Origin: Narcine bancroftii | Taxonomy: Eukaryota | Direction: 5' to 3' | Assembly (NCBI RefSeq): GCF_036971445.1 | Contig: NC_091471.1 | Location: 2,852,001 to 2,916,000 of the forward strand | Length of the DNA: 64,000 bases | Part shown: in pieces, positions 1-64,000 of the stretch | Numbering within the stretch: the stretch's first letter is position 1 | Layout: each line of letters begins with the position of its first letter | The notes under the pieces: generated by a model | What the model saw: the letters and a program-made list of their open reading frames with translations, nothing else | Told to the model about the DNA's origin: nothing | Database searches by the model: none | Made by a program: the position numbers and the translations under genes

Positions 1-233
1 CTCACCCGAGTCGTGCTGCCGTTTCTTCCCCCTGCCCAACCTAATCACGCTGCCGTCTCTCTGTCCTCCCACCTGCCCACCAGAGTCGTGCTGCTGTCTC
101 TCTCCCACCCCCACCTAGCTGCATTGGTGTCTCTCTCTCTCTCTCTTCCTCCATTGAACCAGCACCAGGAAAAAAATGCCAGCTTTTGGAGCTTTCTGGA
201 TTTTAGATGTCTGGATAAAGGATTGTTTACCTG
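1..233 (-). mobile_element. Tc1/mariner-type MITE, partial (same family as 4062-4570, opposite orientation)
   Basis: Ends in GGATAAAGGATTGTTTACCTG followed by TA, matching the TIR of the 4062-4570 element, and carries the reverse complement of its internal GC-rich repeats. Confidence 0.7.
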
Positions 234-279
234 TACTAGGATGTTTCCTGGATGTCAGGAGCTGAGTTACAGGGAAGGG

Positions 280-1040
280 TTTGTGTCATCTGCAAACTAC
301 TGATCCAATTTACCACATTATCATCTGGATGTTGATATGGACGACAAACAACAATGGTCCCAGCACAAATCCCTGTGACACCCCACTCATCACAGGCCTC
401 CAGTCTGAGAAGCATCATCCACCACTACTCTCTGGCTTCTCCATCCAGCCATTGTGAATCCATTTCACTACTTCACCATGAATACCGAGCGTTTGAACCT
501 TCTTGACCAACCTCCCATGTGGGACCTTACTAAAGTCCATGTAGACAACATCCACAGCCTTTCCTTCATCAGCTTTCTTGATAATCTCCTCAAAAAACTC
601 TGTAAGATTGATTAAACACGACCTACCCCACACAAACCCATGTTGACTTTCCCTAATCAGTCCCTGTCTATCCAAATAATTGTACATCTAATCTCTTAGA
701 ACACCTTCTAATAATTTACCAATTACTGACGTCAGGTTTACTGATTTACTTTTGGAGCCTTTTTTAAACAACGGAACAACATGAGCTCCCCTTCAATCCT
801 CCGGCACCTCACCCGTGGCGAAGGACATTTTTAATATTTTTGCCAAAGCCCTTGCAATTTCTACACTCGCCTCCCTCGAGGTCTGAGGGAATATCTTGTC
901 AGGCCCTGGGGATTTATCCACCCTTATTTGCTTTCAGACAGCGAGCACTTCCTCCTCTTTAATCTGTACAGGTTCCATGACATCACTGCCTGTTTTCCTG
1001 ACTTCCCTTGACTCTGAGCCCATTTCCTGAGTGAACACTG
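280..1040 (-). mobile_element. CR1-clade LINE ORF2 (RT) fragment
   Basis: ORF 415-687 reads SQHGFVWGRSCLINLTEFFEE...VDVVYMDFSK, typical CR1 RT motifs; frameshifted. Confidence 0.85.
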
Positions 1041-1199
1041 ATTATACTGAGGTGGTTATAATAATGTAATAATAATTATGTAATAATTACATAACCATAC
1101 AATCAATTATCTATAATAATTAACTACATAGCATTCGAACGTCGTGTCACCACTCTGCAGACTGTGCCATGGGCAAAGTACAAAACACAAAACTAACAA

Positions 1200-2900
1200 A
1201 TTAAACTCAGTTTGTACTTATTAAAGTTCCGCCGTCTACTATAGAATCCATGAGCCAAAACATCGACCAGCAAACTTCAGACCTTCCTCAGACAGAATCG
1301 ACACAGTTTAACCCAAGGGACGTCTTCAACATGTCCTTTATCCAGCTTCTCTTAGGAAGAATTTGAACTCTTAGAACCAGATTTTGAAGATTTATCTCAT
1401 CCTCTCGATTTTAATGGATGAGCCTATTTAACCTGCGACAGATTTGCTCGTCTTTTTCTTTCCTTTCCGCAGTTGGTCATCGATAAGGTAAGATTCAAAT
1501 GACATTAGTTCTTCAGACTCATCAATAGCCCCAACATTTGTCGAATCCTTCTGTGAGGAAGTCAACGGCTTCCACTTACGGCTCCAACAGATCCCTTCAG
1601 CCACTCTGACTTCCGTTGCATTTTCCTGCAAATTCAGGTCCAATTTTGCAACTTCCCATTCAGTCTCATTTTCTGACAGTTTGCGTTGAAGCCTTTTATT
1701 AGATTCTATCTCTGCATTCAACTCTTTCGATAAGAGTGTAATTCTCTCATTACCTTTGGAGAAGGACTTGGTCTGGAATTTAAAGATCCTGTGATACATT
1801 GGTACTTCTGCTGTCAGCCCTGCTGTCATAAACTCAAAGTGTCTGACTCTCTTCATCTTGCGTTTCTGAAATGCAGGATCTCTCTCTTTCTGCAATGTTA
1901 TTAGCTGGGCCTTCAGGGTTCATTCTTGATGGTTTTCTATAGTTGTTTTGTGTTTATTAAACAATGGCTCGTTCTCTTTCAACAGACGAATCTCCTCCTC
2001 CGACCTTATATATCTTGACGAAGCTGAATCTCTTTCCTCAATAACTGTATTCATTTCTTCAGCAGATACTCTTCCCTTCCATTCTCTGGCCTCGTGAATT
2101 CTGTCTCCAATTAAATCTCTATTTTTGTCAGCTGCTCTCTGGACCTTTCCCTTGGTCACTTTCAAAACTGGAGAATCGTTGGATTCAATCTCATCCTTTT
2201 GAAATCCAGTTTTGTTTCCAAGTACAAAATTAAAAGCTTTCTGTTCACCTGTTTACATGATTACCCAACATTTCCAAGTCCTTTGTCAACATTTTGTTCT
2301 CTGAAGGCAGTTGTGCTAAATTGCCAGTCACATGCTCCTTTATTCCATCAGTGCAATTTTCTGCGTTTGCCAGTTTTGTGGCATGTTGGGAGATTTCTTC
2401 ATTGACCTCATCTGTTGTAACCTCTGGGCTACAGAAGCTACTTTCAGATTTGTTTTCAGTCATTTGTTTCAGTCCTTCCTCAGAGTCAATTACTCAGCAA
2501 TAATTACCAGTAGTATTTGCAACATCTTCTAATACTTCATTTTCATCTATGGTTGATGAAAATAATTCCTTCAATATTGTTTTAGATGCCCTTGATTTAT
2601 TTTCACATCGATCTGTTTTCTTAAGTGAATTTCTTATTTACAGTCTTTTGCTGTTCCCATAACTCATCCTGTCTCATGACCAAAATCCTGTTGACTTTTC
2701 TGTCCAAGGGAGTTATTATTGGTGTTCGAGTCCATGCTCAGGGAGGATTTGTCCATGTATATTCATGCCTTCTGACCATAGTACACAAGGTTCTGTGTTA
2801 GCATCAAATGCTCTCATTTCATTTGATGACTTCTTACCATCTGACCTGAGATGAACAACAGATCCTTTTAAACTTGCCAGTACCTTCACTTCTCAGTAAC
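1200..2900 (-). pseudogene. Decayed coding-like sequence, E/K-rich coiled-coil plus acidic low-complexity region
   Basis: Consecutive same-strand ORFs (2245-2463, 1920-2165, 1428-1895) have coiled-coil composition (LLSKELNAEIESNKRLQRKLSENE) and are broken by stops and frameshifts. No TE motif recognised. Confidence 0.45.
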
Positions 2901-2916
2901 AAGTCTTGATCTCAGT

Positions 2917-3610
2917 AAAAAACACAAAATGCTGGAGATGCTCAGCAGGTCAAACTGTGTCCTTTATGTCGCAAAGGCAGAGTTACAGAACCGACGTTTC
3001 AGGCTTGAGCCCTTCATCAAAGTATGAGAAAATGTCAGCAGGCGTCCAAACAAAACAGTAGGAGTGGGGAAGGGGGGTGGCAAAGGCAGGGCGGGGGGGG
3101 GGGGGATGCTGGGAAAAGTGGGGAGGGGAAAGAAAAGGCAAGCAGGTTTAATGGGAAGCAATAAAGTCAATGTTCTTGCCATGTGGCTGGAGATGGGCCA
3201 GATGGAAAATAAGGTGTTGATTAGGGTGGTCAGGGAGGGACAGTACTTAAGGCCATAGACAAACGTGAGCGTGGGTGTGTGACCCAGAATTGAAATGTTT
3301 GGCCACTGGGAGGTCGCTGTGGTTGTGGACGGAGCGGAGGGGCTGAGTGGAGCGATCCCACAACCTGTGACCAGTCTCTCTGATAAAGAGAAGGCCACAA
3401 AGGGAGCACTGGATGCAGTAAATCAGTCCTCTGGATGTACAGGTGGTTCACGTGAAAGGCCTGTTTAGGGACCTGGACCATGGTGAAGGAGGAGGTGTGG
3501 GCACAAGGGCTGCTTCACGTGAAAGGCCTGTTTGGGGCCCTGGACCGTGGTGAGGGAGGAGGTGTGGGCACAAGAGCTGCTTCACATAAAAGGCCTGTTT
3601 GGGGCCCTTG
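2917..3610 (-). mobile_element. Penelope-like element fragment (GIY-YIG endonuclease end)
   Basis: Minus strand decodes across frameshifts to a GIY-YIG-like LIYCIQCSLCGLL...ETG.RL...LPVAKHFNS segment, next to the ACACAAAATGCTGGAG...CTCAGCAGGTCA terminus seen in other copies in the window. Confidence 0.7.
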
Positions 3611-4061
3611 ATCTCAGTTCCGTCAAGTGCATCTTGTGCCTGAAGAGAGGCCAACTCAGCCTGATCCTTCATAGGTTGAGATGAAGTACTTGAAGCGTAG
3701 GAAGCCCCAGAGCCTACTTTGGAACATCTTTTGCTCCTCCTGCTTCCTGGTTCAAGAAATGCACGTGAACGAACGAGCATTCCCGCTCTTGGCCTTAATT
3801 TGTATAGGCACTATCGAGAGTTTGCCGTTATCCTTACCGGCCCTAGTAATCATAGGGTATGGCAGCCACGGTGTGTCCCATGTTTTTTTTTTGGAAAATT
3901 TTATTTATCATTTGCATCAATACAAAGTATAAATTCAATAATAAAGTAAACTTAATAAGTCATTCAAAATTATACAAAAAATGTTTTATTTTTCTCCCAA
4001 ATCTTCCTCCCCCCAAAAGAAAGAAAAAGAATGAACACCTAATTCTACATATATATACACA

Positions 4062-4570
4062 CAGGTACACAATCCTCTATCTGGACATCTAAAATCCGGA
4101 AGGCTCCAAAAACCGGCAAGTGGGGAGAGAGACAGCAGCACGAGTTGGGCGGGCGAAGGGGAGATACTGGCAGCGCGAGTTGGGCGGGCGAGGGGGGGAG
4201 CCGAGTTGGGCGGGCAAGAGAAGGATACCGGAAGTGCGAGTCGGGCGGGCGAGGGGGAGATACCGGCAGCGTGATTCAGGCGGGCGAGGGGGGAGACTGG
4301 CAGCACAAGTTGGGTGGGTGAGGGAGGGAGACCAGCAGCGCGAGTCAGGCAGGCGAGGGCGAGAGACCGGCAGTGCAAGTCAGGCGGGCAAGTGGGGGAG
4401 ATCAGCAACGTGAGTCAGGCGGGCGAGACTGCAGCGCGACTGGAAGGGGGTGGGGGTAGATATGGCAGCACAATTCAGGTGGGTTTAAATCTGGCTTTCC
4501 GGAATCCAGAAAATGCAAAATTTGGAACACACCGTCCCCCAAGGGTTCTGGATAAAGGATTGTGTACCTG
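4062..4570 (+). mobile_element. Tc1/mariner-type MITE with internal ~40-bp GC-rich tandem repeats
   Basis: TIRs CAGGTACACAATCCTCTATC ... GATAAAGGATTGTGTACCTG; TA at the right flank (CA at the left); internal GCAGCGCGAGTYGGGCGGGCGAGGGGGAGA repeats. Confidence 0.8.
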
Positions 4571-4574
4571 TAAT

Positions 4575-4920
4575 ATTATTAATTATTTTTTATAGTTTCT
4601 AACTGAGAGAGGTGGGTAAAGGGGGAAGATGTGGATGGAGTTTTATTCATAAAATCCATATACGGTTCCCAAATTTTATAGAAGTTTCCAATTCAATTCC
4701 TTAAACTATATGTAATTTTATCTAAAGGGATACAGTTTTGCATTTCAATCTGCCATCTGTCTATTTGAACCAAACTCTCAGTTTTCCACATTTCTTTGCA
4801 GTCGTTACTGCTGTATTAAAAAATTTTTCTTGATATTTATCCAATTTCAGTTTTATATCTTTTTCATATATATTCTCAAGTGAAATATTCTTGGATCTTT
4901 TTGTATCTTTAACTTCATAA
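4575..4920 (-). mobile_element. L1-like LINE 3' fragment
   Basis: AT-rich and resembles the 3' part of the L1-like fragment at 10720-11570 (TATGTAATTTT.TCTAA.GG.ATACAG). Confidence 0.55.
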
Positions 4921-5689
4921 AGTGTGTGCCACAGAGCAGTGCTCCCGGTCCTGGCCACCTCTGCTGGCCGTACTGCAGGGGCCCTCCGAAAGACAGTGGC
5001 CGGCCAAGCTGGGAGCTGAGTCACGGCTGCCGCTGTCCCAGGGAGTGGCCAGGCGGTGCCCAGGAAGTGGTGTGGTGGGGGGGGGGGGGGGGGGGGGCGG
5101 AAACTGCACGATAGGCATTCCCATTTCCCTGGTAGAGTGGTTCCAGCTGCGTGGGGGATTATGGGTGGCGAAGGTGGCCATTGATCCCACATTGAGCTGT
5201 TGTCCTGAGCGGGCCCGATGAGGTGCCGGAGCGCCATTCCAGCAGCACTGCACCCTGCATGTAAACTTTTGCATTAAAAAAAGTTTAGTGGTTGCTTCAG
5301 CCAGAGTAACAAATATTTGAAGCAATTATTCTATATTGACAATAAAACAACTTTTGATTTGTTCACGTTTGCGAACACTCTCGGGGCTCTCACCCTGTAC
5401 ATTTTACCTGTGGACAGTACGTCCAGGGATGTTGGTTGAGGACAAAAACTGTTTTGCTAATTGTTGACTTTTTTCCTGGCTGCCCAATAGCTGAGCATGT
5501 GGTGGCCCGCAATTGCGGAGATTGGGTTGGCACATCGCGTGGCAGCAGACACGGACAGAAATCGCTAAAGTGACTTGCAGGACAACGAACCAGCAGGGGT
5601 AGAAGCTGGGGCAGCATCAGACCAACAGTCCTAAAATGGCGTTGGTCAAGCTGCCCAGCAGAAACAGGCTGGGGAAGAAGGGCATTCAT

Positions 5690-5849
5690 ATGCATGGATG
5701 TTCCCGCCCACGATTGTTATTCACATGGATGACTCAGCCAATCAGCAAAAACGGCGGGAACTTGAACAGTATAAAAGCTGCTATTCCAGCCCTAATAATG
5801 GAGTGAGCTTAACCTGCCACACTGAGTTTCTTTGTAGCAGTCGGCTACA
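5690..5849 (+). mobile_element. LTR-like fragment
   Basis: TGACTCA, CCAAT and TATAAAA motifs in order, ending in ...GGCTACA; the 5' end is not resolved. Confidence 0.45.
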
Positions 5850-6665
5850 AATACATAATTTCTTAAACTAGGGCCAATTCACTGGGGTTAATCTGCGGGA
5901 GTGAGCCTTTTGAATTGAATAATTTTGATGTCTCGTTTCCAAGCTTGAAGTTCCCCACCCCAACAACCATCATTTCTCTTCTCTCCCTCCCTCCCCCTCT
6001 CCCCCTAGGTTTACAAGACCACTGGCCAACATGCTGCCTGAAATTAAAAAAGTAATTTGAGACTTGATGCATTTAAACAGGGGTACGAATTGTAACAGAT
6101 AGTGAGCATGAAGGAAACGTAGAACAGCTTTTTCTGCTGTTGGTCAGACTGCAAGCAGTATGGCAGAGGCTCGGACCTGTAGAAATCCCCATGTAGGTGG
6201 TCCAGCTCACACAATCCCCTAATTTAAGGGGCTCTCCTTTGCCTTTCAAAGCCCTCTCTTTTTTTCTCCTAATTGAAGCGATGGACGTATTGTAGACGAC
6301 AAGCTGTAACAATAAACTCCATGGCAATTGCCTGCACTATCATGGCAAACAGATAAACGGAATGGCAGCGTTGTCCAGGGAAGTGTACGCTCCTCATTAA
6401 AGGCCATTTTATTCCTTTCAGCGGTTTTGGCCGACATAAGAAGGAATACACATGGGGCCAATCTTCAAAACCAGCCCAATTGTGCGTGGAATTTGCCCAA
6501 CTGCCAACTTTATTTCCGATTTTTTAAATGGGGAGGGCGCGATTTCAGTGCTTGCCATAGGCGCTATTTTACCTAGATGTACCACTGCCAGTAGGACCGC
6601 TCGTCCGAACCGAGGCTGGATTTACTTCTAGCTGCCCGGAAGTCTGACCCCTTTTCAAATTCAAA

Positions 6666-7178
6666 TCATACATTTTCTTCCCTTTCATCCTCCTCGCCGA
6701 CTGTGTTAGCCATTTCCACGGCGCTGACTCTAGATTCAGCTGACATCACCTGTGGTGCCTTCACGGAGCCTTTACTCTCATCAACCGAATGTGCTTCTTC
6801 TTTAATTGCCAGCTTCAGTCTGGTGGCGAGAGCATCTTTGTCACCTGTTGCATCCAGTCCCCGTCGCTCCAGTTCTTTCTTAAGATCTGCATCCTTCTAG
6901 GTTTCACTAAACTGCTCCTCAACAGCCACGCCAGTTGCCCATCTTGTTCCATTATCCTTCGACCTTGGGCCCCAAGCACGCACAATATGAGCCAATTCTA
7001 GTGGCAACGAATCCAAACTATGTTCCAAACTTTCCCCAAATGCACAGAAGGTGCTGCTGTTAGCAAGCATGTTTTCATCGTGACAGCCGTCTACAACATC
7101 ACTAATCTCTAAGAAATGGCTTGACCAACCTGTCAACAAAATCCTCTTCTCACAGATTAGAAGTTTTGAACAGGCCAC
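6666..7178 (-). pseudogene. SAP-domain-containing coding fragment with an in-frame stop
   Basis: The frame of ORF 6897-7178 continues past a TAG (6897-6899) into KDADLKKELERRGLDATGDKDALATRLKLAIKEE, which fits the SAP pattern, and stays open to a TGA at 6666-6668. Confidence 0.65.
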
Positions 7179-7544
7179 GACTCAGGCTGATGGATATGGA
7201 TTACAAACTGCAAAGTAACTCCACATTTCTAAGATGGTCGCCATATTGGTTTCAATACAATTCGATTTTCCCCTTACAGCAGCCCACTGTTCCACTAAAG
7301 GAGTTAATTTCTGTCAGCTAATGCAGCGATTTTCTTCCAATAAAATAGAGTCGCTTGGAGGCTAAGTTAGGCATTTGTCTGCAAGGCGTTTCTTGCATAA
7401 ATCAGTAACGAAACCCAGTTGAATTTTCTCAGTCTTTTTAATGAACACAAAAGGGCTAAAAATACCAATCAATCTTTAACAGTAACTTTCCGTTCTGACG
7501 TCCCTACAACATTCTATTTAATGGTCCATTGTAGTATCAGCTGA

Positions 7545-8165
7545 TGTCAGCGCTACCGAAATGAGAGACGTCCACACAGCACAGTAACAACATTATTTTG
7601 AATTCCTCGCGGTGCTCGAGGAGACCGCCCACTTCCTGTGAGGGGCACGCTGGCCTTAGGAAGTGGCGTCAGCGTGTCGTAGCTCCACTCCCTGTCCAGC
7701 GGCACGCAACACAGAAGCAGCACCGTCCCCGGGCAACACGTGTCGTCAACTATGGGCTTCCCCTCGGAAGGGAAGGGGGCCAACGCCATCTTGTTTTGGA
7801 CGACTGGGACAGTGATGCGGCCCGTCCAACCGTGTGGTCGCTCGGCCCGTTACACCACCCCAGAATCGCTGCAATCCTTTAAACAAATTACTGTACTCAC
7901 TTTGGGCGGGTGGCCTCTGTGTCTGACCTGGGGATCTAGATGTGCTGCCTTGAGGCAGTCAATGGTAAACCTGTCCTGCCGCCTGCCAATGTCCAAGGAG
8001 AAAACGACACTGTCGCACTGCAACACCTTGAATGGACCTTCGTAGGGGCATTGTTGAGGTGTCCCTTGCTGTCCTTTCTGAATTAAAATGAACTTGATGG
8101 ACTGCAGGTTCGCTGGGATGTGACAAGGTGGACAGCCATTTTGGGAAGATGGCGGAGGTTTCTGT
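7545..8165 (-). mobile_element. Gypsy LTR retrotransposon 3' remnant (LTR 7545-7854, PPT, integrase C-terminus)
   Basis: TGT...ACA-bounded 310-bp LTR; purine tract CTGGGGTGG abuts it on the minus strand; upstream GPY/F motif PYEGPFKVL. Confidence 0.75.
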
Positions 8166-9059
8166 TTACCCGTTTAACCACGTGTTCGCTCAGCTCACTA
8201 TACCATGTACAATAAACTGTAATTTCATGTAGCATAGCGGTCGACAGAAATTATCGCTGCCTAACTCACCCTCTTCGGATCACCAACTGACGACACAGGC
8301 TGGGGAACCTATATTTAACATGCGCAAAACTGCCTGTGCATGCTCCGTTGGTGGATGCGCCGGCCCTGTCTCCAAACGCTCGCTGCTGGGGCTGAGCCAA
8401 GCACAAATGCATCAGCACCCTCCACAGCACATGCCTACTGGCGGACACACAAGCTCCAGCTGAAGCCGCCATTGCTGGGGCTGAGCCAAACATGCGTGCG
8501 TCAGCATGCACCATAGCGCATGGGTACCGGCAGACACACCAGCCCTGGCTGACACCACTGTCTCTGGGGCTGAGCCAACCGTGCATGCACTGCCACGCTC
8601 CAGCTCCGTAAATGGTGCCGGCTCTCACACTTGGAGCCAATGGGAAGAGGTCTATGGACCCCGGGACACCGCCGGCGCTGCCAAAACAGCAGGTAAATGA
8701 CGAGCCTTTGGGTCTATCGGGTCTAAAGCAACGGGAGCCCAGAGCATTGAGCTGCCTGTCCTGCCCCTCCTGTTACCAAATTTCAACAAATGGCCACAAT
8801 GTCATAATTCCACAAGCCAATCCACACTCTAAGCTCATCTGCCTTTCCTGATACTCCTTGGATTGAAATAGATGCGCCTGAGAACACTTCCACCACGTAC
8901 AACCCGTTAACTTTGAACGGTGCATGTAATTTTCACCTCCTCCTTTTCCTCCTCCACTTCTCTACCTGCTCTGGTTCCCCTCCCCCTACAAAACTAGTTT
9001 AAACCCACTGGAGCAGCACCATCAAACCTTCCCACAAGGATATTAATCCCCCCCCCCCA

Positions 9060-10720
9060 TTTGAATCCCATTTTCCATTTTTCAAATGGAAAAATGTCAC
9101 CGTTGTGGCTGGCGAGCGAAGTCAAAGCCAACGTCAAAGCAAAAGAATACAAGGAAGCTGAAATTAGTGGGAAGGTTGAGGATTGAAGGTTGAAATGTTT
9201 AAAAACTTGCAGGAAACAATGAAAACACTCACAGGATGGGAAAAGTTGAAGAATGTTAAGTTGGTCAGCAAATAATATCAAAACTTCTTCAAGTCTATAA
9301 AGAGTTAAAGGTTAAAAGAGAGGTGAGAGTAGATAGAGGACCAATAGAAAATGATGCTGTGGAAATAATGGGAGACAAGGAGATGGCAGAGGAACTAAAT
9401 GAGTATTTTGCATCAGTCCTCATTGTGGAAGACATTGGCAGGGTGCCAGATGTCGAAGGGGATTGAGGAAGGGACGTGAATGGTAGAAGGTGAAGTCTCC
9501 AGGACCAGATGGATGGCACCCTCAGGTTCTGAAAGAGGCAGCAGTAGAGATTGTGGAGGCTTTGGTAATGATCTGTCAGGAATCAATAGATTCTGATCTG
9601 GTCCCGTAGGACTGGAAAATTGCAAACTTCACCTCCAATATTCAAGAAGGTGGGGGGAGGCAGTAGAAAGGAAACTCTAGACGTTAGCAGGAGATGTTGA
9701 AGTTGATGGTCAAGGATAAGGTTACGGAGAACTTGGGGGCACATGACAGGATAGGCTAAAGCCAGAAGGGTTTCCAATTGGAATTCTTTGAGGAGGTGAA
9801 TGGATGTTGTGCATTTGGATTTTCAGAAAGCCTTTGACAAGGTGCCGCACCTGAGGTTACTTTCAAGTAAGCCCATGGTATAACAAGAAACATACTAGCA
9901 TGGTTGGCAGGAAGCAGAGAGTTTGAGTAAAGGGATCATATTCTGATTGGCTGCCAGTGCTAGTGGGGATCCACAGAGGGTCAGTGTTGGGGCCACTTCT
10001 TTTTATGTTGTATATGAATGATTTAGACTGTGGAATGAATGGTTTTGTGGCCAAGTTTGCAGATGATAGGAAGGTGGGTGGAGGAGCAGGGAGTGTAGAG
10101 AAATCATGGAGGCTGCAGAAGGATGTGGACAGATGAGGAAAATGGGCAGGGAAGTGGTGAATGAAATATAATGTTGGAGAGTGTATGGTCACGCACTTTG
10201 GTAGAAAAACTAAACAGGCAGATTATTTTCTAAATGGGGAGAAAATAGAAAGTCCCCAGATGCAAAGGGGCCTGGGAGTCCACGTGCAGGATGGCCTGAA
10301 GGTAAACCTGCAGGTTGAGACGCTGGTGAAGAAGGCGAATGTGATGCTGGTGTTCATTTCAAGAGGAGGGATGTGATGTTGAGGCTTTAGAAGGCACTGG
10401 TGAGATCTCACTTGGAATTTTGTGAGTATTTAAGACATTGGAGTGTTCAAGGTACAGTGGGTTCACTAGGATGATTCTGGGAAATAAAGGCTTATCATTT
10501 AACAGCTCTTGGCCTGTACTCGTTGGGATTTAGGAGAATGAGGGGGTTCTCACTGAAACATTTTGAATGTTAAAAGGCGTGGACAGAGTAGACATGGAAA
10601 GGTTGTTTCCCACGGTGGGAGAGTCTAGGACAAGAGGGCACAAGTTCAGGATTGAAGGGCATCTGCTTAGAACAGAGATGTGGAGGAATTTCTTCAGCCA
10701 GGAGGTGGTGAATCCATGGA
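9060..10720 (+). mobile_element. CR1-clade LINE, decayed
   Basis: RT motifs (DFQKAFDKVPH, GSVLGPLLF, KFADD) spread across frameshifts, plus a CR1-type C-terminus. Confidence 0.85.
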
Positions 10721-12745
10721 AATTTGAAAAATATATATTTTATTTAAAATCACATAACATTAATTGCTACATATTGATGCAGACATAATGTGTTTAGTCA
10801 TTTATATATAAAAAAACCCCAACCACTTAATACCCTCCCTATTCCCTTCCCCACCTACAAGGAAAGAAAAAGGAGATCATCATCTACTACAATCACACTT
10901 GGGTGCAGGAACAGTGGCACCCGTCGGAATGGACTGAGAGATCAAATTCTAACACCAATAGTTTTCAAATAAGGGCTCCAAACTTTAGTAAATAAAAAAT
11001 ATTTATCTCTTAAATTATATGTAATTTTTTCTAAAGGAATACAGCCTTTCATTTCATTATGCCATCTTTTCATCCCTAAATCCGAGTCCGGTTTCCATGT
11101 AATAGCTAAACACTTCTTAGAAACGGCCAGAGGCCAACGTAAACATTGAATTTGGTACATGGTCAATCTCAATCTTAAAGCGATCGACTTAATATCTCCT
11201 CATAAAAACAACAGTGGGTAAAAACGTAAATTCACTTTTAATATCCGTTCCAAAAACGATTTAATTTGTAACCAAAAACTTTTAACCTTAGGACAGGCCC
11301 ACGTTGAATGAAAAAAAGTAACTACTTCTTGGCCACACCTAAAACATAAATCTGAAGAACTAAGTTGAAAATTTTTCAATTTATGCGGAGTCAAATAAAA
11401 TTGGTGTAAAAAGTTACATCGCATCAACCTGTAACATACATTTATTACCTTAGTCACACTGTTGTTACCCACCCAGATTTCTCCAAACATTTCCATCAAT
11501 CTTTCTATCTAAATCCGATTCCCGTTTCATTCTTGATCGATGAACATCTGGTTTAAGCATTTTATTTTGTAACAGCTTCTTTGGCTTGGCTTCGCGGACA
11601 AAGATTTATGGAGGGGGTAAATGTCCACGTCAGCTGCAGGCTCGTTTGTGGCTGACAAGTCCGATGCGGGACAGGCAGACACGGTTGCAGCGGTTGCAAG
11701 GGAAAATTGGTTGGTTGGGGTTGGGTGTTGGGTTTTTCCTCCTTTGTCTTTTGTCAGTGAGGTGGGCTCTTCGGTCTTCTTCAAAGGAGGTTGCTGCCTG
11801 CCGAACTGTGAGGCGCCAAGATGCACGGTTGGGGGCGATATCAGCCCACTGGCGGTGGTCAATGTGGCAGGCACCAAGAGATTTCTTTAGGCAGTCCTTG
11901 TTCCTCTTCTTTGGTGCACCTCTGTCTCGGTGGCCAGTGGAGAGCTCGCCATAGAACACGATCTTGGGAAGGCCCTGAATCATGGGTCCTCTACTGGCAT
12001 CACCTACGGCTCCTAGAATGCTTCCATCAGCGCTGTCTCCGCTCCATCCTCAACATTCATTGGAATGACTTCATCACCAACATCAAAATACTTGAGCAGG
12101 CAGAGTCTGCAAGCATCGAATCCATGCTGCTGAAGACACAACTGCACTGGGTGGGTCACGTCTCCAGAATGGAGGACCATCGCCTTCCCAAGATCGTGTA
12201 ACAGCTTATACATCTCAGAAATACATTTCTTTGAGTCGTCTTTAGTAAGTAATAATTCTAAAGAAGATTGTCTAAATAATTTTAAACTATAACCCAGTTT
12301 TTCTGATAATTTTTAAAAACATAGTAATTAAAAATTGTATTTGAAAGGATTTTAAACTTGTCTTAAAAGTCAAAAATTTCCCTGCTTAATTATACGGAAA
12401 TTTTTATGGAAAGGAAAAATGATTAGGTTATCTTTGGAAAAACTGAAATTTATTAATACAACAAAATCTTCTGTTTGGGGTAAAATAGAGTTGGACAAAA
12501 TTGATGACAAATCTATGTAAGAATTTATTTATAAATGGAATTCAAAATTATTAATTGGTGCAGACCCATGAATTTTAAAACATTTAATTGAATTATGGAA
12601 TAAAACTGATTATCAGACAGGTGGGAAAAGGAAAATCTCAATGAAAACACCTTTATATCAGAAAAAACTTTCCTTTTACTGTGAATAATCAGTTTTTGAA
12701 AGCTTGGAACCAAATGGGAATTTAAAAAATTGAAGATTGCTTTGA
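10720..12745 (-). mobile_element. L1/Tx1-like LINE 3' fragment, interrupted by an RTE insertion
   Basis: ORF 11200-11499 has the ORF2 C-terminal CFRC...FFHSTWAC zinc knuckle. Confidence 0.75.
11579..12196 (-). mobile_element. RTE-clade LINE, 5'-truncated with 5' inversion, 11-bp TSD
   Basis: C-terminal CNRCNRVCLSRIGLVSHKRAC; TSD TGTAACAGCTT at 11568-11578 and 12197-12207; the segment ~11974-12196 is inverted. Confidence 0.9.
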
Positions 12746-12747
12746 AA

Positions 12748-14190
12748 CGGAATCTGTGGAATTTGTTACCACAGGCAGTTGTGGAGGTCGGGTCATTGGG
12801 TGTATTTAAGGTAGAGATTGATCGGTTCATGATTAGCCAGGGCATCAAAGGTTATAGGGAGAAGGCCGGGCAATGGGGCTGAGTGGGAAAATGGATCAGC
12901 TTGCGATTAAATGGCGATGCAGACTCGATGGGCTGAATGGCCTAATTCTGCTCCTATGTCATATGGTCTTATGGATAGTCAGCAGGGCCTTGTGAAGGGA
13001 AGGTTGTGCCTCATGAGTCTAATTGAGTTTTTTGAGGCAACAACAAAAGAAATTGATGAGGGTAGGGTGGTAGATGTGGTCTACATGGATTTTAGTAAGG
13101 CATTTGACAAGGTCCCCCATGAGAGACTCATCCAGAGAGTCATGAGGGATGGGATCAGTGGAACCTTGGCCATGTGGATAAAAAAATTGGCTTGTAGGAA
13201 GAAAGCAAAGAGTAGTAGTGGAAGGAAAGAATTCTGACTGGAGGAGCCGCAGGGATCTGTTCTGGGAACCCTGCTCTTTGTGATTTTATAAATGACCTGG
13301 ATGCAGAGGCGGAAGGATGGGTCAGTAGATCTGCAGATGATACGAAGGTTGGAGGAGTTGTGGATGGAACTGAAGGTTGTTGAAGGTTACAAGAGGATAT
13401 AGACAGGGTGCAGAGTTGGGCAGAAAAGTGGCAGATGGATTTCAATCTGGATAAGTGTTAGGTGATGGATTTTAGAAGGACAAACCAGAAAGATGAGTAC
13501 AGGGTTAATTGTCGGTTACTTAAGAGTGTGGATGAACAGAGGGACCTTGGGGTCCAAATCCTTAAATCCCTCAAGGTCAGCAAACAGGTTGATAGGATAG
13601 TTAAGAAGGGATGTTGGGCTTCATTAATACGGGGATTGCATTCAAGAGTCAAGAGGTCATGATGCAACTCTACAAATCTCTGGTGAGACCGCACTTAGAA
13701 TATCATGCCCAATTCTGGTCACCTCATTATAGGAAGGATGTGGAAGCAATGGAGAGGGTGCAGCAGAGATTTATACCAGGATGTTGCCTGGACTGGGAAT
13801 CAAGTCTAATGAGGCAAGGTTAGCAGAGCTGGGACTTTTCTCTTTAGAGCGTAGAAGGATGAGAGGAGACTTCAGAGAGGTTGACAAGATTATAAGAAGC
13901 AGAAACAGGGTGGACGGTCAGCACCTGTTTCCCAGGGCAGGAATAGCAAACACCAGAGGTCATGTGTAGAAAGTGAAGGGATGGAAGTTTAGGGAGACGT
14001 TAGGGGTAAGTTTTTACACACAGAGAGTTGAGGGGGCCTGGAATGGCTTTCCAGGGATGGTGGTGAAGGCTAAAATATTTAAAAGACTCTTAGACAGGCA
14101 TGAGGTATGAGGTTATGAGGTAGGGAGGGTTTAGTACTTTTTTAAAGGAATAGAAGGGTTGGCACAATATCAAGGCCTGTGCTGTCATGA
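12748..14190 (+). mobile_element. Two adjacent CR1-clade LINE fragments
   Basis: A CR1 3' end with a TATGGTC-type tail to ~12972, then RT motifs (VDVVYMDFSKAFDKVPH, LYKSLVRPHLEY). Confidence 0.85.
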
Positions 14191-14348
14191 ACTTTATTCT
14201 CTGCCTCTCAGAATCCTGTCGACCTCGATCGAGTCTCCTCTCATCCGTCTCTGCTCCAGAGAGAAAAGTCCCAGCTCTGTTCACCTTGCCTCCTCAGACT
14301 TGTTCCCCCAATCAATCCAGGAAAAGTTTTCCAATGAGTGAAGGAAAT

Positions 14349-14520
14349 CTCCTCCCCTCCCCCTTCCCCCCATCCCCCCCCCTCCCCCTTCCCCCCATCC
14401 CCCCCCCTCCCCCTTCCCCCCATCCCCCCCCCTCCCCCTTCCCCCCATCCCCCCCCCTCCCCCCCCTCCTCCCCCCCCCCCATCTCCCCCCCTCTCCTAC
14501 TCCCCTACCTTCTTCATTTT
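14349..14520. repeat. Near-pure pyrimidine tract of ~24-bp CCCCTTCCCCCCATCCCCCCCCCT repeats
   Basis: Directly visible immediately upstream of the CpG island. Confidence 0.9.
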
Positions 14521-14529
14521 CCAACACAC

Positions 14530-15030
14530 TGAGACGGCGCAGATTGACCCTTCCTTCTCCTGACAGGCAGGGTTGGCCCCAGGTCGAGGGGCCGAATGGC
14601 GGTCGCCGCGCAGGCGCAGTTGGGAGCCTATCCGTCGGCCGGATCGGCGATCGACTGTGGCGCCTGCGTCACGGCCGCCGTCGCGAGCGCTGCGGCTGCG
14701 TTCGATTCCGAGCCCTTGCGCGGGCGGCAGCGGCCGGAGGAGCGGGTGCGGAGAGAGCGCGGCGTCGTGGTGTCGGCGGGAGGTGTCGGCGGGAGGTAGG
14801 CCCGGGTCGCCCCGGTCCCACCCCGGGGGAGAGCGGCGCGGCGTGGGGAGAGAGGGCCCGGCGGACGGGCCGGACACGACAGGAAGGCGGCTGATCTCCA
14901 CGCGGCCCCGCGTCTAGAACCTTCCACAAGATGGCGGCCGGGACGGAGCCTGGGCCTAGGCCTTGGCGGGGACTAGGGGTGGGGGAGGGGGAGGTTCCCC
15001 GACTACCCCCCCCCCCCTCTCCGGCCCAGA
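14530..15030 (+). promoter_or_regulatory. CpG-island promoter of the ZNF638-like gene
   Basis: The densest non-repeat CpG-rich segment in the window. Contains NRF1-like GCGCAGGCGCA (14608-14618), CRE-like TGCGTCA (14665-14671) and a perfect YY1 site CAAGATGGCGGC (14927-14938). Confidence 0.8.
14596..14795 (+). other. ZNF638: Candidate exon 1 of the ZNF638-like gene (5' end/TSS unknown)
   Basis: Donor GGGAG|GTAGGC at 14795/14796 lies inside the CpG island, and joining it to 48188 keeps the reading frame open. Confidence 0.5.
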
Positions 15031-15061
15031 TTTTACCATCCTCATCCAGTCCCTCAATTTA

Positions 15062-17745
15062 CTCCCCACCCAGTCTGTCCCCCCCTCCCCCACCCAGTCT
15101 GTCCCCCCTCCCCTCCCCCACCCAGTCTGTCCCCCTTCCCTCACCCAGTCTGTCCCCCTTCCCTCACCCAGTCTGTCCCCCCTCCCCACCCAGTCTGTCC
15201 CCCTCCCCACCCAGTCTGTCCCCCCTCCCCCACCCAATGTCTGTCCCCCCTCCCCCACCCAATGTCTGTCCCCCCCTCCCCCTCCCCACCCAGTCTGTCC
15301 CCCCCTCCCCCACCCAGTCTGTTCCCCCTCCCCTCCCCCACCCAGTCTGTCCCCCCTCCCCTCCCCCACCCAGTCTGTCCCCCCTCCCCTCCCCCACCCA
15401 GTCTGTCCCCCCTCCCCTCCCCCACCCAGTCTGTCCCCCTTCCCTCACCCAGTCTGTCCCCCTTCCCTCACCCAGTCTGTCCCCCTCCCCACCCAGTCTC
15501 TCCCCCCTCCCCACCCAGTCTGTCCCCCTCCCCACCCAGTCTCTCCCCCCTCCCCCACCCAGTCTGTCCCCCTCCCCCACCCAGTCTGTCCCCCCCTCCC
15601 CACCCAGTCTGTCCCCCTCCCCACCCAGTCTCTCCCCCCTCCCCCACCCAGTCTGTCCCCCCCTCCCCACCCAGTCTCTCCCCCCTCCCCCACCCAGTCT
15701 GTCCCCCCTCCCCCACCCAGTCTGTCCCCCCCTCCCCACCCAGTCTGTCCCCCCCTCCCCACCCAGTCTGTCCCCCCTCCCCACCCAGTCTGTCCCCCCT
15801 CCCCCACCCAGTCTGTCCCCCCTCCCCCACCCAGTCTGTCCCCCCTCCCCCACCCAGTCTGTCCCCCCTCCCCCACCCAGTCTGTCCCCCTCCCCACCCA
15901 GTCTGTCCCCCTCCCCACCCAGTCTGTCCCCCTCCCCACCCAGTCTGTCCCCCTCCCCACCCAGTCTGTCCCCCTCCCCACCCAGTCTGTCCCCCTCCCC
16001 ACCCAGTCTGTCCCCCTCCCCACCCAGTCTGTCCCCCTCCCCACCCAGTCTGTCCCCCTCCCCACCCAGTCTGTCCCCCTCCCCACCCAGTCTGTCCCCC
16101 CCCTCCCCACCCAGTCTGTCCCCCCACCCCCACCCAGTCTGTCCCCCTCCCCACCCAGTCTGTCCCCCCACCCCCACCCAGTCTGTCCCCCTCCCCACCC
16201 AGTCTGTCCCCCTCCCCCACCCAGTCTCTCCCCCTCCCCACCCAGTCTGTCCCCCCACCCCCACCCAGTCTGTCCCCCCTCCCCCACCCAGTCTGTCCCC
16301 CTCCCCACCCAGTCTGTCCCCCTCCCCACCCAGTCTGTCCCCCTCCCCACCCAGTCTGTCCCCCTCCCCACCCAGTCTGTCCCCCTCCCCACCCAGTCTG
16401 TCCCCACCCCCACCCAGTCTGTCCCCCCCCTCCCCACCCAGTCTGTCCCCCACCCCCACCCAGTCTGTCCCCCTCCCCACCCAGTCTGTCCCCCTCCCCA
16501 CCCAGTCTGTCCCCCTCCCCACCCAGTCTGTCCCCCCCCTCCCCACCCAGTCTGTCCCCCCCCTCCCCACCCAGTCTGTCCCCCCACCCCCACCCAGTCT
16601 GTCCCCCCACCCCCACCCAGTCTGTCCCCCCTCCCCCACCCAGTCTGTCCCCCTCCCCACCCAGTCTGTCCCCCTCCCCACCCAGTCTGTCCCCCTCCCC
16701 ACCCAGTCTGTCCCCCCCCTCCCCACCCAGTCTGTCCCCCCACCCCCACCCAGTCTGTCCCCCCTCCCCCACCCAGTCTGTCCCCCTCCCCACCCAGTCT
16801 GTCCCCCTCCCCACCCAGTCTGTCCCCACCCCCACCCAGTCTGTCCCCCCCCTCCCCACCCAGTCTGTCCCCCCACCCCCACCCAGTCTGTCCCCCCTCC
16901 CCCACCAAGTCTGTCCCCCCTCCCCCACCCAGTCTGTCCCCCTCTCCACCCAGTCTGTCCCCCTCTCCACCCAGTCTGTCCCCCTCCCCACCCAGTCTGT
17001 CCCCCTCCCCACCCAGTCTGTCCCCCTCCCCACCCAGTCTGTCCCCCTCCCCCACCCAGTCTGTCCCCCCTCCCCCACCCAGTCTGTCCCCACCTCCCCA
17101 CCCAGTCTGTCCCCCCCTCCCCACCCAGTCTGTCTCCCCCTCCCCACCCAGTCTGTCTCCCCCTCCCCCACCCAGTCTGTCCCCCCTCCCCCACCCGGTC
17201 TGTCCCCCCTCCCCCACCCGGTCTGTCCCCCCTCCCCCACCCGGTCTGTGCCCCCCCTCACCCACCCGGTCTGTCCCCCCCTCCCCCACCCGGTCTGTCC
17301 CCCCCTCCCCCACCCGGTCTGTCCCCCCCTCCCCCACCCGATCTGTCCGTACCTCCCCCACCCGGTCTGTCCCTCCCTCCCCCACCCGGTCTGTCCCCCC
17401 CTCCCCCACCCGGTCTGTCCCCCCCTCCCCCACCCGGTCTGTCCCCCCCCCTCCCCCACCCGGTCTGTGTCCCCCCCCCACCCGGTCTGTGTCCCCCCCC
17501 CCACCCGGTCTGTGTCCCCCCCCCCCACCCGGTCTCTGTTCCCCCCTCCCCCACCCGGTCTGTCCCCCCTCCCCCACCCGGTCTGTCCCCCCTCCCCCAC
17601 CCGGTCTGTCCCCCCTCCCCCACCCGGTCTGTCCCCCCTCCCCCACCCGGTCTGTCCCCCCTCCCCCACCCGGTCTGTCCCCCCTCCCCCACCCGGTCTG
17701 TCCCCCCTCCCCCACCCGGTTTGTCCCCCCTCCCCCACCTGGTGT
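15062..17745. repeat. C-rich minisatellite, ~19-22 bp unit CCCACCCAGTCTGTCCCCCTCC (~130 copies)
   Basis: Directly visible; C-run length varies, and the core switches from CAG to CGG at ~17195. Confidence 0.97.
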
Positions 17746-20562
17746 CTGATTCCCCCCACCCCGTGCCTGATTTCCCCCCCCCTCCATCCTGTGCCTGATT
17801 TCCCCTCCTCCCTAATTCCCTATATGTACCCCATCTGGTCTGTGGTTCCTCCATTCCCACCTGGTTCCTATTACCCTTCCCCTTGCAACCCCTCCCAATC
17901 CTCCTCCCGGCATCTCTCTTCCCCATCCCCCTGCTTCAAACCATGTCCCTTCTCCCCAGTCCCTCCTTGCGGTTTCTCCTCGTCCTCCACTGCTGCTCTC
18001 CCTCCCAAAATGGTGTTCCTGCTCTGAAAACCTTTCCTTCCCCCACTCAATATTCTGTTCTACCCCTTCTTCCCTTCCAATTGCTGATGTGACTGACTGA
18101 TGGGAGGAATGCTTCATTGGATGTACGTAGGGCAGTCTTTGGTCTGTATTGGGGTGACTTTGGCTATTTCTGTGACCCTACCATTGCAGTTCTCTCAGGT
18201 AATCATTGAATGGAGCCCATAGCCTGGAAGGAAACCAGTTTTTGTTTTATAATCTCACCCAAAGTTCCCTCAGTGTTTGATTTTGTTTGTTTTTCACTCT
18301 GCAACACAAGCATCTTGTCCTCCTGCTTCAGTTCTGGCTGTGAAATCTCAGATGTTAACTTTCGCTAGTTGTCGAAGTTCTTTATATTTTCTTCCCTCTA
18401 GTTGTCTCTGACCTTCCTCTCTTTTATTATAAGCCTGGGATGGGTGGCGTCATGATCCAGATGCTGTTTGTTCATTGGTATTTTGGAGAAATGCAAAATG
18501 AATTTTTTCCTCTCTAAAAATGAGGTGAAGGACAGTTTGCTGATTTAATACCAGTCAATGATCCTTCCTTTGAATTTGCTGTTCATGAACATTTTAACTC
18601 TAAGCTGGCATAAAATGCCCTACAATCTCCATGTGTTTTGAACTATCAGCTTATCCCTTGAAAGGAATGGACTAATTTAATTTTTTTTTCCTCAGGGTGT
18701 ATCTGAAAAGAATTTCATTGCAACTTAACTTTTCACAAATCAAATCTGTACGTTAACAAAAGCAAATCTGGTGTTATTTCTGTAATTCTGCAAACTTCAT
18801 TGTCAGTGAGAGCATGGGGGGGAGAAATGAACAGTAGTGGCCAGCAGAGAGCCTGCTTGGACTGGATGCTGAAGGAAATGGGGGAAGGGGTTGGAGAAAG
18901 CAAGGAGAGAGGTGATTTATTATTGAAGACGTGAACATTTCTGGAAGAAACACGGAGGCTGGGTTTCTTGGGCCACTGATTAGAATTGAATTGGAGAGGA
19001 CTGAAATGGCATTTGGGAAACTTTCCTAGGGAGTATTAGCCTGATGAAGAGAAATCTAATAGAGGCTATTGGAGCAGAGCTTCCAAGGGAAGAAGGAATG
19101 TCGAAAGGTGTAAACATTTCAGCTGAGGATGAATGACATCGATGATTGTTGGTTAAGATACAATGTTTTCTGGATTTATTCAGATTTAAATGGACCTGAT
19201 CAGAATAAATGTATAAATTTGCATCTGCTCATGTCCAGAGGGTAATGAGAAATGTTTGGAAATTACATCATTAGACAATAAGATTTGTTTCATACATTCT
19301 GTGTGGCCTGGAATAGAGATCTTGTGTACTATTCCACTAGGAGCCATTTAGCAAACAGTTGGATGAAAAATTTACATCTGGAATTAGATGTCTATACTTC
19401 CTAAGAGCCAACAGTGTGAAAATCAGGTCGACAGGATCTCTGATGCAACTTCCCAAAACATTTTTGTGGAGCGGTAGCATGCATATCATTTTCTTCCCAC
19501 TTTTGTCTCCTCTTGTTATTGCTTGCACACATCACTGAGCCAATGCACGAGCAATAATGCCCTTTTGATTTCCTTCTTGGTACCAAGAATTGATTTTGTT
19601 TTGCACAAGACATGCACGTTTTAATGATTCATTTTATGGAGAAGATGATGGGTCAAAAATGAGATGGACTAATTTTAACTCATTTTCAGTATCTAAGTAA
19701 ATTTTATACATCATAAAGATAGAATTACTAATCGTCGGTACAATGTTCATATTCTCAATTCACAGTTGCCCTGGGTAAGATCTATCCTTTCATGCTATTT
19801 ATATCCAGTGTAAAATTCAATGGTTTTTGTCACAGGAGTAGTGAAAGGTAAGTATTATAGGGGTTTTTTTAATTCCTGGGGTTTAATGGGTCTGCATTTG
19901 TACTTTGTTCCTAATGGTTAATGTGCTTTGTTTAGATTAATTCCATGTCTCCAGTCTTTCAGTTGACCTCTGGGTTTTTTGCCCTTGCTTTCCTTGAGTG
20001 AAAGCAAGTTGCAGGCCAGATAGTCAAAGATGTGATTTTCGTCTTCAGTTTAACAGTTTTTTACAAAGTAATTGAGTAGGATGAATATTTTAGAGCCTTC
20101 ACTGTATATTAGAACTTGAAAATCACAAAATTAAATATTGCACATTTAAAATATTCCAAATCATCTGTGCCTCCATGAATGCTGGCAAGTCTCACTGTTG
20201 CTTTCAACCCTCGTCAAGTTGCAGTTTCAGCTGATCTGGCCATTGTCAGCGCTACTGCCTTTTTATCTGGTCGATTATTCGGCAATTTAAAATAAGTAAT
20301 TTGTGTGATGGAATGAATGAGAAGATAATGAGGTTAAGCATCATCTTGAAAGTTTCAGGTCAACTGGGAGAAGAATGGAGAGTTCAGTTGGGATATGGGA
20401 GAAAGGCCTATCCAGAAATAGATTGGGTAATAAAGCAGCGCTATTAACAGGCCATTTTAAAGAAACTGGGTGAGAAATGGATGTGAGCAGGATAATGCAG
20501 AATCATTTCTTTACCCACAAAGAAAGAATGATATTTGTAGTTGGCAGGGAGCTGCTGCTTAA

Positions 20563-20900
20563 GGCACTTTCAGGTGGCCAATTGCCCCGCATGTAAAGCC
20601 GCATGTTTAGGCAATACGCAGCTGTTTTGAGGTCACCTGTGCAGGAGGCGCTCTTGAGGTGAGCTACGTCACCCTCCTCCAAGAGGGAGAATCAGCTCAG
20701 CTCAGTGGCTCCCCCAGCCACCTGAATGCAGCTGCCTGAAAGTGGATGTTAAAGGGTCAGGCTGCTGATCACAGCTGACACTGGGCAGGAGCCCAAGTGC
20801 GCTCAGAGCTGCAGCCTGTGCAGCTGTGTCCTTCAGGTAGCCAGCGTTGTGCTTTAAACGCTGCCACCCGAACGGCAATTTAAATGCACCTGAAAAAGCC
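20563..20900. mobile_element. PIF/Harbinger-like MITE
   Basis: Imperfect TIRs GGCACTTTCAGGTG / CACCTGAAAAAGCC, with TAA at the left flank. Confidence 0.55.
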
Positions 20901-21539
20901 TTTAGAGTAACTTGCTGTGGCCTGAAAAAAACACAATTTTTCTACCAATTTGGCACTGTAGAGATGGTCCAACTGGAAATCATGGATACACAGGGGTCTA
21001 GTAATTGAGACCAAGAGTTTCAAACTGCATCTTTGAGATTGGGCATAATTCTCAACCCGTTTTTTCTGTGAACTGGAATGTTTGTTCGAAGTGGTGATGG
21101 GCATTTAGAAAAACTTAAGTTTGCCATATCCAGGAGGTAATTTAGAGGACACTATGGAAGAGAGATGATTAGTCATTATGGTTGTTTGCTGACATGTTTC
21201 CTGGAACAGTTTTGCTTTGCACGAAAACAAATAATGCATCTTCTGACAAAGCACAATTATTTTGGGGAAATATCACACACTCATGAAACAAGAATCTTCA
21301 TTCTCTATTTTCTGTGAAAATAAATGTTTTCAGGAATTTTTTCTTTGAGAATAATTAGCAATGCTGATTCAACTCTGCATTTGAGAAAATTTAAGGTCAT
21401 TAGGAAGCTTAGAGTGGGTTAGATCATAGAACATCAGTCATTTAAAATTTCAATTGCTAGTCTATGTGAAGAAGGAACCTTAGGTGATCTGGTTACAATT
21501 CCAATCTGCAGGATGAAGTCAACTGCAATGATCCTGTAA

Positions 21540-22230
21540 GAATCCCATTCATTTCTCCCAATTCCTCCGTCTCATTTGCATCTGCACTCAGGATGCGGAC
21601 TTCCATGCTGGATCATCAGAAATATCCTCCTTCAGACGATGTATCACTATCAACTCTGCCCTCACAAACATATCCTCCATTCCCATCACATCTGCCCTGG
21701 CCCCCCTGCATCCCCATGCGCAACAAGGAAAGGATTTCCCCTTGTCCTCACCTACCACCCCATCAGCATCTGCATCCAACACATCTACCTCTTGCCATTT
21801 CTGCCACCTACTATGTGATTCCACCCACCAGACACGTCTTCCCTGCTCCTCCCCTCCACCTTCTGTTCCCTCCATGATTCCCTTGCCACTCTTCTGTTCT
21901 CACCAATCGACTCCTTGGCACCTACTCTTGTGATCGCAGGAGGTACTCCACTTGCACCCATACCTCCTTCATTGCTACGTGGGGCCTCAAACAGTTCTTC
22001 TAAGTAACAATACTTCATGTGAATCTACAGGAGACTTCTACTGCACCTGGTGGTTTCCTCTACGTCAGAGAGACTGGGCACAGACTGGGAGATCACTTCA
22101 TTCCCTGCCCCATTCTCTTGCTGATCTGTCTGTCCGTGGTCTCATGCACTGCCAGACATTGCAAATGTTCACTGGAAATTGAAGGAACTCATATTCTTCA
22201 GGGCACCCTCTAACCAGATGGTATTAATAT
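21540..22230 (+). mobile_element. Penelope-like element fragment
   Basis: Degenerate IP.SQFLRL..IC, PLVLTYHP and GIY-YIG (YVRETGHRLGDHF) motifs. Confidence 0.7.
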
Positions 22231-22232
22231 TA

Positions 22233-22780
22233 GCCCCTTTCACACTACCACTGAATATGGGTTGAAACAGGCAATTTAGCGGGTCACTTATCAATAGGCC
22301 CTTTCAAGCTGCTTTGTAAAATGGGGTTAACCAGGCAGTTGGCCTGATTAGCGCCTAACTCACAAGGCAGTGAAAGGGTCTGACATGGTTCACGTCATCC
22401 AAAATCAACTGGGTCCCTGCCCTACCTTGGAGATGGTCAGGAACCCATTAATACTCACCTAGGTTGCGTCCTCCAATGGCCTGAAAGCAAAAATGCCTGA
22501 CCCAGTTACTCTTGCACGCTGGCATCACAGGGAATCCCTGGCAAAAGAGGAGAAAGGGGTCTCCGCAATCAGTGGGATGGGGGGATGCTGCGGTCAGTGG
22601 GCCGGGGGTCCTGAAGTATGATGGAAGAGGAAGTGAATCATCCAAATGGTGGATGTATGCCAACCAAGCAGGCTGCGTTACCTTTGGTGCAATGCTTCTT
22701 GAGTGGTCTGTGGAATATGTGGAGAGAATTTCATACCCTCCTGACATCCCTCGAAGATATTGGAAAAGCTTTCTTAAGAC
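22233..22780 (+). mobile_element. Left arm of a Harbinger-like element
   Basis: TTA followed by GCCCCTTTCACACT, the same terminus as the 54606 element; the right TIR was not found. Confidence 0.45.
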
Positions 22781-25700
22781 TGGATGTGATGTATTGCAGA
22801 TGCCACCCTTTTGCAAGTGATGTATTGCAGATGCCCCCCTTTTGCAAGTGATGTATTGCAGATGCCCCCCTTTTGCAAGTCATGTATTGCAGATGCCCCC
22901 CTTTTGCAAGTCATGTATTGCAGATGCCCCTCTTTTGGATGTGATGTATTGCAGATGCCCCCCTTTTGCAAGTCATGTATTGCAGATGCCCCCCTTTTGG
23001 ATGTGATGTATTGCAGATGCCCCCCTTTTGGATGTGATGTATTGCAGATGCCCCCCTTTTGGATGTGATGTATTGCAGATGCCCCCCTTTTGCAAGTGAT
23101 GTATTGCAGATGCCCCCCTTTTGGATGTGATGTATTGCAGATGCCCCCCTTTTGCAAGTGATATATTGCAGATGCCCCCCTTTTGCAAGTGATGTATTGC
23201 AGATGCCCCCCTTTTGCAAGTGATGTATTGCAGATGCCCCCCTTTTGCAAGTGATGTATTGCAGATGCCCCCCTTTTGCAAGTGATGTATTGCAGATGCC
23301 CCCCTTTTGCAAGTGATGTATTGCAGATGCCCCCCTTTTGCAAGTGATGTATTGCAGATGCCCCCCTTTTGCAAGTGATGTATTGCAGATGCCCCCCTTT
23401 TGCAAGTGATGTATTGCAGATGCCCCCCTTTTGCAAGTGATGTATTGCAGATGCCCCCCTTTTGCAAGTCATGTATTGCAGATGCCCCCCTTTTGCAAGT
23501 GATGTATTGCAGATGCCCCCCTTTTGCAAGTGATGTATTGCAGATGCCCCCCTTTAGCAAGTGATGTATTGCAGATGCCCCCCTTTTGGATGTGATGTAT
23601 TGCAGATACCCCCTTTTGCAAGTGATGTATTGCAGATGCCCCCCTTTTGGATGTGATGTATTGCAGATGCCCCCCTTTTGCAAGTGATGTATTGCAGATG
23701 CCCCCCTTTTGCAAGTGATGGATTGCAGATGCCCCCCTTTTGCAAGTGATGTATTGCAGATGCCCCCCTTTTGCAAGTGATGTATTGCAGATGCCCCCCT
23801 TTTGCAAGTGATGTATTACAGATGCCCCCCTTTTGGATGTGATGTATTGCAGATGCCCCCCTTTTGCAAGTGATGTATTGCAGATGCCCCCCTTTTGGAA
23901 GTGATGTATTGCAGATGCCCCCCTTTTGGATGTGATGTATTGCAGATGCCCCCCTTTTGCAAGTGATGTATTGCAGATGCCCCCCTTTTGCAAGTGATGT
24001 ATTGCAGATGCCCCCCTTTTGGATGTGATGTATTGCAGATGCCCCCCTTTTGCAAGTGGTGTATTGCAGATGCCCCCCTTTTGCAAGTGATGTATTGCAG
24101 ATGCCCCTGCTTTTGCAAGTGATGTATTGCAGATGCCCCCCTTTTGGATGTGATGTATTGCAGATGCCCCCCTTTTGCAAGTGGTGTATTGCAGATGCCC
24201 CCCTTTTGCAAGTGATGTATTGCAGATGCCCCCCTTTTGCAAGTGATGTATTGCAGATGCCCCCCTTTTGGAAGTGATGTATTGCAGATGCCCCCCTTTT
24301 GCAAGTGATGTATTGCAGATGCCCCCCTTTTGCAAGTGATGTATTGCAGATGCCCCCCTTTTGCAAGTGATGTATTGCAGATGCCCCCCTTTTGCAAGTC
24401 ATGTATTGCAGATGCCCCCCTTTTGGATGTGATGTATTGCAGATGCCCCGCTTTTGCAAGTGATGTATTGCAGATGCCCCCCTTTTGCAAGTGATGTATT
24501 GCAGATGCCCCCCTTTTGCAAGTGATGTATTGCAGATGCCCCTCTTTTGCAAGTGATGTATTGCAGATGCCCCCCTTTTGCAAGTGATGTATTGCAGATG
24601 CCCCCCTTTTGCAAGTGATGTATTGCAGATGCCCCCCTTTTGGATGTGATGTATTGCAGATGCCCCCCTTTTGCAAGTGATGTATTGCATATGCCCCCCT
24701 TTTGCAAGTGATGTATTGCATATGCCCCCCTTTTGCAAGTGATGTATTGCAGATGCCCCCCTTTTGCAAGTGATGTATTGCAGATGCCCCCCTTTTGCAA
24801 GTGACGTATTGCAGATGCCCCCCTTTTGCAAGTGACGTATTGCAGATGCCCCCCTTTTGCAAGTGATGTATTGCAGATGCCCCCCTTTTGGAAGTGATGT
24901 ATTGCAGATGCCCCCCTTTTGCAAGTGATGTATTGCAGATGCCCCCCTTTTGCAAGTGATGTATTGCAGATGCCCCCCTTTTGCAAGTGATGTATTGCAG
25001 ATGCCCCCCTTTTGCAAGTGATGTATTGCAGATGCCCCCCTTTTGCAAGTGATGTATTGCAGATGCCCCCCTTTTGCAAGTGATGTATTGCAGATGCCCC
25101 CCTTTTGCAAGTGATATATTGCAGATGCCCCCCTTTTGCAAGTGATGTATTGCAGATGCCCCCCTTTTGCAAGTGATGTATTGCAGATGCCCCCCTTTTG
25201 CAAGTGATGTATTGCAGATGCCCCCCTTTTGCAAGTGATGTATTGCAGATGCCCCCCTTTTGCAAGTGATGTATTGCAGATGCCCCCCTTTTGCAAGTGA
25301 TGTATTGCAGATGCCCCCCTTTTGCAAGTCATGTATTGCAGATGCCCCCCTTTTGCAAGTGATGTATTGCAGATGCCCCCCTTTTGCAAGTCATGTATTG
25401 CAGATGCCCCCCTTTTGGATGTGATGTATTGCAGATGCCCCCCTTTTGCAAGTGATGTATTGCAGATGCCCCCCTTTTGCAAGTGATGTATTGCAGATGC
25501 CCCCCTTTTGCAAGTGATGTATTGCAGATGCCCCCCTTTTGCAAGTGATGTATTGCAGATGCCCCCCTTTTGCAAGTCATGTATTGCAGATGCCCCCCTT
25601 TTGCAAGTGATGTATTGCAGATGCCCCCCTTTTGCAAGTGATGTATTGCAGATGCCCCCCTTTTGCAAGTGATGTATTGCAGATGCCCCCCTTTTGCAAG

Positions 25701-26470
25701 TCATGTATTGCAGATGCCCCCCTTTTGCAAGTCATGTATTGCAGATGCCCCCCTTTTGGATGTGATGTATTGCAGATGCCCCCCTTTTGCAAGTCATGTA
25801 TTGCAGATGCCCCCCTTTTGCAAGTCATGTATTGCAGATGCCCCCCTTTTGGATGTGATGTATTGCAGATGCCCCCCTTTTGCAAGTCATGTATTGCAGA
25901 TGCCCCCCTTTTGCAAGTCGTGTATTGCAGATGCCCCCCTTTTGCAAGTGGTGTATTGCAGATGCCCCCCTTTTGCAAGTGATGTATTGCAGATGCCCCC
26001 CTTTTGCAAGTGATGTATTGCAGATGCCCCCCTTTTGGATGTGATGTATTGCAGATGCCCCCCTTTTGCAAGTGATGTATTGCAGATGCCCCCCTTTTGC
26101 AAGTGATGTATTGCAGATGCCCCCCTTTTGCAAGTGATGTATTGCAGATGCCCCCCTTTTGGATGTGATGTATTGCAGATGCCCCCCTTTTGCAAGTGAT
26201 GTATTGCAGATGCCCCCCTTTTGCAAGTGATGTATTGCAGATGCCCCCCTTTTGCAAGTGATGTATTGCAGATGCCCCCCTTTTGGAAGTGATGTATTGC
26301 AGATGCCCCCCTTTTGCAACTGATGTATTGCAGATGCCCCCCTTTTGCAAGTGATGTATTGCAGATGCCCCCCTTTTGCAAGTGATGTATTGCAGATGCC
26401 CCCCTTTTGCAAGTGACGTATTGCAGATGCCCCCCTTTTGGAAGTGACGTATTGCAGATGCCCCATTTTG
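22781..26470. repeat. 31-bp tandem satellite GTGATGTATTGCAGATGCCCCCCTTTTGCAA (~119 copies)
   Basis: Directly visible and highly homogeneous, with recurrent GGAT/GCAA and GTC/GTG variants. Confidence 0.98.
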
Positions 26471-27599
26471 TTGCCATGGTACTTGTAGCTGGTTCTTGCG
26501 CTTGAGATCTTTGGGATGCTGGTGCAGAATTTGGCAGTGTCTCGTGTTGGAGCTGGTCCTTGCCACTAATATTCATGTCTGAATGTTTCTGGGTCTTATT
26601 GCACAGTTGCAAAGATTGTTTTTGAGGAACAAGAATGAAATGTTGGACGCTCATATACTGATGGAGAGATGGCCATTGAAGCAGAAGTGGATGAGGCAAG
26701 GCTGCTGCATGGAGGGGGATGCCGGGGCCTGCATGATTGAACTCGAATGAGCACAACCAGTATCTTCTTGGTGATGTAGGATTCCCCACCTGTTGAGACC
26801 ACTTTTACAAGGGCTGCACTGATGAGGGCAGCCTCTCACCACTTCTTTGGAAACCTTTGGCTCAGTTTTGCACAGAATTTCCATGGGCCTGGTGCGAAAT
26901 GGTCCTGGAGATGCCCAGACTGAGCTTAATGAGCAAATTATAGGCAATTATTTTGGAGCAGTTGTTTCTTGAGAGTTGACTGATAGGGAGATGGATTAAC
27001 TTTATTCCTTTATAAAGTGTTTGGTTTTCATGGTTGTCAACATTGTGACTGGTTCCTGTACATTCAGTTGTTTCTTCATCACGGGGTAAATTGAATTTGA
27101 CCTCCAGGAAGCTAAGATGGATGTCTAAATAAAAACAGAAAATGCTCGGTGGGAAGAGAAACGGGGAATGTTTCAAGTAGAAGTTCCTTTAGGTGGTGAA
27201 GGGTGTCCTTGCGCTACATGGCCTTTGGTCGTACTTGTAATACTGCTATGAGCATGTGTGTCTTCAACAGATCTTGTTACCCTCCGCCATTTGCCCTGTC
27301 TGGCCAAGTTAGTTTTAGGCTGATTTTGACGGGCACTGAACTTGGAGAGATTGCTTCTTCATATTCTAGTAAATACCTCGGACTCCAAGGATGACCTTTT
27401 GATTGTGAGCCAGTGGTTGTTGGTGGAAAGGTGAACCTTGGATTATATTTCACTGTGAGATTCAGGGTAAAGCTGGTGATATTGGCACCTGTTCATCCCA
27501 GGTATGGGATGGCTCTCCCAATCTGGACATTTCATGCTTGATCATCGACTAACTGCAGATACTAGGTGTCTGGAATGAAAAAACCGGCTTCAGTTCTAA

Positions 27600-28260
27600 C
27601 AGAATCTTCAAGTTTGAGGATGATACAACACCATTTGGCCTCATCAGCACCAATGAGGAGGTTGGAAGGCTCATCAAAGTGCAACAACCCAAGTCTCAAC
27701 ATGGACAAGACAAAGGAGATTGCTGGTGGACTTCAGGAGGACCATGGTCTACCATTCTTCACGAAACATCAATGGTTCCATGGTGGAGCAAGTGGAGAGC
27801 ACAAAGTTCCTTGGTGTTCATACAAATGACGACCTATCCCAGACCCACAAAACTTTATTAGTCAGGAAGGCACAGCAGTGCCCAACTTCCTAAGGAGGTT
27901 GAAGAGGGCAAGGCTACTGGTCCCCAGCTTGACAACATTTTACAGAAGCGCAATTGACGGTGTCCTGACGAGCTGAATCATTGTGTGCTGTAGTAGCTGC
28001 AAAACATTGGAGAGAACGTCAATACAGAGGGTCGCCAAAACTGTGAGATGATCACTGGAGTCTCTATTACCTCCATTGATGATATTTACCGGGAATGTTA
28101 CTTAAATAGGACTCAAAAAATTATTGAGGACTCTTTCCATCCAGCACACAGCATCTTTGTCCCACTCCCATCAAAGAGGTACAGGAGCATCAAAATCAAA
28201 ACTGCCAGGCTGGGAAATGTCTTCGCGCAGGATGTGAGATTAAACATCATTCAGTTACTA
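27600..28260 (+). mobile_element. Rex1/Babar-like LINE 3' fragment
   Basis: KFEDDTT..GLIS, SLNMDKTKE and IIEDSFHPAHSIFVPLPSKRYRSIK motifs. Confidence 0.75.
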
Positions 28261-29884
28261 AGTAATTTATCCCAAACTAGTTATACTTTATATTTAAAAT
28301 TATATCGAAGCGATTATTATGCGCTATGTATTGTGTGGAAGGAGAACAGGGGAGGCAACAATTTCAGTTAGAAAGATCAGAGATAGTGATGGGTGGAAAG
28401 ATATGATTGGCCATGCTGTACAGCAAGTCACCTGAATGATTGTGTGGGTGGACGTGTGTACACTGTGCTTTGGATAAACATTGTTTTGTCTGGTTGTACA
28501 TGTAGAGTCAGATGATGACGAACTTGGAAAAAAATGTTGGAAACACTCAGGCTGCATTTGTACAAAATGAAACATTTCAGCTTGAAGACCCTCGGTCAGG
28601 TTGACAATGTCATTTTCTCTTCTGCTCCAAATGTTGCCTGGCTTGTGTTTTTTGACTTTTATTCATACTCTTGGTGTTGACTGGGGGTGGGTTTTTTATA
28701 ATGTGTGAATCCAAAGCTATTGTCTGACCTTGTCCGATAAAATTCCAGCAATCTGCTTTCAGATTATTCAAAATCATGCTGATTACCAGATATGCCATTG
28801 TATAGAACGGCTGTGTATAGGACAACAGGGAATTTCCACCTCAAATGTTGGTTTTGAGTGACACCCTTTGTAGGACGCCCTCTCAAAATCGGGCACGTCA
28901 CTGACCAGTGGATGCTGTTCAAAGCAAATCAAAATATTTTAATAACAAATGATCATTTAAAGGTTTAAATTTTATTTGGATATTTTAAAATAAACCACTG
29001 TCGGTTCCTGTAACAGGCCGTTTAAAGCCTGTACAGAGCTGACAGCAGTGGGACCAAGCTGAGGAGCGCTGAAACTTCACAAGTCACTAACGGGGCATGT
29101 GCAAGATTGCAGGAAGATGGTGGCAGTGTTGTGTTTTTGTCTTCAAGGCAAGAATTTTAGACCCTTTATATAGGACGACCCATCCTGTACAGTGACGTGT
29201 ATGGTAGGCATCTGGGTCACTGGGTATGAATAGAACAGAGAATGCAGATACTGGAATCTAGTGTTCTAATTTTGGTTCACAGAAAATGGACCTGCTCCTG
29301 AAGCCTGTCATTCTGTCGTAAACAAACTTATCAGGAAAAAAAGATTGGGTAGAGGATTTATAATCCTTGACAATGCAGTAACCGTTTACAGAGAATTAGC
29401 ATAATTTTGTGCATGGGAATTGAAAGATATTGTATGGCCTTGCCCAATAAAATTTCATTGGGCAAGGGCATTTAAGATGTTCTTGAGAAAAAATATTGAT
29501 GGTAAGATGGAATACATAAACTTTAGCAAGGTTGTTAGAACATAATGTAGCACAGGATCAGGCCATTTGGCCCACAGTTTGCAAATATAATGCCCAAGTC
29601 AAACTAAAATTCTGTTGCTTGAACTTCAAGATTAATTATGATTTGATTTCACTAGTTACATCCCTGACAAAACCGTATTCTCCGGTCCTCAGTGGAAAAC
29701 GTGCAGACACAACACTTACACAGACAAATCATACTTGTGCAGGACAATTATACACATATAAAAATAAATAATATGTTCCATAATGTGGATTGACCTCTAA
29801 TCCATTTCTTCACAGCAGCTGGCCAGGATGCTGTCAATAGAGGTCCTGTAAAAGGTTGACAGGACGGTGGCTGGTAGCTTTGTC

Positions 29885-30455
29885 TGCAGCAATGACTGAA
29901 CTTCCTGAGAAGACTGAAGTAGGCAAGGCTACTGGCCACCATTCTGCCAACTTTCCACAGGAACTCTATCAGCACAGTGTGGTACAGTTGCTGCAAAGAA
30001 GTGGATCAGAGGTCAACCACAGGGGCATAAGAGAGGCAGAGGGGATCATTGGAATCTCCCTCCCCCCACCACCCCCACCCCGTGACGTGACTTACCGCGA
30101 TTGTTGTCTCTAGAGGACATGCAAAATCATGGAGGACTCTTCCACCCTGCACACAACATTGTCAGCTGCTCCTATCGGGGAAGAGATACAGGAGTATCGG
30201 AGCCAGCCCCACCAGGCTGAGGAACAGCTTCTTTCCACCAGCACTGAAAATGCTGAATGACCAAAGGAACTGTTCACATTAACTATCCAAAACTTAATAG
30301 TCACTAGACACTATTTATCTATTTATGGATATTTGTTCTGAATATGTATTGCTTGTCTGTGCGTCATGTTGTGTACCTGCATGTTTTGCGTCGAGGACTG
30401 GAGAATGTTGTTTTGTTGGGTTGTACTTGTTCAATCAGATGATGATAAACTCGAA
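29885..30455 (+). mobile_element. Rex1/Babar-like LINE 3' fragment
   Basis: Similar to the 3' part of 27600-28260, with a CAATCAGATGATGATAAAC-type end. Confidence 0.6.
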
Positions 30456-31250
30456 CAAGAACTTGAAATGTAATAAAAACAGGTGTAATATTACACAAAA
30501 TTGACAAAGATTTGCCATCAGCAAAAACTGTCTGGCACCCGTTATAGTCAGAAAGAGAAGCAAAAGAGAGTGTCCACCCTTTATCTCTCCCCCCCCCCCC
30601 CCACCCCACCACAATCCAGAGCCACTGAGTGTCTGTGGATTTGCCTCAGAGCTCCCGCAGCCACACAGACTTCCTTTGAAATTGTTCGTAATTGAGCTCC
30701 AAAATGATCAGGAAGCCTTCAGCGCCCCCTACACCTCTCGCATCCCAGTCCTGATAACTGGTACCTCTTCAGCCAGTATCGAGCCAGTCTGCAGCAGCCT
30801 GTATGGGTTGCTTGCCTTGAGTCGCCCGCAGCTTGTGTGGGTCCTTCAGCTGCTGAACCTCTCTGTGGTCCGCCACCATGGTCACTGTCCAGTAAGGTCG
30901 TCTCCTCTGCTTCTCAAATGGGGGGTGGGTGGGTGGTTTCTCTGTTTTCTGGTGCCCTGCAACAGTTCTCTGCTTTCCTGGAGTCTGCAACCCCCGAGGC
31001 CACTGCCGCACATAGGTGTTGTTCTCTTGGGCCCCAGACTCAAGTTTCAGGATTTTAAAATAAACTTCCATCAGCTCCTTTAACTGGGCTTTAAACTTGT
31101 ACAGAGCCGTACATGGTTGGGCTGGGTGGTTGAACCTTGCGGAACAGTACTGTGTCTCTGCTTCCCGCAGGTCCACTCCAGCGGCAGTATTGCCGTTGCT
31201 GCAGTAGCAGCTGGGCTTTAGTTTAGAAATTCAGTTGAGCCTATGAGGAA
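30455..31250. repeat. Unclassified interspersed repeat (related copies at ~41345-42050 and ~47112-47400)
   Basis: Shared ATGTAATA...TAATATTACA... and AGAAAGAGAAGCAAAAG blocks in all three copies. Confidence 0.6.
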
Positions 31251-31404
31251 ACACCTTTTTTTGAACTATATACAAATTTTAGTCAAGTCGTCAGGCATGT
31301 ATCTTAAACCTGTTAATTCTAATTACAGTAATAAAAGATGTAGTTGGAAACAGTATAACCAAATACAAGCCACTCACTGATACAGATGGTAAGGAAATAG
31401 ATGG

Positions 31405-32137
31405 GAGAGCATTGATGAATACAGAAGAGCAGAAGGATTTAGGAGTAACGGTTCATCGTTCCCTGAAGGTAGAAACTCACGTGAATAGGGTGGTGGAGAA
31501 GGCTTTTAGTATGCTGGCCTTTATCAATCATTGCATGGAATATAGGAGTTGGGAGGTGATGTTGAGATTGTATAAGGCGTTGGTGCGGCCTAATTTAGAG
31601 TTCTGTGTGCAGTTCTGGTTGCCTAATTATAGGAAGGATATAAACAGAGTGGAGAGAGTGCAGAGAAGATTTACCAGAATGTTACCTGGGTTTAAGCATC
31701 TAGAGTATAGGGAGAGATTGGACAGATTAGGTCTTTGTTCTTTGGAGCGTAGAAGGTTGAGAGGGAATTTGATAGAGGTATTTAAGATTATGAAGGGGAT
31801 AGACAGAGTGAATGTGGATAGACTATTTCCGTTAAAGAGTAGGAGAGATTGAAACAAGAGGACATGAGTTAAGAGTTAAGGGGCAGAGGTTTAGAGGTAA
31901 CATGAGGGGGAACTTCTTTACTCAGAGAGTGGTAGCGGTGTGGAATGAGCTTCCGGGAGAAATAGTGGCGGCGGAGTCAATTTTATTATTTAAGAAAAGG
32001 TTGGACAGGTATATGGATGAGAAGAAGGTGGAGGGTTATGGGCATTGTGCAGGTAGGTGGGACTAGAGAGGAGTGTTTGGTTTGGTGCAGACTAGGAGGG
32101 CCTAATGGCCTGTTTCCGTGCTGTAATTGTTATGTTA
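31405..32137 (+). mobile_element. CR1-clade LINE 3' fragment, relatively intact
   Basis: ORF 31412-31852 (LYKALVRPNLEFCVQFW...ERVQRRFTRM), a 3' UTR and a TTGTTATGTTA tail. Confidence 0.9.
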
Positions 32138-32372
32138 AAGATCGCCAGTAAAGGATGTATAAGGGAGGCAGGGACATTGGGAATCTTCTTAAGGCAAAAA
32201 TAAAATGTTGGAAAATGTAGAAATCTAAGGTTTGGTTCAATGTGTTCTTAATTAAACGTGATAAAAAGGATGTGAACTGGAGGTGTGTGTCTCAATTCAG
32301 TCTTTGAATTAGCAAAAAACAGACAAGGTTGATAATGATGGGTATGGCCCTGAGGAACTAAAAAGGGCATAT

Positions 32373-34877
32373 TGTAGTGTACGCACTATGTGGTGTGGAG
32401 GCCGAAGACTGATTTATTGCCCTGCCAGCTCTGTTTATATTCACTCCCTGCCTCTGACAACAGGGGTGACATTGCAGTTATGGCCTCCGACTGGCCAGCG
32501 ATCCTGCTGTTGCCCACTGTTTCCTACCATGCAGGAGGTCATGCGGGACAATGGCCATTGGTCCCTGTGGGGCCCTCATAATCGTCGCATTCACTAACCT
32601 TTTGTGAGCCGGGTCACGACTCGGTTCGCGGGCCGTTGCACGACCCCGCTCCCCAAGAACCGGCGATTGGAGCGTCCGCTGCTGCTTTGGGTGGCCGACC
32701 TCTAGGTCATGGGAGCTGGCTGGCTAATGTCTACTTGGGCCGGTTTCAGGAAGTCGAGGGTGAAGGTTTCCTCTTTGCCCGCAATGTTCAATACACGCAT
32801 CGACCCATAGTGCCTGATGACTCTGTACAGCCCCTCGTAGGGCTGTTTGAGGGGTGCCTGGTATGCGTCCCTTCGCCCAAAAACATTCACAGGTGTGCAA
32901 GTGCTTGGGAACGAAGGTTTGGGCTGGCCATGCAGCGGGGCCTGTGGAGGGGCTAGGGTACCTAGTCTTTCCCTCAGCTGTTTCAGTGCAACTGTGGGGG
33001 TTTCTGGAGCCTTGCAGCAGCCAAGGACTCCCTCAGAATAATCAGGACGCACCACAGACCATTTTTGGTGCGGAGTGCGTATCCTCAGAAAGACCCAGGG
33101 CAATTCGTCGGCCCAGTTGGGCCCCTTGAACCAGGCCATTAGGGCTTCTTTTAAGTGTCCGTGGAACTGTTCTGCCAACCCATTGGCCTGCAGGTGATGT
33201 ACTGTGGTATGGTGAAATAGGGCTCCCAGCAGTTTAGCTAGTGCTGCCCAGAGTCCCAAGGTAAACTGTGCTCCCCTGTCTGAGGTGAGATGTTCCAGGA
33301 CTCCGAACCTGGACACCCAGGTGTTGATTGGTGCCTTGGCATAGGCCTCTGTGGTCGTGTCGGCCATCAAGACTGCCTCTGGCTGCCTCGTGGAGTAGTC
33401 AACCAGAGTGAGGAGGTATCTCGCCCCATAATGTTGATGTGGATGTGGCTCAAAAGTCTGTTGAGGTGCTTTAATATGAGTTTGAACCTTGGATGCCTGG
33501 CAGAGCGAGTAGGTCTTGGCCCACTGACTGACCTGTTTGTGGAGCCCGTGCAGGATGAACCTGTTGTCCACCATCTTTACTGTCATTCTGATGGCCAGAT
33601 GTGCCAGGTTGTGCACCATGTCGAAGACTTGCCTTCTCGATGCCTGCCAGCATGATGGGGTGGGGTTTGCCAGTGGAGACGTTGCAGAGGAGCGTCTGGT
33701 TTCTGGGGGCAATGATGACATCCACCAGCTGCAGCCCAGAAAGCGTCCTCTTGTATGCCAGGATCTCAGGGTTGCTATGTTGTGCCTTGGCTAGGGCTGA
33801 ATAGTCTATGCTCTGGGATAGAGTGTGGGCAGATTCAATGGTGGGATGGGAGAGTGCATCGGCCACCAAGTTGCTCTTGCCAGCGGTGTATTGGATGTCC
33901 GTGGTGAATTCAGACATGTAGAAAAGATGCCTCTGCTGCCTGGCTGACCATGGGTCAGACACTGAGAAATGCGAAGGTTAGTGGTTTGTGGTCTGTGATG
34001 ATCTTGTCTGCCTTCCAGAAAGAATGGGAAGTGTGTGACTGCCAGCTACAATGTCAATAGCTCCCAGTCAAAGGCACAGTATTTAAGTTCAGTTGGCTGG
34101 AGGTGCCTGTTAAGGAAGGCCATGGGCTGCCATTGCCCGTCGATCAGATGTTTGAGGTCCCCTCCAACTGCTCTGCTAGAGGCATCCACTGTGAGATATC
34201 CTCGGGCAGCTGCTCCAGGAAAATCTGCTCAAAGACCAGGCATGGTCTTTGCCCCTCGGCAAGTGCAAGCATCTCACTCAAACCATCCATGTGCAGCAAA
34301 TGGATGGCGGGCTTGTGCCGTGATAGCCCGAAAGTGTGGGTTAATAGTTCTTTGAGGGCACCATATTTGCCTTGCTACGGAGGCTGCCATAGGAAATCTA
34401 TGACCCTCGCTCTTGTGTCCTAGACAACTGAGCTCTCTATGTAGTAGTAGCGGGTGTCGTCTTCGGTGATCTATCAAAGGTGGAACTGGGTCTCGTCCTG
34501 GGATGCCCAGAAGGTTGGCAGCTTTACCGAGACCATGTGGAGAGCTGCCTGGTCCATCATCTTCGGGTCCAACAGCTAGTTGGACCTGGCAGGGTCACCA
34601 ATGTAGCGAGTGTGCAACGCGAAGTATGGAGTAAGAACGACACACACACAGTTGAGTTGAAGTCGAAGACTGATTTATTGCACTGCCAGATCTGTTTATA
34701 TGCAACCCCAGACTCTTGACGACAGGAGTGACATCATCGCAGTGCCAGCCTCCAACTGGCAGGCGATCCCGCCATGCAGGTGGTCTCGCAGGACGACAGC
34801 TGTTGGTCCCTGCAAGGCTCTTGCGATTGCAGGCCATTTTGTGAGGTGGATTGCGACTTGGTTCACGGGCCACAACA
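32373..34877 (-). mobile_element. Gypsy LTR retrotransposon, internally deleted (RNase H/integrase remnants)
   Basis: LTRs at 32373-~32640 and 34602-34877; 4-bp TSD ATAT (32369-32372, 34878-34881); PBS TGGTGACCC; PPT; integrase motifs TSDRGAQFT, NGLAE and PYEGLY. Confidence 0.9.
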
Positions 34878-35490
34878 ATATAAACCAGGAACTCGGTGAA
34901 AGAAAAGTTGCAGATACTACAATCTTGAGCAAACAAAGAATTGCAGGAGGCACTTGGTGGGTCAGACTGCGTTCATGGGTAGAAATGGTCAGTCAGCATT
35001 TAGGGTTCAATCCTGAAACACTGACTGACATTTCTACCCGTGGATGCTGACCGAGTTGCTAAGCTTCTTCAGCAATTCTTTGTTTGCGAGGGATCTTGGG
35101 GTGATTCTGTTGCATGAACCTAGGGTCAATGCACAAGACAGAACCCCAAAAATAATGCGAGATCAACTAATATCGTTAACAGGTAATATTGAGGTAGTTT
35201 GTTTGTTTTTGTTTTTTAATACTGAAATACTGAGTACAGAAATTTTGGTAGCACTTAAAGAGGATGTGAAAACAGAGCACTTGTAAATTATCACTGGAAC
35301 TAGTCATTCTGGGTTTATGAAAGGGCATTTATGTTTTGGATGCCCGTTGGAGATTATTAATGATATAAATTGGAGAAAATCAATGAATGTGGTGTACTTG
35401 AGTTTTCAGAAAGTCAAGATAAGATCTCACTTGTGGCTAAGTCTGCAAAATGTTGGAAATGGGGTGGTCTGAAATTGGTTGATTAAAAAT

Positions 35491-35601
35491 CGTGTCTGCC
35501 TATGCCGCATCGGACTTGTCAGCCACAAACGAGCCTGCAGCTGACGTGGACTTTTACCCCCTCCATAAATCTTCGTCCGCGAAGCCAAGCCAAAGAAAGA
35601 A
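35491..35601 (+). mobile_element. RTE-clade LINE extreme 3' fragment
   Basis: Near-identical to the 3' end of the 11579, 56055 and 61374 copies (…GCGAAGCCAAGCCAAAGAAAG). Confidence 0.85.
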
Positions 35602-36297
35602 AAAAATATCCTTTTTTTTTAGGATGACTGGCAGCTATTTGTGGGGAATTACAGGAAGCATTGCTTGGGCCCCAGGTATTTAAATGCTTTTGATGAGATA
35701 TGGGTCCATAACACCCTGAAAGTGTTAACAAAAGTGGATGGGCTGGTGAAGGTGTCCAGCACGCATGCCTTCAGTGGTCTGAATGTTGAGCTGGTAACTT
35801 CTGTTGCAGGTGTATACACTTCGGTTAGGCCAGATTTGAACTATTGTGTTCATTTCTTGGTGTTGCTCTGCAGTAAAGGGGAGGATGCAGAAGAGGTTCA
35901 ACAAGGTGCTGTCTGGGTGAGAGACAATTGGGCATTAGGAGAAATTGGACATACTTGATTTTTTTTTCTGGAGCAAGGTCAGGTGGACAGTAATTTTCCT
36001 GCAGGTTGGAATTGTCAAATACTAGAAACCACAGCTTAAAGGTTATGGGGACAGTTTAAAGGTAATTTACTTCATAGCTCTGAATTTAAAGATATTACTT
36101 AAATGTCAGATTTCTTGGATCAACTAGATTTACCAATCCTTTCCTAGGACAGGTGTTCAAGGCTGGAGGCACCTATTTCTTGGGAGCAAATATCTATAGT
36201 TATTTCCTCATTATAGTGTGGTAAATCTCCAGGACTAGATGGATATCCTGTCGAATTTTATGAGTTTTTCACCATATGGCTTGTGCCTTATTTAAGT

Positions 36298-39130
36298 TAT
36301 ATAACCATATACAGCACAGAACAGGCCAGTTTGGCCCTACTAGTCCATGCCGGAACAAATCCCCACCCTCCTAGTCCCACTGACCAGCACCTGGTCCATA
36401 CCCTTCCAATCCTCTCCCCTCCATGTAATTATCCAGTCTTTCCTTAAATGTAAATAACGTTCCTGCTTCAACCACCTCCACCGGAAGCTTATTCCACATC
36501 CCAACCACCCTTTGCGTGAAGAAATTTCCCTTCATGTTCCCCTTATAATTTTCCTCTTTCAATCTCAAACCTCGGCCTCTGGTTTGAATATCCTCCACTC
36601 TTAATTGAAAAAACCTATCCACGTTGATCTCTTTGTCCCTTTTAAAATCTTGAACACCTCCATCAAATCCCCCCTCAATCTTCTACGATCCAGAGAAAAA
36701 AGCCCCAGGCTGCTCAACCTTTCTCTGTAACTCAAACCCTGACATCCTGTCAACATTCTCGTGTACCTTCTCTGCACTCTCTCTATTTTGTTTATATCCT
36801 TCCTATTCGGTGACCAAAACTGCACACAGTATTCCAAACTTGGCCTCACCAATGCCTTGTACAATTTCATTATAACATCCCAACTCTTGAATTTAATACT
36901 CCGATTTATGAAGCCCAACATTCCAAATGCCTTCTTCACCACACCATCTACCTGAGCATCAGCCTTGAGGGTACTATTTACCATAACTCCTAAATCCCTT
37001 TGTTGCTCTGCACTCCTCAATTGTCTACCATTCAATGTATATGACCTATTTAGATTTGCCTTTCCAAAATGCAACACTTCACACTTATCCGTATTAAATT
37101 CCATCAGCCATTTCTCAGCCCACTCCTCTAGCTTTCCTATATCTCTTTTTAAGCTACGGTAATCTTCCTCACTGTCCACAATACCACCAATCTTTGTGTC
37201 ATCTGCAAACTTACTTATCCAATTCACCACCCCTTCTTCCAGATCGTTAATATATAACAAACAATAGTGGACCCAGTACCGATCCCTGAGGAACTCCACT
37301 AGTCACCGACCTCCAATTTGACAAACAATTTTCTACCAGTACTCTCTGACACCTCCCATCCAACCACTGCTGAATCCATTTCACTACCTCCTTATTTATA
37401 CCTAATGCCTCCACCTTTTTACCTAACCTCCTGTGGGGAACTTTGTCAAAAGCTTCACTAAAGTCTAAATAGACAACATCCACAGCCTTCCTTCCCTTCA
37501 TCAATTTTTTTGTAACCCCCTCGAAAAACTCAATCAGGTTTGTCAAGCATGATCTACCCCTGACAAAACCATGCTGACTACTACCTATCAATCCCTGTTC
37601 ATCCAAATATTTGTAAATGCCAACCCTCAGAACAATTTCCATCAACTTACCCACCACAGATGTCAAACTCACAGGTCTATAATTTCCAGGCTTACATTTG
37701 GACCCTTTCTTAAACAGCGGAACAACATGAACCAACCCTTCAATCCTTTGGCACTACCCTGTGACCAGTGACATCCTAAATATCTCTGTTAATGGCCCCA
37801 CTACCTGTACACTAGTCTTCCTGAGTGTCCTTGGGAATACATTGTCCGGACCCGGAGATTTATCCACCTTTATCTTTTTTAACACAGCCATCACTACCTC
37901 CTCGGTTATCCTTATATGCTTCATGGCCTCCCCTCTATTTTTCTTTACCTCAACTGGTTCAATATTTTTTTCCCTAGTGAATACCGAGGCAAAGAAATCA
38001 TTCAAAATTTCCCCCATTTCCTCTGACTTCTCACTCAGCCTACCTTCGCTATCTACAAGGGGTCCAATTTTATCTCTCACTAATCTTTTACTTTTAATGT
38101 ACTTATAGAAACCCTTTGGATTTATTTCTACTCTGTCAGCCAAAGCCTCTTCGTGCCTCTTTTTGGCCTTTCTAATTTCTTTCTTAAGATTTTTTCTACA
38201 CTCTTTGTAGTCGTCTTTCAGTTTCTCAGCTCCCTGCTGTTTATACCTCTTGAACACCTCCCTCTTTCTCCTAACCAAATTTCTAATATTCCTCGAAAAT
38301 CAAGGCTCCCTATGACTTCCGGCCTTTCCTTTGATCCTCACTGGGACATATCTACTCTACTCTCAAAATTTCTTCTTTGAATATTCTCCATTTTTCATTT
38401 ACATCCTTTCCTGAAAAAATCATGTCCCACTCAATACTCCCCAAATACATTCTTATTCCTTCGAAATTTGTTTTTCTCCAATCCAGAACTTCAACTTTAG
38501 GCCCTTCTTTGCTTTTCCCTAAAACTAATAGAGTTGTGATCACTAGACCCAATTTGTTCTCCAACATTAACCTCAGACACCTGACCTATCTCATTCCCTA
38601 ACAGGAGATCCAGTATTACACCGTCCTGAGTCAGTTCCTTCATGTATTGGGGAAGAAAACTATCCTGTACACATTTGACAAACTCTAGCCCATCCAGCCC
38701 AGGTATCCCAATCAATGTGAGGGAAGTTAAAATCTCCCATGATCACTTCCTTATGTTTATTACACCTATATGCTATCTCCTTACCAATTTCCTCTTCCAA
38801 TTTTCTTGGCCCATTTGGTGCCCTCATGCCTCCTCCACCCCTCAATTCCACCCAAACAGCCTCACTGGACAATCCCTCCAAACCATCCTGCCACCTCACG
38901 GCAGTAATGTCCTCCTTAACAAGCAGAGCAACTCCTCCCCCTTTTTTAGCCCCTGTTCTATCACATCTAAAACATTTGTATTCTGGAATATTTAGTTGCC
39001 AGTCCTGTCCCTCCTGTAACCAGATCTCACTAATTGCCACCACATCATGTTCCAAGTGCCAATCCATGCTCTAAGCTCATCTACCTTGTTCACTATGCTT
39101 CTTGCATTAAAGTACATGCATTTCAGAGAA
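36298..39130 (-). mobile_element. CR1-clade LINE, most of ORF2 (APE endonuclease + RT), frameshifted
   Basis: Consecutive ORFs: DVVAISEIWL...GGGVALLVK...MGDFNFP (endonuclease), KSPGPD, NYRPVSLTSVVGKLME, GVPQGSVLGP, KFADDTK. Confidence 0.95.
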
Positions 39131-39239
39131 TTCTGTGATGACTCATTTAAGGATGAGAAGCTTCCTTCATCTTAATCTTTTATTTTGAAAAAAGGAAAGG
39201 ACCCAGATGAATGTGCATCTTATAGTCCAATTTCATTGA

Positions 39240-40730
39240 TCTTTTCAATCTTTTTATTAAACATTCTAATCAGGATCTGAATTACAGGTAAGATGTACGG
39301 AAGGTGTATGGAACCTTGGTTTTCAAGAGATATCTGGTTAAGAAGAAGAAGAACGGGACCATTAGAGGGCGCACAAAATCAGTGAACCGGTGCGGACTCG
39401 AAAGGCCAACATGGCCTGTTTCCGCTCCGTAAATGGTTATATGGTTATATTACAAAGCAATACGTGAGGAGAATAAAATAGTAGAACAGAACCATCAGTC
39501 TATTGCAAAATGTAATTCAACAGAACATTAAAACAGAAAGTCAAGATAAAATTGGAATATTTGAAAAAAGAGAAAAAAAATTGTTATTAAAACCCCATCT
39601 AACCTTCCAAAATAAAGAAAAAACAGCAAAAAAAAAGGCTGGGCAGCCTAAACTGAGAATTCATTTCAACAGATCAATGCAAACTATTTATCTTGGCCAA
39701 TAAAAAAAAAACAACAAATCCAGAACATTCAGGAAGGTGAAGTCAAAATATAGATTAACTCTTGAAAATAGTTTATAAAAGGACGCCAAGTCTCTTCAAA
39801 CTTAACGGAGTTATCAAAAGTACAACTTCTAATTTTTTCAAAACTTGAACATGACATTACTTGAGAGAACCATTGCATCAAAGGAGGTGAATTAGGATCT
39901 TTCTGTCTAAATAGAATGGCTCTTCTGGCCAACAGTGGAGTAAAGGCCACAACCTGATATGTGGAGGTGGGAACTCGACCCACCACTGGAACTAGAATTC
40001 CAAAAACAGCAGTCAATGAATTAGGTTGCAATCTCATACCCAGTATAAAGGACAAAGTCTTGAAAATACCTGTCCAATACTTCGCCAATGCAGAGCAAGA
40101 CCAAAATATATGCGTTAGTGTCGCCACTTGTGATTTACATCGATCACACGGAGGACTAACATTAGAAAAGATACGAGCCAATTTATCTTCCAACATACGA
40201 ACCCGATGTATCACCTTAAACTGAATCAATGTGTGTTTGGCACATAATGACCATTCCAAAAATCTTTTCCCAAAGTTCCTCTAGGAGAAGTGACTGAATT
40301 TTCAATTCCCAAGCTCCTCTAATTTTATCATTCGAGATCGAGTGCAATTTTAATAAATTATTTCTAAATATTACCTATTAAACCCTATGGGAAGGATTCA
40401 AATGAAAAAGAGTATCAACCAAATCAGGCTGATATGATCTAGGAAAATTAGGTAATATCTTACTCAAAAAAACTTTTAATTTGGAAATATCTAAAAAAAA
40501 TGAGTTGGGTACATTACATTTGTTAGATATATCAAAAGACATCACACATTCATCTATAAACAGATTGGAAAGATAGACAATTCCTTAGCTTTTCCAAAAA
40601 GAAAAGACTTGATCCATTATAAATGATGAGAAAAAAATTGAGATAAATAGTACAAGATAAACTAAAATTTTTAAAATCAAAATATTTGCAAAATTGAAAC
40701 CGAATCTGTAATGTATGTTTAAGTATTAGG
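39240..40730 (-). mobile_element. L1/Tx1-like LINE 3' fragment
   Basis: ORF 39729-40259 has IQFKVIHR...CDRC...LTHIFWSC; a short CR1-type 3' end sits at ~39385-39450. Confidence 0.8.
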
Positions 40731-42839
40731 TTAAAGTTGTCCCTCGGGTTCCTTTTACATCTTTCCCCTCTCACCTTAACTCGGACTTCTACTCCATGCC
40801 CCTTGTAATTTTATAAACTGCTGTAATGCTGCCCCTTAGCCTTCTATGGCCCGGGCGAAAAGTCCCTGTTTCTGTGCAATATGACAAGCCAGAGAGCTAC
40901 AGGCTGAAAAGCCGAACAGCAGCGTTGGGAAAGTTACTCGAGATGTTTGAGGTACCAGATCTATATGCATTTGGAAAAGCAAGGACAGATTAGAAATAGT
41001 CGCCATGGTTAAGTGCTTGATAGAAGGTTGATGAGGCTCGACTAGTCCAGACTGTTAATTCGCACAAGGTCCATGTATACAAGATGTTGGTGGAACTTCC
41101 TCCTCTTGTCTACAGCTCTTGTTGCCTTGCTGAAGGATTTGTTTCTGTGCTAATGACTAATTTTTAATGCTACTGTGAAGTGCCTCAGGAGGCATTTAGC
41201 TTATGCAGAGAAGTATATGATCCAAATGTGGGCAAATTAGATGAATAAATAGGTTAAAAAGTTGGCACGGAAGTGGTAGGCCGTAGTAGGGCCAATTTCA
41301 GTGCTGTGTGACTATGGAGGGGAAATTAGTAGGGGGTTTGGCATAATTTCAAGATTCAATTTATTGTCATGTAATAAAAACAGTGCAATATTACACAAAA
41401 TTCACTTTAGTCTGCTTAAGACAACCTGAAGTGCCTCTTACAGTCAGAGAAAGAGAAGCAAAAGGGGCACCGAGTGACCATGATTCACCTCCAGTGTTTC
41501 CACATCCCCCACAGCCACAGAGTCCAGTCCAAACCTGAGTTTCGAACCTCTGACACGATCGGGAACCCTTCAGTACCCTTGGCACCCTCTCACATCCCAG
41601 TTCCGATACCAGGTGTCACTTCAGCCAGTCTCCAGCAGTCCACTGCCTGCTGTGAATCCCTTAGCTGCATTCGCCTGCAGCCTATGTGTTTCTTCAATCT
41701 TAGAGTCCCTCACCGGTCCTCCACCACAGTCACCATCCCATGGGGTTGTCTCTTCTGCTTCTCAAACAGGAGTGGTCTCCTTGTTTTCGGATGCCCCATG
41801 CCAGTCCTCCAATTCTCGGAATCTGCAGCCCCTCGTGGCTACTGCCAATCATAGACGACGTTATCTTGGCTACAGACCCTGTGGTTGCTGTATTTTTAAA
41901 TAAAACTACCTTTGACTCCATTTATAGGCCATTTAAAGCCTGTTTCAAGCTGATGGTAGTCAGACTGCAGATGGACCCCACAGGGGTGCTGTGTTCTCAG
42001 CTTTCCACACCAGTGACATCGTTACCATTACTCGTGGCCACATCCTGTAAGGAATCATGGAAGACAAACTGCAGATGCTGGAATCTAAAACAAAATTTAA
42101 AATGATTGAACTCAGCCAGTTAGATAGTTCTGTATCTGGGAAGACAAAATGGTTTATGTTTAAGGTCAGAGACCTTTCACCAAAATGGATTCTTTGACCA
42201 GAAACATTTAGGTTTTTTTCTAAAGTTGCTTAATGACTGGCTGAGTTCTTCCTGCATTTCTGTTTTTGTATAGAAAGGTGTTTGTAACTAGAACAAATTA
42301 GTCTTTTATTACAAACTCAAATTTGTTAATATTAATGAGCTTAATACTAATCTTCCACAAATCTCATGTACTGTGATTCTTGTTCCCCAAGTATCATATG
42401 AATATATTCCTAACAGCAGATTCCAACATTTTCCATAATCCTGATCAGGCCAGCTATTCTGAAAAATTCTACCCCTCTCGTTAGGAGCCATCTAAAATGA
42501 AGAAACTGAGTGAGGATGATTGAAATCCATTGTAAGAAGATGGCCATTGCTTGGCATTTGTGTAGCATAAATAGTAGTCATGTCTAAATATTTGCTTGGA
42601 CCTTGTTTTTCTTTGTATCTTTGTACATTTGGCCACAGATGGTTTCATTATCTGAGGAGTCGCAAATGGAATTGAGAGCTTTGTAATAGCCATTCAACCT
42701 CACCAGATACAAGAACACGTGGAAAGTCAGTTATGAAGGAGCTGACGTGAGTGAGAATAGAACTTTGAGGAGCTTCAGCATTGATCGCCAGGAATGTTCA
42801 TGTTTAAACTTCGACAAACACAATAATCTTTCTGCACTG

Positions 42840-43330
42840 TGTGAAACCATCTCGTGGAGTTACTCTTTGATACCAAGACCAAGGAGGTGATTATTGATGT
42901 TTGGCAGGAGAGGCTGAGGGAGGGAGGTGGAGAGTGTCTGAACCTTCAAATTCCTGGGAGTCCACATATTGGAAGAGCTTTCCTAGAACCAGCACATCAA
43001 GGCAACCGTGATGAAGGCACATCGACGCCTTGATTTTCTACAGTTTCTGAGGAGATTTGGTGTGTTGTCGGATGTTCTTGTCAAACTTCTGTTGAAAATA
43101 TCCTGCTTCATTGCATCACAAGCTGGTTTGGTAATTCGACTGCCCAGGAATGCAGATGGCTACAGAAGGTAGTAGATAATAGTCAGATGTTATTCCAGGC
43201 TCTGATCTCCCATCCGTTGCAGACATCTACATGAGATGCTGCCTCAAGATGGAAGCCAACATTATAAAAGACCCCCCCCCCCCATCACCCTGGTTACAAC
43301 TGCTCCCTTCAGGCAGAAGGAAGAGAAATT
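42840..43330 (+). mobile_element. Rex1/Babar-like LINE fragment
   Basis: KTKEVIID...FKFLGVHI...LRRFG motifs. Confidence 0.65.
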
Positions 43331-43819
43331 TGTGTATTCATTGTTTCTTTTATTTTCATACAATTAGTTTATTGTTATAATTTTTCCTTTCAAGTACATG
43401 TTCACCTGCAGCAAATAAAAGCTTAGGTGCATAAGTACATTCATTGTACAATGCGTATATCAATAACCTCATCATAATGAATTAATTTATTAAAGTCCTT
43501 CAAATGCTATGATAGGTTAAATCATTACTACCTCTAAAATTCAGCTTATCTATATTATGAACCAAACTATAATGAAGCAGGTAATATTATCCTTTAAAAC
43601 CTTAACTGAACTTTAGTGGACATGTAATGTGTCTGTAATTCCTGATTATTGAGAGTAAACTGATGGGGTAATGCAATTGGACTTTTGGTACTTTTTGTGA
43701 CTGTGGGAACTTCTCTGCAACGTTTAGAAGATAGAAGTGTTCTATCTGCATTTGTGGATCAATGTGTATAAAAGTCCTCAGCATTAGAGATTAATGGTCC
43801 TCCTTGCTGACAGTGAACA

Positions 43820-44660
43820 CAGGCACACCTCAAGGATGCATGATAAACTCACCACTCTACTCTCTCAACTCCCTCCTCAAATTTGCCGCTGATACTACAG
43901 TTGTTGGCAAAATCACGGATGGCGATTAGGAAACGTGCAGGAATGAGATAGATCAGCTGGTGTCACACCAACAACCTTGCACTCAACGTTAGCAAAACTG
44001 AGGAGTTGATTGTGGACTTCAGGAAGGGAAAGCCAAGGGAACACAAACTAGTCCTCATCAAGGGGTCAGAAGTGGAGAGGGTAAAGAACTTTAAATTCCT
44101 ATGTGTCAGAATTTCTGTTGAAGATCTATCCTGGGGTCATGTCAATGCAAACAGGAAGAGGCTATATTCTGTTAGGAGTTTGAGGAGATTTGGTATGTCA
44201 CCGAAGAGTCTTGCAAATTTAGTTGCATTACTGTTGGTATGGAGGTCCCAATGTACAGAACAAGAACAGGAAAAAAACTACATAGAGCTGTGAACTCGGC
44301 CAGGGCAATAATCTTCGCTTCATTAAGGTCATCTACAAGAGGCGGTGTCTCAAGAAAGAGGCTTTTATCATCAAGGATCCTCACCACCCAAGTCATGCCC
44401 CTTCACACTGCTACCATCAGCAAGGAGGTACAGGAGCCTGAAGATGAATGCCCAACATTACAAAAACAGCTTTTTCCTCCTCACCATCAGATTTCTGAAT
44501 GGACAATGAAGCAGAGACACTACCTCACTTTTTTCTCATTTAAAAAAAAATATTTATGGACCTAATTTTTAGCAATTTTGCATGTGTCGTGCCAAATACT
44601 GCTGCCACAAAACAACAAATTTTGTGTCCTATGTTCATGATGCCACACCATATTCTGATT
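43820..44660 (+). mobile_element. Rex1/Babar-like LINE fragment
   Basis: KFAADTTVVG, NNLALNVSKTEELIVDFRK and VERVKNFKFL motifs. Confidence 0.8.
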
Positions 44661-45774
44661 AATCTGGGCACACTCAGCTACTTGATGTCATGGGGAGAGA
44701 ATCAGGGAGGCCAATTTCTTGGTGAGAATTGTTTATTTGGTATTTCTAGCAGAAAATGGCAGCACATTTCAGCGTGGTGGTTGTGCAAGAAACTTTGTCT
44801 CCACTGTGTTCTTTTGTGAATGGAAGACTTGGAAAATCTTCATTTTTAGAAATGAAAAGCAACAGAGTTGGATAGTTTGGAGTTTATAAACGAGAATCAA
44901 TAATGGCTGGACTAACCAGATGGAATTGTACATTGAGGAACAAAGTTGATAAAAGAGATTGTGATCAATGTTTATATGGAAACCATTTATGGCAGAAAAA
45001 TGCAGAAGAATGTAAACAATTTATCAGAATGGAAGATGTTAAATATTTTTCCGACATCATTTCAAAATTTATGTCTGACCCAATGCTAGGAAGAATGATA
45101 CAGTGAGGAAGTTGATAATAGATGGCAAAAGAACAAGATTTGGACAAATAGGGAATACATTTAATATCCAGAAGTGGGAAATGATGCATGAGATACCATA
45201 GAGACGTAATTACACCGTTCTCATTATAAAGATACAAATGAGGACCCATTTTGGAACCTGAAACAAAAAATCTGGAAGATCATAGCAGAACGTGCTTAAC
45301 CCGCTGAGTTCTTCCAGTATTCTATTTTTTAAAGAGAACATGGGTGTTTATATCTGTAAATTGCTGAAAATGAGACTTTGAGTGGTTTTGAGTGGTTACT
45401 GAAACACACCATCCTGAGATTTATTAATAGAGGGACAAAAAGGGAAGTTATTTTCAGCCAGTATAAGATACTGGTGAGATCACAACTGGAATGAAGGCTC
45501 CAGAGATGGCAAGGAAAAGATTTACTTGAATGGGTTCCTGTGGTGAGAAATTTCAGCCATGACTGGAGAAACATACTGTGAAGAAGATTTGATAAATGTG
45601 TCCAAGCTCATAACTGCTTTTGATAGGTTAACAGTGGGGGTGCTGTTCCCATTAGACGGTAGAAAGACGTGAGGGGCGGAAAATGACTGTAATTTTGAAT
45701 TTATTGTCTCTCAGAGTGGTGCAAACTGATCAATTCTGTTAAAGGGGAAGAGAATAGGGTACACGGGAGAGAAT

Positions 45775-45962
45775 ATTGGTGACACGGTGTTATAGCACCA
45801 GTAACCTGGGTTTGAATCCTGCACTCTCCCCTTGCCTGTGTGGGTTTCTTCTGGGTTCTCCGGTCTCCTCCCATGTCCCAGAGATGTATGGGGGTTGTAG
45901 ATTAATTGGACTATTGGGGAGTCATGGGCCAGAGGGCCTTTTACCATGCTGTACGTCTAAAT
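45775..45962 (+). mobile_element. V-SINE-like SINE, decayed
   Basis: B-box-like GGTTTGAATCC and core GTGGGTTTCTTCTGGGTTCTCCGGTCTCCTCCCA. Confidence 0.6.
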
Positions 45963-45964
45963 TA

Positions 45965-46795
45965 AAAATAAGAAATAGGAGCAGCAGGCGGCCATCAAGC
46001 CCATTGAGCCTGTTCTGCCAAACTATGATGGGCGGCTCATTTCCATTCACCTTTCTTTTCTCCAGAATCCTTTAATTCCTCTACTACGTAAACAAAAATC
46101 CAACCTTCTCTTAAATATATTGCTGCCCACTCCTTTAATGGGCAGCAAATTACATCAATTCACCACTTTCTGGTGCATTTCCTCCTCATCTCTGCCTTAA
46201 ATCTGCCACCTGAATTTTGGTGCTATATCCGCCTAGTCCTAGTCTCCCCCACCAATGGAAACAACTTGCCTCCCTCTGTCTTAACTATACCTTTCATAAT
46301 TTTATGTTTCTATAAGATCCCCTTTCATTCTTCTAAATTCCTGTGATTTGGGTCCCAGGCGACTCAATCTCTTCTCATAGACTAACCCCTTACTCTGGAA
46401 TCAACCTGGTGAACATCCTCTGGACTGCCTCCAAAGCTAGGTCATCGTTCCTCAAGTAAGGAGACCAGAATTGTACGCTTTACTCCAGATGTGGCCTCGC
46501 TAGGACCTTGTACAGTTGCAGCATAACTTCCCTGTTCCTAAATTCAATCCCTCTAGTAATGAAGGCTACATTACATTTTTGAAAGCCTGCTGTACCTGCA
46601 AACCAACCTTTTGTGATTCATGCACAACCTCCAAGTCTTGCGTAACAGTACGCTGCAATCACTTACCATTTAAATAATAATGTGATCTTCCATTTTTCTT
46701 TCCACGTGGATAGTCTCACATTTCCCAACGTTCTCCTTCCATCTGCCATTCACTTTATGTATCTATTTCTCTGCAGACTCTTCGTATTCTCTGAA
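45965..46795 (-). mobile_element. CR1-clade LINE 3' fragment
   Basis: Reverse complement of the CR1 RT C-terminus and 3' UTR (AGAAATAGGAGCAG...CCATCAAGCCC). Confidence 0.75.
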
Positions 46796-47539
46796 TAATT
46801 AATAATTTGTAGAGCTATAGGAAAATTAGAGGAATGTATCTCATGGGATTTTTTTTTCCAAGTAATATAAAAACTTTAATTAGCTTCCCAATGTTCGGAC
46901 ACTTGCCTACATTTTGCTCATACCTTGATGAACCGCTCAAGCCTGAAACATTGGTTATGTATCTTTATCTTGGTTATATAAAGTACACTATTTAACTTGC
47001 TGAGTTTCACTAGCTTTGTATTTTTATGGTCTATCTAAACAGAGTTTTATAGAGCTGCATTGTTATCTCACGGGTCCTGAGCACATTGCATCACATTGCC
47101 TTGAACAATTTTAAAGATCCAGATTCAAGATTTCTTTTATTATGTAATAGTACAGAACGTGTAATATTACAGGAGGTAGCCTCTGCCTGCCGCAAGGGTC
47201 GCTATTCGTGTCGCTTGGCGCCCCTGACAGTATGAGAGAAAGAGAAGCAAAAGTCCTTTCAGAATCACTGAGTGTCCACGGATTCGCCTCCAGTTCTCCT
47301 GCAGCCGCACAGACTCCTGTTCGATCCGTCGGCAACGTGAGCTCCAGATCCAAATCTCCGACGCCAAATATTTCATAGTTGTTCCAAAGCCCAGCCTCGC
47401 GACCCTCCTTTATTTTGAGGATTGGAACAGTACAGCATTCACAAGTGCACACAGTGATGTCTGATAATCAGCTTTACAGCTTTAAGTAGGGTGTTCTGTT
47501 CAATGATTTGTTTAATACAACATTTTTGATCACCACACA

Positions 47540-47910
47540 ATATTCGCCCATGTTTTACCGAAGATTTACCTTTATTGGGAATGGTTTAAAGGGCTACAGG
47601 ACAGCAATTAAGTTTGTTGGGGCACAGTTTCGGACATCTGAGCTGATTGATGGGAGGAGGGAGAGTAGAATATGTCCAAAGTTGGGTGGGTCCTTCAGTA
47701 TGTTAGCTTGTTTTCCAAGGCAGCGAGAGATGTAGATGGAGTTCATGGAGGCAAGGGAAGTTTGTGATGTTCTGAGCTGCATACACCTTCTGTGTCTTCT
47801 TCCAATCTTGAGTAGAGCAGCTCCTGTACAATACTATGATGTCTCCAGCAAGTATGCCTTCAATGGTGCACCTGTAGATGTTGAGTGACATAATTCCTGA
47901 GAATTCCTTT
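47540..47910 (-). mobile_element. Rex1/Babar-like LINE fragment
   Basis: YRCTIEGIL, SIYISRCLGKQANILKDP. Confidence 0.65.
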
Positions 47911-48187
47911 GGAATGTACCTCCCCACGGTATTACATCTAGTATTATCTTGCATACCGGTCTGAGCGCTTCACAAATTTCGTAATGTTGTCCATTTTAGT
48001 TGGGCATTTACACATTTCATCAGTTTATGGATGTCCTGAATTAACTGTTTTTGTTTTATTTTATAACTTACAAAAATAGCTTTTTAAAAGCTGTCAAACA
48101 TATATGTCTTGATCACTGGCTTTAAAACCCTTTGCTGCGAATATTTCCTGAAACGTAAAAATCTAATATTTGTGTTTTAACTTTCAG

Positions 48188-49535
48188 CTTTGCGTTATTC
48201 TTGGAAAATTGTGCTCCAGCAGTGAATTCATTGAACCTCGGCATTACCAGTCCGCTTCTGTTAGGCTCAGCAAATTTGCAGCTCGCCCAGATAAAAGCCC
48301 AGCTAGCTCTCCAGCAGCTGAATTCTGTCGCCTCTTCAACTGTATCGAACACAGCCCTTGCGTCTCTGAACCAAGCTCTCGTGAAGATCAACATGTCCAT
48401 GTTCAATGCCAGAGGGGCATTTGGCCAGAGTCGGGGCCCTCCCAACCAGTATGGGCAAAGTCAGGGCCCTCCCAACCAGTATGGGCAAAGTCAGGGCCCT
48501 GTAAATCAGTACGGGCTAAGTCAGGGCCCTGCCAACCAGTATGGGCAAAGTCAGGGCCCTCCCAGTCAGTATGGGCAAAGTCAGGGCCCTCCCAGCCAGT
48601 ATGGGCAAAGTCAGTGCCCTCCCAGCCAGTTTGGACAAAGTCAGGGCCCTCCCAGCCAGTTTGGACAAAGTCAGGGCCCTCCCAGCCACTTTGGGAAGAC
48701 TCAAGTTCCACCTAACCAGTTCCAGAATCAAGGACCTCCTAACCAGTTTGCCATGAACACTCCAGGACCCTATATGGGAGGAGGAGTCGGAGGTACAGGA
48801 AGAGGAATGGGAATGGGAGCTCAAGGAACATCACAAGGCAACTTTGGAATGGGCATGGGAATGATGAATCAACCTGGAAGTAATGTAGGCTTAGGTCAGT
48901 GGTCCTCCTATCAAAGTCCTTCATCTGGAGGTTATCGGCCTGGATATGGGAACACTGCGACCCCTTCATCTCAAAGTGGAGAACAGAGATCTGCAGTTCA
49001 GCTTTTTCATGACACAATGAAGGCTACCAACATCCTTGCAAACTTTGGCCTGTCTAACGAAGACCTAGAAGAGCTTAGTCGCTACCCAGATGAGAAGCTT
49101 ACTCCAGAAAACATGCCCTACATTTTAAGAGAAATTAGAATGCGCAAGATGAATAAGCAGCAGGCGTCCAGCAGTTATGATCAAGCACACAAGCTGCAGG
49201 ATAAAGACTACAGAAGAGAAGTGCAGAGCAGTGTGGTGGATTACGGGCACGGTCAGCAATACGACTATCGGGATAGACCCATGGAGAACCAGAGCATGCA
49301 TTACAGCCGCGAAACACTGAGAGAAGGGACCTGGAAAGAAGATTTCAAGCGCCCTCCTCAGAATTATCCCTTGGAATCTTCACGAGATGAGAGTACGCAT
49401 ACAATCAAGCGAACAGTTCAAGTGGTGAAGAAGGGATTGCCAAAGCCCAAGCTGATGAATGATTACTATGGCGTCCCCGCACTGAGGTTCCCCCACGTGT
49501 GCAGTTTGTGTAACATAGAATGTAGACAAATGAGG
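48188..49535 (+). CDS. ZNF638: ZNF638/NP220-like exon 2: Leu-rich extension, first AUG at 48393 (MSMFNARG), Q/G/P repeats, Matrin-type N-terminal motif, first half of zinc finger
   Basis: Acceptor TTTTAACTTTCAG|; donor AGG|GTGAGT (phase 0). NILANFGLSNEDLEELSRYPDEKLTPENMPYILREIRMRKM, SSVVDYGH and LMNDYYG...FPHVCSLCNIEC match recalled ZNF638 sequence better than MATR3. Confidence 0.9.
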
Positions 49536-51462
49536 GTGAGTGTTCGTTACATAGTTCGCCTTTATTTATGATTTGCTTCCTGAACAGGCATAATGTTTGT
49601 TGGCCTCAACCTTCTGTAGTATGCCTGTAAAGTTACAGTGGACTGGATAGCAGTCCTATGGTAAGTTATGTTGGCACTTTCTACTGGGCAGGTATGCTTT
49701 CAGGGCATTGGCTAAAGATCTCCATTGATGTGGAGGAGAACTTAATGCCATAATGCTATCTAAAGTCTGACACCTCGTTGTTAACCTGAATAAATATTTC
49801 AGTACTTCACTCTCCCTCGCTCTTTCTTAATTAAACCAATATAAATATTTCTGGGGAAAATCTCCGGTCAATCCTTCTGTAGATCTGCCACCAGTTTAGT
49901 CTGGTGCCTCATGCTTGTATTAGAATTGTGTTGAGGTGATTGCAGGTCAATGGGGTTAACAATCGAACACAGTTCTGGGCGAGGGGAGGCTGGTAAAAAG
50001 GACGATGAGACACTGGGAACCTAGTTTTATTAGAGAGGGGCTTCGCAGCAGGAGTGAACTGCAAGTAAATTGTGTAAATTTCTAGAAAATCCTTAAACCA
50101 TAAAACATCTCTGTGGATAGAATGAATAAACATTTCAGACATGTATTTTCGCCTTGGGTTTAGGCAGTGGTCTCCCAGAAGCAAGAATTTTGATGTATGC
50201 AGAGTTGTAGATTTAGTCAATTGGACTTTCTCAGACACAGTTCAAGATGGAGCAAACTCATACTGTCATCAATGCCAGTTCTGCATTTGTATCGCAGTCG
50301 ATTGTTTCTCATCTGTTCTCAAGATGGCAAAGTACATGTTGAGTGAGCAGACATTTTCAACAACCTCACGACAGGTGTTTAAAAATACTCCCCTATTCTT
50401 TCCACACAAGGCCCGCTTGACTGCAATAGAATTTTAGACTGCAGTTGGTCATTTTGATCCTTTTCAATTATTGTGGGTCAATTTTTTGACTGGTGCATTA
50501 CATTGAGGATTTGATGGGTGTTAAATACCACCCAGTCTCCTTTTTGTTTGGTCTCTTCGTATATCACTATGATAAGCCTGGGTGCTCGTTTTGGAGAATC
50601 AAAGAAGGTTAATGTTTCTGGATGACTTGCTCTCCTTTGCTAAACGCAAGCTTTATTTCTGGGTTCTCCAGCTCCTCCATTGTGCGGAAAAGTATTGCAT
50701 ATCCTTACCCGGTTCTACTCCTCGGAGACTTGAAGAGAGTTTATCAACCACTGAATTGACCCCGTTGTTTTCCATTCACAACTTTAGGAAGGGGTAAAAC
50801 ATCCTAAAAATGCACAAATTGCGGAAATTAGATAAAATTGGATCGATAGATAATCGAGCTCTTTATCAAGACCCATTGAAATGAGCCCTGAGTTACTTGG
50901 AGATGAAAGGTTATGGGCTCTGCTGGGTAATGGAATTAATATGGAAGAGTGTCAGCTGATCAATGAGGATGAGTTGGCCTATTAAAATACAATACAATTT
51001 TCTGATTTTATCTTCAGCCGAAAGATGGCACCGGTTTAAGGAGGTCAGTCGATATCATGGGTGGTTGGGGATGACAACCAGATTCTGAAAATGAATCGTG
51101 GAGATGGAACCTGCCAACTCGCTGACTGGAAGAAAACTCAGAACTAGATTGTAAAGCCTCCAAAAGGTTAATTGCAATAAAAGAGCAATTAAAATATATA
51201 CAGCAAATGAAGCCACTATTATGTTGAAGTAGTTTTGTCAAAGCAGCCAATAATGCTCCCAACTTCCAAGATAATATGTTAAATCTAACAATGTAGGCTT
51301 GGATATTCCACAGATCTGATGGCTTTGTGGACCTTTGAAGCCACCATTGTATCTCTTGTTGCCTGGACATATTTAGCATTGGATATATTTGGGTTGTGAC
51401 TCAGCTCCAACCATCCAAGAGACAGATTGCAAGTCAGAAGAAGGAATAGAAATGTCTGAGAA

Positions 51463-52172
51463 GATGATCGTTGAGCACTGGACTCCCGAGATGTGATGAC
51501 CGTTGAGCACTGGACTCCCGAGATGTGATGACCGTTGAGCACTGGACTCCCGAGATGTGATGACCGTTGAGCACTGGACTCCCGAGATGTGAGGATTGTT
51601 GAGCACTGGACTCCCGAGATGTGAGGATCGTTGAACACTTGATGTGAGGATCGTTGAACACTGGACTCCTGAGATGTGATGTTCGTTGAGCACTAGACTC
51701 CCGAGATGTGAGGATCGTTGAGCACTGGACTCCCGAGATGTGAGGATCGTTGAGCACTGGACTCCCGAGATGTGAGGATCGTTGAGCACTGGACTCCCGA
51801 GATGTGAGGATCGTTGAGCACTGGACTCCCGAGATGTGAGGATCGTTGAGCACTGGACTCCCGAGATGTGAGGATCGTTGAGCACTGGACTCCCGAGATG
51901 TGAGGATCGTTGAGCACTGGACTCCCGAGATGTGAGGATCGTTGAGCACTGGACTCCCGAGATGTGAGGATCGTTGAGCACTGGACTCCCGAGATGTGAG
52001 GATCGTTGAGCACTGGACTCCCGAGATGTGAGGATCGTTGAGCACTGGACTCCCGAGATGTGAGGATCGTTGAGCACTGGACTCCCGAGATGTGAGGATC
52101 GTTGAGCACTGGACTCCCGAGATGTGAGGATCGTTGTGCACTGGACTCCCGAGATATGAGGATCGTTGAGCA
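51463..52172. repeat. 32-bp minisatellite GATGTGAGGATCGTTGAGCACTGGACTCCCGA (~22 copies)
   Basis: Directly visible with a period of 32. Confidence 0.97.
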
Positions 52173-53929
52173 ATTGCCACTAATGTTGATGAAAGAAAAA
52201 TCAGTACCAACGATCATATTTGTCATTGTTCAAAATCAAATCACCTGCTCTCTAGCCATGTTAATGGTCTGGATTACAATTCAACCTGCTTTTTTTGATC
52301 ATGGTAGTTTTATGCTTTAGCCTGGAAGAGGTGTCATTCCTTCTGCAGCAAAGCTTTGGAGTCTATAACAGCAAACGCTTGTGCTTTAAGGGCAATGTGA
52401 TATGGTTCAAAAGATTCTCCTTGGTAACCTGGGCTTATCCTATTGATACACAAATTGATGGGTTGGAAACTGCTCTGAAATGGAGGAAAAGAGGCCACAA
52501 TGAGTTGGGCTGCCTTGTCAAATGTTTTAGCCAGTGTTGAGCTCCTCTAGTAATTTGAAAACTGACTGCAACTGTCCAAGGATATGTTACTTAGGAGTTC
52601 CTAGATCTTGAACTATCATGTGCTTATCAACCTAAGCGGTTATTTAATATGATGTGGAAAATGCTCATGGCTTTCCTTTCCTAGCTCAGGGCTATTGCCC
52701 TCTTTGTTACCTTCATTAATATTGACAAGTCTTCTGGAGGCAAGTAATCCCTATTCAAAGCAAATCCACCTGTGGATTGAACATTAAGATGGTGAATGGC
52801 AGTGATATTAAATTTGGATCCACATGTTAAATGCAGAAATGTTTGCAATAGAGTATTTTCAGACTATCAAAATAAGATATTTATCAGTCCGCTAATTGTT
52901 CTGAAGGATTTGGGAGATCGGAAATTTTAAAATAAGTGCACTATTTAAAAGGCCTACTGAAATAATTTGCATATTTTAGGTTAAATTGAAATAATTTGTG
53001 TATTCTCAGCACCGATGAGTCAAATCATCATTTTCCTAACTAAAATAGAGATGCAAGGGCCCCATCGAAAACTAAAAACCCTTGTTTGTATTTTTGAAGA
53101 AGTTATGGGAAGTGTGCGTCGACTCCTTGGGGGATTGGGAGTAAATTGATATGTTCCAAGCTTCTGGCTTTGATATGAAGAATTTTATTTAGAGTCAATG
53201 ATTCAGTTGGTCTTTTTTTTTTGTTCTATTTTGGTGCACTTAACTTAGATTATTAATAGATCAAAGGTATGGAAATTCAATCCAATTCATAAAATTAGGG
53301 TTTTTGTCCCCTGGTTCATAAAATCAATGTCTTGAGGAATTCTTCTGGTTTCAAGCATAATTTTCCATCTCATCCGCTGGTTTATCGGCTGAGAATTCCT
53401 GCTTAAAATCCAACCAACAGTGGAAAATTGCTCCACAGATGATGCCCGCTGGTGACCAATCGGTCTGGACGATGTGGTGGTCAACTGGATCCTGTGCCAC
53501 TAATTGGCAGCCCAAGAAGAAAATGCCTGAAGCCCTGAGATTCAGAGAACAACCCTTGGGTGTTTGCTTGGTGCAGAGTACTGGGCTCAAATTTACTCTC
53601 ATTAAAAAATCCCGTTTGTAGAATGGTGTAAAAGGCTAATTTTGTAGCAGCTTTGGTGCATTGATTTTACTCTCTAGAGAATCCATGCTGAGTACAACAC
53701 GAACTTCGTTTGGTTTTGCCAACATGATATTAATTCAAATCTAAATTTACCAGAATCAACTTTTTAATAATGTATTTGGGCTTATTATGTTAAAACAGTG
53801 TGGTTTTGCACCAGAGTTACGCAGACGGTTCTGTGCGCTCGTGTTCATCCATCTCTCATTGAAAATACACGGAAACACCAAGGCTTCCTTTTGGAGTTTT
53901 GGGAAGTGTATTAAATGGGACTGTAAAAA

Positions 53930-54160
53930 GGTGGCACGGTTAGTGTAGCAGTTAGCACAACGCTATTGCAGTGCCAGCGACCTTTGTTCGATTCCAGCGC
54001 TACCTGTAAGGATTTTGTACGTTCTCCCCGTGTCGTGTGGGTTTTCCCCGGGGGGGGAGGGGTTCCGGTTTCCTCAAGCTTCAAAACGTACCAGGGGTTG
54101 TAGGTGAATTGGGTGGCACGGGTGTCAAAGGGCAGAACTGGCTTTGTATCGTTAAACAAA
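53930..54160 (+). mobile_element. tRNA-derived V-SINE-like SINE
   Basis: tRNA-like head with B-box GTTCGATTCC, core GTACGTTCTCCCCGTG...GTGGGTTTTCCCCGGG, A-rich end. Confidence 0.75.
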
Positions 54161-54257
54161 AAGTTTGATTAAATTGACGTAAGTAAATAATATCTGTGCT
54201 TGTTAGATTTCCATCAATTTTGTGTTAAAAGACTTTTTCCTATCTTTGTGTTCACAG

Positions 54258-54319
54258 GATTGGGATCGTCACAACAAGACATCTGTCCACAATGATAGCT
54301 GCCGTCTTTTGCTCAAAGA
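54258..54319 (+). CDS. ZNF638: ZNF638-like exon 3 (DWDRHNKTSVHNDSCRLLLK; second half of Matrin-type zinc finger)
   Basis: TTCACAG| ... |GTAAGA; 62 nt, phase 0 to 2; supplies the H-x5-H-x3-C residues. Confidence 0.92.
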
Positions 54320-54605
54320 GTAAGATTTTTCACAAGTTTGTGCTCCATTTGTTTTAAGGGTTACCAGTTATAGAAAATCTCTTCAGTTAAATAGAGTTTA
54401 AATGTATGTATTTTTCTCTGCTCTCTTCTCCTGTGACCAGAGTTGCCAATGTTTTGCAACTATCGGATGTTTTTCTGTAACTACCCAAATACATTTATAA
54501 TTCGTTTTTTAAACAAGTGGTAGTGGAATGCCGAACTTGCACTAGGAATATAATCCCGGCAACTGTGAACCCAAACGAAGGATGGGAGCTGGTTATTCAT
54601 CGTAA

Positions 54606-57121
54606 GCCCCTTTCACACTTGTAAGTTGTCCCAGGAATTAACAGCCAATTGGCCTAAAAAGGGTCGAATGTGAAAGCAAAATCTTCTCAATGCTGGCGTG
54701 AAATAATGTCATCTCACGCTGGGGGTAGACTGTCTTGACTCTATAGACACCGGCGTTGCAATCAGGCAAATGTAGAATGGGGAATTGCATTCTGGGATAG
54801 AAATGACCCAAGTTTTTGCATAAGTGCAGGAACATGAAGGAAGAAAAGATTAAAATGAATGTTTAAACTTTGCCATGGAAAATAAATAGCAATAGCAGAT
54901 CATTTTTAAGCAGCGTGGGAAAGTTGATAGCACTTTTGCACACAATTTATAGACTGTGGGGGGGAAGCGATGGCTTCCCAGAACGCTGTGCGGCAGAGAA
55001 ACCCCTCCATGATTGCTCCATGCATGCAGCTGTGCATACAGCACTTTCTCTCGCACAGCATTCTGGGAGAGCAGGTCTGCCATCGCTTTTTCCCCTCCAC
55101 AGTATTTCTGTATTGTGCACTATATGGGCATGTGAATTTTCCGCGGATTTCCGGGTTTTTAAAATCCACCTCTACATTTGATCAATGCTCTCCCGGCCTG
55201 CTCTGGCTCCCTCTGCTTGTTCTCCCGGCCCGCTCTGGCTCCCTCTGCTTGTTCTGTTCAGTGCTAGGATGTTGTTCTGCTGACTTCGGCTGACACGTTT
55301 CCTGAAGTATAACAGTGGTGGCGCATTCCTATGCACTCCTTGGTTGCAATGCCATGCTGTTTCTGCCAGCGGGACTCCCTTGTGTTTTTACCCATATCTC
55401 GAAAACCATGTGTGAAGAAACGATTGGGAAAGACTAATTGCTTTTAAGGTTAGCTGAAGAAAAACCCTGAGTAATAGCGCAAAGAAATGGTTACGGATTG
55501 GGCAGAGGTGCTGCCTGGGGATTGGGTTCTGGGTAGTACTTACTACTTGAGGATTGGATGCAAGTTGAGCAAGGGCACTGCTAGGCATGTTGGGTGCTAG
55601 TTATGGGCAAGAACTGCTTTGGGTCAGGAGAAGCAGACTCTGGTTTGAGTGATGATGTGGAAAGGGCTCCTCTGGTACAGTTGGTAGTGTCTGATATATT
55701 GTACTTACTGTAAAAAAAAGAATTGATTTTGTTTAAAATGACTAGTGTTTTAATTGGCTTGAAACTTGTAATTTTTTTGTGTACATTTTCAAAAATTTTC
55801 AAAATGGGGGTGCTGCCCTCAACCCCACCCCCCTCCGGCAAGAGGTGCTGCGGTACGCCTCGCGCAAGCACTTTGCTCTTTTCCTTTTTTTAATTTCACT
55901 CACGTGCCTGGCTAAGGCGCTGCCAACTTTCCCACCCTGTTTAAAAATTGTCCGCTATTGCTATTTATTGCTAGCATTTTCTCACGGTCCCTTATAAAGG
56001 TTTCTATAGGTCGCCACAACAACAAAAGGGGCTGAAGGGCTCCTATTGCACTGTTTCTTTTCTTTGGCTTGGCTTCGCGGACGAAGATTTATGGAGGCGT
56101 AAATGTCCACGTCAGCTGCAGGCTCGTTTGTGGCTGACAAGTCCGATGCGGGACAGGCAGACACGGTTGCAGTGGTTGCAAGGGAAAATTGGTGGGTTGG
56201 GGTTGGGTGTTGGGTTTTTCCTCCTTTGTCTTTTGTCAGTGAGGTGGGCTCTGCAGTCTTCTTCAAAGGAGGTTGCTGCCCGCCGAACTGTGAGGCGCCA
56301 AGATGCACGGTTTGAGATGATATCAGCCCACTGGCGGTGGTCAATGTGGCAGGCACCAAGAGATTTCTTTAGGCAGTCCTTGTACCTCTTCTTTGGTGCA
56401 CCTCTGACATGATAGCCAGTGGAGAGCTCGCCATATAACACGATCTTGGGAAGGTGATGGTCCTCCATTCTGGAGACGTGACCTACCCAGCGCAGTTGGA
56501 TCTTCAGCAGCGTGGATTCGATGCTGTCGGCCTCTCCCATCTCGAGTACTTTGATGTTGGAGATGAAGTCGCTCCAATAAATGTTGAGGATGGAGCGGAG
56601 ACAACGCTGGTGGAAGCGTTCTAGGAGCCGTAGGTGATGCCAATAAAGGATCCATGATTCGGAGCCGAACAGGAGTGTGGGTATGACAGTGGCTCTGTAT
56701 ACGCTAATCTTTGTGAGGTTTTTCAGTTGGTTGTTTTTCCAGACTCTTTTGTGTAGTCTTCCAAAGGCGCTATTTGCCTTGGCGAGTCTGTTGTCTATCT
56801 CGTTGTCGATCCTTGCATCCGATGAAATGGATGCACTGTACATAAAGCTTAATTGTGTTATAATTAGGCATGATTAATTTTGTTCAAATATAAGATCATA
56901 ATATATTGATCAGGATTTAGGGCAGGTCCACCATCGTTCAATGCGTTGTGACGTCACCAGTAGAAGGTAGAATAGCCTTAACCCCGGGGATGGCTCCTTG
57001 CAAGTGTGAATGCGTGCAGTGACCCAGTTAACAGTGGTCAAGTGTGAAAAGCCAAACCCCCCCCCATCCCTATCCTGGGACACTGAAAGCTGATTTAATG
57101 GGATGCAAATGTAAAAGGGGC
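54606..57121. mobile_element. Non-autonomous PIF/Harbinger-like element hosting an RTE insertion
   Basis: TIRs GCCCCTTTCACACTTG / CAAATGTAAAAGGGGC; flanks TAA and TAT. Confidence 0.65.
56055..56830 (-). mobile_element. RTE-clade LINE, 5'-truncated, open ORF C-terminus
   Basis: ORF 56112-56843 (EIDNRLAKANSAFGRL...CNHCNRVCLSRIGLVSHKRAC); TSD TGCACTGT at 56047-56054 and 56832-56839. Confidence 0.92.
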
Positions 57122-57214
57122 TATTATTAGGATGAATTATGTAGGATTATTGGTTGTGTTGCCTGTGATGTTTGCAGTCACTCCTTGCTAAATTGAAACT
57201 GTTTTGCATCATAG

Positions 57215-57253
57215 GTATCCAGATTGGGACCCAGATGCTGTTCCTCCAACGAA
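57215..57253 (+). CDS. ZNF638: ZNF638-like exon 4 (E-YPDWDPDAVPPT)
   Basis: CATCATAG| ... |GTATGT; 39 nt, phase 2 to 2; YPDW-x-P motif typical of the family after the zinc finger. Confidence 0.92.
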
Positions 57254-57551
57254 GTATGTTCCTTTTTAATAAATAGTCTACCATTGCGTTTCCTGGGGCA
57301 GTAGGGTTGGATGGGGCCATTGAAACCTTAAACCTTTGGGTTGTTACAAGGTTTTGAGGTTGGATCATCCTGAAATATAAACATAACTCCCTGATTTTCA
57401 CATTCTACAAGCTGTTTTCTTAAGCCTCTCAAACCTTGCCAACCCTCACTTTCAATGAAAGTTCAAGAAACTGGTGTAAAAGAACTTTATTTGAGCTTAC
57501 TAGGTCAATGCTGTATTGTTAACCCAAGCTCTGAACTTGCACCATCTAGAC

Positions 57552-57912
57552 CAGTGATTCTCAACCATTTTATTTCCATCCACATACCACTTTAAGTAAT
57601 CCCTATGCCATAGGTGCTGTGTGATTAGTAAGGGATTATGTGGGTGGGAAGAAAGTTTGAAAACCACTGCTTTAATCGTCCCTCATTGACTCGTTAGGTG
57701 CAGGGTTTCATAACTCCAAAGGAAATGGGCCAATGACAATTTTTCCCAAGCAAAATATTTCAGTAACAACTGGGTCTAGAGCACTGATTCTCAACCTTCC
57801 CTTCCCACTCGAATCCCACCTTAAGCAACCCCTTACTAATCACAGAGCACTTTTGGCACAGGAATGACTTAAAGTGGAATATGAGTGGAAAGAAAAAGGT
57901 TGAGAATCACTG
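57552..57912. mobile_element. hAT (Charlie-type) composite MITE
   Basis: Perfect TIR CAGTGATTCTCAACC; perfect 8-bp TSD ATCTAGAC (57544-57551, 57913-57920). Confidence 0.92.
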
Positions 57913-58350
57913 ATCTAGACTCATGTATGAAGTTCACATCTCTTGCTCTCTTGGTTCTGTTCTCACCGGCTTCCTAATAACTGTGTTTTCTAATGTTGTC
58001 TGGTGTTTCTTTCATCTGGGATTGTCAATCCATGTAAATATGTGATTTTAAGTCCTTTCCAAAAAATGTTCCTGGCTGAGGAGGGATTTAGAAATTTTGG
58101 ATAACTCAAGGATGTGCTATTAGATTTTTTTTGGAAAATTCTATTTATTAATCATGATAAACCGTACAATTAAAAAAATACAGCGTAAGGATAAAGAGAA
58201 TACATGCAAGATATTTTTAATGTAATAATACCTCCCTCTTGTGCTATTAGATTGAGAGAAAAATCAGAATTCTTTAGAATTTTCAGTGCCCAAAGCTGGT
58301 GCCAGATCATTTTGCCATGGAAGTCATTTTTCTTTTCCATTTGCTCCCAG

Positions 58351-58892
58351 AGAGGAACTTGCCAAGAAAGAGAAAGAAGCAGCAGCTGCAGGACAGGCCA
58401 CTCCATCCTTCAGTACAGCTCGGATCAGCCCAAAGCATCTCAGCCCACGTCGCATGAGCCCTCACAGAACCAGTCCGAGGCGTTCTAGCCCTCACAAGCC
58501 TAGCCCGAGGCATCTGAGCCCTCGCAAAAACAGTCCGAGGCGCTTCAGCCCACACCGCTCCCGCTCCAGTCCGAGGCGCAGCAGCCCTTACCGGTCCCGA
58601 TCCAGCCCCAGGCATGCCAGCCCGTACAGGTCAAGGTCTAGCCCAAGGCGCATGAGCCCTCATAGGTCCAGGCCGAGGCGTCTGAGTCCCCACAAATCTA
58701 GGTCTAGCCCGCCAAAGTCTAGCCCTCGCAAGCCCAACCCCAAACATAAAAGCCAGAAGGAAATGCCTGCTAAGAATTCTAACCAGAAGGCACCAGTGAG
58801 CCAGTTGACAAATCAGAAGCCTCCAAATCAGAAGATTATGAAGCAACCTGCCAAAACCAGCAAATCCTTTGCTGAAGCAAAACGCAATGCAG
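58351..58892 (+). CDS. ZNF638: ZNF638-like exon 5 (RS/SP-repeat domain and Lys-rich linker)
   Basis: CTTTTCCATTTGCTCCCAG| ... GCAG|GTATTG; 542 nt, phase 2 to 1; SPRR/RSRS repeats. Confidence 0.88.
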
Positions 58893-59085
58893 GTATTGTA
58901 TCTAATGCCCTTTGTTTGATGTTGGCTTGAGGCCTGGCCATCCATATTATGTATGGGTCTTTCAGTATTGTTTTTATAAAAATAGAATATGGTTGCATCA
59001 TACCTTCAGCACCATGAGATACATCATTCAGCAGATGATTTGGCTTGCATTTAAGGTGAGGGGGTAGGTACCTGAAAAGAGTCTT

Positions 59086-59951
59086 TTTTAAAACTTTTGG
59101 CAACTTTTATTTAGCAACAGATCCTCAGTTGTGCCAGTTTACATGTTTTTCCTTATTTTAATAGAAACCAGGTACAAAGTTTGTTTCACATTTGATTTAC
59201 TTCTTCCACTTAATTCACAAACAAGTCAACACCATTTAAAATTGACGTCACCAAAACAGATTCACAATTGGGGAAAAGATCATCTAGAGAAAAGCATCGG
59301 CGTGATGAAAATGGAATGGTTGGCACACTGATTTCCTGAGGTGTGCTGTCCTAGCTGCTCTCTCCTAGTGTATGCTTGTCAAACAGATACTCGGCCATGC
59401 CAGACTGAGGAGTAGTGAGTCTCCAGGAAGTCACACATATGAGGGTCATTCTTGTCAGAAGCAAGTTTGTGGAGATCCAGGAGAGACTGGTTGACGGTCT
59501 TTTCCAGGTGCAGGGCGCACTGCAAGGCTTCGAGACCATTGCCCCACTCGTCCCGGTCAGGTTTCGAAACGTCCTGGAGAATCACACGTCCCCCACGCTG
59601 GTTCTGAAACTTGATCAGTTTCTCCATGTGCTCCCGCTCCTCGTGGGGCTGATCCAAGAAGAACTTGCGAAGTTCTTCAATGCCACATCATCCCGATCAA
59701 AGTAAGCTGACATAGACAGGTAGACGTAGGAAGCATAAAGCTCCATGTTGATCTGCCGGTTGACGCTGGCTTCGCAATCCAGGTGGTAATTCTGGCGCAC
59801 TTGGGAAGTCATCTCTTCTGCACTGGCTCCGATACAAAACAGTTGCTCAAATCAAAAAAGAGATGAAAGTATTTCTTGAAGGCGAGGTTTGAAGGGGGGG
59901 GGGGTCTATTCCGTTCAAACACTGTTGAAGCAAGAATACAACCCGGGTTCC
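59086..59951 (-). pseudogene. FTH1: Processed ferritin heavy-chain pseudogene (CDS remnant 59351-59812)
   Basis: Intronless [10 protein letters not shown]...[15 protein letters not shown]; 1-nt frameshift near 59665; internal deletion after ETHY; AATAAA (59106-59111); short poly(A); 11-bp TSD AAAAGAGTCTT (59075-59085, 59952-59962). The H versus M subunit call is not certain. Confidence 0.92.
59907..59938 (-). promoter_or_regulatory. Iron-responsive element (ferritin-type IRE)
   Basis: Minus strand TATTCTTGCTTCAA-CAGTGT-TTGAACGGAATA: CAGUGN loop, 5-bp upper stem TTCAA/TTGAA, UGC/C bulge, lower stem. Confidence 0.95.
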
Positions 59952-61329
59952 AAAAGAGTCTTCTTGATGAACTCTTAAATATGTAGGGAATGGAGGGATA
60001 TTAAGTTATGGGCAAGTAGAAGAGAGTTAGTTCAATGCGGCTTCGTGTTCAGCCACAGACATTGAGGGCTAAAGGGCCTTTCCTTGGGCTGTATTGTCCA
60101 CATTTGACAGTGGCAGCTTTATTTCTCATTTTCGTAGAAAACATCACATTTGAGTTGTTTCTAAAATTCTTTCTGTAACCAATTTCCTAAGGATGCAAGT
60201 AGAAGCAGGAATTGGCCCTTCTCTCCTTGTTCCTGCTCGTCACCAGTAATGTCCTGGACCATATTTAATCTCAGTGCTAATTTCCTGTATTACCTTGATT
60301 CCTATATTATTCAAAATATGTTCAAGTTTATTCTCACATTCTACCTGGTACAACGAGAAGGTTTTGTTTCTTGAGCAGGTCAACAAGTCCACTCTTGCAT
60401 TCATACTGCGGCATAAAGAGAAAGAGCACATTCTAGCCATGTTAGAGCGACAGATCAATTAATGGGCCACATGAGATAACTATTGTGAGGTTCATTCAGG
60501 AGCCTGATAGCTGAATGGAAGAAACTAACTTTGGTGTGTGATTCACAAGTTGGAATCTTCTCCCTGATGAGAGAAATCTTTTGTCTTAAATATTCACACG
60601 GTTTGAAGATTGTCTGGTTTTGGAGACTTTCATACTAGCTGAGGGAATAATCACTGGAATTATCCTGTTTATTTTTGCAAAATTACCTCTCATTTCTTCA
60701 GCTCCATCTAGTCTTCTTAGTTTCCCTCAAAAGGTTCCTCAACAATTTTAATTGACTTGAAATGCAGGAAACAGCAGATGCTGGAAACTTGAGCAAAGAC
60801 ATGAGAAGCTGGTGGGACAGGCAGCATCCATGGTGAAAAATGGGCAGTCAATAAAGGTCCCTGACCCAAAACATTAAACTATCCATTTCTCTCCCGGGAT
60901 TCACCCTGGGGTACAGGTTCCTCCAGCTTCTCTCCAATTCAGATGACCTTTCAGTGCTCCCACCACAAGTACGTCCTTGAGTCAGGGTGAATAGGTGCAC
61001 ACATGATTCTGTGTCCAGTCTCACCAACCTCCTTCGTAATTTCAGTCATCCATCTTCACCTTTTGCCTCTCCTCATAGTAAAGGCCAGTGTACATTATGT
61101 CTAAAAGTGTGGGTTAACCTTCTAATGATTTCTGTAGCAGGATAATCCAAGTCCCTCTAAGCACAGAACGTGTTTCAGTGACTTGTGAACAGCAAAAAAA
61201 ACCAGCTGATGCTGAAGATATGAAGCAAAAACAAAACAAGCTGGAAAGGTGCAGTAGGTCGGGTAGCATGTGTGGAAGGGAAAACACAGTTGGGTTTTCA
61301 GATTAAAGACCTTTTGTCAGAACCTAAAA

Positions 61330-62120
61330 CCCAACGCTGGAGAAACTCCGCAGGTCAAACAGTGTACTTTATTCTTCTTTGGCTTGGCTTCGCGGACGAA
61401 GATTTATGGAGGGGGTAAATGTCCACGTCAGCTGCAGGCTCGTTTGTGGCTGACAAGTCTGATGCGGGACAGGCAGACACGGTTGCAGCGGTTGCAGGGG
61501 AAAATTGGGTGTTGGGTTTTTCCTCCTTTGCCTTTTGTCAGTGAGGTGGGCTCTGCGGCCTTCTTCAAAGGAGGTTGCTGCCCGCCGAACTGTGGGGCGC
61601 CAAGATGTACGGTTGGAGGCGAGATCAGCCCACTGGCGGTGGTCAATGTGGCAGGCACTTTATTTATATAGCAAAGATAAAGAGACAGAACCAACGTTTT
61701 GGTCTTGAGCATCAAGGTATGAGCAAAACGTAGCCAGGCACTTGAACAAAATGGTGGGGACTGGGGGAGGAGCACAGTCCCACAGGCAGGAGGTAAGCAG
61801 GGGAAAGGGAAAGGGGATGGAGAGCTGGTGGATAGGAGATAGAGGGTTAGGGAAGAGAGGGCGAGCAGGGAGCTAGCAGAAACTGGAGAAGTCGATATTA
61901 ATGCCATCTGGTTGGAGTGTGTCCAGACAGAATATTAGGTGTTGCTCTTTCATTTTACAGGCAGCCTTGGGTTGGCAGTGCTTGAGGCCATGGACAGACC
62001 TGTCAGACATTTTGTTTGAAGCTTGATGAAGGGCTCAAGTCCAAAACATTGGTTTTGTATATAGTTTGACCTGCTGAGTTTCTCCAGCTTTGCGTTTTTA
62101 CTTCAGTCGCAGTGTCTGGA
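61330..62120. mobile_element. Penelope-associated repeat fragments, interrupted by an RTE copy
   Basis: GCTGGAGAAACTC...GCAGGTCAAAC termini as at 2917, present in both orientations. Confidence 0.55.
61374..61656 (-). mobile_element. RTE-clade LINE 3' fragment
   Basis: Near-identical to the other RTE copies; TSD ACTTTATT at 61366-61373 and 61657-61664. Confidence 0.9.
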
Positions 62121-62231
62121 CTTTCACGATGTACTCCTTTGCCAGAACTGTTTAAATTTTTTTCCGGAGATGAGCTGGTAATTTGTTGATGATCCTGGAA
62201 AGTCCGATTTTGACTTGAGTTCTGGTTGCAG

Positions 62232-62296
62232 GTCCTGCTGCCTCTTCTGCCCTGGCAGAGAAACCTGCTGCTCAACAGGAGGCAAATGCTCAGCAG
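62232..62296 (+). CDS. ZNF638: ZNF638-like exon 6 (GPAASSALAEKPAAQQEANAQQ)
   Basis: TTCTGGTTGCAG| ... CAG|GTGAGC; 65 nt, phase 1 to 0, exactly bridging the phases of exons 5 and 7. Confidence 0.75.
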
Positions 62297-62544
62297 GTGA
62301 GCTCAACCCTTCTTCTCACTGCAGAATTGTAGGGGCCAACTCTTGCTTTATTACTGTCAATGACGTGTTGTAAAGTGTCAGTTCTGCATGGTCTGAAGCA
62401 CTGATGTATCGTCTGAAGGTTCATTGCTTCTGTGCATTTGGTGGCAAGTGTTGGGTGGGCTCGGTCTAATGGGGGAGGGCACTGTTAAATGCAATATTCC
62501 TTTTAATTTTATTGGAGTGCTGACTGTTGCGTTGCTTTTAAAAG

Positions 62545-62685
62545 ATGAATGAAATGCGGAAGAGTGAGCGTGTGGTTCGCGTCACTGACCTGCCACATGA
62601 CGGCTACACTGAAGAAGACCTCTCTAAACTGACCCAGCCCTTTGGAAAAGTCACTAGCATTAAGCTGGTCCGCTCTAAAAACGAG
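62545..62685 (+). CDS. ZNF638: ZNF638-like exon 7 (N-terminal half of RRM1)
   Basis: TTTTAAAAG| ... GAG|GTAAAG; 141 nt; RVVRVTDLPHDGYTEEDLSKLTQPFGKV is a Matrin/PTB-type RRM start. Confidence 0.92.
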
Positions 62686-63435
62686 GTAAAGTTGCATTTC
62701 AAATGGAGCAAAGTATGCGCAAGTCCAATCAAGGCTATGTTCATATTCACAATGGATATTCCCCCAAGGATGAAACAATTCAAGTTCAGGGTGGCACTTT
62801 GAGTGACGTATATAAAGAAAGTGTGGAAGGGTGGTCATCAAGATTGTGAATGGGTGATTATAGATGATGTTCTGGAGCTGTTTTCTTGTTCTCCCTGTGC
62901 CTTTAAGGTTTCCTCAAGAGCTCCAGTTTCCTCCCTGTGCCAAGGACATGCAGATTGGTATATTAATTTGGCCACTGCAAATTGTCCCGAGAGTGTGGCT
63001 GAGGGAATGAGGGAATTGATGGATGGGGAGAATAAAATGGAAGTGTGATGTAGGATTATGTAAATAGATGCTTGATGGTTGGCATAGAGTTATTGGGCTG
63101 AAGGGCCTTTTCTAGGTTTGTGCAAAGGTGCAGCTAGAAGGACACCTTGAGTTTGATCCTGATCTTTGGTGCTGTCTGTGTGGAGTTTACATGTTCTTCC
63201 TGCAACCATATGGGTATCGGCTGGGTCAAAGTCAGTATAGAATAGGGTCTTTGGCCAAACTCATCCAGTTCAACCAAGTTGACATTCTGGGCTAGTCCCA
63301 TTTGCCTGCATTGAGTTCATATCCTTCTAACCTATTCCTATCCATATAACTGTCCATGTGCAGATTGAACATTGTAATTGCACTTGGTTCTAAAGCTTTT
63401 CCTCGCCACCTTGTTCCAGTTATGAACCAAACTTG

Positions 63436-63912
63436 CCATAAGATATAGGAGCAGAAAGAGGCCATTCAGCCCATCGTCTACTCTGCTGACCATTCAACCC
63501 CACTCCCCTGCCTTCTCCCCATAACCTTTGAAACCCTGACTATTCAGATGGCTATCAATTTCTGCAAATACACCCAACAACATGGCCTCCACAGCCAGCT
63601 GTTGTAGCAAATTCCAGATGCTCATTGCTCTCTGGCTAAAATTCCTCCACATTTCCTTTTTAAATGGGTGCCCTTCAATTCTGAAGTTGTGCCCTCTTGC
63701 CCAAGACTCCCACACGGGAAACAACTTTGCTTCATCTACTCTGTCCAGGCCTTTCAACATTTGAAATGCTTCTATGAGGTGCCCCCTCATTTTCTGAACT
63801 GCAAGGAGTCCAAGAGCCGGCGAACATTCTTTATATGCTAATCCCTTCATTCAAGGAATCATCCTTGTGAATATTCTCTGAACTCTCTCCAATGCCAGCA
63901 TATCCTTTCTTT
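63436..63912 (-). mobile_element. CR1-clade LINE 3' fragment
   Basis: ORF 63494-63850 (RGHLIEAFQMLKGLDRVD...RGHNFRI) and a 3' UTR beginning CATAAGATATAGGAGCAG. Confidence 0.8.
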
Positions 63913-63919
63913 AAAAATT

Positions 63920-64000
63920 AGCATGGTTGGCGTAGTGGTTAGCGTAACACCTTTTCAGTGGCAGCGATCGGGACCAGGATTCGAATCCCACGCTGTCTCT
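63920..64000 (+). mobile_element. 5' head of a tRNA-derived SINE (cut by the window end)
   Basis: TGGCGTAGTGG A-box and GATTCGAATCC B-box; resembles the 53930 SINE head. Confidence 0.65.

Follow-up and report, generated by a model that had tools for sequence, protein, structure and literature searches.

Introduction

The closest described system to the locus treated here is RBM20. According to Radke et al. 2026 (PMC13198548), the coding exon 1 of this gene is complemented by an alternative first exon within intron 1, exon 1B, and a shorter protein is initiated at an ATG in exon 2. In mice in which exon 1 had been disrupted, P-sites and footprints upstream of the exon-2 ATG were low (PMC13198548). 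The leucine-rich region was placed at the N-terminus of RBM20 by a review (PMC6279932), and its function is called unassigned in the text of PMC13198548, from which ZNF638 is absent and in which the residue number of the exon-2 ATG is not given.

For human ZNF638, the supplementary tables of Rodriguez et al. 2024 (PMC11317171) list an N-terminal extension with an upstream ATG (Table S2), made up of an upstream exon of 113 nt that carries the ATG and 202 nt of exon 2, and one peptide of the extension from two cell-line runs (Table S3); conservation of the extension is given to 'sharks and rays'. The ATG was picked by rule, irrespective of conservation, and ZNF638 occurs in the table rows only, not in the main text, with no link there to RBM20 or to promoter choice. 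Conserved non-AUG N-terminal extensions (PMC3105428, Ivanov et al. 2011; PMC9789052, Fedorova et al. 2022) resemble the present case in having an in-frame, conserved, AUG-free stretch before the annotated start. A human L1 has been reported as an alternative ZNF638 promoter (PMC10619931) and is a different element from the first exons described below. Literature searches, with subscription papers mostly outside their coverage, returned no paper on a long ZNF638 isoform or on a homology or parallel between ZNF638 and RBM20. What is new here is the distal first exon of ZNF638 in the genome of Narcine bancroftii, the conservation of this exon across jawed vertebrates, and the layout that it shares with RBM20.

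The 5' part of exon 2

The window (the whole stretch of 64,000 nucleotides that was analysed, contig NC_091471.1, positions 2,852,001 to 2,916,000 of the forward strand) was assigned to the ZNF638 (NP220) orthologue by its best protein matches, which were ZNF638-like and identical, with exons co-linear through the window. Coordinates without a prefix are those of the window. Exon 2 was located at 48188-49535 on the plus strand, with the acceptor AG ending at 48187 and a GT donor after the last base, and it ends within the first zinc-finger-like Cys motif. The exon opens with one base of a split codon (phase 2), and the main frame, read from 48189, is open through exon 2 into the ZNF638 coding region. 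Between 48188 and 48392 ATG is absent from all frames, and 68 stop-free codons precede the AUG at 48393-48395 (-3 A, +4 T), the putative start of a short form. The first-pass annotation had described this stretch as stop-free in the main frame and without an in-frame AUG; both points were verified on the sequence, and the quoted peptide was reproduced. Openness alone is weak evidence, since 68 codons stayed open in about 5% of the shuffled sequences and stops are also missing from the frame that starts at 48188. The conservation of the stretch is far beyond chance. Downstream of the putative short-form start, tandem 10-residue Gly/Gln/Pro repeats occupy 48424-48740, and their copy number varies among shark and ray models.

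Part of this was already annotated. The RefSeq ZNF638-like proteins P0001 and P0002 of Narcine bancroftii are 100% identical over the stretch and are annotated as coding from an exon-1 ATG at 14596, from which five RefSeq isoforms of the locus (XP_069779497-501) translate it. The human reference protein (1978 aa, P0215) starts at the exon-2 Met and is devoid of the extension; comparison of P0215 with long primate models supported the proposed equivalence of AUG 48393 with the human reference start. The earlier label 'unannotated' stands only for the human reference protein and for the distal exon in Narcine bancroftii. The label 'hidden' falls, as the RefSeq models of this locus translate the stretch and human Table S2 lists it.

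A query of 78 amino acids gave 12 protein matches, with identities of 92-100% among sharks and rays; those for a caecilian, two birds and a catfish were lower (51-67%). With a bird query 128 matches were obtained, and mammals, birds, turtles, a crocodilian and squamates were represented among the 120 listed. A profile search of 1.84 billion representatives returned 53 matches, by eye 32 ZNF638-like, 20 RBM20-like and one unrelated; the profile contained the RBM20 sequence of this genome (L002, below), so the RBM20 matches are not independent. None of the 53 was MATR3-like, the profile holding an RBM20 sequence and no MATR3 sequence. The homologues are related gene models that were chosen because they contain the extension, a sample in which no lineage that has lost it could be represented. 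In 78 of their 81 distinct extensions the first Met of exon 2 is reached after 63-71 residues, which keeps the stretch free of Met, and length changes among the homologues preserve the frame. The extension is real and ancient.

Relationship to RBM20

When the genome of Narcine bancroftii was searched with the ZNF638 stretch, the only other match (47%, E 3.4e-5) fell at a locus, L002, which was identified as RBM20 by co-linear matches to a named shark RBM20 (P0142). The alignment covers 58 residues, 28 of them identical, and its score was reached by 0 of 2000 shuffles. The exon 2 acceptors of the two genes are both phase 2 and stand at the same aligned position, a Leu-Glu pair occupies codons 5-6 in both, with the P0142 match starting at residue 40, and the first exon-2 Met of RBM20 aligns with the ZNF638 AUG at 48393. 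As judged from this sequence comparison, the 5' part of exon 2 (48188-48392) is homologous to the leucine-rich region of RBM20, and the resemblance proposed at first reading is supported by alignment; the stretch is referred to below as the Leu/Gln-rich module. A shifted frame is also stop-free across the module in ZNF638 (48167-48715, 182 codons) and in the RBM20 paralogue (L002:1259-1726, 155 codons). Protein similarity there is low, and the shared open frame is probably a by-product of codon composition.

In a codon test on the ZNF638/RBM20 pair alone, identities at the three codon positions were 35, 36 and 32 of 58, with no third-position signature. The same codon was found at 19 of the 28 identical residues, about twice the 9.6 expected at saturation (48213-48398 against L002:1477-1701), a possible sign of constraint on the nucleotides themselves or of very slow evolution; a constraint of the former kind may overlap the coding sequence. 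Codon identity above the saturation expectation, the second open frame and the roughly 5% of shuffles that are open would all suit a conserved non-coding element of the 5' UTR with an incidental open frame. That reading is extremely improbable. The homologous RBM20 stretch is established coding sequence, the main-ORF frame scores 115 against the paralogue versus 49 and 47 for the other two frames, the length changes among homologues keep the frame, and the twofold detection of the human peptide (PMC11317171) largely refutes a non-coding role. The same two cell-line runs uphold the claim that the stretch is translated. Lying downstream of every candidate start, the peptide listed in Table S3 cannot tell the starts apart.

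Clustered RRM and zinc-finger matches to RBM20 were also observed on the minus strand at G000:C21:56400996-56602302. Their arrangement suggests two or three related genes side by side, probably MATR3-like, a label that we infer. The own-genome search with the ZNF638 stretch gave no match to the leucine-rich module at this cluster.

A probable distal first exon

The segments preceding exon 2 in the homologues are of two classes, those unrelated between species and short Met-started segments with a shared tail. Of 177 proteins 139 could be anchored, and 51 of 100 distinct upstream segments were Met-started with the same short tail, while 46 did not fit the tail motif, teleosts included; Asp-Pro was present at -5/-4 in 43 of 102 upstream segments versus 15 of 4254 other positions. 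Because the motif was defined once the data had been seen, and on related sequences, the counts are descriptive of a pattern and should not be read as probabilities. The class with the tail comprises placentals, marsupials, birds, turtles, squamates, a caecilian, a frog, a lungfish and a shark; in teleosts the segment also begins with Met and is about as long, but lacks the tail. In RefSeq and UniRef, long ZNF638 isoforms of zebra shark (XP_059506706.1), stingray (XP_072898137.1) and chimpanzee (XP_009440921.2) already join this exon, designated 1a, to the stretch. They are automatic models, and many other species, the five isoforms of the present locus included, have been given unrelated N-termini.

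The orthologue of exon 1a was predicted from sawfish and zebra-shark models and then sought genome-wide. A single match was obtained, G000:C8:2775729-2775830 (E 6.4e-5, 62% identity to residues 1-34 of P0003), upstream of exon 2 on the same strand and contig. The exon as delimited by this homology search (plus strand, G000:C8:2775729-2775832, or L003:1501-1604) lies outside the window, whose first base is about 76 kb farther downstream. It stands at a distance of 124,355 nt from exon 2 and of about 91 kb from the CpG-island exon treated below; short tblastn searches for it inside the window gave noise only. Its ATG has a strong context (-3 A, +4 G) and is followed by 34 codons and 2 bases, 104 coding bases in all, up to a phase-2 GT donor compatible with exon 2, and an in-frame stop is located 11 codons upstream of the ATG. 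On joining to exon 2 the split codon would be Ser, matching the zebra-shark model, and the 1a peptide is identical to zebra-shark P0008 in 16 of 34 residues and to ray P0236 in 12 of 28. An AUG in an upstream exon had been one of the start sources envisaged in the first-pass annotation, and this conserved, phase-compatible exon would supply it.

Exon 1a is joined directly to exon 2 in the RefSeq models of a shark (P0008, P0212-P0214) and of a stingray (P0236), and in the stingray the 1a model coexists with an exon-1b model (P0007). All five RefSeq isoforms seen for the Narcine bancroftii locus use exon 1b and none uses 1a; splicing of 1a to exon 2 in this species is likely, to judge from the orthologous models. 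The human lengths of 113 and 202 nt in Table S2 of PMC11317171 both fit the phase of the 1a/exon 2 junction. From this we infer that the human 113-nt exon is 1a, although the chimpanzee model P0226 points to an exon longer by one codon.

A scan for an intervening gene between 1a and 1b covered 12 of the 29 ORFs of at least 200 aa, a sample that short host exons would escape; four were of reverse-transcriptase type and eight gave no match. A CpG-rich patch in this interval belongs to a retrotransposon, of which it forms the 5' end. Synteny was uninformative, Mpp10 mapping to another contig.

Other features of the interval were recorded. A near-full-length non-LTR retrotransposon (L004:4500-9107, G000:C8:2846500-2851107) lies between the first exons on the strand of the gene, and has a 1042-codon endonuclease and reverse-transcriptase frame and a CpG-rich tandem-repeat 5' end. 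On the minus strand, a gag/protease/reverse-transcriptase retroelement frame (L011:18-2378, G000:C8:2772018-2774378) is situated about 1.4 kb upstream of the 1a ATG. An out-of-frame ATG in weak context stands 34 nt upstream of the 1a ATG, and its 15-codon frame (L003:1467-1514, G000:C8:2775695-2775742) overlaps that ATG; this could be a regulatory uORF if it lies within the mRNA.

The proximal first exon

The proximal first exon, 1b, lies in a CpG island and extends from the ATG chosen by RefSeq to a phase-2 GT donor (14596-14795, plus strand). The CpG exon is flanked by elements that we take to be NRF1-like (14608-14617) and YY1-like (about 14926-14937). Within intron 1, the intervals 15000-18000 and 22800-26800 are strongly strand-skewed and poor in CpG, with long ORFs in several of the frames, and the former is a simple tandem array where read.

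If the RefSeq models are correct, the long form of Narcine bancroftii starts at ATG 14596 and carries a 67-residue leader before the module. The frame is indeed open from 14596 through the phase-2 donor, the ATG has a G at +4, and Met-started models in the same 1b frame exist in two stingray genera (P0006, P0232). The leader, however, is identical to the stingray models in only 24-25 of 59 residues (24-25 of 59-60 with the devil-ray model included) versus 92-100% for the exon-2 stretch. Orthologous model segments match 1b best in three different frames, the sawfish segment in +1 and the first 15 residues of the devil-ray model in +2, and the base at -3 is C. The ATG is also placed just upstream of the presumed NRF1-like element, and may be promoter sequence that is not part of the mRNA. 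A start at 14596 is accordingly quite unlikely, and on the frames compared 1b does not behave as coding.

The frame of 1b is not kept across rays, so the proximal transcripts probably start at the exon-2 AUG, 48393, a placement that is also favoured by the position of the Met and by short gene models. RefSeq isoforms starting at the exon-2 Met occur in a caecilian, a toad, a mormyrid and primates, and a bamboo-shark RBM20 model (P0180) starts in the same way; in these four lineages long and short ZNF638 models coexist as pairs. The idea that translation might enter the extension from a start in the frame of exon 1b was not borne out, as that frame shifts between rays.

ZNF638 thus most likely has two alternative first exons, and inclusion of the module would be set by promoter choice, not by start-codon stringency. 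Transcripts from the distal promoter would be initiated at the AUG of exon 1a and spliced in frame to exon 2, giving a long protein with the RBM20-like Leu/Gln module; transcripts from the CpG-island exon 1b would be scanned to the AUG at 48393, giving a short protein without it.

Near-cognate codons in exon 2

The first-pass annotation had proposed initiation at a near-cognate codon under start-codon-stringency control. An in-frame TTG (48201-48203; -3 T, +4 G) and an in-frame GTG (48222-48224; -3 G, +4 A) are present, and the residues that they encode are well kept (Leu5 in 78 of 81 extensions, Val12 in 74 of 81). If 1b transcripts were also initiated at either codon, most of the module could be reached by an AUG-independent, stringency-controlled route, which could coexist with the use of two promoters. 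The human peptide, moreover, was obtained from two cultured cell lines (PMC11317171), where the CpG promoter would be expected to dominate.

Conservation nevertheless begins four codons before TTG 48201 and continues into 1a. Three of the four upstream codons are conserved as amino acids, positions 1, 3 and 4 being kept in 80, 69 and 75 of the 81 extensions, and the Asp-Pro tail is in another exon; both are explained by read-through from 1a. Codon 2 is not constant, encoding Val in most species and Ala here and in other sharks and rays. The contexts of the TTG and the GTG are only moderate, and an in-frame AUG is available upstream, in exon 1a here and as the ATG of the human table (PMC11317171). 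The low footprints upstream of the RBM20 exon-2 ATG (PMC13198548) point the same way. Taken together, near-cognate initiation is unlikely, the TTG is not favoured, and the proposed stringency control is not supported. Two automatic gene calls, P0133 and P0169, take the Val equivalent to GTG 48222 as their first residue; this is a product of the gene caller rather than a sign of translation.

ZNF638 was not found in the 11 of 13 supplement files of PMC9789052 that were searched, in the main text of PMC3105428, or in the supplements of PMC5834625. The locus differs from the conserved non-AUG extensions of PMC3105428 and PMC9789052 in that a conserved in-frame AUG exon upstream removes the need for a non-AUG start.

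Predicted structure of the module

Residues 1-108 of the zebra-shark protein P0008 were modelled with AlphaFold2. Three helices were predicted (residues 31-45, 62-84 and 88-104) at low confidence (pLDDT 57, pTM 0.26), the best supported being helix 62-84, with block pLDDT of 68-76 over residues 61-80. Mapped by alignment, this central helix with its Leu/Gln-rich core corresponds to 48270-48338 in the window. The first predicted helix, at the same low confidence, spans the 1a/exon 2 junction. Pfam gave no match for the extension, the best hit of a PDB sequence profile had an E of 0.18, and Foldseek returned 0 matches for the model. A two-copy complex prediction of the module gave no answer on self-association either way (score 0.00, its own fold being uncertain).

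Protein binding is the commonest role of short amphipathic helices that lie in a disordered tail. On that ground the module is most likely a short amphipathic protein-binding element of three predicted helices, which would tune the partners or the abundance of the protein.

Discussion

The layout proposed for ZNF638 resembles that of RBM20. In RBM20 a coding first exon is spliced, and in ZNF638 exon 1a would be spliced, to an exon 2 that starts with the leucine-rich region, the position and phase of the intron being the same. The second promoter proposed here, with its first exon inside intron 1 and translation of a shorter protein from the ATG of exon 2, also has its counterpart in RBM20 (PMC13198548). 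Exon 1a supplies the upstream first exon with an in-frame AUG and a compatible donor; the splice from 1b to exon 2 is present in the RefSeq models of this locus, and that from 1a in models of relatives (P0008, P0236). The genes differ in that the reference form is the long one in RBM20 and the short one in human ZNF638, and in that the proximal exon of ZNF638 lies in a CpG island. The text of PMC13198548 describes the short RBM20 as shifted toward a leucine-rich start, whereas in the present alignment most of the leucine-rich helices are upstream of that Met.

It is possible, at a little short of even chances, that a promoter switch in the common ancestor of the two genes already added or omitted a three-helix Leu/Gln interaction module before a shared exon-2 Met, and that both RBM20 and ZNF638 have kept this switch across jawed vertebrates. 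Human ZNF638/NP220 would then have a functional long form with its own partners or tissue pattern.

NP220 recruits the HUSH silencing complex. If a long form is conserved from sharks to primates, the standard ZNF638/NP220 constructs, whose first residue is the exon-2 Met (P0215), lack a counterpart of the leucine-rich region of RBM20, and work on silencing and splicing has relied on a reference protein that does not represent the human long form. The finding involves no new translation mechanism. For annotation, it replaces a probably spurious N-terminus in Narcine bancroftii and explains the unrelated leaders of many vertebrate models. For the family, the parallel between ZNF638 and RBM20 would provide a second, widely expressed gene in which the role of the leucine-rich region may be tested.
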